The position numbers were made by a program, and so were the translations under genes. This document shows positions 1 through 64,000 of a stretch of 64,000 bases of DNA, piece by piece (position 1 is the first letter of the stretch; each line of letters starts with the position of its first letter). Under the pieces are notes generated by a model. It was not told the origin of the DNA. It searched no databases and was given only the letters and a program-made list of their open reading frames with translations. The stretch is from Octopus sinensis (taxonomy: Eukaryota). Location: NCBI RefSeq assembly GCF_006345805.1, contig NC_043018.1, positions 3,410,001 through 3,474,000 of the forward strand, read 5' to 3'.

Positions 1-410
1 TTACAGGTGCACTCTTTGTGGAAAATATAAAATTAGGGCAGCACTTTATGTGGAAAGATTAAAAGTGCAGATGTATTCTATGTGGAAAGTTTTAAAGTAC
101 TGGTACAATTTCCGTGGCCAGTCTTAAATCACCGATGGCGAAAGTTAAAATTACTGATGCACATCACACAGGAAATTAAGACTTGAGGGTGCACTTTCTG
201 CAAAGCTTAACATTACTGCTGCACTTTTTAGGTTAAATTTTACTATTGCACTTTGTGTGGAAAGTTAAGATTCCTATTGCACCTCACATGGAGAGTTTAA
301 TATCGCTGAAACACTTTGAATGGAAAGTTAAGGCATGGCAGTTGCACTTTGCATGGAAAGATAAAAATGATTGGTAGACTTTGTGAAGAAAGTGAAACAT
401 TAGCTGTTCA
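1..410. repeat. Degenerate minisatellite, unit about 30 bp
   Basis: Recurrent TGCACTTT.TGTGGAAAGTTAA-like motif roughly every 30 bp. Confidence 0.75.
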
Positions 411-429
411 ATTTTTATGGTAAGTTCAA

Positions 430-642
430 GGCGGCGAGCTGGCAGAAACGTTAGCCCGCCGGGTGTAATTCTTAGCGGCATTTCGTCTCTCTTTACGTTC
501 TGAGTTCAAATTCTGCCAAGGTCGACTTTGCCTTTAATTCTTTCGGGGTCGATAAATTAAGTACCAGTTGCATACTGGGGTCGATCTAATCGACTGGCCC
601 CCTTCCCAAAAGTTTCGGGCCTTGTACCTAGAGTAGAAAAGT
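430..642 (+). mobile_element. tRNA-derived SINE family A with 19-bp TSD
   Basis: Head GGCGGCGAGCTGGCAGAAACGTTAG, B-box GAGTTCAAAT; TSD ATTTTTATGGTAAGTTCAA at 411-429 and 643-661. Confidence 0.9.
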
Positions 643-879
643 ATTTTTATGGTAAGTTCAACCAGACCATGTTTTACAGAATGCTCTGCGTAAATGTCTC
701 CTTTTTTTTCAGGAAGAGCTTGGCGTATTGGTGAACAGTCAATGGCGTCGGAGAGCATGGATATTACAGTTGAACTTGAGAAAAAGTTAGCAGACATAGA
801 GGAGGGGAATCCATTTGAATATTCCGAAAGAGTTACCAATATCAACACTGTAAAAGAGTCATCAATAAGTGATTCGAGC

Positions 880-1570
880 TGAGTAGCAAAGTGCCGACAT
901 CATGACTGCTGCCAAATACTCTGTGAACAATGTTAAGGATGTAGACGTAACATGGACTTCATCAAAACCAGGTTCTCCCAAACTGTAATGCTATTTGGGC
1001 GGGTCTCCGGAGGGGAAAGGGAAGTCATGCCTCCCCACATCCATGAACAGGGCCCCAGCCTCAATGCAGACTGCTATGTGACGCTGCTGGGGATTCGTTC
1101 AAGCCGTGGATGGAGATGTTTGCTGCTAGAAGTCTTTATGTGTGGCAGCCAAATACGTCTCCTTTCAATACCTCTGGGAAGAGTCAGAAGTGGTTCTCCG
1201 ACTACACCAGCTCCAATTTCCGACCTCCTATTTTCCCTGATTATAATCTCATAGATTTGTATGTTCGGGGACAAGCTTGTGGAAGAATGCATCCGCTCTG
1301 CCAACAACACCAAAGTCGAGCTGGTGGCCAAGATCAAAGAAGTGTTTAAAGATTATTACAGGGACATAGTGAAGAAGACATACGTCTGGTATTAGAGCCG
1401 TATTGAAGCCTCGGTGGACGTTGAGGACCGCGAATTTGAATAAACTGTTAACTCCCAGTCATAATCTAGTTGATTTATTTAAAATTTTTTTTAATACTTT
1501 ACATTTTGGATGAGATCTTGTGTTCTCTTTCTTTTTATGCAAACTGTCACATTTAACCCAAACACTCTGC
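880..1570 (+). mobile_element. Decayed Tc1/mariner-superfamily transposase (maT-like)
   Basis: Frameshifted fragments VMPPHI..GPSLNADCYVTLL, YVWQPNTSPFNTS, RPPIFPDYNLIDLYV resemble YVWQQDSAP.H and WPP.SPDLNPLD motifs. Confidence 0.7.
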
Positions 1571-1719
1571 AATGTTTAAAACTTGGAGGGGGAAACTCAT
1601 TGTTTATCTTGTGTTATTCATCATTCGTGTTGATTAGAAAATATGAATAGCCTGTATTTTTTAGTTACGCAAACATTTCCATGATTTTTTTCTTCTTCTT
1701 CCTTCAATTTTGTTTCCAT

Positions 1720-2095
1720 TTCTTGCTGAGTGCCTTCCCGATATCTAGGGCAAAAGAACTCACTGCATACATTGATAGGCCATTACAAACACACGAGATT
1801 GTTCATATACAAAATCAAATAAAGTTATTTAGAAACAAATCATTTAAATGGTAATCGTTTCCGTGGCGTCAGTACACTTCTCAATATGTGTGACATACTG
1901 GTCAGAACGATGTTTCGCTCTTCTTACATGGATGGCAAAGCAGCGATCATTCTCAAATACTTTCCAGTTCTTTATTTGGTTTTTCCCGGTGCTACTACAA
2001 TTACTGGTATTGTAACCGCTACATTTTTATCAATTTCAATGAGGAAAATCATTATATTTTCTGAGCTTGTTAAATTCTTTTGCTGTAATATTTAT
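1720..2095 (-). mobile_element. 3' remnant of an RLE-type (R4/Dong-like) LINE
   Basis: Shares the 3' UTR TTTCTTGC.GAGTG.CTTCCCGA with 16760-17190; degenerate IPVIVVAPG-like segment. Confidence 0.55.
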
Positions 2096-4103
2096 TTTGT
2101 TTCTTTATTACCCACAAGGGGCGAAACATAGAGGGGACAAACAGGGATAGACACACGGATTAAATCGATTACATCGACCCCAGTGCGTAACTGGTACTTT
2201 AATTTATCGACCTCGAAAGGATGAAAGGCAAAGTCGCAATATTATGATTACAAGGGATACGCATGTCAACCATTAAACAGATTTTATCATTTTGGTCATT
2301 TGCGAAAATAGCCCTGTCTCCCTAAACATTACTGGCATTGAGCCTAAATTTGAAACAATTATTACTACTTCAATAAAACATCCGGTTAAACAAAAAATAT
2401 TCCTGCGCGAGAATTTTATCCAATAAGAAAAACGTAACTTTTTATTTTGAAAATGGCGACTAACAATTATTTTATGAAATAAAATATTATTAGCTTTTAT
2501 TCATAAGCGTGGGCAGGACTGCTAAATTGGGGCTGGCTTCGAGCTAAATGACGAAGATCCAAACAGTATCTAAAATTTCAGCTACCACCACTGACTGATC
2601 TGAATCCAATAATATCGGATATTTCTGAATGGTTTGTCAATTAGCAGCTATATATGGAAATTCTGAGAGTATTATTCTGCGCCAAAAATTATAGACTTCT
2701 AACAACATAAATTTATACCAAGTATCATTTACTATAGAAAAATATATGTAAAACTCATCGTTTTAAACTGATGGGAACACCGTGTGATCACAACTGATTC
2801 TGTGGAATTAATACATGAGGCGATTATAAAAAGAGTATGATCATGGTAGTGTATCTTAATAGCTACAAATAAATCAAAGATGAATAACTCCGGCCTGATT
2901 TAATTATATTGGGCAAAGGCGGATGTAAGTTATGATCAAATAAAATTGTGTATTTCTGGCGTATTTCTATTCCATCAGTCCATCAGTCCACCAAAAATTG
3001 ATCGAATTTATAACGAATATTAAATACGTTTGACTAAGCAGAAGGCCAAAATGTTTGTGAGAGACAGAGAGACAGAGAGAGACAGATGCATAGACAGACT
3101 GACGAACAGACAAGCAGAGAATATCATCACTTGTTTTGATAGTAACAAATCAGATGACATCGAAACATAGAAAAACCTACTTTCACTTCACGTTTAATGG
3201 TACATCCAGGAAAATGAAAAATTCATAAATAATTAAACCGAAGTGGAGAGGTTAGTTCTAAGAACTTCGTTAAAACCCAGCAAAGCTTTATTGAAGTCAT
3301 CAATATATTTGGCTATCGACATCGCTTACTTTGAATATTTAATGCCATAAACTCGTCCATTCTAAATAATTATTGAATGGATGAAAACGTCCATTAACTA
3401 CTTATACGTCTGGGGATTGACATCAAACGCCTACAGACATTGATGTGTCTCTTAGGCCGTCAGTTTTTTAAGGGTACAACTAAAGATCTCATCATTATAG
3501 ATAAGTGCTTTCCAAACCTTTTAAGGATGGCAACAAACACGATTTTCTGTTGTTTCACCAAAAATGACACGATGTGTTATTAATATAATGTCGCTAAATA
3601 ATTTCCTTTTAGCCATAATGATAATTGTTCACGCTTATTCGTGTGTGTTGTACGTCAATAAAATCTTACTCTCATCAGTTATCTAAAAAAGGCAAAGAAA
3701 GCAATGCTTCGCTGAAGAGGCTTGATAACCCCGAAACGTCTCCTGACTCATCATACCTATTTACTAAGCTCAGATTAATAATATAGCTAATATTTTCTTC
3801 ACTTCACCGTATAAGTATTACACGAGTACATTAATTACTTTAGAATTTTTAGACGAATTTTTAGAACGTTTTGGCAATGCATTGCAGCTTTTGGTTCTGA
3901 GTTCGAATACCGCGAACGTTATCTTCGATTTTTATTCTTCTGGGTTCGATAAAATAGAATACATGTAAACTACTAAGGGGTTAATATGATTGAAGTGACC
4001 CTTCCATCGACAAAACATTCAGAAAAAATATTAATTAATGGAGTATTTTAATCTCTACATTTAACATGATGGCCCTAATTTAATCCTAGGATATATATAT
4101 ATT

Positions 4104-4136
<33 letters not shown>

Positions 4137-4335
4137 GGAGAGAGAGAGAGAGGCAGACAGACAGAGATATATATATATATAGATAGATAGATAGATAGAT
4201 AGATATACATACGTACATACATAAATGCATACATGCATGCATACATACATACATACATACATACATGCATGCATACATACATACATACATACATACATAC
4301 ATACATACATACATACATACATACATACATACATA

Positions 4336-4497
4336 CGACGGGCTTTCAGTTTCCGTCTACCAAATCCACTCACAAGGCTTTGGTTGGCCCGAGGCTATAG
4401 CAGAAGATACTTGCCCTAGGTGCCACGCAGTGGGACTGAACTCGGAACCATGTAGTTCGTAAGCAAGCTACTTACCACACAGCCACTCCTACGCCTA
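4336..4497 (-). mobile_element. SINE family B, 5' half
   Basis: Reverse complement of GGCGTAGGAGTGGCTGTGTGGTAAG..GGATTTGGTAGACGGAAACTGAAAG, present more than 12 times in the window. Confidence 0.88.
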
Positions 4498-4649
4498 TGT
4501 GAAGGCGACCTCAAAAATCGCTATGCTAATCAGATATCTTCCTTCTGGCACAGGGGCAAAAGTTGAAGCCACCAAGTTGGCAAGTCACGTATGGGGTTTG
4601 AAGTCTACCGCTACACCATATGCAGTTTAATGGAAGATTGTTGAAAAGT

Positions 4650-5031
4650 GGTGGAGGCGCAATGGCCCAGTGGTTAGGGCAGCGAACTCGCGGTCATAGG
4701 ATCGCGGTTTCGATTCCCAGACCGGACGTTGTGAGTGTTTATTGAGCGAAAACACCTAAAAGCTCCACGAGGCTCCGGCAGGGGATGGTGGTGATCCCTG
4801 CTGTACTCTTTCACCACAACTTTCTCTTACTTCCTGTTTCTGTTGTACCTGTATTTCAAGGGGCCGGCCTTGTCACTCTCTGTGTCACGCTGAATATCCC
4901 CGAGAACTACGTTAAGGGTACACGTGTCTGTGGAATGCTCAGCCACTTACACGTTAATTTCACGAGCAGGCTGTTCCGTTGATTCGGATCAACCGGAACC
5001 CTCATCGTCGTAACCGACGGAGTGCTTCCAA
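4650..5031 (+). mobile_element. Full-length tRNA-derived SINE family C with 11-bp TSD
   Basis: A-box TGGCCCAGTGG, B-box GGTTTCGATTCC; TSD TGTTGAAAAGT at 4639-4649 and 5032-5042. Confidence 0.9.
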
Positions 5032-5426
5032 TGTTGAAAAGTCCACACCATTTGTCAACGGATCAAAAAGCTGTGAGCTATGCGTCGCGGAAAGAACACA
5101 AATCTTTTTCAGATCAAAGAACTCCACCTCACAGCTTAATTCTGAATCTGATTTTCAGGAGGTAAACATATGCATAATTCCTGTTGGCAAATTGCAAAAT
5201 ACCACACTCTCTGGGTTGAGCAGCTGCACCACAGACTCTAGGCCCCTTTCCATTCATCCTTATGACTGAATGATCAAAGGAGACATAATTATAAATCTCC
5301 ATTTTTGCTTCTTTCTTTTTTATTATTTTATTTTTCGTTTTCCGGCATTTTCAGCCTTCCACTTTTTACATCGACTTCTTTCTCGCATTTTATTGCTTTT
5401 CTCTGTCATTTTATGTCACGTGGGCA

Positions 5427-5496
5427 GAGCCTGAGGATTTCACGAATGTTATAAAATGCTGAGTTGTTTTCCATCGCATGAAACTATTGGTCGCTC
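5427..5496 (+). ncRNA. Type I hammerhead ribozyme motif, intact core
   Basis: GAGC-CTGAGGA-[stem II with long loop]-GAAA-CTATTG-GTC-GCTC; stem I GAGC/GCTC. Confidence 0.7.
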
Positions 5497-5689
5497 ATAA
5501 AAGTATATACTGTGCTTATCAAATAATATCTCACCAGATGGAGTCCTACTTTTGTTGAGCTTACCATCACGGAACAGTGCGCTATATAGGTGTGTGTGGG
5601 TTGTGGGGGTGCGTAAGCTAGCTGATTACCCCTCGTTTAGGTAATTACGACTTCCGAGGCTCTGCTAGCTATGAAATGAAATTAAACAC

Positions 5690-5730
<41 letters not shown>

Positions 5731-5743
5731 TGTGTGTGTGTGT

Positions 5744-5802
<59 letters not shown>

Positions 5803-5891
5803 TGTATGTTTTGTTGTGTGTTTATTACGTATTTTTGATATATATATATATATATATATATATTAGATCTGTTTTTACGTTTGTTAAATAT

Positions 5892-5938
<47 letters not shown>

Positions 5939-6150
5939 ATTTAAAAATTAAAGCTGACCCCCATAAAAACAGAAATAATCAGTGACAGGCAGAGTCTGTA
6001 ACAATGTATATCTTCTTGATAACTTAGTAACTTCTCTGATGGAGTGGAGACAGTATGTTCTTTGTCTATCTCCTTAACTTCTTGGAGATTTTAGGTATAA
6101 TTAAACTAATGTGTCCATCTGTTCTAATTTAATTAAATTTTATGTCTTCG

Positions 6151-6237
6151 TGCAACTGAAGATTGCTCTGCATTTCAAATTGATATAATGATTGCATTGT
6201 TAAATTAAATGGAGTTGCATGAAACGATCGTACTGCA
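6151..6237 (+). ncRNA. Type I hammerhead ribozyme motif, intact core
   Basis: TGCAA-CTGAAGA-TTGC..GCAT-GAAA-CGATC-GTA-CTGCA; palindromic stem III ACGATCGT; inside a 330-bp element between (TA)n tracts. Confidence 0.75.
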
Positions 6238-6273
6238 TTACCTCTGGATATCCTTGTTGCTTATTTTGATATA

Positions 6274-6327
<54 letters not shown>

Positions 6328-6334
6328 TATGAGA

Positions 6335-6365
<31 letters not shown>

Positions 6366-6676
6366 TGTATGTATGTATGTATGTATGTGTGTGTGTGTAT
6401 GTGTGCGTGCGTACAGGTGCAGTTATTGATGTACGGTTAAGAAGTTCACTTGGCAGTTATGCGGTTTCGGTTCAGGTCTCATTGTTCAGGGCCTCACGCT
6501 TCGGTACTTCCAGAGTCACGGTCTAAAGGCTCCGAGCTACCTTTTGGTAATCTAAAATCGATTTCTAATTTGCCCAGTGCACCATTCGCATTAGACCCTT
6601 TCTGATTTCGTTTAAAAGGATGAATACTAACGCTTACGCTGTGATTTGCACACGTTTCCCAAACGTGTACACACAC

Positions 6677-6722
<46 letters not shown>

Positions 6723-7003
6723 ACACAAGTAAGTCGTATATATCTCATCTCACGACAGAAACCTCTCGTATTTTCTGACCGTATTTATGTATTCTTCTTG
6801 CAATTAAATTATGTCACAGAAAAAAATATAGGTCAGATTTCAAATTCTCCCCTAGGTATATATGTATATATATTTATATATACATACATGTGTGGAGTAG
6901 GTGTGCGCTCGCATGTGCATATCTATGTACGAATGTGCGTATGTATGTATATATGTGTATGTACGTGTGTGTGGGCGCACGTGTGTGCATGCCTGTATAT
7001 ACG

Positions 7004-7068
<65 letters not shown>

Positions 7069-7243
7069 TAAATATTAGGGAATAAATCCAAATTTACAGG
7101 GAAAAAAATCAGATTTAGGATTAAATCCAATTTTATAGTAAAATATTATAAAATATTATTAGAGACAAAACCACTATTTTGCAAAACAAACAAGGAAAGA
7201 CTTAATCAATACATAAAATTTTAATAAATAGTCAAAAAAACCG

Positions 7244-7286
7244 CCACTACAATCGTTTCTTGTCTTGATCGACAATCTTCAGGTTG
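7244..7286 (-). ncRNA. Minimal type I hammerhead ribozyme, inverted copy
   Basis: Reverse complement of 7347-7389 with one stem I mismatch (CAAC). Confidence 0.8.
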
Positions 7287-7346
7287 ACTTCCAATAAGTC
7301 AGTTTCAAATTATGAAGTCATAATTTGAAACTGACTTATTGGAAGT

Positions 7347-7389
7347 CCACCTGAAGATTGTCGATCAAGACAAGAAACGATTGTAGTGG
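7347..7389 (+). ncRNA. Minimal type I hammerhead ribozyme
   Basis: CCAC-CTGAAGA-TTGTC gatcaa GACAA-GAAA-CGATT-GTA-GTGG. Confidence 0.85.
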
Positions 7390-7592
7390 CGGTTTTTTTG
7401 ACTATTTATTAATATTTTATGTATTGATTAAGTCTTTCCTTGTTTGTTTTGCAAAATAGTGGTTTTGTCTCTAATAATATTTTATATATATATATATATA
7501 TATATAATATACATACATACATACATACATACATACATACATACATACATACATACATACATACATACATACATACATACGTACATACACGT

Positions 7593-7822
7593 AGGCGGCG
7601 AGGTGGCAAACACGTTAGTGCGCCGGGCGAAATGCTTAGCGATATTTCGTCTGCCGCTACGTTCTGATTTCAAATTCCGCCGAGGTCAACTTTGCCTTTC
7701 ATCCTTTCAGGGTCGATAAATAAAGTACCAGTTCGCACCGCGGTCGCTGTAATCGACTTAATCCCATTGTCTGTCCTTGTTTGTCCCCTCTATGTTTAGT
7801 CCCTTGTGGGTAGTAAAGAAAT
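7593..7822 (+). mobile_element. SINE family A
   Basis: GGCGGCGAG head, tail CCCTTGTGGGTAGTAAAGAAATA. Confidence 0.88.
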
Positions 7823-8396
7823 ATATATATATATATACATACACGTATGTATGTATGTGTGTATGTATGTATGTGTGTGTGTGTATGATATATATATATA
7901 TATATTATATCTATATTGCATATATGTATGTCTGTCTGTGTGTGTGTATTCATGTAAATGTGTGAGCGTGCGTTTGTGTTTGTCCCCCACCACCCTCGAC
8001 AACTGACGTTGGTGTATACACATCGTTGTAACTAAACATTTTGGAGAAACAAAACAAAAGATGTATCACACTTTAAAAATAGGTAGAGAGACTCATTTCT
8101 TCTCCAAGTCTTTGGCGCACCATCGCCTCAGTCTGAAATAATGAGGCAGACACGTTAGCACGCCAGGTGTTTATGCTTAGCCGTATTTCGTCTGCCGCTA
8201 CGTTCTGAGTTCGAATTCCGCCGAGGTCGACTTTGCTTTTCATCCTTTCGGGATCGATGAATTGAGTACCAGTTACGCACTGAAGTCGATCTTATCGACT
8301 GGCCCCCTCCCCACAAATGTGAGGCCTTGTGTCCAGAGTAGAAAAGAAAGAGGTGTCTATATGTACTACATGCGTAATATATACATGTACTTTACC

Positions 8397-8427
<31 letters not shown>

Positions 8428-8428
8428 A

Positions 8429-8489
<61 letters not shown>

Positions 8490-8969
8490 AGACCACATCA
8501 ATACTTGTGTACAGTAGTGAAGAAATTACCAAAGTTTACCTCAATTTACAGAACATATCAGATTGGCGGTTCGATAGAAGTCGGTCGGCAAAAAGAGAAT
8601 GAGCTGAGATGATCAACTCATGAATCAGCATGATTAGTCAAACCCTTCGAAGCACTGCTCCAGCATGGCCATAGGTGAATGACTGATGTCGGTAAAAGAA
8701 GGTAAGAATACAGAGAGAAAAAGAGTGAAGTAGAAAGATTAAAAGAGAACACATCGTGAACATTCAAGTTTACTATCAAGGGAAGTAACTCTCAATTTAT
8801 GCTACGAGAGTTATTTCCCTTGACATTAAATATTTATTTTTTTGTTGCTGTGTTGTTCTTTCATACTTACGGGTTTTATAATATAATTGTTATCACCCAT
8901 TTGTTGCTTGGATGCATTTCTTTGATATGTAACAATGTTCTAGTACCAAAACTATATTTTAGTAGACTC

Positions 8970-9480
8970 CCAAACGATAAAAGGCAAATTTGACCTAAGC
9001 GGAATTTGAAGTCAGAACGTAACGGCAAAAGAAATACCTATTTCTTTACTGCCCACAAGGGGCTACACACAGAGGGGACAAACAAGAAAAGACAAACGGA
9101 TTAGGTTGATTACATCGACCCCAGTGCGTAACTGGTACTTAATTTATCGATCCCCGAAAGAAGGAAAGGCAAAGTTGACCTCGGCGGTATTTGAACTCAG
9201 AACATAAAGACAGAAGAAAAACCGCTAAGTAATTTGCCCGACGTGCTAATGTTTCTGCCAGCTCGCCGCCTTCGGCAGACGAGATGCCTATTTCTTTACT
9301 ACCGACAGGGAGGACACAGGGTGGAAAAACAAGGACAGACAAACGGATTAAGACGATTATATCGACCCTAGCGCATAACTGGTACTTATTTAATCGACCT
9401 CCGAAAGGATGAAAGGCAAAGTCGAAATTCGGCTAGGCATTTCGCCCGGCGTGCTAACCTTTCTGCCAGCTCGCCGCCTC
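8970..9480 (-). mobile_element. Tandem or nested SINE family A cluster
   Basis: Three partial or full units in the same orientation; junction motif GAAATACCTATTTC at 9031-9044 and a variant at 9281-9294. Confidence 0.85.
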
Positions 9481-9711
9481 CACCTTTGCATATTTTAACA
9501 TATTAACAAGTGCGAAGGCTGGCAGAATTAGTACCGTACCGGAAAAATGCTTATCAAATTTTCTTCCGGTCCTTTATACTCTCAGTCCAAGTGACGCTGA
9601 GATTGATTTTACCTTTCATCATTTCCAGATCGATAAAATAAATATCAGTTGAGCATGGGTCAATATTATTCATATCCACTTCTTGCTGGACTTGTGCCAA
9701 AATTAGAATGC

Positions 9712-10124
9712 ATGGTGGAATTCTAGTTTAAGCATCCCAAATAAACCCTCATCAGTTTATTTATTTTGGGGAATTTTCAGAAACTTTTTGCGAATGTCTT
9801 CTACACACGAATACCATACGATTATGGAAAAACAATTTGTGCGTAATTTAAGTGCAATTTAGCTGTTATTTCTCATGACCATCTGATGCATCCAAGCGTG
9901 GTCCATTACTGGATTTAAACAAGAAATTCCATCACGGTCTGTATTCGAAGAAGAGTGGAACTTTTAGGATTTATGGTGGGTGGAGGGTAAAGATTAACAT
10001 TTTTTAATCATAACCGTATGAACTCACGCGTGTAGAATCAAATTCACAAAAAGTTTCTGAAATTCCCAAACATAAAAAAAATTATGAGGGTTATAATGGG
10101 GTTCTTAAACAAGAATTCCGCCAT
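9712..10124. mobile_element. MITE with about 125-bp imperfect terminal inverted repeats
   Basis: ATGGTGGAATTCT.GTTTAAG..CAGAAACTTTTTG.GAAT versus ATTCACAAAAAGTTTCTG..CTTAAACAAGAATTCCGCCAT. Confidence 0.75.
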
Positions 10125-10479
10125 AAGAATATATTAACAGGCGAGCTATTCCTATCTAGAACCCCTTTGCTCACAGGTCAACTTCATGAACACTTGCCTA
10201 TCGTGAAACAACTACAACGACAACAGTTACAGCAATAAAAATAACTTGACCATTCCTTACTACCAACACCGAATCTCACAATATTTCTTGATTATTTTCT
10301 GAATGAACGGACAATAAAATACCATTACGAATAGCGCCAGCTAAAAATAACTGATTGATCCTAATCCCTTGGCAAAGAGATTAGCTACAGGAATCCTTAT
10401 TTCTTTCATTGATAGTTCTGTAAGTAATATTCTGTCGAAGAAAGATTCTACATTAGCTACCGGTGTTGTGTCTATAGTC

Positions 10480-10820
10480 AAACTCTCTACATAAGGTAAA
10501 GCTTTGAAACTGACCTACCTCACTCCACCAAATTTACCACCAGCTAAATCCAAAAGCACCATTGGCCACTTCAAAACAACAAAGCCGCTGGTTCTGACAA
10601 CTCTTCTTTCCATCAGTCTCGATTTATGGATTTCGGTGATAGCATTGTCCTCACCAAATTCTTCAGACTCTCTCTTTTAAAGGATATAATCCAAACTAAA
10701 GAAACGCAGCATTCCCAAGAAGACTGAGCCCTCTGATTACTGCAAACTCTTCCAATATCTCAGAGTTGATGGAAACAGCCATTAGCATTACCCTTCTCCA
10801 ACATCTTGGATTACTTCTCT
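10480..10820 (+). mobile_element. Old CR1/Jockey-like LINE RT remnant
   Basis: Degenerate KAAGSD and PSDY (YRPISL-like) motifs only. Confidence 0.35.
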
Positions 10821-10865
10821 CTCTCCTTTTCTTTTTCTCTTTTTCCCTCCCTCTCTTTCTGTCTG

Positions 10866-10936
<71 letters not shown>

Positions 10937-11834
10937 GTTTATCTATCTGTCTTTCTCCCTATCTACCTGTCTATCCAGCCATCTATCTGTCTATCTGCCT
11001 ATCTACCTGTCTATCTATCCACCTATCTGGCTATCTCCATAGTTTCTTACTCATACTTCCTCCTAAATAACAACGACCGACATATCGTCACTGCAAAGAA
11101 CCCCAAACTCCGTCCTTCCACCCAAACGACAGAGCTCCAACAGTTACATAATCTCAACAAATCATAGGTGAGGCCTACAAAAGACTACAGCGCCCACATC
11201 TACTACTATGTGACTGTCATACACAGAGAAAGAGCTGTGAGTCTTTAAGCCAAAGAAAGTGTATGTCATTTATTGACATAATGTCCCACGCAAGCACCCT
11301 ATCCTGGAACTCACAGACTCTCTCATCTCTCCTCTTTCCCCTCAGCGATAACCACAGAAAGCTGATCCAGGGCAAAAAATGGAGGAGATTCAAGGCATAG
11401 TTTCAAAGACCAACTGAAACGCCAGCTGACTTGAGCTGGGATATACCCCACAGCAGGGCCTGATTAAGACCTATAGAGGCCCTAAACACCTAAAAGTGTA
11501 TGGGGCCTCCATATATATGTAATTCAGAATATGAACAATAATAAACCATTAAAAATTGTTTAAATTTTAAAACAAAACTAAACAGCAAGATGGAAAATAA
11601 TGTTTATTTTTGTATATTTTACTTTATTTATGTTTGAAAAGTTTTCTCCTTTGTTTTTTAACTGCAAAGTCTTCCTGAACACCTACAGCAGGAGGCGCCC
11701 ATCGTTGCCATGTCTGTGCAAATATGTGTTGGTCCCTCGTGGACAGAAAGCCACATCCGCTGCCCGTCGTTCAAAGAACAATTAAGCAATGGCATTGTTT
11801 GAAATTAAGTTTGCAGCCATTACATATATAAGTA

Positions 11835-12007
11835 CAGGCGCGGGAGTGGCTGTGTGGTAAGTAGCTTGTCTACCAACCACATGGTTCCGGGTTCAGTCCC
11901 ACTGCGTGGCACCTTGGGCAAGTGTCTCCTACTATAGCCTCGGGCCGACCAAGGCCTTGTGAGTGGATTTGGTAGACGGAAACTGAAAGAAGCCTGTCGT
12001 ATATATG

Positions 12008-12072
<65 letters not shown>

Positions 12073-12295
12073 GTGTGTGTGCTTGTGTGTCTGTGTTTGT
12101 CCCCTAGCATTGCTTGACAACCGATGCTGGTGTGTTTATGTCCCCGTTACTTAGCGGTTCGGCAAAAAGTAACCGATAGAATAAGTACTGGGCTTACAAA
12201 AGAATAAGTCCCGGAGTCGAGTTGCTCGATTAAAGGCGGTGCTCCAGCATGGCCGCAGTCAAATGACTGAAACAAGTAAAAGAGTAAAAGAGAGT
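11835..12295 (+). mobile_element. Full-length SINE family B with internal (TA)n/(TG)n
   Basis: tRNA-like head, CCTTGGGCAAGT CORE-like block, internal microsatellite, tail GTAAAAGAGTAAAAGAG. Confidence 0.9.
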
Positions 12296-12299
12296 ACAA

Positions 12300-12352
12300 G
12301 GTACAAGCGGCAGGTACTAGCGGCAGGTACTAGCGGCAGGTACTAGCGGCAA
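12300..12352. repeat. 13-bp tandem repeat GGTACTAGCGGCA, about 4 copies
   Basis: Read directly at the SINE B tail. Confidence 0.85.
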
Positions 12353-12659
12353 GTGGCAAACTGTACCCAATGCGGGTGGATGAGAGTGGTTTATGCTTAT
12401 TGCTGTTCGCATCGCACATCGAGTTATTCAAATTTCACGTCTCCGATCATCTGACCGCAGTGTGTGTGTGTGTGTGTGTGTATCATTGATACTAGCAAAG
12501 CAAATTCCGGTATAGGCGCAGGCGTAGCTGTGTGGTAAGAAGTTTGCATCTCAACCACATGGTTCCGGGTTCAGTCCCACCTCGTAGAACTTTGGTAATG
12601 TGTCTTCTACTATAGAACCGGGCGAACTAAAGCCTTTTGAGTGGATTTTGCAGAACCTC

Positions 12660-12692
<33 letters not shown>

Positions 12693-12871
12693 ATATATAT
12701 ATATATATTAGAGGGAAACCACTATGTGGACACCCTTATGCCAGTGGTTTCCCTCTAATATGTATATAATACAATTTTACTGAACCTTCAGTCTTTTTTA
12801 TATGCTAGACCACTGGTGTAAGATCGATGTTAATTAAATTAATATCTAATTCCTCACCCTCATTTTAAATT

Positions 12872-12984
<113 letters not shown>

Positions 12985-14143
12985 ACCAATTAGAATATAT
13001 ACTGGGCATTAAAAACAATGTACTGGGGTGGATTCTTTCGACTAAATATTCTTCAAGTCGGTGCCCCAGCATGGCCACAGTCTAATAACTGAAACATGTA
13101 AAGCATAATGAACATATATATATATATATATATATATATGCATCTATGTGTGTGCGCGCGCACATGTTTGTGAGTGTGGGTGTGGGTGTGTCTTTGTGTT
13201 TGTCTCCCACTACCACTTGACAACCGAGGTTGGTTTCTCTATGTTTCCTTGACTTAGCGGTTCGGGAAAAAGAAACCGATGTCATATGTGCCAGGCTTTA
13301 AAAACAAATAAGTACTGTAGTCATCCCTCTGTTCGATTAAACCCTTCATTGTGGTGCTCCAGCATGGCCGCCGTTTAATGATTCGAATAAGTAAAAGAAA
13401 AACAAGAAAACATATACCGCTTCTTCTGATTTTGTGACCTTGAGCCAATGTGAAGAATTTTTATTTGAAAAGCATCGCTTTATTCTTTTCTATTTGTTCT
13501 TTATATTTGCGCATCAGTGTCTATATTCATCTGACTGTGTATTTGTTTATTTGGAAAGGTAACGCTGAATAAATAACTCTCGGTGAAATATATTTTGAGA
13601 TGAGAGCATTACCTTCCGATATTTAATATCCAGTTTAAATATTCCAACATTTTAAATATCGTTGTTCTCCGACAAATAAAGCAGGTGTTAAAATTTCAAC
13701 TATTGTTATTTGATAAATGTAGCAATTGTTATAAAATTCAGTCGATGGAATAAAGAGCAAAGTAAATATTTGCTTACATAACATGTTTCATATACTGATA
13801 ATTTCCAAAGATAATATATTATTAATCAGACGAAACTCTGCTATTAAGATCTGTCAAAATATAGGCACAATATTCTTTAAGAGACAACGTTTGGCGTAAT
13901 GGCAGGAGCTGTGAAAATATCTAGTGGTGCAAGTTGAAGAAGGGTCTTTGTTTTGAAAACACTGAGATCTCCAGTTGTTTTGCTTTCGTTGTTATTGTTA
14001 ATCACATTAATCACATTCCGAAAAAAGTGCTGGTCTTCTTGCCCGTCATCGTCGTCGTCATTGTTGCAGTTCCTGACTAATGTTAATTCTGGTCGGGCAA
14101 GCTTATGTGTGCGTTTATTTACACACACACACACACACTCACA

Positions 14144-15388
14144 CTAGCAATGCACCCTGATGTTGCCCGGGTGTTATGACCTACAACTACATTGTATTAT
14201 TTGTTCCTTTCCTCTAGACTGAATCGGCTAGCAGTAAGAAAGATGTCCAGGTTTCTTTTAAAATTATTGTCTGGCAGAGTACCCTCCCTTACCTAAAGAA
14301 CTTAATCCTGCGACCCGACCAGGTTTTCGAGGTTATTTTTGTAGTAAAATATACTTGTTGCGCAAAAAGCATACTGTATTTGGTAGCCGAAAGATTAGTG
14401 AATGTTTTGATACCTCATGCATCAAAATTGGGGACTCAGTTAAAGAATACATAAGGAACACACAGACACACAAACACAAACGCACACTCACACTAGCAAT
14501 GCACCTTGATGTTGCCCGGGTGTTATGACCTACAGCCACATTGTATTATTTGTTCCTTTCTTCTAGACAGAATCGGCCCACGAGGAGTATGAAGCAAACA
14601 AAACTTCTTTATAAACATGCTTCTCGGTCAATTTCTGATGAACAACGCTACAGTTTCCATCGACCAAATTCAGTCACAAGTCTGTGGTTGGCCTAGGGCT
14701 ATAGCAGAAAACACTTACCCAAAGTACTATGCGGAGGGACTGAAGATGGAACCCTGTGGTTGGAAAGCAAACTTCTCAACCACACAGTCATTCTTGCACC
14801 TACCATGCGTGTCTGGGTTTACATTTGTTGTTAAATCGAGTATTGTGTCCCTCTGTCTCAAAATTAGCAGTTCATCAAACAGATATCTATAAAATAAATG
14901 CCAGATTGAAATACGTACTGGGGTTAGTATGATCAATTAAATCTTTGAAGGTGATACTCCATCATGGCGACAGTCGAAAGATTAAACCCAGTAAAATAAT
15001 GGCTTCAAATTAAAAGTAATGGATTACTAACCACAAGATAATGAGTTCAAAACTTCGTACTGAACGATAAAACTACATGTACATCTCAGTAATTTGAAGT
15101 TGAATGGTTAGCAGTAAGAAAGATGTCCAGGTTTCTTTTTAAATTATTGTCTGGCAGAGTTACCTCCCTTACCTAAAGAACTTAATCCTGCGACCCGACC
15201 TGGTTTTCGAGGTTATTTTTGTAGTAAAATATACTTGTTGCGCAAAAAGCATACTGTATTTGGTAGCCGAAAGATTAGTGAATGTTTTGATACCTTATAC
15301 GTCAAAATCGGCGACTCAGTTAACGAATACATAAGGAACACACACACACAAACACAAACACACACAAACTTTATTTTATATATTATGA
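14144..15388 (-). mobile_element. Tandem non-autonomous Helitron units (about 349-bp period); second unit interrupted at about 14581-15100
   Basis: Minus-strand 5' TC at 15388; 3' hairpin CCCGGGCAACATCA.GG followed by CTAG at 14144 and 14493; duplicated body 14228-14480 and 15106-15360. Confidence 0.7.
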
Positions 15389-15849
15389 TTTACACAGACG
15401 TACAAGCACACAGGACCGCTTTGTCCTGTGCTCCCCCACTTCTTTGTTGCATGATTCATTGACGATACTTCTACAGAGGTCGAAGTTAAGACAGATGCTA
15501 CGTGCAGTCAGTAAAACATATTCTTTTTCCAAGCATTGTTTATCTAGGACTGCTTTATTCAATGTGCCGTTCAATTTTTAACGATAAAAGGGTTAGATTT
15601 AATGAGTAGTTGCCTGTTATATCTAGCGAGGCAAGCGGTCTTATATAGCCTTCTCCTTGTTCTTTGTATGTTGGACATCTTACACACTTTATCTGCACGT
15701 TTATGTTCACGTGTTATTACTGCTATTCTTTCTTCCTGTATCAGCTCTGTTCAATAAAAGCTATAATCTATGAGAGTGGTCCCTAACCATTTTTCGTTCT
15801 CTTTTTGGTAATGGAACTCTAAGGCCTATTTTACCTATTATACTCTATG

Positions 15850-16135
15850 AATCCTATTTTATTTTCATTGTTTATAATAGATGGGTAGGTGTCCTCATCT
15901 TCTTTATTGTTATCACAACGTTTCGGCTGACGTACTTTCCAGCCTCCATCAGGTGTTCTGGGGGAATTTCGAACCCAACCATTTATGTGAATAATACAGT
16001 ACACTGTTTTCATTCGTAAGGTATTCTTTCTTTTCTTTTTCTTTTTGCTCATGTTATTTTTGTGTTGATATGATTTTTCAAGTCCCTGCCTGGGAATTGA
16101 ACTTAGAATCTGAGGGTTAGTTGCCTGCGCTCTTA
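15850..16135 (-). mobile_element. tRNA-headed SINE-like element carrying an HHR (core variant CTGATGG)
   Basis: B-box AAGTTCAATTCC near 16095; HHR at 15914-15955; homologous to 35117-35639. Confidence 0.72.
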
Positions 16136-16378
16136 TTCAACCAAGCAGGGAATTGAAAAATAATATCAACAGAGAAATAACATCAGTCACATACCTTATG
16201 AATGAGAACAGAGTACCCCCATTAGTCAAATAAAGGGCTGGGTTCGAAATTCCACCAGAACACCTGATGAAGGCTGGAGAGTACATCAGCCGAAATGTTG
16301 TGATAACAGCAGACAAGATGAGGACACCAATCCGTCCACTGTAAAGTACATAATTCCTCATTTCAAAAATATAGAATA
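16136..16378 (+). mobile_element. 5'-truncated inverted copy of the HHR-SINE
   Basis: Starts in a B-box remnant; CAC-CTGATGA-AGGCTG..CAGCC-GAAA-T-GTT-GTG at 16261-16302. Confidence 0.75.
16261..16302 (+). ncRNA. Minimal type I hammerhead ribozyme
   Basis: Stem I CAC/GTG, CTGATGA, stem II GGCTG/CAGCC, GAAA, GTT site. Confidence 0.78.
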
Positions 16379-16759
16379 ATACTATTTTATTTTTTTAAGT
16401 AAATATCATATGAAGTTTTATTATTATTGCTTTGTCATTTTTTTCGAGATCTTTTCATGGGTGTAAATATAACAAATCTTTTCTTTTGGTATTCTATTGC
16501 ACTTTGTTTTATACGACCTGTTCCAAGTCTTAAACGGTAAAATGGACTTTTTACTATAAGTGCTATTTATGATTAGCAATGAGGTATTGTTGAGAAACGA
16601 GACAAGAATCTAAGAACAAAGATTCGGTTAAATTTGTACACTGTTTTCTGGAACCGCAGTAAACTAGGTTTTATACCAATTTCCTCCATCGATATGTTCA
16701 AATAATTAGGGATAGTTCTTAATGCGCCTCTAACTACAGGGGTTTATTTTATTTATTTT

Positions 16760-17190
16760 GTTTCCGTTTCTTGCCGAGTGTCTTCCCGACTCCTATGGCA
16801 AACGAACTCTCTGTACTCATTAATAAAAGAACTCGCTGCATATATCAATATTTCGTGAAACTAAACACACCAAACTGTTCATTTTCAAAATGAAATGAAG
16901 TGACGAGGAAAAAATTCATGTCGGGTGAGTAATCGTTCTCGCATCGACAATGTTAAAAGAATCTTTTGCAGTTAAAAGAATCTTTTGCACTTCTTGCGGA
17001 GATGGTAAACAAAGAATCATTCTCAAATAATTTTCTGTTCCGTTTTTGATCATTCCAAGTGCTGCTACAATCATTGGTATTGAAACCGCCTTAAGAGGCC
17101 ACTTTTTTTTTATTATTTCCATGAGAAAATCTCTATATTTTCTCAGCAGGTAAAATTCTTTTGCCGCGGTATTATGATCACTAGATATAT
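16760..17190 (-). mobile_element. R4/Dong-like LINE 3' remnant
   Basis: EIIKKKWPLKAVSIPMIVAALGMIKNGTENYL matches the RLE-domain C-terminal IP..IGALG motif. Confidence 0.65.
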
Positions 17191-17938
17191 TATTATTATT
17201 ATAATCATTATCATCATTATTGTAATTATCTTTAGAGTCACCAGCGCTACATCGATTGCAATAACATTTGTTAATTCCACTTAAGCTCTGTTTTGTTTAT
17301 TTCATCAAATATAATTTAATTATAATAATTTAAAACAATTATTATTAGGTTAAGGCAATAAAATAACAACAACATTATCAATTGGATAAGAATAACATGT
17401 TGCAAGTGAGAGGAACCAACGGCGTCAGCGTCGTCGTTCAAAATGTAATTACAGTGGGTGTGGTTAAAAGATATACCAGTAGACAATATTAAAGAGGTAA
17501 GAGCATTGTACGGTTCGCTGGATCGAATCTAGCAGCGGACACGTACATTACCTGAGTGATTATTAACAAAGAATATCTCTTACCTGTGAAGTGTGGACCA
17601 CAGAGAAACTTTTCTCAGAAACAATATATATATATATATGTATGTATGCATGCGTGTATGTATGTATGTATGTATGTATATATGTATATATGTATGTATA
17701 TATATACATATATATACATATATATATGTATATATACATATACATATATATATATAAATATATACACATATATATACACAGATGGGTAGTTAGATACATA
17801 GATACATATTTACACACACATATACACATATATATAGATAGGTATAATATTTATATATTATATTACATATTTATATTTATATATTACATATAATATACAT
17901 AACATACGCACACACACAAACACGCACACACTGGCACG

Positions 17939-17988
<50 letters not shown>

Positions 17989-18054
17989 AATGTACGAATA
18001 TAAATTTACAGGCAAACAAGATAGATAGATAGATAGAAAGATAGATAGATAGAC

Positions 18055-18129
<75 letters not shown>

Positions 18130-18130
18130 C

Positions 18131-18221
<91 letters not shown>

Positions 18222-18492
18222 CTGATAGATAGACTGATTGATTGATAGAGAGATGGAGTGAGAGGTGTGTATATGTCTATAATGTGTGGAATGGTACTGC
18301 ATAGACTCTGAAACGAGTGGAGGCGTCTAGAATGCAATCACACAGGCAAAAATCAACTGGCGGAAATATCAACATTCAGTGCCAAACTTAATTCCGACCA
18401 AGAGATGGAATTGCTCGGCCAGACAAATACGACCGATGAATGTCTGAGGACAGGAGCATGAAACACGGAATGATGGAATACAATTGGCTGGA

Positions 18493-18526
<34 letters not shown>

Positions 18527-18744
18527 CTGTCTCTTCGTTATTTCATTATTGAAATTCTCCCTCTGAAGAAGGATTTGGTTTCTAACAAAGATACAAAGTT
18601 CCATCTTTGAAATGTAGATAACGAAAACAATGTCACATTCTAAACCTGAGAAAAGTCTTCCAGAGTTTTACTGTTCCGCTTACAGATTGGATATGTAATG
18701 TACGCATCAATTAGTTGATTTCTCTTTCTGAAAATCCAAGCTAT

Positions 18745-19008
18745 ATGTATGCATGCATGTATGTATGTATGTATGTATGTATGTATGTAGTATGTATATG
18801 TATGTATGTATGTATCATGTATGTATGTGATGTAATGTAATTATGTATGTATGTTGTATGTATGTAGGTATGTATGTTTGCATGTGTGTATGTATGTTAT
18901 GTATGTATGTATGTATGTTGTATGTATGTTGTATGTATGTAGTTTGTATGTATGTATGTCTGTATGTATGTATGTATGTATGCATGTATGTATATGTATG
19001 TATGTATG

Positions 19009-19040
<32 letters not shown>

Positions 19041-19240
19041 GGTATGTATGTTTGCTGTGGGTATGTATGTTTGTAGTATGTATGTATGTGTTTGTATGTA
19101 TGTATGTATGTATGTATGTTTGTATGTATGTATGTATGTAGGTATGTATGTTTGCATGTGTGTATGTATGTGTGTATGCATGCATGCATGTATGTATGTA
19201 TGTATGTATGTATGTATGTATGTATGTATGTATGTATGTG
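18745..19240. repeat. Degenerate (TATG)n array, about 500 bp
   Basis: Read directly. Confidence 0.95.
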
Positions 19241-19612
19241 CATAGCAGTTTAGGTCTAGATAGGGCAGAATTTATTGCTACTGTAGTATGTCTGGTTATC
19301 TTCACCCACAATTTGGTACTTTCAGAGAATTTGAAAGTCCACGCGGGCAGAAAATTCTGGTACCTCACTGGCAAAGGCGTGAGTGAGTATTAAGACGAGT
19401 GACATATGCTACAAGTAAGAAGCCGAAAGAGGAATTAAGCGCATCTTCATTATCAATTGCAATTCTTTCAGAACCATTCCGTTTCTTTCGCCGTTGCACG
19501 TAAAGGATGGCATGCGAAGAATAAGGCAATAAGCGTGTCTGATTATTTTGACTGGTACTTCGTCAGAGCACAAATTTAGGGCAACATCATTATTAGTTAA
19601 AATTGTTTCAGC

Positions 19613-19659
19613 ACCACTACGTTTCTGACATCGTTGCAGAGATGCTTCATCAAAGTAGT
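19613..19659 (-). ncRNA. Degenerate hammerhead motif
   Basis: ACTAC-t-TTGATGA-AGCATC..GATGT-ca-GAAAC-GTA-GTGGT; C3 replaced by U. Confidence 0.55.
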
Positions 19660-20113
19660 CTGAAGTGCCACTCCGAGATAATCAATCCCAAATATTGCGA
19701 AACGTTTCACATCTAATCATTTACGTGTAATGTCGTTTGAAAGAGTGGGATAGCAAAAAAAATTGTAAACAATTATTATAGATATGCTAAATTCATTCTT
19801 TTCCTGCTCACTCGTATCTTATGTGTGTGGTGTGTGTGTGTGTGTGTTGTGTGTGTGTATAAATTAAAGGTGTCTGATCTGCTAGGATCGCACCACCTGC
19901 ATATGAGCTGGAGCGAAAATGAAATGCAAATCTGGTAACATTTGAAGCATGTTACGTCACCTGATGAAGTTCTGTTGCACTGTGCGTTGCATCTGATGTC
20001 ATTACATCATCCCTCGGACACTGGGGAGCAGTGCAGAATGAAGCCGAAACGATTATTGTGCTAATAAAGCTTCTAGTTACACTCCGTATTCCATATTGAT
20101 CATTATGTATGTA

Positions 20114-20492
20114 TGTGTGTGGTGTGTGTGTGTGTGTGTGTGTGTGTATGCATGTACCATGTACGTATGTATGTATGCATGTCATCATATGATTTAAACG
20201 GTTTGTCTTATATGATTGGCAGAGAAGTTGAGTTAACTCTAGGCGTTAAAAGCCGCTGATGAGAATTAATGTTTCAACCACAAGATTCGAATTTGCGATA
20301 CGGCCTCATATGCTAAGGACTTACCTCCCTTTATCAATCATTAAATTAGAGTGTTTTTGTGGCTTAGAGTTAATTTAACTCTTATTTTAGCATAACCGTG
20401 CTGACCAGCAACCCCGTCACTTTGTGACCTCTCTCTTAGTTTGCTTTTGGGTGTTTCTAATTGCTATTAAACCATCTTTTTAATTTGTTATA

Positions 20493-20525
<33 letters not shown>

Positions 20526-20931
20526 TGTAAGAAGACGCATGGCTTATGGTTAGGATAACTGGCGGCGCATCATGTCCTGGAACAACCATTTCTGTTCTAT
20601 GTCACGCTGAATGTTTCTGAAAACTACTTTAAGGTTGCGCATGTCTATGAAGTACTCAGCCGCTTTGCATGTTTATTTCACGAACGCAGGATGTTTGTTC
20701 TACTAAAGGCACAAGGCGTGAAATTTCGGCGGTGGGGGGGGAGGATGAGTTTCACTGGTATTATTTTATTGAACCCCGAAGAGATAAAAGGCAAAGTTGA
20801 CCTCGGTGGAGTGTGAACCCAGAACATACAGACGATCAAAATGCCGCAACGACGCATTTTGACCGGAGTGCGTGCTAACGATTCAGCCAGTTTCGCCTTT
20901 TATGCATATATATATATATATATATATTATA

Positions 20932-20986
<55 letters not shown>

Positions 20987-21468
20987 NNNNNNNNNNNNNN
21001 NNNNNNNNNNNNNNNNNNNNNNNNNNNNNNNNNNNNNNNNNNNNNNNNNNNNNNNNNNNNNNNNNNNNNNNNNNNNNNNNNNNNNNTGTGTGTGTGGTGT
21101 GTGTGTGTGTGTGTGTGTATGCATGTACCATGTACGTATGTATGTATGCATGTCATCATATGATTTAAACGGTTTGTCTTATATGATTGGCAGAGGAAGT
21201 TGAGTTTAACCCTAGGCGTTAAAAGCCGCTGATGAGAATTAATGTTTCAACACCAAGATTCGAATTTGCGATACGGCCTCATATGCTAAGGACTTACCTC
21301 CCTTTATCAATCATTAAATTAGAGTGTTTTGTGGCTTTAGAGTTAATTTAACTCTTATTTTAGCATAACCGGTGCTGACCAGCAACCCCCGTCACTTTTG
21401 TGACCTTTCTCTTAAGTTTGCTTTTGGGTTCTAATTGCTATTAAACCATCTTTTTAATTTGTTATATT

Positions 21469-21499
<31 letters not shown>

Positions 21500-21891
21500 A
21501 GACGCAGGGCTTAGTGGTTAGGATAACTGGCGGCGCATCATGTCCTGGAACAAACCATTTCTGTTCTATGTCACGCTGAATGTTTCTGAAAACTACTTTA
21601 AGGTTGCGCATGTCTATGAAGTACTCAGCCGCTTTGCATGTTTATTTCACGAACGCAGGATGTTTGTTCTACTAAAGGCACAAGGCGTGAAATTTCGGCG
21701 GTGGGGGGGGAGGATGAGTTTCACTGGTATTATTTTATTGAACCCCGAAGAGATAAAAGGCAAAGTTGACCTCGGTGGAGAGTGTGAACCCAGAACATAC
21801 AGACGATCAAAATGCCGAACGCATTTTGACCGGAGTGCGTGCTAACGATTCAGCCAGTTCGCCTTTTATGCATATATATATATATATATAT

Positions 21892-21924
<33 letters not shown>
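20114..21924. repeat. About 850-bp direct duplication flanking the gap, probably a false duplication
   Basis: 20114-20986 nearly equals 21087-21924; differences are mostly 1-bp indels. Confidence 0.85.
20987..21086. other. Assembly gap (100 N)
   Basis: Run of exactly 100 N. Confidence 0.99.
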
Positions 21925-21925
<1 letters not shown>

Positions 21926-22270
21926 CAAATCACAATCAAGGAACGGCCATAATAGGCCATTCACCCACTAGAAATAACAGCCAAAGCTTCAACCGCAAAA
22001 TAACATCAATTCCGTAAACCAGGAGAAAATTAAAAAAACTTTACCCTGTAATTTCTTATACGATGCACCGTTTCATCTAGATGAAACGGTGTCGTATAAG
22101 AAATTACAGGGTAAAAAGATGAAACGGTGCATCGTATAAGAAATTACAGGGTAAATGTTTTTTAATTTTCTCCTGTTTACGGAATTGATGTTATTGCGGT
22201 TTGAAGCTTTGGCTGTTATTTCTAGTGGGTGAATGGCCTATTATGGCCGTTCCTTGATTGTGATGTTGAA
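21925..22270. mobile_element. Foldback insertion with apex inside a truncated hammerhead
   Basis: Palindrome centred on CTAG 22077-22080, arms about 150 bp; GAAACGGTGCATCGTA matches HHR GAAA, stem III and GTA; about 37-bp tandem duplication on the right arm. Confidence 0.75.
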
Positions 22271-22422
22271 CTTAAAAATGGTCTATGACTATTTATTTTT
22301 TTCCCACTAGGCCGCTGGTGGCAAAAAAATTCTACAAAATTTTTTGCACCCCATATATTGATTAATTATAATATTATAATATTATATATATTATATATAT
22401 ATATATATATAAATGTTATATA

Positions 22423-22516
<94 letters not shown>

Positions 22517-22726
22517 AGGTCCCGGGTTGAGTCGGGGGTTAACCACAGTTAATACTTCTATAAAATAAATTAAGGGACAGGCAACAAGTTGCTTGGCGCA
22601 TACCGAAAAATTAGAAATAGCAGTCAAGACTTTATTTTCTATTTTCTACAAGTGGGACTTCACACATGACATACCCTGTAATTCACATATGCAAAACAGA
22701 ATTGGATGCTAATTGGATTTTTACTC

Positions 22727-22758
<32 letters not shown>

Positions 22759-23052
22759 TAACATACATCTATTAATATGTAGGGAGTGTATTAACGTATA
22801 TTTGCATGCACACATCTATACATGCATTTGTTGTTAATTCTGCGTGACATGCATCACTTTTGGGTGATGGTTTCTCTCTTTCTGTGACACTGTTGAACTG
22901 TGGAACGAGGGGGCAGTGGCAGTGGTCCAAAATGGTTGACGAGAGAGATGGTTGGTGAAAGACGAAGGCAGTCAGACGAGCAGACGCTAAATAAAATTCA
23001 AGATGGAATGTGGAAAAATAGTGTGAAGACAATTCTGATTGCAAGAGGGAAG

Positions 23053-23072
23053 TGTGTGTGGTGTGGTGTGTG

Positions 23073-23110
<38 letters not shown>

Positions 23111-23372
23111 GTGTGTGAGTGTGTTTGTGTGTGTGTGTGTGTGTTTGTGTGTTTGTGTGTGCGTGTTTATGTGTGTGTGTGTGTTCGTGTGTGTTTGTGT
23201 GTGTGTGCGCGTTTGTGTGTATGTTGTGTGTGTGTGTGGTGTGTGTTTGTGGTGTGTGTGTGTGTGTTGTGTATGTGTGTGTGTGTTGTGTGGTGTGTGG
23301 TGTGTTTTGTGTGTGGTGTGTGTTAGTGTGGTTTGTGTGTGTGTGTTTGTGTGTGGTGTGTGTGTGTGTGTG
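23053..23372. repeat. Degenerate (GT)n array
   Basis: Read directly. Confidence 0.95.
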
Positions 23373-23851
23373 GTCTAGATAGACAGACAGGTAGATAGAT
23401 ACATAGAAAGAGCGAGTAAGGGAGAGATAATCGCATGTGTAATGAAATATATGAGTTAGTGTGAATAATGAAGAAGGACAGGGAAGTGGAACGATGACCT
23501 TTGAAATATAGAAGGAGTTATTGAAATTCAAAGAGTGGACCTGAATGAAAAAGATGAAGAGAAACAGTTAATGTTTGATGATAGAAGTGGAGAGAAGAAA
23601 TGCTGCAAAATGCGAAGAAACGTAAGGAGAAAGGGAGGTTGGTTTGGGAAAGGAGGAAAGAATGAGAGAATAATTGGAAGAATAGAAATTAAAACACAGA
23701 AAAGAAATGGAGCGAGGCTCGAAGCAGAAATATTAACAATTACTGGGAAATAAATAAAAATAACAACCTGTCGATTTTGACTGGTATTATAGTAGGATCC
23801 ACACATCCATACATCCACACACACAACACACACACACACACACACACACAT

Positions 23852-23893
<42 letters not shown>

Positions 23894-24049
23894 TATATAT
23901 ATATATACATATATATATACATATACATATATATAATGCATAATATATATATATATATATATAATATACAAAAACACCACACACACATATACATACATAT
24001 CTACACGCACACACACACACATATATATATATACATACATATCTACACG

Positions 24050-24083
<34 letters not shown>

Positions 24084-24222
24084 CATATGTGTGACAAAAA
24101 GAAATTTGTGTATTTCGTATATTCGGGTAATAAATTCCTTAGAAATAATTGAAAACCAGGCAACTTAAGGAGTCAAAATGGAATACGAACTGAAGAATGT
24201 AATTAATGTATGTCTTGTAATT

Positions 24223-25148
24223 TTAATCTTCATCGTCGGAATAAATTCCTAATTTTTTCATGATCCATTGGAATTTGGCCACCATTTCTTCTTGCATCAG
24301 TGAGAAACACATTGAAACAATGGCCATACCGAACAGAATGTAAAACCCACCAACAATTAGCTGAATGTTCGTCTGTGGGTTGTCAAAATCCGTTCCGGGC
24401 ACAACGTCTCCGAAGCCAATGGTACTGAGAGTGATAAAACAGAAATAAGTGGCCTGCAGAAGGTCCCAGCCTTCCCACAACTTGAAGAGCAATGCTCCAA
24501 ACATGATATAGACGAATATGACCAACATTGTTACCGTCAATGGAATCGTGACGTCGGCCAGCTCGTCGTCGTCGTCGTCGTCGTAGTCATAGTCGTAGTC
24601 GTCGTATTCGTTCGTCCTCAACATTATTGGTTCCCGTTCATCTTTCGGAATAGGAACCGGATATATTCTGCTGTTTTTCTCGCCGCCCTGACTTAATGCC
24701 GATGACGTGGAATCGTTGTAAACGCTGTTGGGTCTGGAACGTAAATATGGCGCATGGCTCGGACTATCCATGTTTGAGAATTTGGTTGTCGTTACTTTCT
24801 TCTCGTATTTTTGCTCTTCGATTACAGACACGTCGTAAGAATTTTTCTCGTTACCCATCATCTTCATTTCGTAGTCTGGGTTTGTGTCCGCATTATCGAA
24901 ATTTTTCTTTTGCGACTGAACGGCCTGACTGGTGTTCTTTAGGGAAGTAATCGAGCTTGTTCTATCTTTTTTAGGTTTTCGACGACAAAATCCACAACAA
25001 ATGATTTTGGAATAAACGAAGCGAAACACGTTGGCCAGTGCATCTCCGATGTTCGCCAAACATAGCAGCATCAACGGAATTCCAAGAATGGCATAAGCAA
25101 TACACACAAGGCGACCCCACGTTGTCTTGGGAGCTATATGTCCATAAC
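24223..25148 (-). CDS. K2P potassium channel, coding exon 2: GYG, M2, long cytoplasmic loop, M3, P2, M4, short C-tail
   Basis: Acceptor TTCTTTTTTCAG|GTTATGGA at 25149/25148 completes TIGYG; [19 protein letters not shown]; P2 [18 protein letters not shown]; stop TAA 24225-24223. 400+926 nt = 441 aa plus stop. Confidence 0.95.
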
Positions 25149-25695
25149 CTGAAAAAAGAATACAAAATAATAAATGCATAGTAACCAACCAGTAAATGCT
25201 AAAAGCATCGAATACAGTAAGCTACAATAAAATATAGAATAATTTAACAAATTTCTGTTTTAGGTTATTCACCTGATACAAAAATAACGAAATTGCACTG
25301 GTCCTTTACCAACTCCATGCTACAGAAAGCTCTCGTGGGTCCTAATTTGACAGCGAGACGAAATACATATTGCTTTAAAGTTTTGGCACAAGTCCAGCAA
25401 ATTCAAGGGACGGATAGGTCGATCAGATTAATTCCAATGATCAACTGGTGCTTATTTTATCGACCCCGAAAGGATGAAAGACAAAGACCAACTCGGCAGA
25501 ACCGAGACGCAGTGCATATGAATATGGTAAAGTAGGATTCCTTAACTTTTCCCTGCAACCACATATATCAGTCATAAGAATGAGGGCCATGGATGGCACC
25601 ACCATCACAAATTTTAATCGAATGAAACGTTCCAGTGCTTGTTATACATATGTATGTATATATATACGTATGTATGTATGTACGTATGTATGTAT

Positions 25696-25752
<57 letters not shown>

Positions 25753-25904
25753 GTATGTATATATATATATGTGGTGTGTATATGTATATATACATATATA
25801 TAGGCATACATATATATGTATATATATATAGACATATACATACGTATATATATACATATACAGATATAATACACACATATATATATACATACATACATAT
25901 ATAT

Positions 25905-25957
<53 letters not shown>

Positions 25958-26016
25958 GGTTATATGTATGTATATATACAATATATATACACATACACAT
26001 ATATATAAATATATAT

Positions 26017-26362
26017 CGCTGGAGTGGTTGTGTGATAAGTAGCTTGCTTACCAACCACATGGTTCCGGGTTCGGTCCCACTGCATGACACCTAGGGCTTC
26101 TACTATAGCCTTAGGCCGACCAAAGCCTCGTGAGTGGATTTGCTAGACGAAAACTGAAAGAAGCCCCTCAAATATATATATATATATATGTGTGCATATC
26201 TTTGTGTCTGTATCTGTCCCCCTACCATCGCTTGACAACCGATGTTGGTGTGTCTACGTCCCCGTAACTTAGCAGTTCGGCAAAAAAACTGATAGAATAA
26301 GTACTAGTCTTACCAAGAATAAGTCTTGGATCTCCAGCATGGCTGCAGTAAAATGACTGAAA
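26017..26362 (+). mobile_element. SINE family B
   Basis: Homologous to 11835-12295. Confidence 0.85.
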
Positions 26363-26690
26363 CAGTGGTTAGAGCGTCGAGTTTACGATCGCGAGGTTGT
26401 GAGTTCGAATCCCGTACTGAGCTGCGTGTTGTGTTCTTGAGCAAGACACTTTATTCACGTTGCTCCAGTTCACTCAGCTGTAGAAATGAGTTGCGACCTC
26501 ACAGGTGCCAAGCTGTATCAGCCTTTGCCTTTCCCTTCGATAGCACTGATGGTGGGGAGAGGGGAGACCGCTATGCATGGGCGACGGCTGGTCATCCATA
26601 AACAACCTTGCCCGAACTTGTGCCTGGGAGGGTAACTTTCTAAGTGCAATCCCATGGTCAGTCATGACCGAAGAGGGTCTCAGCAGCAGT
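26363..26690 (+). mobile_element. tRNA-derived SINE (family C-related head, different tail)
   Basis: CAGTGGTTAG, B-box GAGTTCGAATCCC, TTCTTGAGCAAGACACTTTAT core. Confidence 0.75.
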
Positions 26691-26764
26691 ACATGTACCA
26701 GGACCTCGCTAGTTCTTCTTTTGGGGATTTACTATATATATATATATATATTATATATATATAT

Positions 26765-27188
26765 ACTCTTTACTCTTTTACTCTTTTACTTGTTTCAGTC
26801 ATTTGACTGCGGCCATGCTGGAGCACCGCCTTAATCGAGCAACTCAACACCGGGACTTATTCTTTTGTAAGCCCAGTACTTATTCTATCGGTCTCTTTTG
26901 CCGAACTGCTAAGTAACGAGGACATAAACACACCAGCATTGGTTGTCAAGCAATGCTAGGGGGACAAACACAGATACACAAAGAGACACACGTATATATA
27001 TATATATATATACATACATATATACGATGGGCTTCTTTCAGTTTCCGTCTACCAAATCCACTCACAAGTCTTTGGTCAGCCCGTGGCTACAGTAGAAGAC
27101 ACTTGCCCAAGGTGCCACGCAGTGGGACTGAACCCGGAACCATGTGGTTGGTAAACAAGCTACTTACCACACACCCACTCCTGCGCCT
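26765..27188 (-). mobile_element. SINE family B
   Basis: Full-length reverse copy. Confidence 0.88.
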
Positions 27189-27590
27189 ATATATATATGT
27201 ATACATACATACATGACTGCATGCATAAATACATACATAATACATGAATACATACATACATACATACATACATACATACATACATACATACATGTCTGCA
27301 TGCATGCATGCATACATTCCTTATCTACATCGATGACATAGTAGACGTCATCAAACATTCTACATTGAAAATCTTTGCAGATGATTCCAAACTCCAGAAA
27401 GCCATAAACAGTGTGGATCTGTTTGCTGTTGCCCAACTCTTATTGACCCTTCTTTCATCTTTAATGAGAACATTTTCCCATATAACAACGCTTCACATTC
27501 ACTCAACCAAGTCTCGCTCTTGCTGTCGCACCACTTACATCCACCCTGTTACCCAAATAACAAGTCGAAAGAATATACGAGAATTTATTA

Positions 27591-27702
27591 TTAATCACGA
27601 CAGTTGTTTCGACGCATCAAGCATCGATCCCTGACGAGTGGGACACTTAACAACTGATTCAGGAGCATCCAGTGGTGCAGTTGTGTCTCATCGGGTGATT
27701 AA
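27591..27702 (-). ncRNA. Hammerhead motif with 8-bp stem I and extended stem II, core variant CCGATGA
   Basis: TTAATCAC-CCGATGA-GAC..GTC-GAAA-CAACT-GTC-GTGATTAA. Confidence 0.68.
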
Positions 27703-28549
27703 ATATATACAACTCGTTACAATAACAGTTCCGCAATGTATCTTCTCATTTCGTAGAAAGAAAAACAGCAAAACGAAGGAAATATCTTCATTTATAGAGA
27801 AGATCAAAAATAAAATCACAGATGGGAATAAAAGGGAAATGAACACGCGATACGGCGAGAAAAGTATTAAAAATAACCGTTAACAAATACAGATGTATAA
27901 ACGCCCTCGCTCAAGCTGAATGGCGCGAGTACACTTGCTTATACAAGCATCCGCGAAAATGTAAGCATATGCACCCGTGTGGTTTGGTACACTCACGGTC
28001 ACAAAGCGAGTTAAGTAGCTATTTTGTGTATATAAGAATGGGGAGATAACAACTAAACTCAATTCATCCATACCTTAATGTAAACAGTTATTCAAATTCA
28101 TTCCCACTGCATTAAGCGAAAATATATTTATATGAGTGGAGGCATCTTGAAAGTCTTTCAGAAATTTTATTAATGATATTTTCATTGGTCTACAGAATAG
28201 ACAGGGATTCCTTGGAGCAGAGGCGGCGCCTCCTAGAAATTATATTATTTGGTTTCGCGTGTCTTACTATGGATCAAGTTATGTTGTAATTAATTTTATC
28301 TTGCTTCAGTCGCCATACAAAATTGACCAAAGATGTTGAATGTCTCTTATAAATTATATATGCATGTATGTATATATATATATATACAGGGTTGGCCAAA
28401 ATCACCTAACAATTAAATCAAAATTCCATAAATACTACCTGTAATTCTGTTTTGACTCAAATGGAAAATTATGTCACTCAAGAAGGACTTCAGTTTGAAC
28501 AATTTTCATGGAGTTTCATATTCAGTTGCTTTTATATAATTCATTCAGT

Positions 28550-28603
<54 letters not shown>

Positions 28604-29040
28604 TGTGTCTGTGTCTGTGTGTCTGTGTGCATGTACTTGCGTTTGTATACAATAGCTGTACATCACTTGAAAAACTCTCATATATATATACATATTGGTT
28701 TGTATTACTGAGCCTGTATGTATGTTCGTATATGGTTGTGTGCTTGTGTTTTGGCTGGTTCCATCAGCGATTTGTGAGATGTGTGGGTGTATTTAACCGT
28801 TTCTACAGGACGATAAAGAGAAGATATTTTCACGCATCACTTGATGCGAAATTCATTTAACGGAGGAAACATTTATGTTTTTATTGCCATGTATATATTG
28901 AATATATACTGCTTCTCAACAATGTATTATATCTATATCAGTCAGGCAATGAATGTGTTTGCTTGGATGGATGGGTGTACACGTGTACATATGCACCTAG
29001 TTTTGTATGCTTGTTTATAAGTATATATGTAGTGCATGCA

Positions 29041-29098
<58 letters not shown>

Positions 29099-30125
29099 CA
29101 GGAGTTGGACAAAATAATGGAAACACCTATCATCATAGCTTCATACTTTTGGAATATGTATCAAACCGTCAAAAGCTTGTTTTTATACTTTTTGGGTTTA
29201 TTGTTAGTGTTGCTTAATATGTTTTGCTAAAATTGCTGTTTCTTTTCAGATATCATCAGAAATTAAAATTCATAAAAATGATAGATCTATCGGACTTTCA
29301 AAGATGTCAAGCAGTTGGTGCTCATATGACAGGCGTTAGCGTAACGAAAACAGCCATTGAGAAAGAGTGAAAAACCTCGTCGAAACAAAACTCCGAAAGA
29401 AAACCAAAACTTTCAGATGGGGACTGTCGGACTCTTACGCGAATAGTTAGATCAGAACGTACAGCTCCCAAAATTACTGCAGAGTTTAATGACCATCCCT
29501 AGAACCCAGTTTCCACAAAAACTGTTCGCCGGGATCTGCACAGACCCGGATTTCACGGGAGGGCTGTAATCAGAAAACCACTACTTTCGAAAACAAACGT
29601 TGCAAAGCGTTTAGAGTGGAATAAAAACCTACAGAATTGGTCCCTAGAGTAGTGGAAGAATATTTTCTCGGACGAGTTATCCTTTACCTTATTTCCTACC
29701 ACTGGCCGAAGCATTCGACTCAGACTGCCTTCTGCCAACTGTTAAACATGGAGGAGAATCTGTGATGATTTGGGGGCTATATCTTGGAAATCCGCCGGCC
29801 TAATGTATTTCCCTTCACGGCAGAATTAATAGTCAAGACTATTTAAGCATTTTATCTGTTGAAATTCATCCTATGGTTGCGAAACTGTTTCCGGAGGGAA
29901 ACGCAATCTTTCAGGATGATAATGCACCAATTCACACAGCTAAAGTTGTTACTGAATGGCTCGAAAAACATTCTAGAGAAGCTGAACATCTTATCTAGTT
30001 ACCACTGTCCCAAGATCACAATATTATTGAATATTTATGATGCATTTTAGAAAAACAAGGAGTTGATATCTTCCACCATCATCACTGCAAAAACTAGAAA
30101 CTGTTTTAGCTGAAGTATGGATAAG
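29099..30125 (+). mobile_element. Decayed Tc1-like (DD34E) transposon, right end lost
   Basis: TA|CAGGAGTTGGACAAAATAATGGAAACAC TIR; IFQDDNAPIHTAK..W and QDHNIIEYL motifs with frameshifts. Confidence 0.82.
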
Positions 30126-30220
30126 AACATTTGTTTTATTATTTATTTGTATATATTGGATAATAAGTGCAGCATGTTTTGTATATCGGTATTATTATTA
30201 TACTTTTCAAGTTAATTATA

Positions 30221-30352
30221 TCCTCTGACGAGGCCTATGGTTCTTTTAACATATAAGTATATTTTTTTATGTCTATAACCATAATATACTGACATCTATA
30301 GGCAATATAAGTTGAACTGACTCTTGAACATAGGCTGAAACAGCTGTAAGGA
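30221..30352 (+). ncRNA. Type I hammerhead ribozyme with about 80-nt loop 2
   Basis: TCCT-CTGACGA-GGCCTATG(G)TTC..GAACATAGGCT-GAAA-CAGCT-GTA-AGGA; palindromic stem III ACAGCTGT. Confidence 0.85.
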
Positions 30353-30553
30353 GTAGTTTATGAATTTCAATAATTTATAATATGACTATTAAAATATGTA
30401 TTTGCATTATTTTTATTATTATATTACCTATTGATTTATATAATGTTTTGTTTTATTTTGATGTTCTCATTTGTATAATTAATAAATAATGTAAAATTGT
30501 AATATCCGTAAGTTGATGAACGAGATGAATTTGTTTCTCCATTTTCTTATTTG

Positions 30554-30627
<74 letters not shown>

Positions 30628-30694
30628 TATATATACCTATATATGCATATATATATATATATTTACATAAATATATACATATATATATTTATTT

Positions 30695-31055
30695 TCTTTT
30701 ATTCTTTTATCTGTTTCAGTCATTTGACAGCGGTCAAGCAGCAAATCCATCTCAGGACTTATTCTTTGTAACCCTAGTACTTATTCACTTTCGCTGAATC
30801 GTTAAATTACGGGGACGTAAACACATGCATCGGTTGTCAAGCGATCTTGGGGGACAAACAAAGACATACAGACACACATGTGTGTGTATCTAGGACGGGA
30901 TTCTTTCAGTTTCCGTCTACCACATCCACTCACAAGGCTTTGGTCGAACCGAGACTATAGTAGACACTTGCTCAAGGTGCCATGAAATGGGACTGAACCC
31001 AGAACCATATCTGATTTGTAACCAAGATACTTACCACACACCCACTCCTGCGCCT
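30695..31055 (-). mobile_element. SINE family B, diverged
   Basis: Homologous to other copies. Confidence 0.8.
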
Positions 31056-31104
31056 AATATATATATATATATTATATATATATATAATATATATATATAT
31101 ATAT

Positions 31105-31147
<43 letters not shown>

Positions 31148-31151
<4 letters not shown>

Positions 31152-31360
31152 GTTAATCCAACATGAAAATAGTAAGAGAAAACACAACAACGCGAGGACG
31201 TGGAACAAATACAGTATTATTGGACGCTCAGGAAGGAAGGGAAGAAGGAGGGTTTTACGTTTCGAGCGGAGCTCTTCGTCAGAAACATAGGAGAAGGAAA
31301 GATCCAGAGAAGGGAAGACGGAGGAAAGAAAATCGCCAACGGTACACACGTGGTCACATA
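31148..31360 (-). mobile_element. About 210-bp non-autonomous HHR-bearing element in (TA)n
   Basis: Related to 59350-59535; contains HHR 31252-31286. Confidence 0.7.
31252..31286 (-). ncRNA. Minimal type I hammerhead ribozyme
   Basis: GTTT-CTGACGA-AGAGC tcc GCTC-GAAAC-GTA-AAAC. Confidence 0.82.
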
Positions 31361-31377
31361 CATATATATATATAGAT

Positions 31378-31488
<111 letters not shown>

Positions 31489-31509
31489 TACATATACATA
31501 TACATATAT

Positions 31510-34255
31510 CTCTGTATACGCAAACACAGACACAGGATAGCACCAAACAGGCAGGAGGAACCAAAAGTCATAAAAATTATCAATCTAACTCACAAACCAA
31601 ATCAATATACACTCCAACACCCCAACTACAATGAAATTAAAGAAGACATCGCGGAATTCTGTAGAAAATTACGACTCGCTGAGTAGCTATACGACAAATA
31701 CAACGAGGACGAATCGTTGGTCCGAAATAGAAGTAACTACACCCCCTCAAAAGGTAAGAACAAAACTTTTGATAATTTCTGTGAACACGTCTCGAATTAC
31801 CCATACATATGCACAAATATAAACACAAACCAAACTCCAGTAAAAAAGAATGGGCTGAGCTGAACAAATTAAAAGATAACAAAGCAATAACAATCAAAGA
31901 GGCTGATAAAGGGAGTGCAGTTGCCTTAATGGACACGGTATTCTAAATAACTTTAGTACTATCCATATTGGAAGACGCAGCATATTATGAAAAGGCCCAA
32001 CACTACAGTCAGCAGAAAATAATGAGAGACTTAAAATCCATGTTAAACCTATACAAAGCAGGGCTCACCGACAAAGAATATGATTATATGACCAATTTCA
32101 CAAGCAAAACCAGCCAATTCTATGGTATTCTCAAGATACACAAAAGTGAGAAAATAAGTAACGCATGCAAGATAGCCACAGACAAAATAATTAAAGTCCC
32201 TAAACCTAATGACCTCAAATTGAGACCTATAATAGCAGGTCTCCGCATGCGAAACCCACCGCCTCAGTAACTTTTTAGATACCCTCTTAAAACAACTCCT
32301 CAAACATGTCAAAAGCTATATAGGGGACGACCTGGATATGCTCAATCACCTGTCTAATACAAAAATACCCTACTAGTCTCCTTCGACGTAGTCAACCTCT
32401 ATTCCAATATCCCCCACAACCTGAGAATAGTAACAATTCAATTCTGGCTAGAGAATTACGCCAACGAAATCCCACATCAAAAAAGAATTCGTGATAGAAG
32501 GGCTAAAATTCATCTTGGAGAATAACTACTTCGTCTTTAAAGACAACTTCTACCGACAAAAATCGGGGACTGCGATGGATACGAGAATAGCCCCCTCCTT
32601 TGCTATCCTAGTCATGGGTTATCTAGAAATTTGTCTTCATCATAAGTTTCTAGAAAAATACGGCAGCCCTTTCTCCCTCTACATAGAAAATAACTGGAAC
32701 AGATACCTGGATGACTGTTTAATTCTTTGGCATGAAAATATAGAGAAGCTTAAAGAATTCCAAGCACTTATAAATGGACTTGACGTAAACATTCATTTCA
32801 CGATGGAATATAGCCAGCAACAACGTCCTTTCCTCGACATCCTCATTAAGAAATCTAACAACCTAATAGAAACTATATACTATAAGCCTACGGAGTCCAA
32901 GCAATATCTAGCGTTCAACTCATGCCACCCCAGACACACTAGAATGAATATCCCCTTCAACCTAGCAAAAAGGATAAGTACTATAGTTTCTAATGCAAAC
33001 ACCAGAGACACACGACTACATGAACTAAAGGATACCCTCATCACCAGGAACTACCCACCTTCACTAATTGACGTATATATTCAACTCAACATCCAGGAAC
33101 TCAGACATCCCAAATTAAAGAAGGATTTACAACCAAACGCCTTACCATACATCTCCACACACAACCCTCTCAACAATGAAGCCTTCGACACCATCCTTCA
33201 AAACATTCCCCTGCTAAAAAAGGACTACAGAATGAACTTAATCCTCCAAACACACACCATCATAAAAAGTAAGAGATAACCCAAATCTATGAAGTCTCCT
33301 AACACAAGCCCGAATACGCTCAACAACAACACAGAAGCCGTCAGTAAAAAAGTGTGGAAGACCCAACTGTGGCATATGCTACTATTTAATTGAGGGATCA
33401 CAGTTCTCCTTCAAACAGGGACAACGTTTCACAGTGAAAAGCAACTTCACATGAGCTTCGGAGAACCTGATATACGCACTAACCTGCTCTGGGTGTCAAT
33501 AGCAGTACATAGGCCAAACAAAAAACAGTCTACGTAAAAGAATGGCTCTGCACAGATCCCAGAACAGAAAAAATAGCATTCAGCCAACACATAGACATTT
33601 GCACCAATAACAAAAATTCAAGTTTCAGAATTTCTCCCCTCTACCAATTCAGGGACGATACAACCTGTAGCCAACGAATTAGTAAAGAGACTTTCTTTAT
33701 TACAAGATACAGACCCCTTTTGGACGCATCTACAACAAACGACATATCCACCACAGCCTTAGAACAACACACACGCAAATGTTAAAAATGATACACTCAA
33801 GAGATTCCCAAGAATTCATTAAAAAACAGTCTCAATCACTGCTAGAATCCATATAATTTTAGGTCACTTGACCATTTAACACCTTACTACTATTATACTA
33901 CCTACATTCCTTCTTATTCCCCCCTTCTCTTTCTTTTTTCTTCTTCTTCTTCTTCTTCTTCTTCTTCTTCTTCTTCTTCTTCTTCTTCTTCTTCTCCTTC
34001 TTCCCTACCAAGAATTCACAACGACCTCGAACCCACAAGAGTAAACAAGAGAGACAGAGACAAGCAGAAACAAGGAAAATGCCCCTTCTTTTTGAATACT
34101 ATGCAAATATTCTTTTTAAAAACTTTTCTTTTAATTTTTCCAAAATTCAATTGTTTTCCATGCTTACAGTTGAAAAAGTCTCAATGACTGAAACCGGTAC
34201 TGAAATGTTTTTTTATAAAATTATTTTAGCATTTCCTACCTTGACTTGTTTTTCC
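31510..34255 (+). mobile_element. Penelope-like retroelement (RT plus GIY-YIG), 5'-truncated and pseudogenised
   Basis: IKEADKGSAV, FYGILKIHK, LRPII, LVSFDVVNLYSNIP, GTAMDT, RYLDD, PFLD, SCHP.H; then CGRPNCGIC and NLIYALTCSGC..YIGQT..R; stops and frameshifts; degenerate HHR at 34167-34202. Confidence 0.92.
34167..34202 (+). ncRNA. Degenerate hammerhead in the PLE 3' end
   Basis: CAG-TTGAAAA-AGTC tcaat GACT-GAAA-CCG-GTA-CTG; two core substitutions. Confidence 0.6.
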
Positions 34256-34302
<47 letters not shown>

Positions 34303-34824
34303 TATGTATGCGTATGCTTGTGTGTATGCATGTATGCATATCTATATACATGTATATGTATGTATGTATATATATATATATATATATATATAAATGCATG
34401 TGCTTACACAAGCGCGCGTTTGTACCTGTACGTGTGTATACAAGACATCCGTGTGTATGGGTACCATAGCTACATGCGTATGTCCGTCTATATATATGCG
34501 CTGTTGCATGATATTTCAATATACATACATACATACATACATACATACATACATACATACATACATACATACATACATACGTACGTACGTACATACATAC
34601 ATACATACATGCATACATACATACACACATACAATCGAAATGCGCATCACCATTCGAAAGTTGAGCGTGAAGATTAATGAATAGGAAATCAATGAATCTT
34701 AATGTTATCATTGATAGTAATAATCAGTTTGGTTTTCCTGTTGTCGCAAGTTTAAACACGATCTTTTGATGGACGGAATCCGTCGTCTGTCTTTCTAACC
34801 TGAACACCACACACACACACACAC

Positions 34825-34859
<35 letters not shown>

Positions 34860-35116
34860 CATAACACATACACTCACACTCACACACACACACACAGAAT
34901 ACAGCACACATACACACATATACACGCGTGAACGTCTTTTATCCTTTACTCGTTTCAGTCATTGGACTGCGACCATGTTGGGGCATTCCTTGGAAGGAGG
35001 TCTTGAAGTCCAACAAATCGACCTCGGCATTTATTTTTTCGACGTCTGGTACTTAGTCTATCGATCGCTTTTGCCGAGCTGCTATATTACGGGAACATAA
35101 AGAAATCAACATCGGT

Positions 35117-35297
35117 TCAGTTCAATATTTAAGAGATAAGGAACTATGTACATTATTTACATTATTTACAATTGATGGATATTTGTCCTCATCTTGTTTG
35201 TTGTTAACACAACGTTTCGGCTGATATACCGTCCAGCCTTCATCAGGTGTCTTGGGGAAATTTCGAACCTGGGTTCTAATTACTGAGGTACTTTTGA

Positions 35298-35331
<34 letters not shown>

Positions 35332-35350
35332 GGTGTTATTATTATTATTA

Positions 35351-35402
<52 letters not shown>

Positions 35403-35499
35403 TATTATTCTATGTTTGACTTTTGCTATATATTGGTACAAGTTGGCTCCAAGTCTCACCCAGAGACCTCAAGAGACAACAGGTTGGAAGTTCACGTTG

Positions 35500-35568
<69 letters not shown>

Positions 35569-35639
35569 TCACTGCCTGGAATCGAACTCAGAATTTTGGG
35601 GTTAGTAAGCCGTGCTCTTAACCACTACGCCATATGCCC
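35117..35639 (-). mobile_element. Full-length tRNA-headed SINE-like element with (AAT)n linker and hammerhead ribozyme
   Basis: Head 35639-35565 with A-box TGGCGTAGTGG and B-box GAGTTCGATTCC; (AAT)n/(AAC)n; HHR at 35206-35251. Confidence 0.8.
35206..35251 (-). ncRNA. Minimal type I hammerhead ribozyme
   Basis: GACAC-CTGATGA-AGGCTG gacggtatat CAGCC-GAAAC-GTT-GTGTT. Confidence 0.83.
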
Positions 35640-37970
35640 ACGAATGCTGGACAATTCGCGGCACTTCGTCCGTCTTTACACTCTGAGTTCAAATTCCGCG
35701 GCTGTGGGCGACTTTGCCTTTCATCCTTTAGAGATCAATAAAGTAAGTACCAGTTGTGCACTGGTGTCGATGTAATTGACTAGCACATTCTCCGAAATTG
35801 CTGGCGTTGTACCAAAATTTGAAACCAATAGTTTACAGAAAGAAAGACATTTTGGCTAAAGTTGGCCTCAGCGTGATTGGAACACAGATCACGAAGAACG
35901 GCAACAAATCCCATCAGGCTTTTGTCGGACGTCCGACCCATTCAGTTTAATCGACCGCCTCACAATAGATAAGATGAGATAAGATTTTCTTCCTTGCCCC
36001 ACCTCGTAAAAGAAAAACAAAATGGCGTCGTAACATCGTAACTGTTGAAATGCCTTGACAGCTAAAAGCTATTAGGTTTTTCTTCCATACAGAGCTATCG
36101 GTTCTCTATTAACTCGGGGCTGTCAGCAAGAGCAGGAATATTTACAAGATAATGATTACTTCTTTTTAGATTGGGACAAGGCCACGCGTTTGGTTAGTGA
36201 TGAAAAGAATCGATTCAATCGATCTCAGTACTTAACAGAGGTGTGTGCGTGTGTGTGCGTAAGTGAGTGAATGAGTGAGTGAGTGAATGAGTGAGTGAGT
36301 GAATAAGTGAGTGTGTGAGTGTGTGAGTGAGTGTGTGAGTGAGTGAGCCATGTGTGAGTGTACTTTATCGACTTTGGAAAGATAAAATGCATAATGCAAA
36401 ACGACATCAAACAAAACTGTTTTTTTTTTATCTACATTTCTTTCCAGTTGCGATATCTACAGCACACACACACACACACACGCGCGCGCATATTTATTTA
36501 AAAATCTTTACGTCAAACATTGTGCGCCGTGAATTTTCAGGACTCAACAGGTAGATGGATACAATCGAGGTAAAACAAGACAACGATTGATTTCTAATAT
36601 CGATACAAGACCACAAATTATTGGTGCAGGATAGGGTGTATGCGATTCTGGTTATTATTTTACCTTTCATCCCCGGAAGAATGAAATGGTAGCTGTGAAG
36701 TTGGCGCAATTTGAACTCAGAACGCACAGCGCGATAACTAAGCACCGATTACTTTTCATAAGCTTCAAAGCTTCGCAAATTTAGAAGGAGATAGTATTGT
36801 CGATTAAGAATTACCCCAGTATATAGCTGGTATTTATATTTCTTCACTTATGAAATCATGACAGGAAATATTGAACTTAGATCGTAAACGACCGAAGCTA
36901 AATACCACTAGATATAATGTTGTCTTAGATACAGAGAAATTCTGAAAATCTACTGTTTTGTCAGAATTCTGGTTGAAGTCAAAAGTCAATATTTGGACAG
37001 GCTGAATCGTTAGGGCGTTGGACAAAATGCCCGGTGGTGTTTCTTTCGATACTTCAAATTCCACCCAATATCAACTTAAATTTTATTCCTTCGGAGTCGA
37101 TATTATAATTTACCGTTCAATTATTGAGGTGAATGATATCGAATTGCCCTCTTTCTTTAAAAATTTGCTGGCCTAATGCCTATATTATAAAGTATTATTT
37201 ATGGAAAAATAAATTTATATCACAAACTGGTATATTTGATGTTGTTGTTTTTTATGATGATGGTGACGATGACGATACAGAGTATAAATCAGTGCCCTCA
37301 ACAATTATCTGATTGCCCTTAAACACTGGAGTAAAAAATCTTCCACCTCCAGTAGTCAACTGGTACTTACTTCATTGACCACGAATGGTTGAAAGGCAAA
37401 GTTCCCCTAATAATAACCCCTTTCTACTCTTGGCACAAAGCCTGAAATCTGGGAGCAGGGGACTAGTCAATTACATCGACTCAAGAGCCTAACTGGTACT
37501 TGTTTCATCGATTTCGAAAGGATAAAGGCAAAATCGACCTCGACGGAATTTGAATTCAGAACGAAAAGACAGACGAAACTCAGCCAAGCATTTTGCCCGG
37601 TTGACATAATCATCCGGAAAAAGAGAAATCCAGTTTCTGAAAAACAAACCATCTCAATAATAAGTGTCTTGTAAATGATTACACAAAGTTCAAACAGACA
37701 CAGTTAATGAAAACACCAGGTTTAACACACACAGATAAAATACTAACGCCAACGAAGAGCGCTCAAAGTAGTCCCAAGACCTCCCTGAAATGGAACTCAA
37801 ATCAGTCTCAAATCACAACCAGTTGTCTTAGAAAACAACACGCTAGATAATGTGATCCAAAATTCTCTACTCACAGAAAGGTAGAGGGATGGTCACTGCT
37901 GGAATGCTTTTTAATCATAGATCAGGGCCGACCTGAGGATAAACAACTCTGATTACTACTACTACTACTA

Positions 37971-38021
<51 letters not shown>

Positions 38022-38043
38022 AGTAGCACTACCAAGCGCTGCG

Positions 38044-38083
<40 letters not shown>

Positions 38084-39159
38084 CATATATATATCACGTA
38101 GTTTCTTTTCGTTGTATGAGGAAGGCATCAAACTGACAGAGTCGCTAAAGCGTGGTGAGATGAAATACCTTGCGTTATTTATTCTGGATCTCTGCGGTCT
38201 AATTTCAAAATCCGCTGAGGTTTACTTTGCTCTTTCATGCCTTTGGGTTCCATAGATAAAGTAGGGATCAAGTATTGAGGCTGTCTATCGTCTCTACCCT
38301 CAGAATCGTGTCGGCTGAAAGACCCAAAGAAGAAGTTTCACATCAATGTTTCACCAATCTTTTTACCGATTTTCTGCGGACTTGCTAAGAAAGACACAAT
38401 GAGAGACAACGAGAAACAACACAAAACATTGTACATAACTAAAGCTACGATGGGCCGTGAAAAGGAAAACTTAAGCTTTGACCTTCTGCTTACAAAAGAT
38501 TCATGATCAACTTGTATTATGTCTTCGCAAATGGTTTTAAGTACTAAATTGTCGCCAGCAGATACACGCATATCCTCTGTGCTCGTAGCCTTAATCTAGT
38601 TGATTACTCAGAAACGATAGCCAAGTGGAGTGAAAGATGCATCAGTACAGGTTTGTTATCTTATTAATGGCCCCAAAAAGTTGGGCGGCAAAGTTGACCT
38701 CGGATATAATTGAATTAAAAATGGAAAAAAGCTGTTACAGATATTGCAATGATTTCTAACCGTAGCTTTAACGTCTCTTCAATTCATTATCTTACAGTGA
38801 GACTAACATTACATAACCTAAAGTGTCTTTCCTTTCTGCTTTTATTTTGTCCTTATTTTATTTATTTACTTTTCTATGAAAGACATTAATGTGTGATTTG
38901 AAGGATGACCGCATCAGGATTTTGGTCTCAGGGCGCAGAGGGTAGAAAAATGGATCGTAACTCGCTTTGTCCGAACCTTTTACAGTCTGCTGATCGATAG
39001 CTTTGAATATTGCAAACCCGCAATAAAGATAAGAAAACAAAAATAATGAATGGGTGTTTGCAAATTTTGGCAAGAAGCCAGTAATTTTGATGGAATTCTT
39101 TAATTCTTTAAAGCGTTTCAGCCTTAAAGTTGTGGTCATGCTGGAGCACCACCGTTGAA

Positions 39160-40362
39160 TGATTAAGTTGATTACATCGACCCCAGTACTTAACTGATGT
39201 TTATTTTATCGACCACGAGATAATAAAAAGTAAAGCCGTTCTCGGCAAAATTTGAACTCAGAACGTAAAGATAGACGAAACACCGTTAAGCATTTTTCTC
39301 GGCACACGAACAATTCTGCCAGCTCGATGCCTTAGAATAATAAAATGAAACTGTCTGCTATAGGCACGAGGTCTGAAATTTGAGGGAAGTGGGCTTGTCG
39401 ATTTCATCGGCACCACGACTTGACTGGTACTTACTTTATTGGTCGCGAAAGGATGAAAGGCAAAGGCATCCTCGGAGGAATTTAAGTAAAGAACGTCAAA
39501 ACGGACGAAATACTAATAAGCATTTTCCCGGTATGCTAAGGAATCTTTTCTGTTATAAACACAAGGCCTGAAATTTGGGGGAGGGGGATAGTCGATTTCA
39601 TCGACCACAGAACGTAACTAGTACTTATTTAATCGACCCCGAAAGGATGAAAGGCAAAAATCGACCTCGGCGGAATTTGAGCTCAAAACGTAGAAACAGG
39701 CGAAATACCGCTAAGCATTTCGTCTTGCGTGCTAATGATTCTACTAGGTGGCCACCTTTAAAGTGATAAAATAATCTTTTCTACTCTAGACACAAGGCTC
39801 GAAATTTTAGTGGAGGGAGCCAGTCGATTAGATCGACCTCAGTACGCAACTGGTACTTAATTTATCAACCCCGAAAAGATGAAAGGCAAAGTCGACCTCG
39901 GTGGAGTTTAAACTCAGAATGTAAAGACGGACGAAATACCTATTTCTTTACTACCCACAAGGGGCTAAACACAGAGAGGACAAACAAGGACAGACAAATG
40001 GATTAAGTCGATTATATCGACCCCAGTGCGTAACTGGTACTTATTTAATCAACCCCGAAAGGATGAAAGACAAAGTCGACCTCGGCGGAATTTGAACTCA
40101 GAACGTAGCGGCAGACGAAATACCTATTTCTTTACTACCCACAAGGGGCTAAACACAGAGAGGACAAACAAAGACAGACAAACGGATTAAGTCGATTACA
40201 TCGACTCCGACTCCAGTGCGTAACTGGTACTTAATTTATTGACCCTGAAAGGATGAAAGGCAAAATCGACCTCGGCGGAATTTGAACTCACAACGTAACG
40301 GCAGGCGAAATACGGTTAAGCATTTCGCCCGGCGTGCTAACGTTTCTGCCAGCTCGCCGCCT
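39160..40362 (-). mobile_element. Head-to-tail array of about 6 SINE family A units
   Basis: Repeated ATCGACCCCGAAAGGATGAAAGGCAAAGTCGACCTCGGCGGAATTTGAACTC blocks about every 180-220 bp. Confidence 0.9.
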
Positions 40363-41769
40363 TCCTTTCATATAAATATTAACTAAACAGTTTCTTCACT
40401 CGGGTGTATTTTCTGTAGCATGAAACAAAAGATAGTTAGGAAGTTACTATTCGTGCAAAGATTAATAAAAAGAAAATCATTGAAGGCTGGGGACTAACAG
40501 AATCGTTACCCTGCATCGCTACCCTGTTTCTTGCCGTATTGGTTCCAGTTGTTTGCGTTTTGAGTTCAAATCTTACAGACGAGAAAATTTAAACGTTTCT
40601 TTTTTTTTTTAATTATGACTTTTATTCTTTCGAATAAAATTTCTGGAGCGTGGTACAAAATGTAGATAGGGAGATGCTGTGGGATCCCTGTCGCTCGGCG
40701 ACGAGCATTCATTTGCTTGATCAAGTGTATTAATCTGCACTTGAATTAACGTGTAAGTGGCTGAGTGTTCCGCAGATGCGAGTACACTTAACATAATTCT
40801 TAGGCAGAATCAGTGTGATATAGTGTGAGACAAGGCTATACCTTTGAATTACAGCTACCATCAACCAAACGAGCTTCAATATAGTTTCCGTCTAACCAAT
40901 TCCACTTATAAGATGCGGGGTTTTTAGAATAGTCATTTACAAACAACAGCCCATCAGACATTGTGAATAGCAAACCAACGAAAGATTACTTTCGATTTTG
41001 TTTAATAGTATGGCCCAGCTGATGACAATCCATGTCTCATGCAGCCCGCTTCTCAAAAGACGAAAAGAAGGTTGCCCATATCTGCTTTAGAAAATAACAT
41101 TTGCTCAAGATTTGCCACATTAGAACCGAATCCAGACCGTGCAGCTACAAAACAATCGTTGTTGCCATTTAGCTTTTAGCACGCCTGCAGGTAGAAAGTA
41201 ATATTGTATTAAAATATAGATATATGCCATTTGATTCAAAGCCAGACGTTTTGGATGTGTTTATGGTCGATGAAATCGCCCTCGGTATTCTATTCTGAGT
41301 GTAAAACCATTGAATTGATTTCAAATAACTGAGAGCTGTTTACTGAAGCTTTATTTCAATTCGAGATGGATTCGATGTATTATTGAACGTAAATTATTGT
41401 TATTTTATGCACAGAGGTCGTTGCCTCCATTTATCGCTTTATGCATCTCTATGCCTCTGCGCTGCTGTTCCCGGTGCGTAGAAACAGATAGAAAAGAGCA
41501 TGCGCACGGACGACACTTTGGGTTTAGTTGTTGGACTGTGGTCATGCTGGGGCACTGCCTTGAAGGGTTTAGTTAACCGAATCGACATCCTTATGGTATT
41601 TATTCTATCAGTCTTTTGCCAAATCTCTACGTTACGAGGACATAAACAAACCAACACTGGTTATCAAGCGGTGATGGGGAACACAGAGAAACACAAAGAT
41701 ATACACATATACATGCAAACACTCACACAAACACACACACACACACACACACACCACACACACACACAG

Positions 41770-41897
<128 letters not shown>

Positions 41898-41987
41898 GAA
41901 GATGGTGCAGGATCCCTGTCGCTCGGCGACGAGTATTCATTTGTTGGTGTCAATGAATTTACTTACTTGTTTCAATTACAAATTAAT

Positions 41988-42034
<47 letters not shown>

Positions 42035-42274
42035 TATATATTTATATATATATATGACGGGTATTGGTCAGTCCAATGCTATTGTAGAAGACACGTATCC
42101 AAGGGGCCATGAAGTGAGACCGAACATGAAAGCGCTTGGACGCAAAGCGAACTTCTTAACCACACGACCATTTAAGTAAAAACAAATATTCATAAAAAAA
42201 TAACTTTGAACATTTTCTCAGGGACACCTTCTCCATCAAGGACATATATTTAAGGGTGCATAAAAATAATCTGG

Positions 42275-42580
42275 CACTTCGTTGGTTACGACGACGAGGA
42301 TTCCAGTTCATCCGATCAACCGAATAGCTTACTCGTGAAATTAACGTGCAAGTGGCTGAGCACACCACAGACACCGGTGCCCTTAACATATTTCTCAGGA
42401 AGCTTCAACGTGATACAAGATGTGATAAGGCTGGCTCTTTGAAGTACTAGTGTCACTCAGCAGAGAGTGGACTGGAGCATGGTGAAATAAAGTGTCTTGC
42501 TCAAGAACACCACGCACACCGGAAACCGAACTCATGATCCGAATACCCCATCCCCTAACCACTACGCCACGCACCTTCAC
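42275..42580 (-). mobile_element. SINE family C
   Basis: Reverse of the GTGAAGG.GCGTGGCGTAGTGGTTAGGG head and the CGTCGTCGTAACC tail. Confidence 0.8.
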
Positions 42581-42765
42581 TAAGGGAAGCATAACATATT
42601 TAATATACCTCGTTTATCACTGATTCATACACCTCAGATCCAGGATAACACGGTACGCTCAATTGTGAACCGTGTTACCCTTATTATGAGTTGTTATGTA
42701 AGACTGTGGATTGGCGACCATGTGAAGATTCCGCTCACACTGCAAAAATCACCCAGAATGCTTCT

Positions 42766-42989
42766 AATTTCTTTATTGCCCACAAAGGGCTAAACATAGA
42801 GGGGACAAACAAGGACAGACAAAGGGATTAAGTCGATTAGATCGACCCCAGTGTGTAACTGGTACTTAATTTATCGACCCCGAAAAGGTGAAAGGCAAAG
42901 TCGACCTCGGTGAAATTTGATCTCAGAGCAAAGCGGCAGACGAAATACCGCTAAGCATTTCGCCCGGCGTGCTAACGTTTCTGCCAGCC
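42766..42989 (-). mobile_element. SINE family A with 16-bp TSD
   Basis: TSD CACCCAGAATGCTTCT at 42750-42765 and 42990-43005. Confidence 0.9.
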
Positions 42990-43109
42990 CACCCAGAATG
43001 CTTCTGCTACCCCAAATACTCTGACTGTGAACGTACTTTGAGGCTGCGTATTTTTGAATGGGATTTACGTACTCGAGGCCACAAATCTGGGACCAGTGAA
43101 GCGAAATAC

Positions 43110-43270
43110 TATGAAAGTACCTGATCCTAATAAACGACGCAGGCGAGTGTATTCTCCACAGGAAAACGTAGAGATGGCCCAGAAAATGCGTGACGGTGGA
43201 AGCTTCGTTGCTGTGAGCCGCGAGTTTGGTGTCGAGGAATTTACTTATTTGTTTCAATTACAAATTAATT
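43110..43270 (+). mobile_element. pogo/Tigger-like transposase N-terminal HTH remnant
   Basis: KRRRRVYSPQENVEMAQKMRDGGSFVAVSREFGV resembles the CENP-B/psq HTH. Confidence 0.5.
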
Positions 43271-43359
43271 ACAGGTACACGATTCGTATAATGCTGCTTC
43301 ATTTATCAGTGGGATTTTTTAAAAACCAAACTTCTTTGGTAAGCGAGGATAAATGTATA

Positions 43360-43768
43360 TCTCTTTTACTCTTTTACTTGTTTCAGTCATTTTAACTGCG
43401 GCCATGCTGGAGTACCGCCTTTAGTCGAGCAAATCGACCCTGGGACGTATTCTTTGTAAGCTCAGTACTTATTCTATCGGTCTCTTTTTTGCCGAACCGC
43501 TAAGTAACGGGGACGTAAACACACTAGCATCGGTTGTCAAGCAATGCTAGAGGGACAAACACAGACACACAAACATATACACACACACACACACATATAT
43601 ATACATATATACGACAGGCTTCTTTCAGTTTCCATCTACCAAATCCACTCACAAGGCTTTGGTCGGCCCGAGGCTATAGCAGAAGACACTTGCCCAAGAT
43701 GCCACACAGTGGGACTGAACCCGGAACCATGTGGTTGGTTAGCAAGCTACTTACCACACAGCCACACT
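43360..43768 (-). mobile_element. SINE family B
   Basis: Homologous to other copies. Confidence 0.88.
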
Positions 43769-44854
43769 ATGACGCAGAAAAATGTTTTTGTTTATTGAAA
43801 TTACGTCTGTAATAAAAAGAAAATGGAAGAAGCCGTATGCGTGGCTGTATGGTAAGAAATTTACTTCGTAACCACACGTTCACGGTTCAGTCTCAATGCG
43901 TAGCACCTTGGGCGAGTATCTCCGACAATGGCCTTGGAAGGAAGCCCGTCGTATATGTATGTATGCATGTATATATGCACACATACATACACACACACAC
44001 ACGCATTATTCTTTAACAAGAATAGCATTGACAGGGACTTCGAAAGCATCATAAGACTAAGGCATCATTAAACTTCAGAAGAAGGCTTAGCAGGCCGAAA
44101 CTTCGGAGTCACTGTCAATACTGTTCTTATTAAAAGCTAATTTTGTACTCTACATAAAATACAAACACAAATATATATGCATATGTGTGTCTCTTTGCTC
44201 TCTACTACCGCTTGGCAACCGACACTGGTTTGTTTATGTTCCCGTAGTTTAGTCGTTCATTGTACGTGACCGGTGGAATAAACACTAAATTTGAAAAAAC
44301 CTAAGTACTTGGGTCGATTCGTTCGACTACAACCTTCCAAGGCGGTGCTCCAGCATGGTCGCAGTCCAAAGACTGGAATAAGTAAAAGATAAAAGTTAAA
44401 ACATAACATTAATGACATTTCTTACCCAGGATAATAAGGGAGAAAACTCCGAAATTTAAATTAATTAAAAGATTAATTAATTAAAAGTGCAGTAGGTTAT
44501 GAGGCTGGCTTAGTGATCTGATGATTTCTCTTTTAAACATTAGACGTGGTGGAATTTCATTCAATTAAAAAATATTCGTGCTTTCTGCATTAAGTTTGTT
44601 AGTTTGCATTTAACTACATATTTTTTATGCAGATAGCGTCCCTGGCAAATTATAAAATTTTCACGCAAAAACTATATGCTCTCTGTTGTTCTATGATCTG
44701 GTATCTACGAATTTAAGCATATATTTCATTGAGTGGGGTTAATAACACCCATATATGCCATGAGTTGTTATTCTCACTACAGTCCAGACGCACTTTTCAA
44801 TGCAGGCCCACCCACCCCCACCATTTAATTTTTGAGAATATATATATATATATA

Positions 44855-45915
<1,061 letters not shown>

Positions 45916-45926
45916 ATATATATATA

Positions 45927-46336
<410 letters not shown>

Positions 46337-46419
46337 CAACTTGCTCAAGTTCAGATCTCTTCAGCACTACCAAGTGTGTTCTATATAGAGAAACCTATCT
46401 CTAATCTATACACACACAA

Positions 46420-46770
46420 ACTGGTACTCCGTCGGTTAAGACGATGAATGTTCCAGCTGATCCAATCAACCGAACAATTTGCTCGTAAAATTAACATGTA
46501 AATTGCTGAGCACTCCACAGACACGTGTACCCTTAACGTAGTTCTTAGGTAGATTCAGTGCGACACAGAATGTGACAAGGCTGTCCCTTTGAAATACAGA
46601 TGCTTCTCGTTTTTTGGTCAGCTGAATGGACTGGAGTAATAAATAAAGTTTCTTGCTTAATAAATAAAATAAAGTGTCTTGCTTAAGGACACAACGCGTC
46701 GCCTGGAATCGAACTCACAACCATACGATCGTGAACCGAATACCCTAACCACTAAGCCACGCGCCTTCAC
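46420..46770 (-). mobile_element. SINE family C
   Basis: Head reverse of GTGAAGGCGCGTGGCTTAGTGGTTAGGG; B-box GAGTTCGATTCC. Confidence 0.85.
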
Positions 46771-46802
46771 TACATACATACATAAATACATACATACATA
46801 TA

Positions 46803-47370
46803 ATGACACTCTCTAATGAAATCTGTCGGAAGGGTAATCCTGAGGACAAAGAAATAAGAACCCACAATATAGTAGAAGCTGTAGTCACTTATAATAAAAA
46901 GGAATACTGGTGGAATGTCCCAGTGAAGACCTCAATAAAATGCAAGCACAACAGTCCTGATATAATGATTTGGAAAAGAGAAGAGAAACTGTGCACAGTT
47001 GTGGAAATTTGCTGCTCAGCGGATGTTAACATAAAGCTGAATATCAGTGAAAAATAGAACACCTGTGCTGAACTATTGAGAAATCTGCAGTTATTCTATC
47101 CAGAATACAAGTTTAGGTTTATACCTGTAATTATTGGGGCCCTGAGATATGTAACACACTGCCTAAATACCAGTCTTGAGAAATTAGGCTTCTAAAAGCC
47201 AGAAAGAAGAAAGCAGAATTCGAAGACTACAGATCGAATCCATCACTGGAAGTGTAAAAGTCTGTAAAATTTTCCAGAAGTTTATCATTTAAATAAATAT
47301 ATGAGCATGTCTAGGTATGTAACTATATGCATGAGAATACATACAGAAAACATACAAATCTACTCGCACA
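46803..47370 (+). mobile_element. R4/Dong-like LINE RLE endonuclease 3' end embedded in (TACA)n
   Basis: WWNVPVKTSIKCKHNSPDIMIW..VVEI..ELLRNLQLFYPEYKFRFIPVIIGAL. Confidence 0.78.
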
Positions 47371-47895
47371 CAGGCATACATACATACATACATACATACA
47401 TACATACATACATACATACATACATACATACATACATACATAGATGCATACAAGAAATAGCCTGTTGTTGATGTTGAAATTCCAATGAAGGAGACTTGGT
47501 TTTGTTTTTTGTATACATCGCCGTAACTTAGCAGGTCGGCAAAAGAGACCGCTAGAACAAGTGCCAGGCTTCAAATGAAAACGAAAACAAGTACTGAGGC
47601 CGATTCATTCGACTAAAAATTCTTCAAGGCAGTGCCCCAGCTTGGCCGCAGTCTAATGACTCAAACAAGTAAAAGAGGAACTATATAAATAAGTGATGGG
47701 AAGCACAAGAGACAACCCCCAAAACACTAATGAGGTAAATCAATATTGTTACGCAATTCCCTCAAAGGATTGTGTAATCTTGTCAGTTGATTTCCTGAAA
47801 CACGTATCTATTTATTAATACTATGTAGATATTTATATATGTACCAGGTGCGCGTGAATGTGTATAATGAGTGTGTTGTTTAATTAGTTACCTAC

Positions 47896-48295
47896 CTATA
47901 GTGGACACAATAGTCACAGCAAAAAGAAGAGCTCCTGGTAGAGACCATGATAAAGAACTTCCACCGGGTAAACCTTTGGTGTCGCAATCCTCTCCTGTGT
48001 AACCAATATTCATAGCACTGTCGCGAAAAATCTTCAAAATCTGCTCGATCTCCGATTTCTTCGACGGACTGTTACTTTCAATTGCTAATAATTTTTCCAG
48101 AGTCTTGCTTTCCACTGAAGTGTATTCTTTAAAAGAATCCCTGCAGCTTTTAATTTCGTTTTCCCTCTCAAGATGTTCGAAGATAAACGCCCCTGCCACG
48201 CAGTAAGCAATTACCATTCCAAAGAGTCCAATATGAGAGAAGAGAAACTTCATAGCAGACTTGACACATGCTGATTTTTCTTTGCTTTGAGACAT
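47896..48295 (-). CDS. K2P two-pore-domain potassium channel (TRESK/KCNK18/TWK-like), coding exon 1: M1, cap, P1 helix
   Basis: ATG at 48295; M1 FLFSHIGLFGMVIAYCVAGAFIFEHLE; pore helix WSLPGALLFAVTIVSTI-G; donor ATAG|GTAGGT at 47896/47895, phase 1. Confidence 0.93.
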
Positions 48296-49110
48296 GCTTC
48301 CCGCTAATTTCTTGCACTCAGTAAATACATGTAATATTCTACACTAAGTATATGTAATTAAATACACGCATATGTATCGATCTATACAACATGCGTGCTT
48401 GCGTAGCTATGTATATGCATTCATGTGTATTATGTAACTTAATATGCATTAGTACATATATAAATGCCTGTCTCTGTATGTGTGCATATATTATAATATT
48501 TTGTAATATATTATAATATTTTATAATATTATATATTTATGAACTTGTGGACTTTCCAACCAATATTCTTTATGTGTTTGGTTGCGGCGTCAGAGTATAT
48601 TTGTGTTCGTGTCTTTATAACTACAGTAATTTCTTCGAAAAGCGTATTTTACTTCAAATTACGTATCTCTGCGTCCACTTAAGCTTAGTATCTCTCATTA
48701 AGAAATTTAAAAGGCTCCACTTTTGGTTCCCTTTTTCTTTCTTTTTGTCGGTTTTCGTTTGGATCCTCTTAATACTTTTGGAACAATCCAGGATTATTTA
48801 GAAGAGTTAATCGTTGCTTCTTCTAGTTTTTATCACGAAGTTTCTGTAGATAAAGCGTTAGCCCTGTTCAACGGATGAGATCTGTGACAAATATAAAAAA
48901 AGAAAAGAAATATATATATATATATTTAAAGGTGTGTGTGTATAAGAAGTATGACAGAAAATTTCATAAAATGTACCGTACTTTGGGCGAGTGCCGTCTG
49001 CTATGGCCTCGAGCTTTTGATTGCGTGGGAGCCAGTCCTATGTATAAGTGTGTGTATGAGTGTGTGGGCCTGTATTCTTGTGTGCAAGTTCGTGTGTTTC
49101 AGTGTAATTC

Positions 49111-49188
<78 letters not shown>

Positions 49189-49581
49189 CATAGGGATAAA
49201 AGGAGAGCAGAACATTTGTTTCTTGGTAAAGGTCTGAATGAGATCTAAAGCATACAGTTCTTCTGTAGAGACATTTTTCAAGTGTGTGTGTGCGTGTGAG
49301 TGTGTGTGTGTACATATATAAATTCATACATACATATGGGAATCCTCAAAAACAACAAATTGATTCACAATATTTAACTACAATCAATTTAAGGTACTGT
49401 AAACATTTGTGAAACATTCCAGGGATTCTCCATTCAAGGTTCTTGGGTTGACCACACTCACAGATATAAGCAGTAAGGAAGCACGCGCATATATGTGAGC
49501 TAGTGATATTCACACCAACTATAGGTGTGGAAGTTTTTCCACAGGTGCGCATCGTATGTCCGCACACACATACACACACAC

Positions 49582-49673
<92 letters not shown>

Positions 49674-50135
49674 CTTTGCCAACAACCATTAAATCAGATA
49701 ACTACAAATCCGAAGAGCCATATTTTTATTTTTTTATTTTTCCTGGGCCCTAGGTCTCCAAAGAACAACTACTAGGTTTCCATGGCGTATAAGTAATCGA
49801 GATCACAATGTTTCCCTCAATGGGACTCCGGTCGGTTGCGGTGTTTAAGGCTAGAGAATTTGAGAGGAGAGATAAGTCGACTACATCGTACTTAACGGGT
49901 ACTTTATTTTCTCGACAGCCAAAGGATGTCAGACAACTTTGACCTCGGCGCGGTTTGAACACGGAACGTAAAGAGGCGTAAGAAATGCTGCCAAACAATT
50001 TGTCCGAAATGCTAACAATTTTGTCTATATACATGCATACATACATACATTCATACATACATACATACATACATACATACATACATACATACATACATAC
50101 ATACATGCATACATACATACACATACATTCATACA

Positions 50136-50169
<34 letters not shown>

Positions 50170-50223
50170 CATACATACATACATACATACATACATACAT
50201 ACATACATACATACATACATACA

Positions 50224-50828
50224 TGGTGGTTGTCTACTCCTTATACAGAGTTTGACCACCTCCTGTACCTACACCTTAGCACCATCATGGCTCTTCTGAT
50301 GTGGCTTTTTAAACCAGACAATGTTCTGAAAAGACACCCACATAGATTGCACCTCTGATTTGGACCACTAATACCTGCAGATAAATTCTGCTCTTTGTGG
50401 ATCTTAAAATGTCTTTTGAGGCCTCTGTTGGATTTGCAAACCTTCTGGCATACACTGCATTCAAAGGTGTGCACAAACAAATAGTCAGAATAGTTGGTGG
50501 AGGTTTGTTTCCATGCGTTCGCAGGTGAGATTCGAGGCCAGCCAAAGACAGGCATGGCCTGTCACAGACTGTGCACACAGAAAAGTAATTGTCATTTACC
50601 TTCTCCATCGTTACATTCCTCCATAGATCTCTTTTGAGTCTTACTTGCGCTATTCTGGCCTCTTCAAATGCTTTTACTCCACTCCACACCTTTGTTCGCC
50701 ATCCAACTCGATCCGAAGCTAGGGTTCCTATATCTTCTGGAACCATAGTAGTCCTTATGCCGTCCTTAAGCCTTTTTTTTTAGGTTTACGCCGATAGCGT
50801 TTCCCCTCTGCAAGTTCACCATAAAACA
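50224..50828 (-). mobile_element. RTE-clade LINE 3' end with three C2H2 zinc fingers
   Basis: YGELAEGKR, LASDRVGWR, CTVCDRPCLSLAGLESHLRTH, CSVCQKVCKSNRGLKRHFKIH, CNLCGCLFRTLSGLKSHIRR; frameshifted. Confidence 0.78.
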
Positions 50829-50846
50829 TGCATACATACATACATA

Positions 50847-51010
50847 GTTTATGGTGAATTAATGCGGAACCTACAGCTCTTGTACCCTAACCATAATTTC
50901 TCAGTTGTACCTATCGTCAAAGGTGCATTAGGTTATGTACTAACAAATTTGCGCAAAAAAAACTAGAAATATTCGGTTTCACTGAGAAAGAGCAAAAAAA
51001 ACTGACACGG
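50847..51010 (+). mobile_element. Second R4/Dong-like 3' remnant following (TACA)n
   Basis: YGELMRNLQLLYPNHNFSVVPIVKGALGYV, homologous to 47070-47150. Confidence 0.68.
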
Positions 51011-52456
51011 ATTAAATCCAATCCATTAGTGACAAAGTGATTCTTTCTAAGATAATCCCCAAATTCTCTATTTGAGGTTCTTATGTGAAAAGATTCACAT
51101 AGTTGGGTGTATGCATCGACAGGTGAACCAGCGCATCAACTCAACCACACATTTACAGACACCGAGAACTCTCTTAACTCAAAAGGTCTTGTTTTTTTAA
51201 TGACCAGCTTGAACTCTCGAGGAGAACTTGTATAAAACTCAAAGAACAATTTTACGTACAACTATTCACCCATACATTCACTCACACATATGACTCGCTC
51301 GGATTTATTCCGTTGTCTCTCTCTCTCACCTGGTACACCTGTTTAGAACTGCGTATTTTTCTTATAACCATTTGATAGTAAAATTATACGGCTTATAAGC
51401 TACACATCCACTCACGCGTAGAAATGTTCAGTTATGTGTAAGATACATTCAATTATTTTCCTAATTAGGAAATTTGACCATGGACTCCAAAAGCAGATTG
51501 AAAACTGCTTTACTTTAATTTTATGTATGAGCCTACGTATATATGTACATGTGTTTATTTATATATATATGCATACACATGAGAGTGGCTGTGGCGTAGG
51601 AAGCTTCTTTCCCAACCACGATTCAGGGATCCCGGGTTCAATCCTACTGCATGACACCAAGGGCGAGTGGTTTTCTACTATAGTTTCGAGTCGACCAAAG
51701 ACTTGTGAGTGAATTTGGTAGACGGAAACTGAAAGAAGCCTGTCGTATATATATGTATATATTTATTTCTGTGTGTGTGTGTGCCTGTGTTTTTCCCACC
51801 CACTCCATCACCACTTTACAACAAGTGTTGGTTTGTTTACGTTCCCGTAATTAGCAGTTCGCCAAAAGAAACCGTTAGAATAAGTAGCACGCTCAAGAAA
51901 TAAGTACTGGGGCGATTCATTCGACCAAAAATTCAAGTCGGTGCCCCAGTATGGTCCCAGTATAGTGACTAAAACAAGTAAAAGATTATATATATATATA
52001 TATATATATATGTATAATCTTTTGCATGCTTTAGTCACTGGACTGAAGCGATGCTGAAGTATTGACTTGAAGTGTTTGTTTGAACAAATCGACCCCCAGA
52101 ACATATTTTTAAACCTGGTATTTATTCTATTAGTCCATTTTACTGAACCACTAGATTTAGGGGTGCGTAATCAAACCAACACCGATTTTCAAGCGAAGGC
52201 GGGAGACAAACACAAAAACGCTCCACTCGGAAATACATGTACTCAGAAATCAACTCATAAGGCTTTGTATAGACGTAGGCTGCAGTAGAAGACACTTGAC
52301 CAATATGCTACGCAATGTAGCTGGACCCGAAACCATGTGGAGGACAAGCAAGCTGCTTACCACACACACATACACACAGAGGCAGATTAGATAGATAGAT
52401 AGATAGATAGGTAGATAGATAGATAGATAGATAGATAGACAGATAGACAGATAGAC

Positions 52457-52522
<66 letters not shown>

Positions 52523-52666
52523 GCAATTATGCGGATAAACAAATCAACATAACAGCTTGGGGTTGACATACTATATATATATATATATATATATATGTAT
52601 AAAAAATATATATAAAAATACAAAATTGGACAAGAACGCAAAACATTCAAATAGATGACACAAAAT

Positions 52667-52702
<36 letters not shown>

Positions 52703-53359
52703 AGAAAGAAATCAAAGACTGAAGATTTTCAGACGATGAACATTTAAATGTAAATGCATTAGATATCGATATATTAATAGATCAAGCTTACACGGAGCTC
52801 AATCGACAGAGAAAATTAAAAGGGGAGAAGGTAATGTGTAACAGCTGTTGCAGGGGACTCGGACATCCAATATGATATTTGTAGATGTAGGTCACCAAAA
52901 TATGCAGCCACTAATCGAAGCAAAAAAAAATTGGATAAATCGAGCCTCTTCCGTCTTCAGTGTAGAAAAAAATCTTACATTGCACATCATGATGCAGAGA
53001 AGTAGGAAGTTCGATCCTCCTACCTCCTCCCTCCAATACCGCTTGCTTTCTGCAGCTAAACATTCCATCAGTTGACGTATATATATATATATATATACAT
53101 ATACTTCCCTACGTGGTTTGTTTTCAGGTGCTTTGGTTTTTCTGGGAACTCCCTTTAAAGTAGAAAGAATAGCTAGGATTTTGACTGCTATTTCTAAACT
53201 TCGGTGTGTGGTGAAGCTAATCGTTGCTGAACCCTAATTATATAGTATTACTTAAACTTACCATAAAATGGTCTTTTTTCATGCCGAATTCTACTTGGTG
53301 AAATTACTAATTACTTCTTAATTAATTAATTTCACCCTTTGTTATTACTGATATATATA

Positions 53360-53422
<63 letters not shown>

Positions 53423-53439
53423 TATCTTTACGAAGAGCT

Positions 53440-55330
53440 TCACATACCTTGTTCCCAAACCTTTATATCTACGATTAGCGAAAGGAAAGTGTGGACCAAG
53501 CAGGAGGATCAGGAAAGTGAAGCAGTTGAGGAGTGAAAAGAACAGCTTAAGAAAGCAATGGAAATGTACTGAGGAAGACAAAAGAAGACTTGGCCTCGGG
53601 CGACTGTACGAAGATTTAAAAAGGAAATACTGTTGTGTGCAACGAAAGGGAAGCAAAAGAGCTCGTGAACAGTTTCTGATGAACCCGTACGGGGTTGCTA
53701 AGAAGCTGTTCACTGAACCGAATTGCAGCCCTTTATCATGCACAAAAGAAGAACTGGAATGCTCATATCAAAGAAGCATACATTGATCCAAACCGTAACC
53801 AGCCACTGCCTCCTATAAATTGGCTAAAGCATCTCTTAGAACTTGATATCGAATTTCAAATTGGGGACATCAGGGAGAAAGAGGTGAATGATGATTTCGT
53901 GAGAAAGGTTAGAGCAAAGAGTGCCCAAGGAGGTGATGGCGTCTCGTATAAAATATATAATTACTGCATTCGTCTACGAAAGAAGCTCTTTGTCCTGCTC
54001 TGACAGCTGTGGCACGAAGATACTCTAGTAGAGGATTGGTGTAAGGCAGAAAGCATATACCTGCCGAAGGAGGCCAATGCAGGGATTATAAAACAGTTTA
54101 GGCCGATAACCTAATTGAATGTGGAAGGCAAGATCTTTATGGGAATTCTCTCAAGAGCAAAGGCATATCTTCAGGGTAATGGATAGTTTGATAAATCGGT
54201 TCAAAAGGCCGGAATTTCTGGGATCCCTGGATGCGTTGAGTATTGTTTTTCGATTTGGAAAGCGATCCAGGATGCCAAACAGAACAAGACAAGCCTGAAC
54301 GTGGTATGGCTTGATCTAGCTTATACATATGGCTCAGTTCCACACGAATTACTAATAAGAGCCAAGGACCACTTCCACATTCCAGACAAAGTAATGAGAT
54401 TAATGAGGATATATTAGGACAGTTTCGTTTATCCGATGATGTCTTGACATCGCCTACGAATCTAATAAGACGGAACGTCTAAGAAAATGATATATGCAAA
54501 TGCAAAAATGTCGGAACACTGAAACATATTCTTTCCAACTATTCACTGGCATTGAATAGATATACATGGATACACAATCTGGTCCTTAAGGTTATCGTCA
54601 AAGAACCAAATTGCTCTCATCAACAGTGGAACAAAAACCGTTGAAAGAACTAACCAGAGGTTTCTTTACCTTCGTGCATTCAGGACAGCAGATCCGTTTC
54701 AAGAAGAACTTTCCTGTGAGCGACGAAATGTGGAACGGGTATTGGGAAGTAGCTACAGATTTACCAGGATGCCAAAGATTCTTTGTCATCCCAGTTATGA
54801 AAAAAAACCCAGACATTTTAATGTGGTGTGAAAGAAAGAAAGTGGTGGATCTAGCTGAGTTGATGGTTCCACATGAATATAACATGGGCGCCGCTCGGGC
54901 TCGAAAGATTGACTGTTATGTAAACCTCCTCGAGGAATGTGAAGACGCAGGCTGGAAAGCGGAGCATTTTCCAATCGAAGTCGATTATAGAGGATTCGTT
55001 GGACACAGTGTGAGGTGACTGTTGTTATCGTTAGGCCTAACTCATCTTACAGTAAATGCCACCATGAGCGATATCCAAACTACAGCGGAAAATGCTAACC
55101 AATGGATGTTGTTAAAAAGAGACGATGAGCGATAGCTAGAAGAATATTGAGCTATATTTGATCTAGCAAGCGGGGCCTCATGTCACTGAGGAGGAACAGT
55201 ACGCAATGACGCTGTCGAGACGTAGGCCCCGAAACGGCACACATTTTCTCCTGAGGACCCTATGCACTTGCTAGATTCCGGTATGCTGAGCCAACAACAG
55301 TTACTATTATGTTGAGAGCTCCAGTAGGTT
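53440..55330 (+). mobile_element. HERO-like (R2-superfamily, RLE) non-LTR retrotransposon, internally deleted
   Basis: FLMNPYG.AKKLF, RAKSAQGGDGVSYK, QFRPIT, WLDLAY.YGSVPH, zinc-knuckle remnant GTLKHILS, PDILMW..AELMVPHE..FPIEV.YRGFVG. Confidence 0.82.
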
Positions 55331-55757
55331 TCCATACGGATGAACACAGGTTTCATACAATAGTTCCTACGCGCGTTTCACCATTATGGTTGCTCTGGAG
55401 GCGATCCAAAATTAATTAAATTCAAAGCGAACTAAGGAAGATATTTCTCAAAACGTTGTGTTCACTTGTATTTTCGGAAATATTAATTTCTTTATCTAAA
55501 TATGTTGACACAACATCTTCAGTTGTTGGCTTTGTAAGAGGAATTCTAAAATTAAAGATGCGATTTTTCTCTATCTACATTTTTTGTTGTCTAATACTCG
55601 AAATTGTTGTCTAATTTCTCGAATTCTTGTAAATGATATTTGGTCCCACTTGTCATACACGAGGAATAGCCTTGGATGTGTTTTCTACTTGCATTTATTA
55701 GAGTTTGGTTGTTTGTTACAGTTAAGTAAAATCGTTTATATATATATATATATATAT

Positions 55758-56168
55758 AGGAGTGGCTGTGTGGTAAGTAGCTTGTTTACCAACCACGGGT
55801 TCAGTCCCACTACGTGGCACCTTGGGCAAGTGTCTTCTACTATAGCCTCGGGCCGACCAAAGTCTTGTGAGTGGATTTGGTAGACGGAAACTGAAAGAAG
55901 CCCGTCGTATATATGTATATATATATATATTATATATATATATATTATATATATATATATATATATGCGTGTGTGTGTTTGTGTGTCTGTGTTTGTCCCC
56001 CTAGCATTGCTTGACAACCGATGCTGGTGTGTTTATGTCCCCGTTACTTAGCAGTAATAAGTACTGGGCTTACAAAAGAATAAGTCCCGGGGTCGAGTTG
56101 CTCGATTAAAGGCGGTGCTCCAGCATGGCCGCAGTCAAATGACTGAAACAAGTAAAAGAGTAAAGAGT
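55758..56168 (+). mobile_element. SINE family B
   Basis: Homologous to 11835-12295. Confidence 0.88.
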
Positions 56169-56169
56169 A

Positions 56170-56241
<72 letters not shown>

Positions 56242-56306
56242 ATAGAGAGAGAGAGGAGAGAGAGAAAGAGGGAGAGAGGGGGAGAGACAGACATGCATGT
56301 GTTGTA

Positions 56307-56750
56307 CAAGGGGGTACCCAAAATTAACCAGAAACGTTCTCTGTGAGACAAGCCCGTTGCAGTTCAGGCTTCTACCCCTAGAAGCCACTTGAGGCGATCC
56401 TCAGGCATCAATCTGCTGACCGGCGTCGGCCACTAAACTCGTACTGCCACCTGGTGTGTCTTTGTTTTGCAGTGTTTCTCCCTTGTTTGTCGATTTTTGC
56501 GATGGTTTAAGCGAAGGAACCGCGTGCTTCCGTGAAATTCTGTTTTCTGCTGGAAAAACGGCGGCCGAAAAAGGTCTCATGTTTCAAACATATTACAAAG
56601 ACGCTGCCACGATCAAAACACAAGTTTATGAGTGGTTTCCACGCTTTAGAAAGGATCACTTGTCGTTGGGGACCAACTTTATTCAGGGTAGCTGTCGACC
56701 TCCGGAACGAATGAAAACATGAATATTCATGAACTTGGAAAACATTGTAC
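56307..56750 (+). mobile_element. mariner remnant (TIR plus HTH)
   Basis: TA|CAAGGGGGTACCCAAAA TIR; KFCF.L, GKTAAE, YKDAATIKTQVYEWFPRFRK. Confidence 0.75.
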
Positions 56751-56873
56751 ATGGCTGCTTATATCAATTTTTATGTACACATCAGCTATTCGCTAAATCA
56801 TCCATAAATTTGTATGCTAAATACATATATGCTGACAGTGGATTAAGCCCGGAAAAAGCCGAACGAGCGGTCC

Positions 56874-56915
56874 CTGCTGAATAGGCTACGGAAATAGCCG
56901 AAAATGAACGTCCAG
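56874..56915 (+). ncRNA. Degenerate hammerhead motif
   Basis: CTG-CTGAATA-GGCTA cggaaa TAGCC-GAAA-ATGAAC-GTC-CAG; G8 replaced by U. Confidence 0.5.
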
Positions 56916-57104
56916 TTTAGAGAATTCTAGAGTCGGTGTTTCTGAGCGATTTCAGCCCCTGTGAGCATGCATGTATACAATTATGTGATTCTACTACAGC
57001 ATTAGAGCATTTTAGTTCTTATTTCTAGCAATGTAGATGTCTTAACACCTTTCGTCGCATTTAGAGACAATTATAGCAGTTTACATTAATTTATATATTA
57101 GCAT

Positions 57105-57505
57105 CTCTCTCTATCCGCTCAGTCGAAGTCGACTCTCGGTCACTCGATGGATCAGTGTCCTCCAGTCAGTTCTATCCTGGGTCGCTTCTTTCAGATTGGC
57201 CATGTCCATTCCGGTATCACTCTTGATGGTGTCAAGCCAGCGGGTTCTTGGTCGGCCTCTTCCTCTCTTGCCACTGACCATTCCGAGCATGATGTCCTTC
57301 TCCAGGGATTTTCTCCGCATAATATGACCAAAATATGCCAATCTATGCTTGGTGATACTAGCTTCTAGCGGCATTTTCGGCCTTATCTGCTTAAGAACTT
57401 CTCCATTGGTGAGCCTCGCTGTCCATGGAATCCGTAAAAGTCTTCTCCGACACCAAAGCTCGAATGCATTAATTCTCTTCTGCGTACGTGCTTCAGTGTA
57501 ACTAT
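57105..57505 (-). mobile_element. RTE/BovB-like LINE 3' end, 5'-truncated, frame intact
   Basis: RINAFELWCRRRLLRIPWTAR..YFGHIMRR.SLEKDIMLG..GKRGRGRPRTRWLD. Confidence 0.88.
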
Positions 57506-58040
57506 GGGATGAAGAGGTGCAATGTGACTTGTCCACGATGTCTAAAACAAACTAAATTATAAAAACACTCACACACACACACACATACACGGACGGAAAG
57601 GGACAACCCGATGACAAACCAAGCTTAGTTGTATGCTCGCTTACCAAAATTTGAAATTACACCTATGGATCTCAAACTGAATATCACTTAGCTCTTGCCC
57701 AATTATTTATAGAATTATTTTGTTCCCTAATCTCCTTCATTACTGAGATCCCAAAACTGAGTTTATCCTTATGTAACACTTCTTATTCATCGTGATTTTG
57801 GAGAAGTTTAACAAGCTTTAAACCCATTTTAATTTCATTAATCTTAATAGATAGTGCATTACACCACGTGATGCTATAGCACTATTATCCAATGAGCATC
57901 AATGGAGTAAAGTCCGTTATTCTCTCAATATATATGTAGATATATTTATATAAACATTTATCAAATGTACGTATGAAATTATGTATTCTTTATGCACATA
58001 TTTATCTGTATATATATATATCTGTATGTATGTATGTATG

Positions 58041-58079
<39 letters not shown>

Positions 58080-58190
58080 ATATATATGCCTGATGTAATC
58101 ATATCCATGCGCATAATGTGTGTGAGAGAGAGAGTGTAAGTGAATGCGCATATGTGTTTGTGTGTGTTTGTGCTCGTGTGTGTGTGTGTG

Positions 58191-58266
<76 letters not shown>

Positions 58267-58595
58267 AAGTGAGTTATAAATATATAGAGAGATATAGATA
58301 TACAGATATATATATACGCTTAGTGGTATTCCGGTAAATATATACAACACGGTCGTGTATATATAATCGTACAACAATGCAGTCGTAACAATTCCCCCGG
58401 GGTGTTTATTCTTTGTGATGCATGAGAAGATACAGCACAACTGTGTCACGACTCCATGATAATCTTATACACACATAAACCGTGTATGTACTGTTAATGT
58501 CAAAGACACAAGGAACTCGATAAGACTGTTCAACGCTATTGTTCTATTGATCTGAAAGATGGCGTCTTGCTCTTCAAATGGTGATTGTGGCATCG

Positions 58596-58712
58596 GTGGT
58601 GGTGGTGGTGGTGGTGGTGGTGGTGATTGTGGTGGTGGTGGTGGTGGTGGTGGTGGTGGTGGTGGTGGTGGTATTGGTGGTGGTATGGTGGTGGTGGTGG
58701 TGGTGGCGGCGG
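58596..58712. repeat. (GGT)n trinucleotide repeat
   Basis: Read directly. Confidence 0.95.
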
Positions 58713-59438
58713 ATGAGGTGTTGGTGGTGTGTCCGTTGATAATTATGTTGATTTCATAAGTGTTTGTTTTTATGAACATTTCGTGGTATTGCTTTTGTTT
58801 TGTGTGTTTGTCCTGCGTTCGATTACCCTGTCTCCGATTACGTGGAATATCCCAGGTTGATTGGAAAATGTCACATTTAATCATCGCATCTCCATTACTT
58901 CTTCCGGTTAATACTTGTCAGCGTGTACACACGAGAACCAAAGTGGGAACAGCTAATCTAGGTTATCTCTCCATTTAGGAGAAACAGTAGCCAAATCTTC
59001 TTCAAATAACAACACCCTTTGGATCAAACCGTATCAGTCCCAGCGGATTTCTCACGTAAACATGATTAGGTGACTGATGTTCTGGCTTGCCAGCTGGGCG
59101 GTTGGTTACTTGGTTGGCTGACTTGCTGGTCGGTTGGTTGGTTGGCTTGCTGGCTGGTTGGCTGGTTGGCTGGTTAGCTGACTGAGTGGCTCGATGGATT
59201 AATGGTTGGATGGATGGGTGGATGGATGAATGGATGGATGGTGTATGTGTCTATAAGACTAGCGCTGAATATGCATGCATACACATACAACCGTACGTAG
59301 ATACATACATGTACATGCATACGTACACACTCATACATAGATGTTCGTAGAGAATTTATGAATAAAACACAAAAGACGAAGACGGGTGTGTAAACAACAA
59401 ACACATGTATTAGTTTAACGCTCGGGAAGTGAGAAAGT

Positions 59439-59474
59439 CTTTTACGTTTCGAGCCTACGCTCTTCAACAGAAAG
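59439..59474 (-). ncRNA. Hammerhead motif with core variant CTGTTGA
   Basis: CTTT-CTGTTGA-AGAGC gtag GCTC-GAAAC-GTA-AAAG, inside element 59350-59535. Confidence 0.7.
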
Positions 59475-60318
59475 GGACACAGAAATAAACAGGGAGAGAA
59501 AAATAGAAAAAGGTTTAGTAGCTAGCGATCTACCTATATTTATAGGATACGAAAAGACATGTATATGGGTACAAATTAATCTACACGCACACACACAATT
59601 GCATACAAACATGCACACATAGTACCCACACAACAACCAGTTCATCAAAACTCATGAGCTGTCCTTATTTATACAAAAGGAAAGGCAACATTTCTCAAGT
59701 GATTACAGGAAGAAGGAAAGAAAAAATTGCTTGTATCTATCTTCTGAAACATGGAGATGGTTTTGAAATTCCGTCAAATGAACATCTGAAAACAGCCCCA
59801 TCAGAAGCGTGAGGGAAAATAACCTGTTCTATACAATGGCGTATGGTAGTTGTTGTCACTGAGTATGCTGCTTCACTGACCATAGTATGACTTGCATTAG
59901 TATTACTAAAATTAGGCATACGAACTGTGTATTTCGATTCAAAATGCGGGATCCGAAATGTAAACGCAAAGTTTCTTTGAAAATTAAACACGAAACGATA
60001 ATACACGAAATAGTTTTTTTCACAAAATTATTTCTCCAAAATGAAATCATTCAAATTTAGGAAAAACTTCGCTTGGCATAATACAAGCTATAAAAACCTC
60101 ACGAAGGTTACGATTTAAGCTACGAAGCTCTTATATTTTGTTACTAATCAGTATATAATCACTGAAAATTAAATTAAAGGCGCGTATTTCTGTGACTATA
60201 AAAGCATTTAAGATCAATACTAATTAATTTTTTTAAATGCATAAGCACACAACTCAGAAAATCACAAATTTCACAGAGCAACCTTTCACAAATTTGTAGT
60301 GTTGGATTCCTCGTACCA

Positions 60319-60475
60319 GGACAGCTACACCACCCACCCACCCATAAGACAATTCCCCCCTCCCCGACGACAACTACCCACTACGACAATTACCCCTGTT
60401 GTCCTCAGGGTAATTGTCTTTCGTGCGGGGATGGGGGGAGTTAGTGTCCATGGGGGGAGAGTAAATGTCCTGGAC
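60319..60475. mobile_element. GC-rich imperfect foldback (MITE-like) with GACAATT.CCCC subrepeats
   Basis: GACAATTACCC/GGGTAATTGTC inner stem; C-rich left arm, G-rich right arm. Confidence 0.55.
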
Positions 60476-61558
60476 TCGGTGTGCTAACAGAGCCAGCATT
60501 CGACCTGACTTAAGTTTTGTTTCTGGCTTCTAAAAGTGTTTTATTAGTTTTGAAAACAAATTAAGACCGAAGTTATATGATATTGTATGAAAAAAAACTA
60601 CTAAAAAACTATTAGTTTTAATTTTTGGAATTTTAAGTTGATTTAAACGTACGACTTCTCGCTACGAAAACGAACTCGCAACCGTGCTGTCAAAGTTGTC
60701 TCACACCCTTCGTCATTCATTTTTTACCGTTCTTCCATCTACGATATATGCCCGGTACTGTATTATGACACAAAGTGCTGTGATGTGTGCAGTGTTATTG
60801 TAGGACACCCACCACCAAATTTCAAACGGGTAAAACAAAAGTTTTCCATTATGATTGATGATTAAATTAATGAGTAAAAGTTAATATTTATAATGAAATT
60901 TGTCATTTTCGATGGATGTGGAGTGCACACCTAGCACACTCGGAATCACCCCTGGAGAAGAAATAGTTTGGTCATTGTCTTTTTTTTATGTCCAAAACAT
61001 TGTCCAAATACATACTAATACAGAAAAGCACTCGGCCACCTATACATTTGTGACCCTGAATTTAGTTCAACAAAATACAAGGACGACATTTAAGGACATT
61101 GGCATCGGCGTTGATCCCTTGTTTGTTGCTGTTGTATATCTGTATGACGTGGTGGTCAGTGTAAGAGTGACAAAGGATGACATATGCTGAGAAGTAGTCA
61201 GAAATGGTTGTCTACTACAAAACCACAGTTCCTAGGACACCATGGATGTTCTGTCGCTGGTGCAGAAACAATATGAGACTCGTGTCGCAGAGCGAAATGT
61301 ATAACAGCTGTCTGTTATGGAATGGAAGGGTTTCTGAAGGCCATTTGCCTTAAAAGATTCGAAGTTGGTGAAGACTAATAGACACCACAACGTTAGCAGC
61401 AAACTCCTTTCTCTCATAAACAACGGGTTTTAGTTTCGGAGTGGTGGAGACCACCCCGATTTTTGTCATACTCCAAAATACCTGGTTACTTGTATCTTTA
61501 ATTCTCTCGCCGTTGGATTGTTCTATACCATCCGATGATACACTATATCTATTAATTT

Positions 61559-61790
61559 AGGGCGGCGAGCTGGTAGAAACGTTAGCACGCCGGGCGAAAT
61601 GCGTTGCCGTATTTCGTCTGCCGTTACGTTCTGAGTTCAAATTCCGCCGTAGTCGACTTTGCCGTTCATCCTTTCGGGATCGATAAATTAAGTACCAGTT
61701 ATGCACTGGGGACGATGTAATCGACTTAATCCGTTTGTCTGTCCTTGTTTGTCCCCCTCTGTGTTTAGCCCCTTGTGGGTAGAAAAGAAA
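61559..61790 (+). mobile_element. SINE family A
   Basis: Canonical head and tail. Confidence 0.88.
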
Positions 61791-61794
61791 ATTA

Positions 61795-63450
61795 TATCTA
61801 TTAATCCCAAATTCCCTCCAAATATCCTTACTGTCGAAACCAGACCATTTATTTTACACATTCTTACCGAACATCTATATGAAACAGGTGATTCAACTTT
61901 TCTTCACGTTTCAGTGTGCATCCCGGTTTCTCTTTCCATATCTGCCGGAGGGGCATCATACAATCACAAACAGAAATGGTGATAGACTACTTCCTCGAAA
62001 TATGCCTCAACTGATGTTAATCTTAGCCAGAAATTCTACACATATTAACTCTGCATTCCAGTTCTTCATTGATTTGATAAAATTTAAGATGATTCCAGAC
62101 ACCTTTACCAACTTTCTAAAATCCAGGATCGAGGGACCATGTCATAAGCTCTTTTATAATCCATTCACGCCATACCCAAACTAACGTCTTCCCTTACAGT
62201 CGTTCAGCACCATTCTGTATATCGGAAGTTGATCTTTCATCTCTCGGCTTCTTCTCCTGCATCCGTTCTATTCCACTGGCAGTTTGTCATTCATTTCAAG
62301 AATGTCATACACACAATTAGATATTACTAGCAGTATCGCCCGGCGTTGCTCAGGTTTGTAAGGGAAATAACTATAAAGCATTTTTAGAGAGTTATAGCCA
62401 AAAAATAGCAAAAAAATGGAAAAAAATGATGGTAAATTTTTTTTGAGAGTTAAAAAAGGTGGAGTTGCGTCCCCTAGACAGTTTGTGGTTTGTGTTTCTG
62501 ATTCTCGACCCCATGTCGAATTTATCGGTTTTTTTTCAGAACTGGGGGAACTTTTCAAAATTTTCGCTGCGTTAGTTTTGAATTATGACATTGGGCTATG
62601 TGTGTGTCAAGTTTCATCAGAATCGGTTGAAAGCCGTGGTCAGGGTGAGGGTACGAGCAAACAGACACACAGAAACACGCACAGACAAACTGCCGTTTAT
62701 ATAGAGAGAGATTCCTGTCATCAACCTCCACATCAAGGATAGGCGGGAGATTGTCTGCTAATTATCCACTGCTTCACCTTTTCTAGGGTTCCTTTCGTAA
62801 AGAACCGTTTTTCCCTGTGATCATCCACTTCGGGATTTCCACACGGTTGTTGATCATTTCATCCCTGTGCGCAGCTGTTCTTTCGTATAATGAATTTTTC
62901 AGCCTTGTACACTATCTGGGCCTGGACATTTCTAGTTTCGGACCTTTGTTGTCACAATTTCAGTTGTTATCTTTTTATTGTTCCGTTTCACTTCATATTT
63001 ATCCGACCTTAAATTCCTTCAACCATTCAGCATCTTACGATTCTCAGATGTTACTCCCAAACCTCCTACTCTCCTCAGGATCTGGTTACTCATTACTGTT
63101 AACCTTTCCATTCATCTGCTGTTAAACTCTCACCGTGTTTTCGATTCTCACCCTCTTCTTGATCTCAACAAGTTCTAAGTTTAACTATCCGTTCTTCTTT
63201 ATTATCCATGCATGGTTACACAGTTTCTATTCCGTAATATCTAAGCCCTGCCTCTCCATCCAGATGTCATGCATTCCCTTTCTGTATCCTCTTCTCATCT
63301 TCTCTTCACCATCATCAGGTCTGCTCAAAAAATAACATTCCATGACAGTTATATTCGTCTCCTCAGACCATCTTGTTCTAGCAGCCGTGCAATGACGACC
63401 GACCCAGTGCTGCTCTCTCACAAGACACCTGCAGGCTGAGATGCCGTCAC
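61795..63450 (-). mobile_element. R4/Dong-like LINE 5' portion, decayed
   Basis: RTRWSEETNITVMECYFLS..RGYRKGMHDIW matches the R4/Dong N-terminal domain; multiple stops. Confidence 0.7.
62327..62711 (-). mobile_element. Non-autonomous Helitron, intact ends
   Basis: Minus strand A|TCTCTCTCTATATAAAC..CCTGAGCAACGCCGGG.ATACTG-CTAG|T; inserted between A and T with no TSD. Confidence 0.85.
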
Positions 63451-63471
63451 CTGAAGATCAGCCCTCATTTA

Positions 63472-63705
63472 AAAGGCGGAGAGCTGGCAGAAACGTTAGC
63501 ATGCCGGGCGAAATGCGTAGCCGTATTTCGTCTGCCGTTAAGTTCTGAGTTCAAATTCCGCCGAGGTCGACTTTGCCTTTCATCCTTTCAGGGTCGATAA
63601 ATTAAGTACTAGTTACGCAATGGGGTCGATGTAATCGACTTAATCCCTTTGTCTGTCCTTGTTCGTCGCCTCTGTGTTTAGCCCCTTGTGGGTAGTAAAG
63701 AAATA
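63472..63705 (+). mobile_element. SINE family A
   Basis: Canonical head and tail. Confidence 0.88.
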
Positions 63706-64000
63706 GATCACGTTATCACGTTAACCGCCGCGTGTACCACGGGCAGTTCATCTCAAACTTCCCACATCACCGGTGGTACTTTTCATAATTTGAGAAAATA
63801 TCTTATTTTGCATCTTTGACATGATTTCGAGGATATTTAAATAACATGAGTGATAAATATTAAAGTTTAATAATGAAATATTGTAAAAATACAAAAAAAA
63901 AAAAGAAATTACATTTCCTTGTAAATAAAGAGTATGCAGTGTGATTGCGAAATACGAGGCGTCCCCGGTAAGTTCGAGTAACGGGCCGTGGCGGCTAACG

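Follow-up and report, generated by a model that had tools for sequence, protein, structure and literature searches.

The 3' untranslated region (UTR) of an abundant retrotransposon of Octopus sinensis encodes a fold that, on comparison with distant relatives, we regard as a real and deeply conserved variant of the hammerhead ribozyme, in which the 5' strand of stem II is detached from the conserved core and lies upstream of the cleavage site. We consider it likely that this RNA cleaves itself after GUC and that the cleaved product is rejoined into a unit-length circle, which would then serve as the template for insertion. The fold was recognised in a 64,000-nucleotide stretch of contig NC_043018.1 (hereafter the window), whose coordinates are used below.

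The motif belongs to a decayed, 5'-truncated copy of a non-LTR retrotransposon with a restriction-like endonuclease (RLE), which was delimited by BLAST at 53465..55291 (+) using a 3,737-nt unit from locus L122. The two sequences are about 80% identical in two pieces, the window copy having an internal deletion that corresponds to positions 1684-2799 of the unit, while its last 45 nt or so remain unmatched. The C-terminal part of the open reading frame (ORF), containing the PD-(D/E)xK restriction-like endonuclease region, occupies 54590..55150 (+) and is broken by stops; the family stop codon lies at 55148-55150, and the motif pieces directly follow the broken ORF, that is, in the 3' UTR. Young copies encode an N-terminal zinc finger, a reverse transcriptase (RT) domain (RVT_1, E 7e-19) and conserved C-terminal motifs, which we take to be the zinc knuckle and the PD-(D/E)xK endonuclease; this single ORF with RT followed by zinc knuckle and endonuclease is the layout of RLE non-LTR retrotransposons. 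The element is present in more than 1,000 copies in the genome, and the pattern GAAACGG-N4-14-CTGATGA matches at 1,141 places (578 + 563) versus 47 (30 + 17) for the reversed control, so that the succession of site, GAAA and CUGAnGA noted in the preliminary description exceeds chance. The 3' ends of copies cluster within ~8 nt and the 5' ends scatter; among 77 ends inspected, clear target-site duplications are seen in only a few, and copies terminate at ...GACAU plus 0-5 further matching bases, with no poly(A). Homologues with named hosts belong to Aplysia, Branchiostoma, Diadema and a fish; these host names, together with the lack of a fixed target, fit a HERO-like element.

Other features of the window include an exon-like frame at 47888-48343 (-), with no Pfam match, that reads like what we assume to be the pore segment of a two-pore potassium channel, and two fragments at 50241-50779 (-) and 57111-57551 (-) that look like C-termini of other LINEs, presumably RTE-like, for which Pfam gave no match above the cut-off. 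At 55760-55910 (+), (TA)n runs flank a short interspersed repeat, which we presume to be a cephalopod SINE.

Read 5' to 3', the fold has the order P1a - P2 hairpin - II5' - PKa - III3'-UH^I3' - II3'-GAAA-III5' - PKb - I5'-CUGAnGA - P1b, supported by covariation. In the window, where all parts are on the + strand, the 5' strand of P1 (55161..55175) is made up of an outer helix (55161-55170) and GGGG (55172-55175), and is paired with a 3' strand (55258..55276) starting directly after A9. The P2 hairpin (55176..55191), located between P1 and stem II, covaries in relatives and retains 5 of its 6 pairs here. It is followed by the detached 5' strand of stem II (55192..55197), which in the family starts with G10.1, and by the 5' strand of a pseudoknot (55199..55204) that makes up the stem I-stem II interaction by pairing with 55239..55244; in the decayed window copy three of six pairs are broken in each of these two helices, and G10.1:C11.1 is lost. 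The site block (55211..55221) comprises the 3' strand of stem III (55211-55215), C17 (55216) and the 3' strand of stem I (55217-55221), the predicted cut falling between 55216 and 55217. The G block (55225..55238) contains the 3' strand of stem II (55225-55230), GAAA (55231-55234) and the 5' strand of stem III (55234-55238), and the C block (55246..55257) contains the 5' strand of stem I (55246-55250) and CUGAGGA (55251-55257), which reads CUGAUGA in young copies. Judging from its sequence, the predicted ribozyme of the window's own copy is probably inactive.

All pieces had been correctly located in the preliminary description, namely GCTGT-C (55211-55216), GAGA (55217-55220), GAAA (55231-55234), CGGC (55235-55238), TCTC (55247-55250), CTGAGGA (55251-55257) and the closing helix 55161-55170/55267-55276, and it was also right in proposing that a short strand crosses directly from stem I to stem II. 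Its stem II was misplaced, as discussed below. Energy-based folding with ViennaRNA returned, for a young copy, a best structure retaining P1, P2 and 4 pairs of stem II, with stems I and III out of register, and for the window a best structure (z -2.66) in which the G-run of P1 is paired with the 3' strand of stem II. This last helix was considered as a candidate stem II and dropped, L171 and other relatives excluding the pairing. In three dimensions, we infer a four-way junction in which P2 stacks with P1, and the A9.G12 pair with stem II. Just 3' of P1, the closest relatives L171 and L172 share a small hairpin of the type UCCG-N4-GCGGA (window 55278-55287), partly lost in the window, which is a candidate part of an RT-binding signal.

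Self-cleavage of this 3' UTR hammerhead after GUC is likely, and the boundaries of genomic copies bear on it. Using a search pattern with three foreign bases directly before the cut, 8 genomic hits were obtained. In seven of them the boundary coincides with the cut to the nucleotide, six adjoining flank DNA and one an internal position of the element; the eighth is a mutated full copy. The six are insertions of ~120 nt in which the match starts exactly at the cut and is preceded by flank DNA. Control positions yielded 1 hit, an internal deletion (+5), no hit (-9), and 4 hits with, as judged from the listing, at most one possible boundary (+28). The counts are small: if the background is taken to be 1 per position, the probability of six or more such cases is ~6e-4, and if it is taken to be 2, 0.017. 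In two copies (L261 and L032), deletions end exactly at the cut. An assembly contig starting 1 nt from the cut was discarded as a trace of cleavage, since a CpG variant explains its start equally well. The earlier proposal that the cut defines the 3' end of the element RNA is contradicted by the inserted copies, which end ~120 nt downstream of it.

The distance from the cut to the end of the unit is 123 nt. The start of the 5' UTR occurs 38 times, and in all 30 cases examined it is preceded, through the same junction, by the element's own 3' end; full-length copies are headed by a repeat of the tail, which varies in length. Nine of these 30 share one boundary, leaving 22 independent cases, and a single junction-containing insertion has been multiplied at least 9 times by segmental duplication (L162-L170; G000:C18, 3.8-5.2 Mb). 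The 5' boundaries of the 22 scatter from -10 to -986, with 17 beyond the cut, 5 between the cut and the junction, and none at either the junction or the cut. That no copy starts at the junction excludes a linear RNA beginning there, and one that begins at the cut accounts for the short copies only. An element tail fused in front of full-length starts and running across the cut is what a circular template would give. Matching in excess of the modal 3' end indicates a template that extends to CUAA and no further, and this excess is therefore not taken as proof of a circle. Contigs from runs presumed to be RNA cover the unit and two of them bridge the head-to-tail junction, as do contigs of two other organisms, with the limit that ends, strand and circles are not resolvable from contigs. 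The same link is met in 8 of 44 relatives as an N-terminal zinc finger lying 336-421 nt after the ribozyme, in what are collapsed assemblies.

Seven non-coding derivatives of ~0.6-1.5 kb (L142, L143, L145, L149, L150, L151 and L160), each shortened by a different internal deletion, retain this terminal overlap and look like retrozyme-style parasites of the element. At locus L027 (1715-2075), a 160-nt segment containing the ribozyme's 5' half is present in three tandem copies, which stop after GAAA. At the other end of the element, the 5' UTR opens with a run of short hairpins bearing GGAAAGAC-type loops (L122, unit 25-125); this run is kept in the distant relatives L183, L207, L216, L218, L223 and L230, and its hairpins are candidate protein-binding sites.

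These data suggest a route in which cleavage, ligation, circles and promoter use are all inferred. The transcript of a copy longer than one unit, bearing two ribozymes, would be cut at both to release a 3.7-kb monomer, the two ends of which would be held together by pairing in P1, stem II, the pseudoknot and stem III. Such clamping would favour ligation, either by the ribozyme or by a host ligase, and hence a circle. The RT/RLE protein would prime internally near ...GACAU(CUAA), 120 nt from the 5' end of the monomer. On RNA left unjoined the RT would stop at the cut, giving 120-nt copies, while on joined RNA it would pass the seam and might go around more than once, regenerating copies with two ribozymes.

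An active ribozyme that never yields a covalent circle is the most serious alternative, which we nonetheless consider rather unlikely. The RNA would be either a linear monomer with ends held by P1, stem II, the pseudoknot and stem III, the RT jumping the nick, or, with a slow ribozyme, a mostly uncut tandem template that is read through. R2-type RTs are capable of template jumping, the existence of copies that stop at the cut shows the RNA to be used in a cut, unjoined state, and the deletions of L261 and L032 are such as imprecise jumping would produce. However, 365 copies show an exact seam over the cut; with read-through of uncut RNA as the sole route, the overlap would shrink at each generation, yet the link persists across the clade and in the deleted derivatives; and none of the copies examined comprised two full units. 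We therefore retain the circular template as the likely reading and turn to the fold itself.

Relatives of the element were retrieved by alignment of the endonuclease region and consisted of 79 metagenomic loci and 5 loci from prokaryote assemblies, the latter probably host contamination; none were found in viral contigs. Of the 81 loci parsed, 70 extended 150 nt or more beyond the ORF. With a strict parser, the core was detected in 40/81 loci and in none of the reverse complements (0/70), ORF stretches (0/70) or shuffles (0/1,400). With N16, N17 and 10.1 unconstrained, the fold was detected in 45/70, and again in no reverse complement (0/70) or ORF stretch (0/70). Protein identity between the hits and the window's family is 34-54%. 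As to the 25 relatives lacking a scoring motif, 8 appeared by eye decayed or cut off, 6 have another fold, and nothing was recognised in 11. In a protein tree constructed by a quick method, the subclade formed by L179, L180, L197 and L198 is nested among hammerhead-bearing elements and shows no hammerhead in its available 3' UTR sequence, a possible case of loss or replacement.

Letters were counted in 44 relatives plus one young copy, a non-redundant set of 45 rows in which CUGAnGA and GAAA served as search anchors. U16 is present in 45/45 rows; N17, which was not scored, is C in 18, U in 14, A in 13 and never G; N7 is free; and G10.1:C11.1 is found in 39/45, the others being G:U (n = 3) or different (n = 3). 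This pattern of invariant CUGAnGA, GAAA and U16, free N7, excluded G17 and preferred G10.1:C11.1 is that of hammerhead chemistry, and it speaks, along with copies that start at the exact predicted cut, against the fold being a non-catalytic, merely hammerhead-like binding site for the RT/RLE protein. That explanation, which we hold to be improbable, draws on the fact that over 99% of copies extend across the cut site and on the binding of template RNA by R2-type proteins at a comparable position.

Covariation was analysed in a MAFFT alignment of 39 rows, which omits 6 of the 44 non-redundant hits (L190, L191, L199, L225, L231 and L232) as near-duplicates, truncated or mis-registered. For the whole structure, 81% of cells are paired, versus 59% when shuffled and 30-45% when slid, and both-side changes number 250 versus 86. 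All six helices covary. In stems I, II and III, 97%, 93% and 92% of cells are paired, with both-side changes in 3/3, 3/4 and 4/5 pairs, respectively, so the pairings of stems I and III proposed at the outset extend to distant relatives. P1 and P2 are paired in 77-79% of cells, their columns being favoured by segment ends chosen by the parser. The pseudoknot is paired in only 50% of cells because its columns shift between sequences; per sequence, the parser recovers 5-6 of its 6 pairs. Taken together, the alignment places the true 5' strand of stem II in a separate strand upstream of the cleavage site, the strand directly after CUGAnGA forming P1.

The initial drawing had instead paired CGTAGG (55221-55226) with CCTATG (55259-55264) as stem II, and this lacks covariation support; what it took for a CCCC insert at the base of that stem is in fact the 3' strand of the true stem II, and young copies have both a C after A9 and a C before G12. 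We find it very hard to credit a standard type-SGC hammerhead of this kind, with stem II built from the strands adjoining CUGAnGA and GAAA, since the 6/6 pairs formed in the window copy are reduced to 4/6 in 52 of 63 genomic copies examined (6/6 in 1/63), the drawn, offset helix is paired in 38% of alignment cells, below the shuffled level, and the core-adjacent version in 46%, not above shuffles, with its core-adjacent pair in 2/39 rows (5/45 by parser).

With respect to known hammerheads, the motif has the core letters (CUGAnGA, GAAA, U16, H17) and covarying flanking stems of the class, and departs from types I, II and III, which have the orders CGS, GSC and SCG and no core pseudoknots. Its block order is S-G-C, outside these three types as first claimed, and a comparison of window 50000-60000 with Rfam (E up to 10) matched nothing over the motif, the same being true of the motif in 20 related loci (E up to 1). 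The idea of a pseudoknotted, non-circularly permuted hammerhead missed by standard searches is thereby upheld in all but the stem II drawn for it; descriptor searches miss the fold because they assume CUGAnGA to be joined to stem II. According to the available parts of Eckert et al. 2023 (PMC10085705), the hammerhead can be split into blocks S, G and C, each block being assumed uninterruptible; type SGC was validated from metatranscriptomes (HRIMA-1 and variants), and, in those parts, none is reported from known genomes except one bacterial GCS candidate. The order itself was thus already known, the S-G-C order here being that of the published type SGC. Our motif shares with that type, as described there, the order site-GAAA-CUGAnGA, the short linker from the stem I 3' strand to the stem II 3' strand, the core letters and a helix tying the free sides of stems I and II. 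In contrast, type SGC has an unbroken block C with stem II straight after A9, whereas in our motif the site has the stem II 5' strand and the interaction strand upstream of it, and A9 and G10.1 are parted by the entry of P1 and P2. The core is therefore best described as type-SGC-like and opened between A9 and G10.1. What is new is this break and the retrotransposon setting, not the S-G-C order. In the openly accessible literature searched, PMC11620745 among it, no description of such split-stem wiring was found.

Retroelements offer several parallels. Cervera and de la Pena 2014 (PMC4209133) put forward the same circular-template model for Penelope elements, whose hammerheads conserve an extra nucleotide at the A9-G10.1 link, which therefore tolerates insertion. 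Unlike our motif, hosted by an RT with a C-terminal restriction-like endonuclease, the hammerheads of Penelope-like elements have type-I topology and are minimal and often dimeric (PMC4209133). The HDV-like ribozymes at the 5' end of R2 (PMC13580325, PMC7650587) likewise process the RNA of an RLE-type non-LTR retrotransposon by self-cleavage, predicted in our case, but they are of another class and act at the 5' end on a linear template, whereas ours sits in the 3' UTR, with copies reading across the cut. The HERO clade resembles our element in its dispersed insertion and in having one ORF that comprises an N-terminal zinc finger, RT, zinc knuckle and RLE (PMC4640811, PMC10294476, PMC7650587); in the literature searched, including the available parts of these three papers, no ribozyme or circular template is described for HERO.

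A sister clade (L226, 4440-4540; L233, L235, L238, L240 and L242) has no hammerhead and displays another conserved fold at the same 3' UTR position. This consists of a long stem closing the loop GCA(A/U)G-NNN-UGCUCAA, the middle of which pairs downstream with covariation. Its loop resembles what we take to be the internal loop of twister-sister, Rfam gave no match in the four of six loci scanned, and the fold is possibly a second self-cleaving RNA in the same role. In its broadest form, the proposal is that an entire clade of LINEs of the RLE type replicates via circular RNA by means of a four-block hammerhead beyond the six permutations thought possible, with four helices clamping the monomer ends for self-ligation, and with the sister clade using another self-cleaving fold at the same place; we lean towards this proposal, with less assurance than for the octopus element.

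If true, the finding would mean that non-circular permutations of the hammerhead occur not only in uncharacterised RNAs from metatranscriptomes but at thousands of animal genome loci, and would break the assumption that CUGAnGA and stem II are inseparable. A ribozyme clamping its own cut ends may be useful for the production of circular RNA. For the retrotransposons themselves, the long-proposed circular-template route would become open to testing in a LINE of the RLE type for which the cut, the priming site and the unit length are all predicted.
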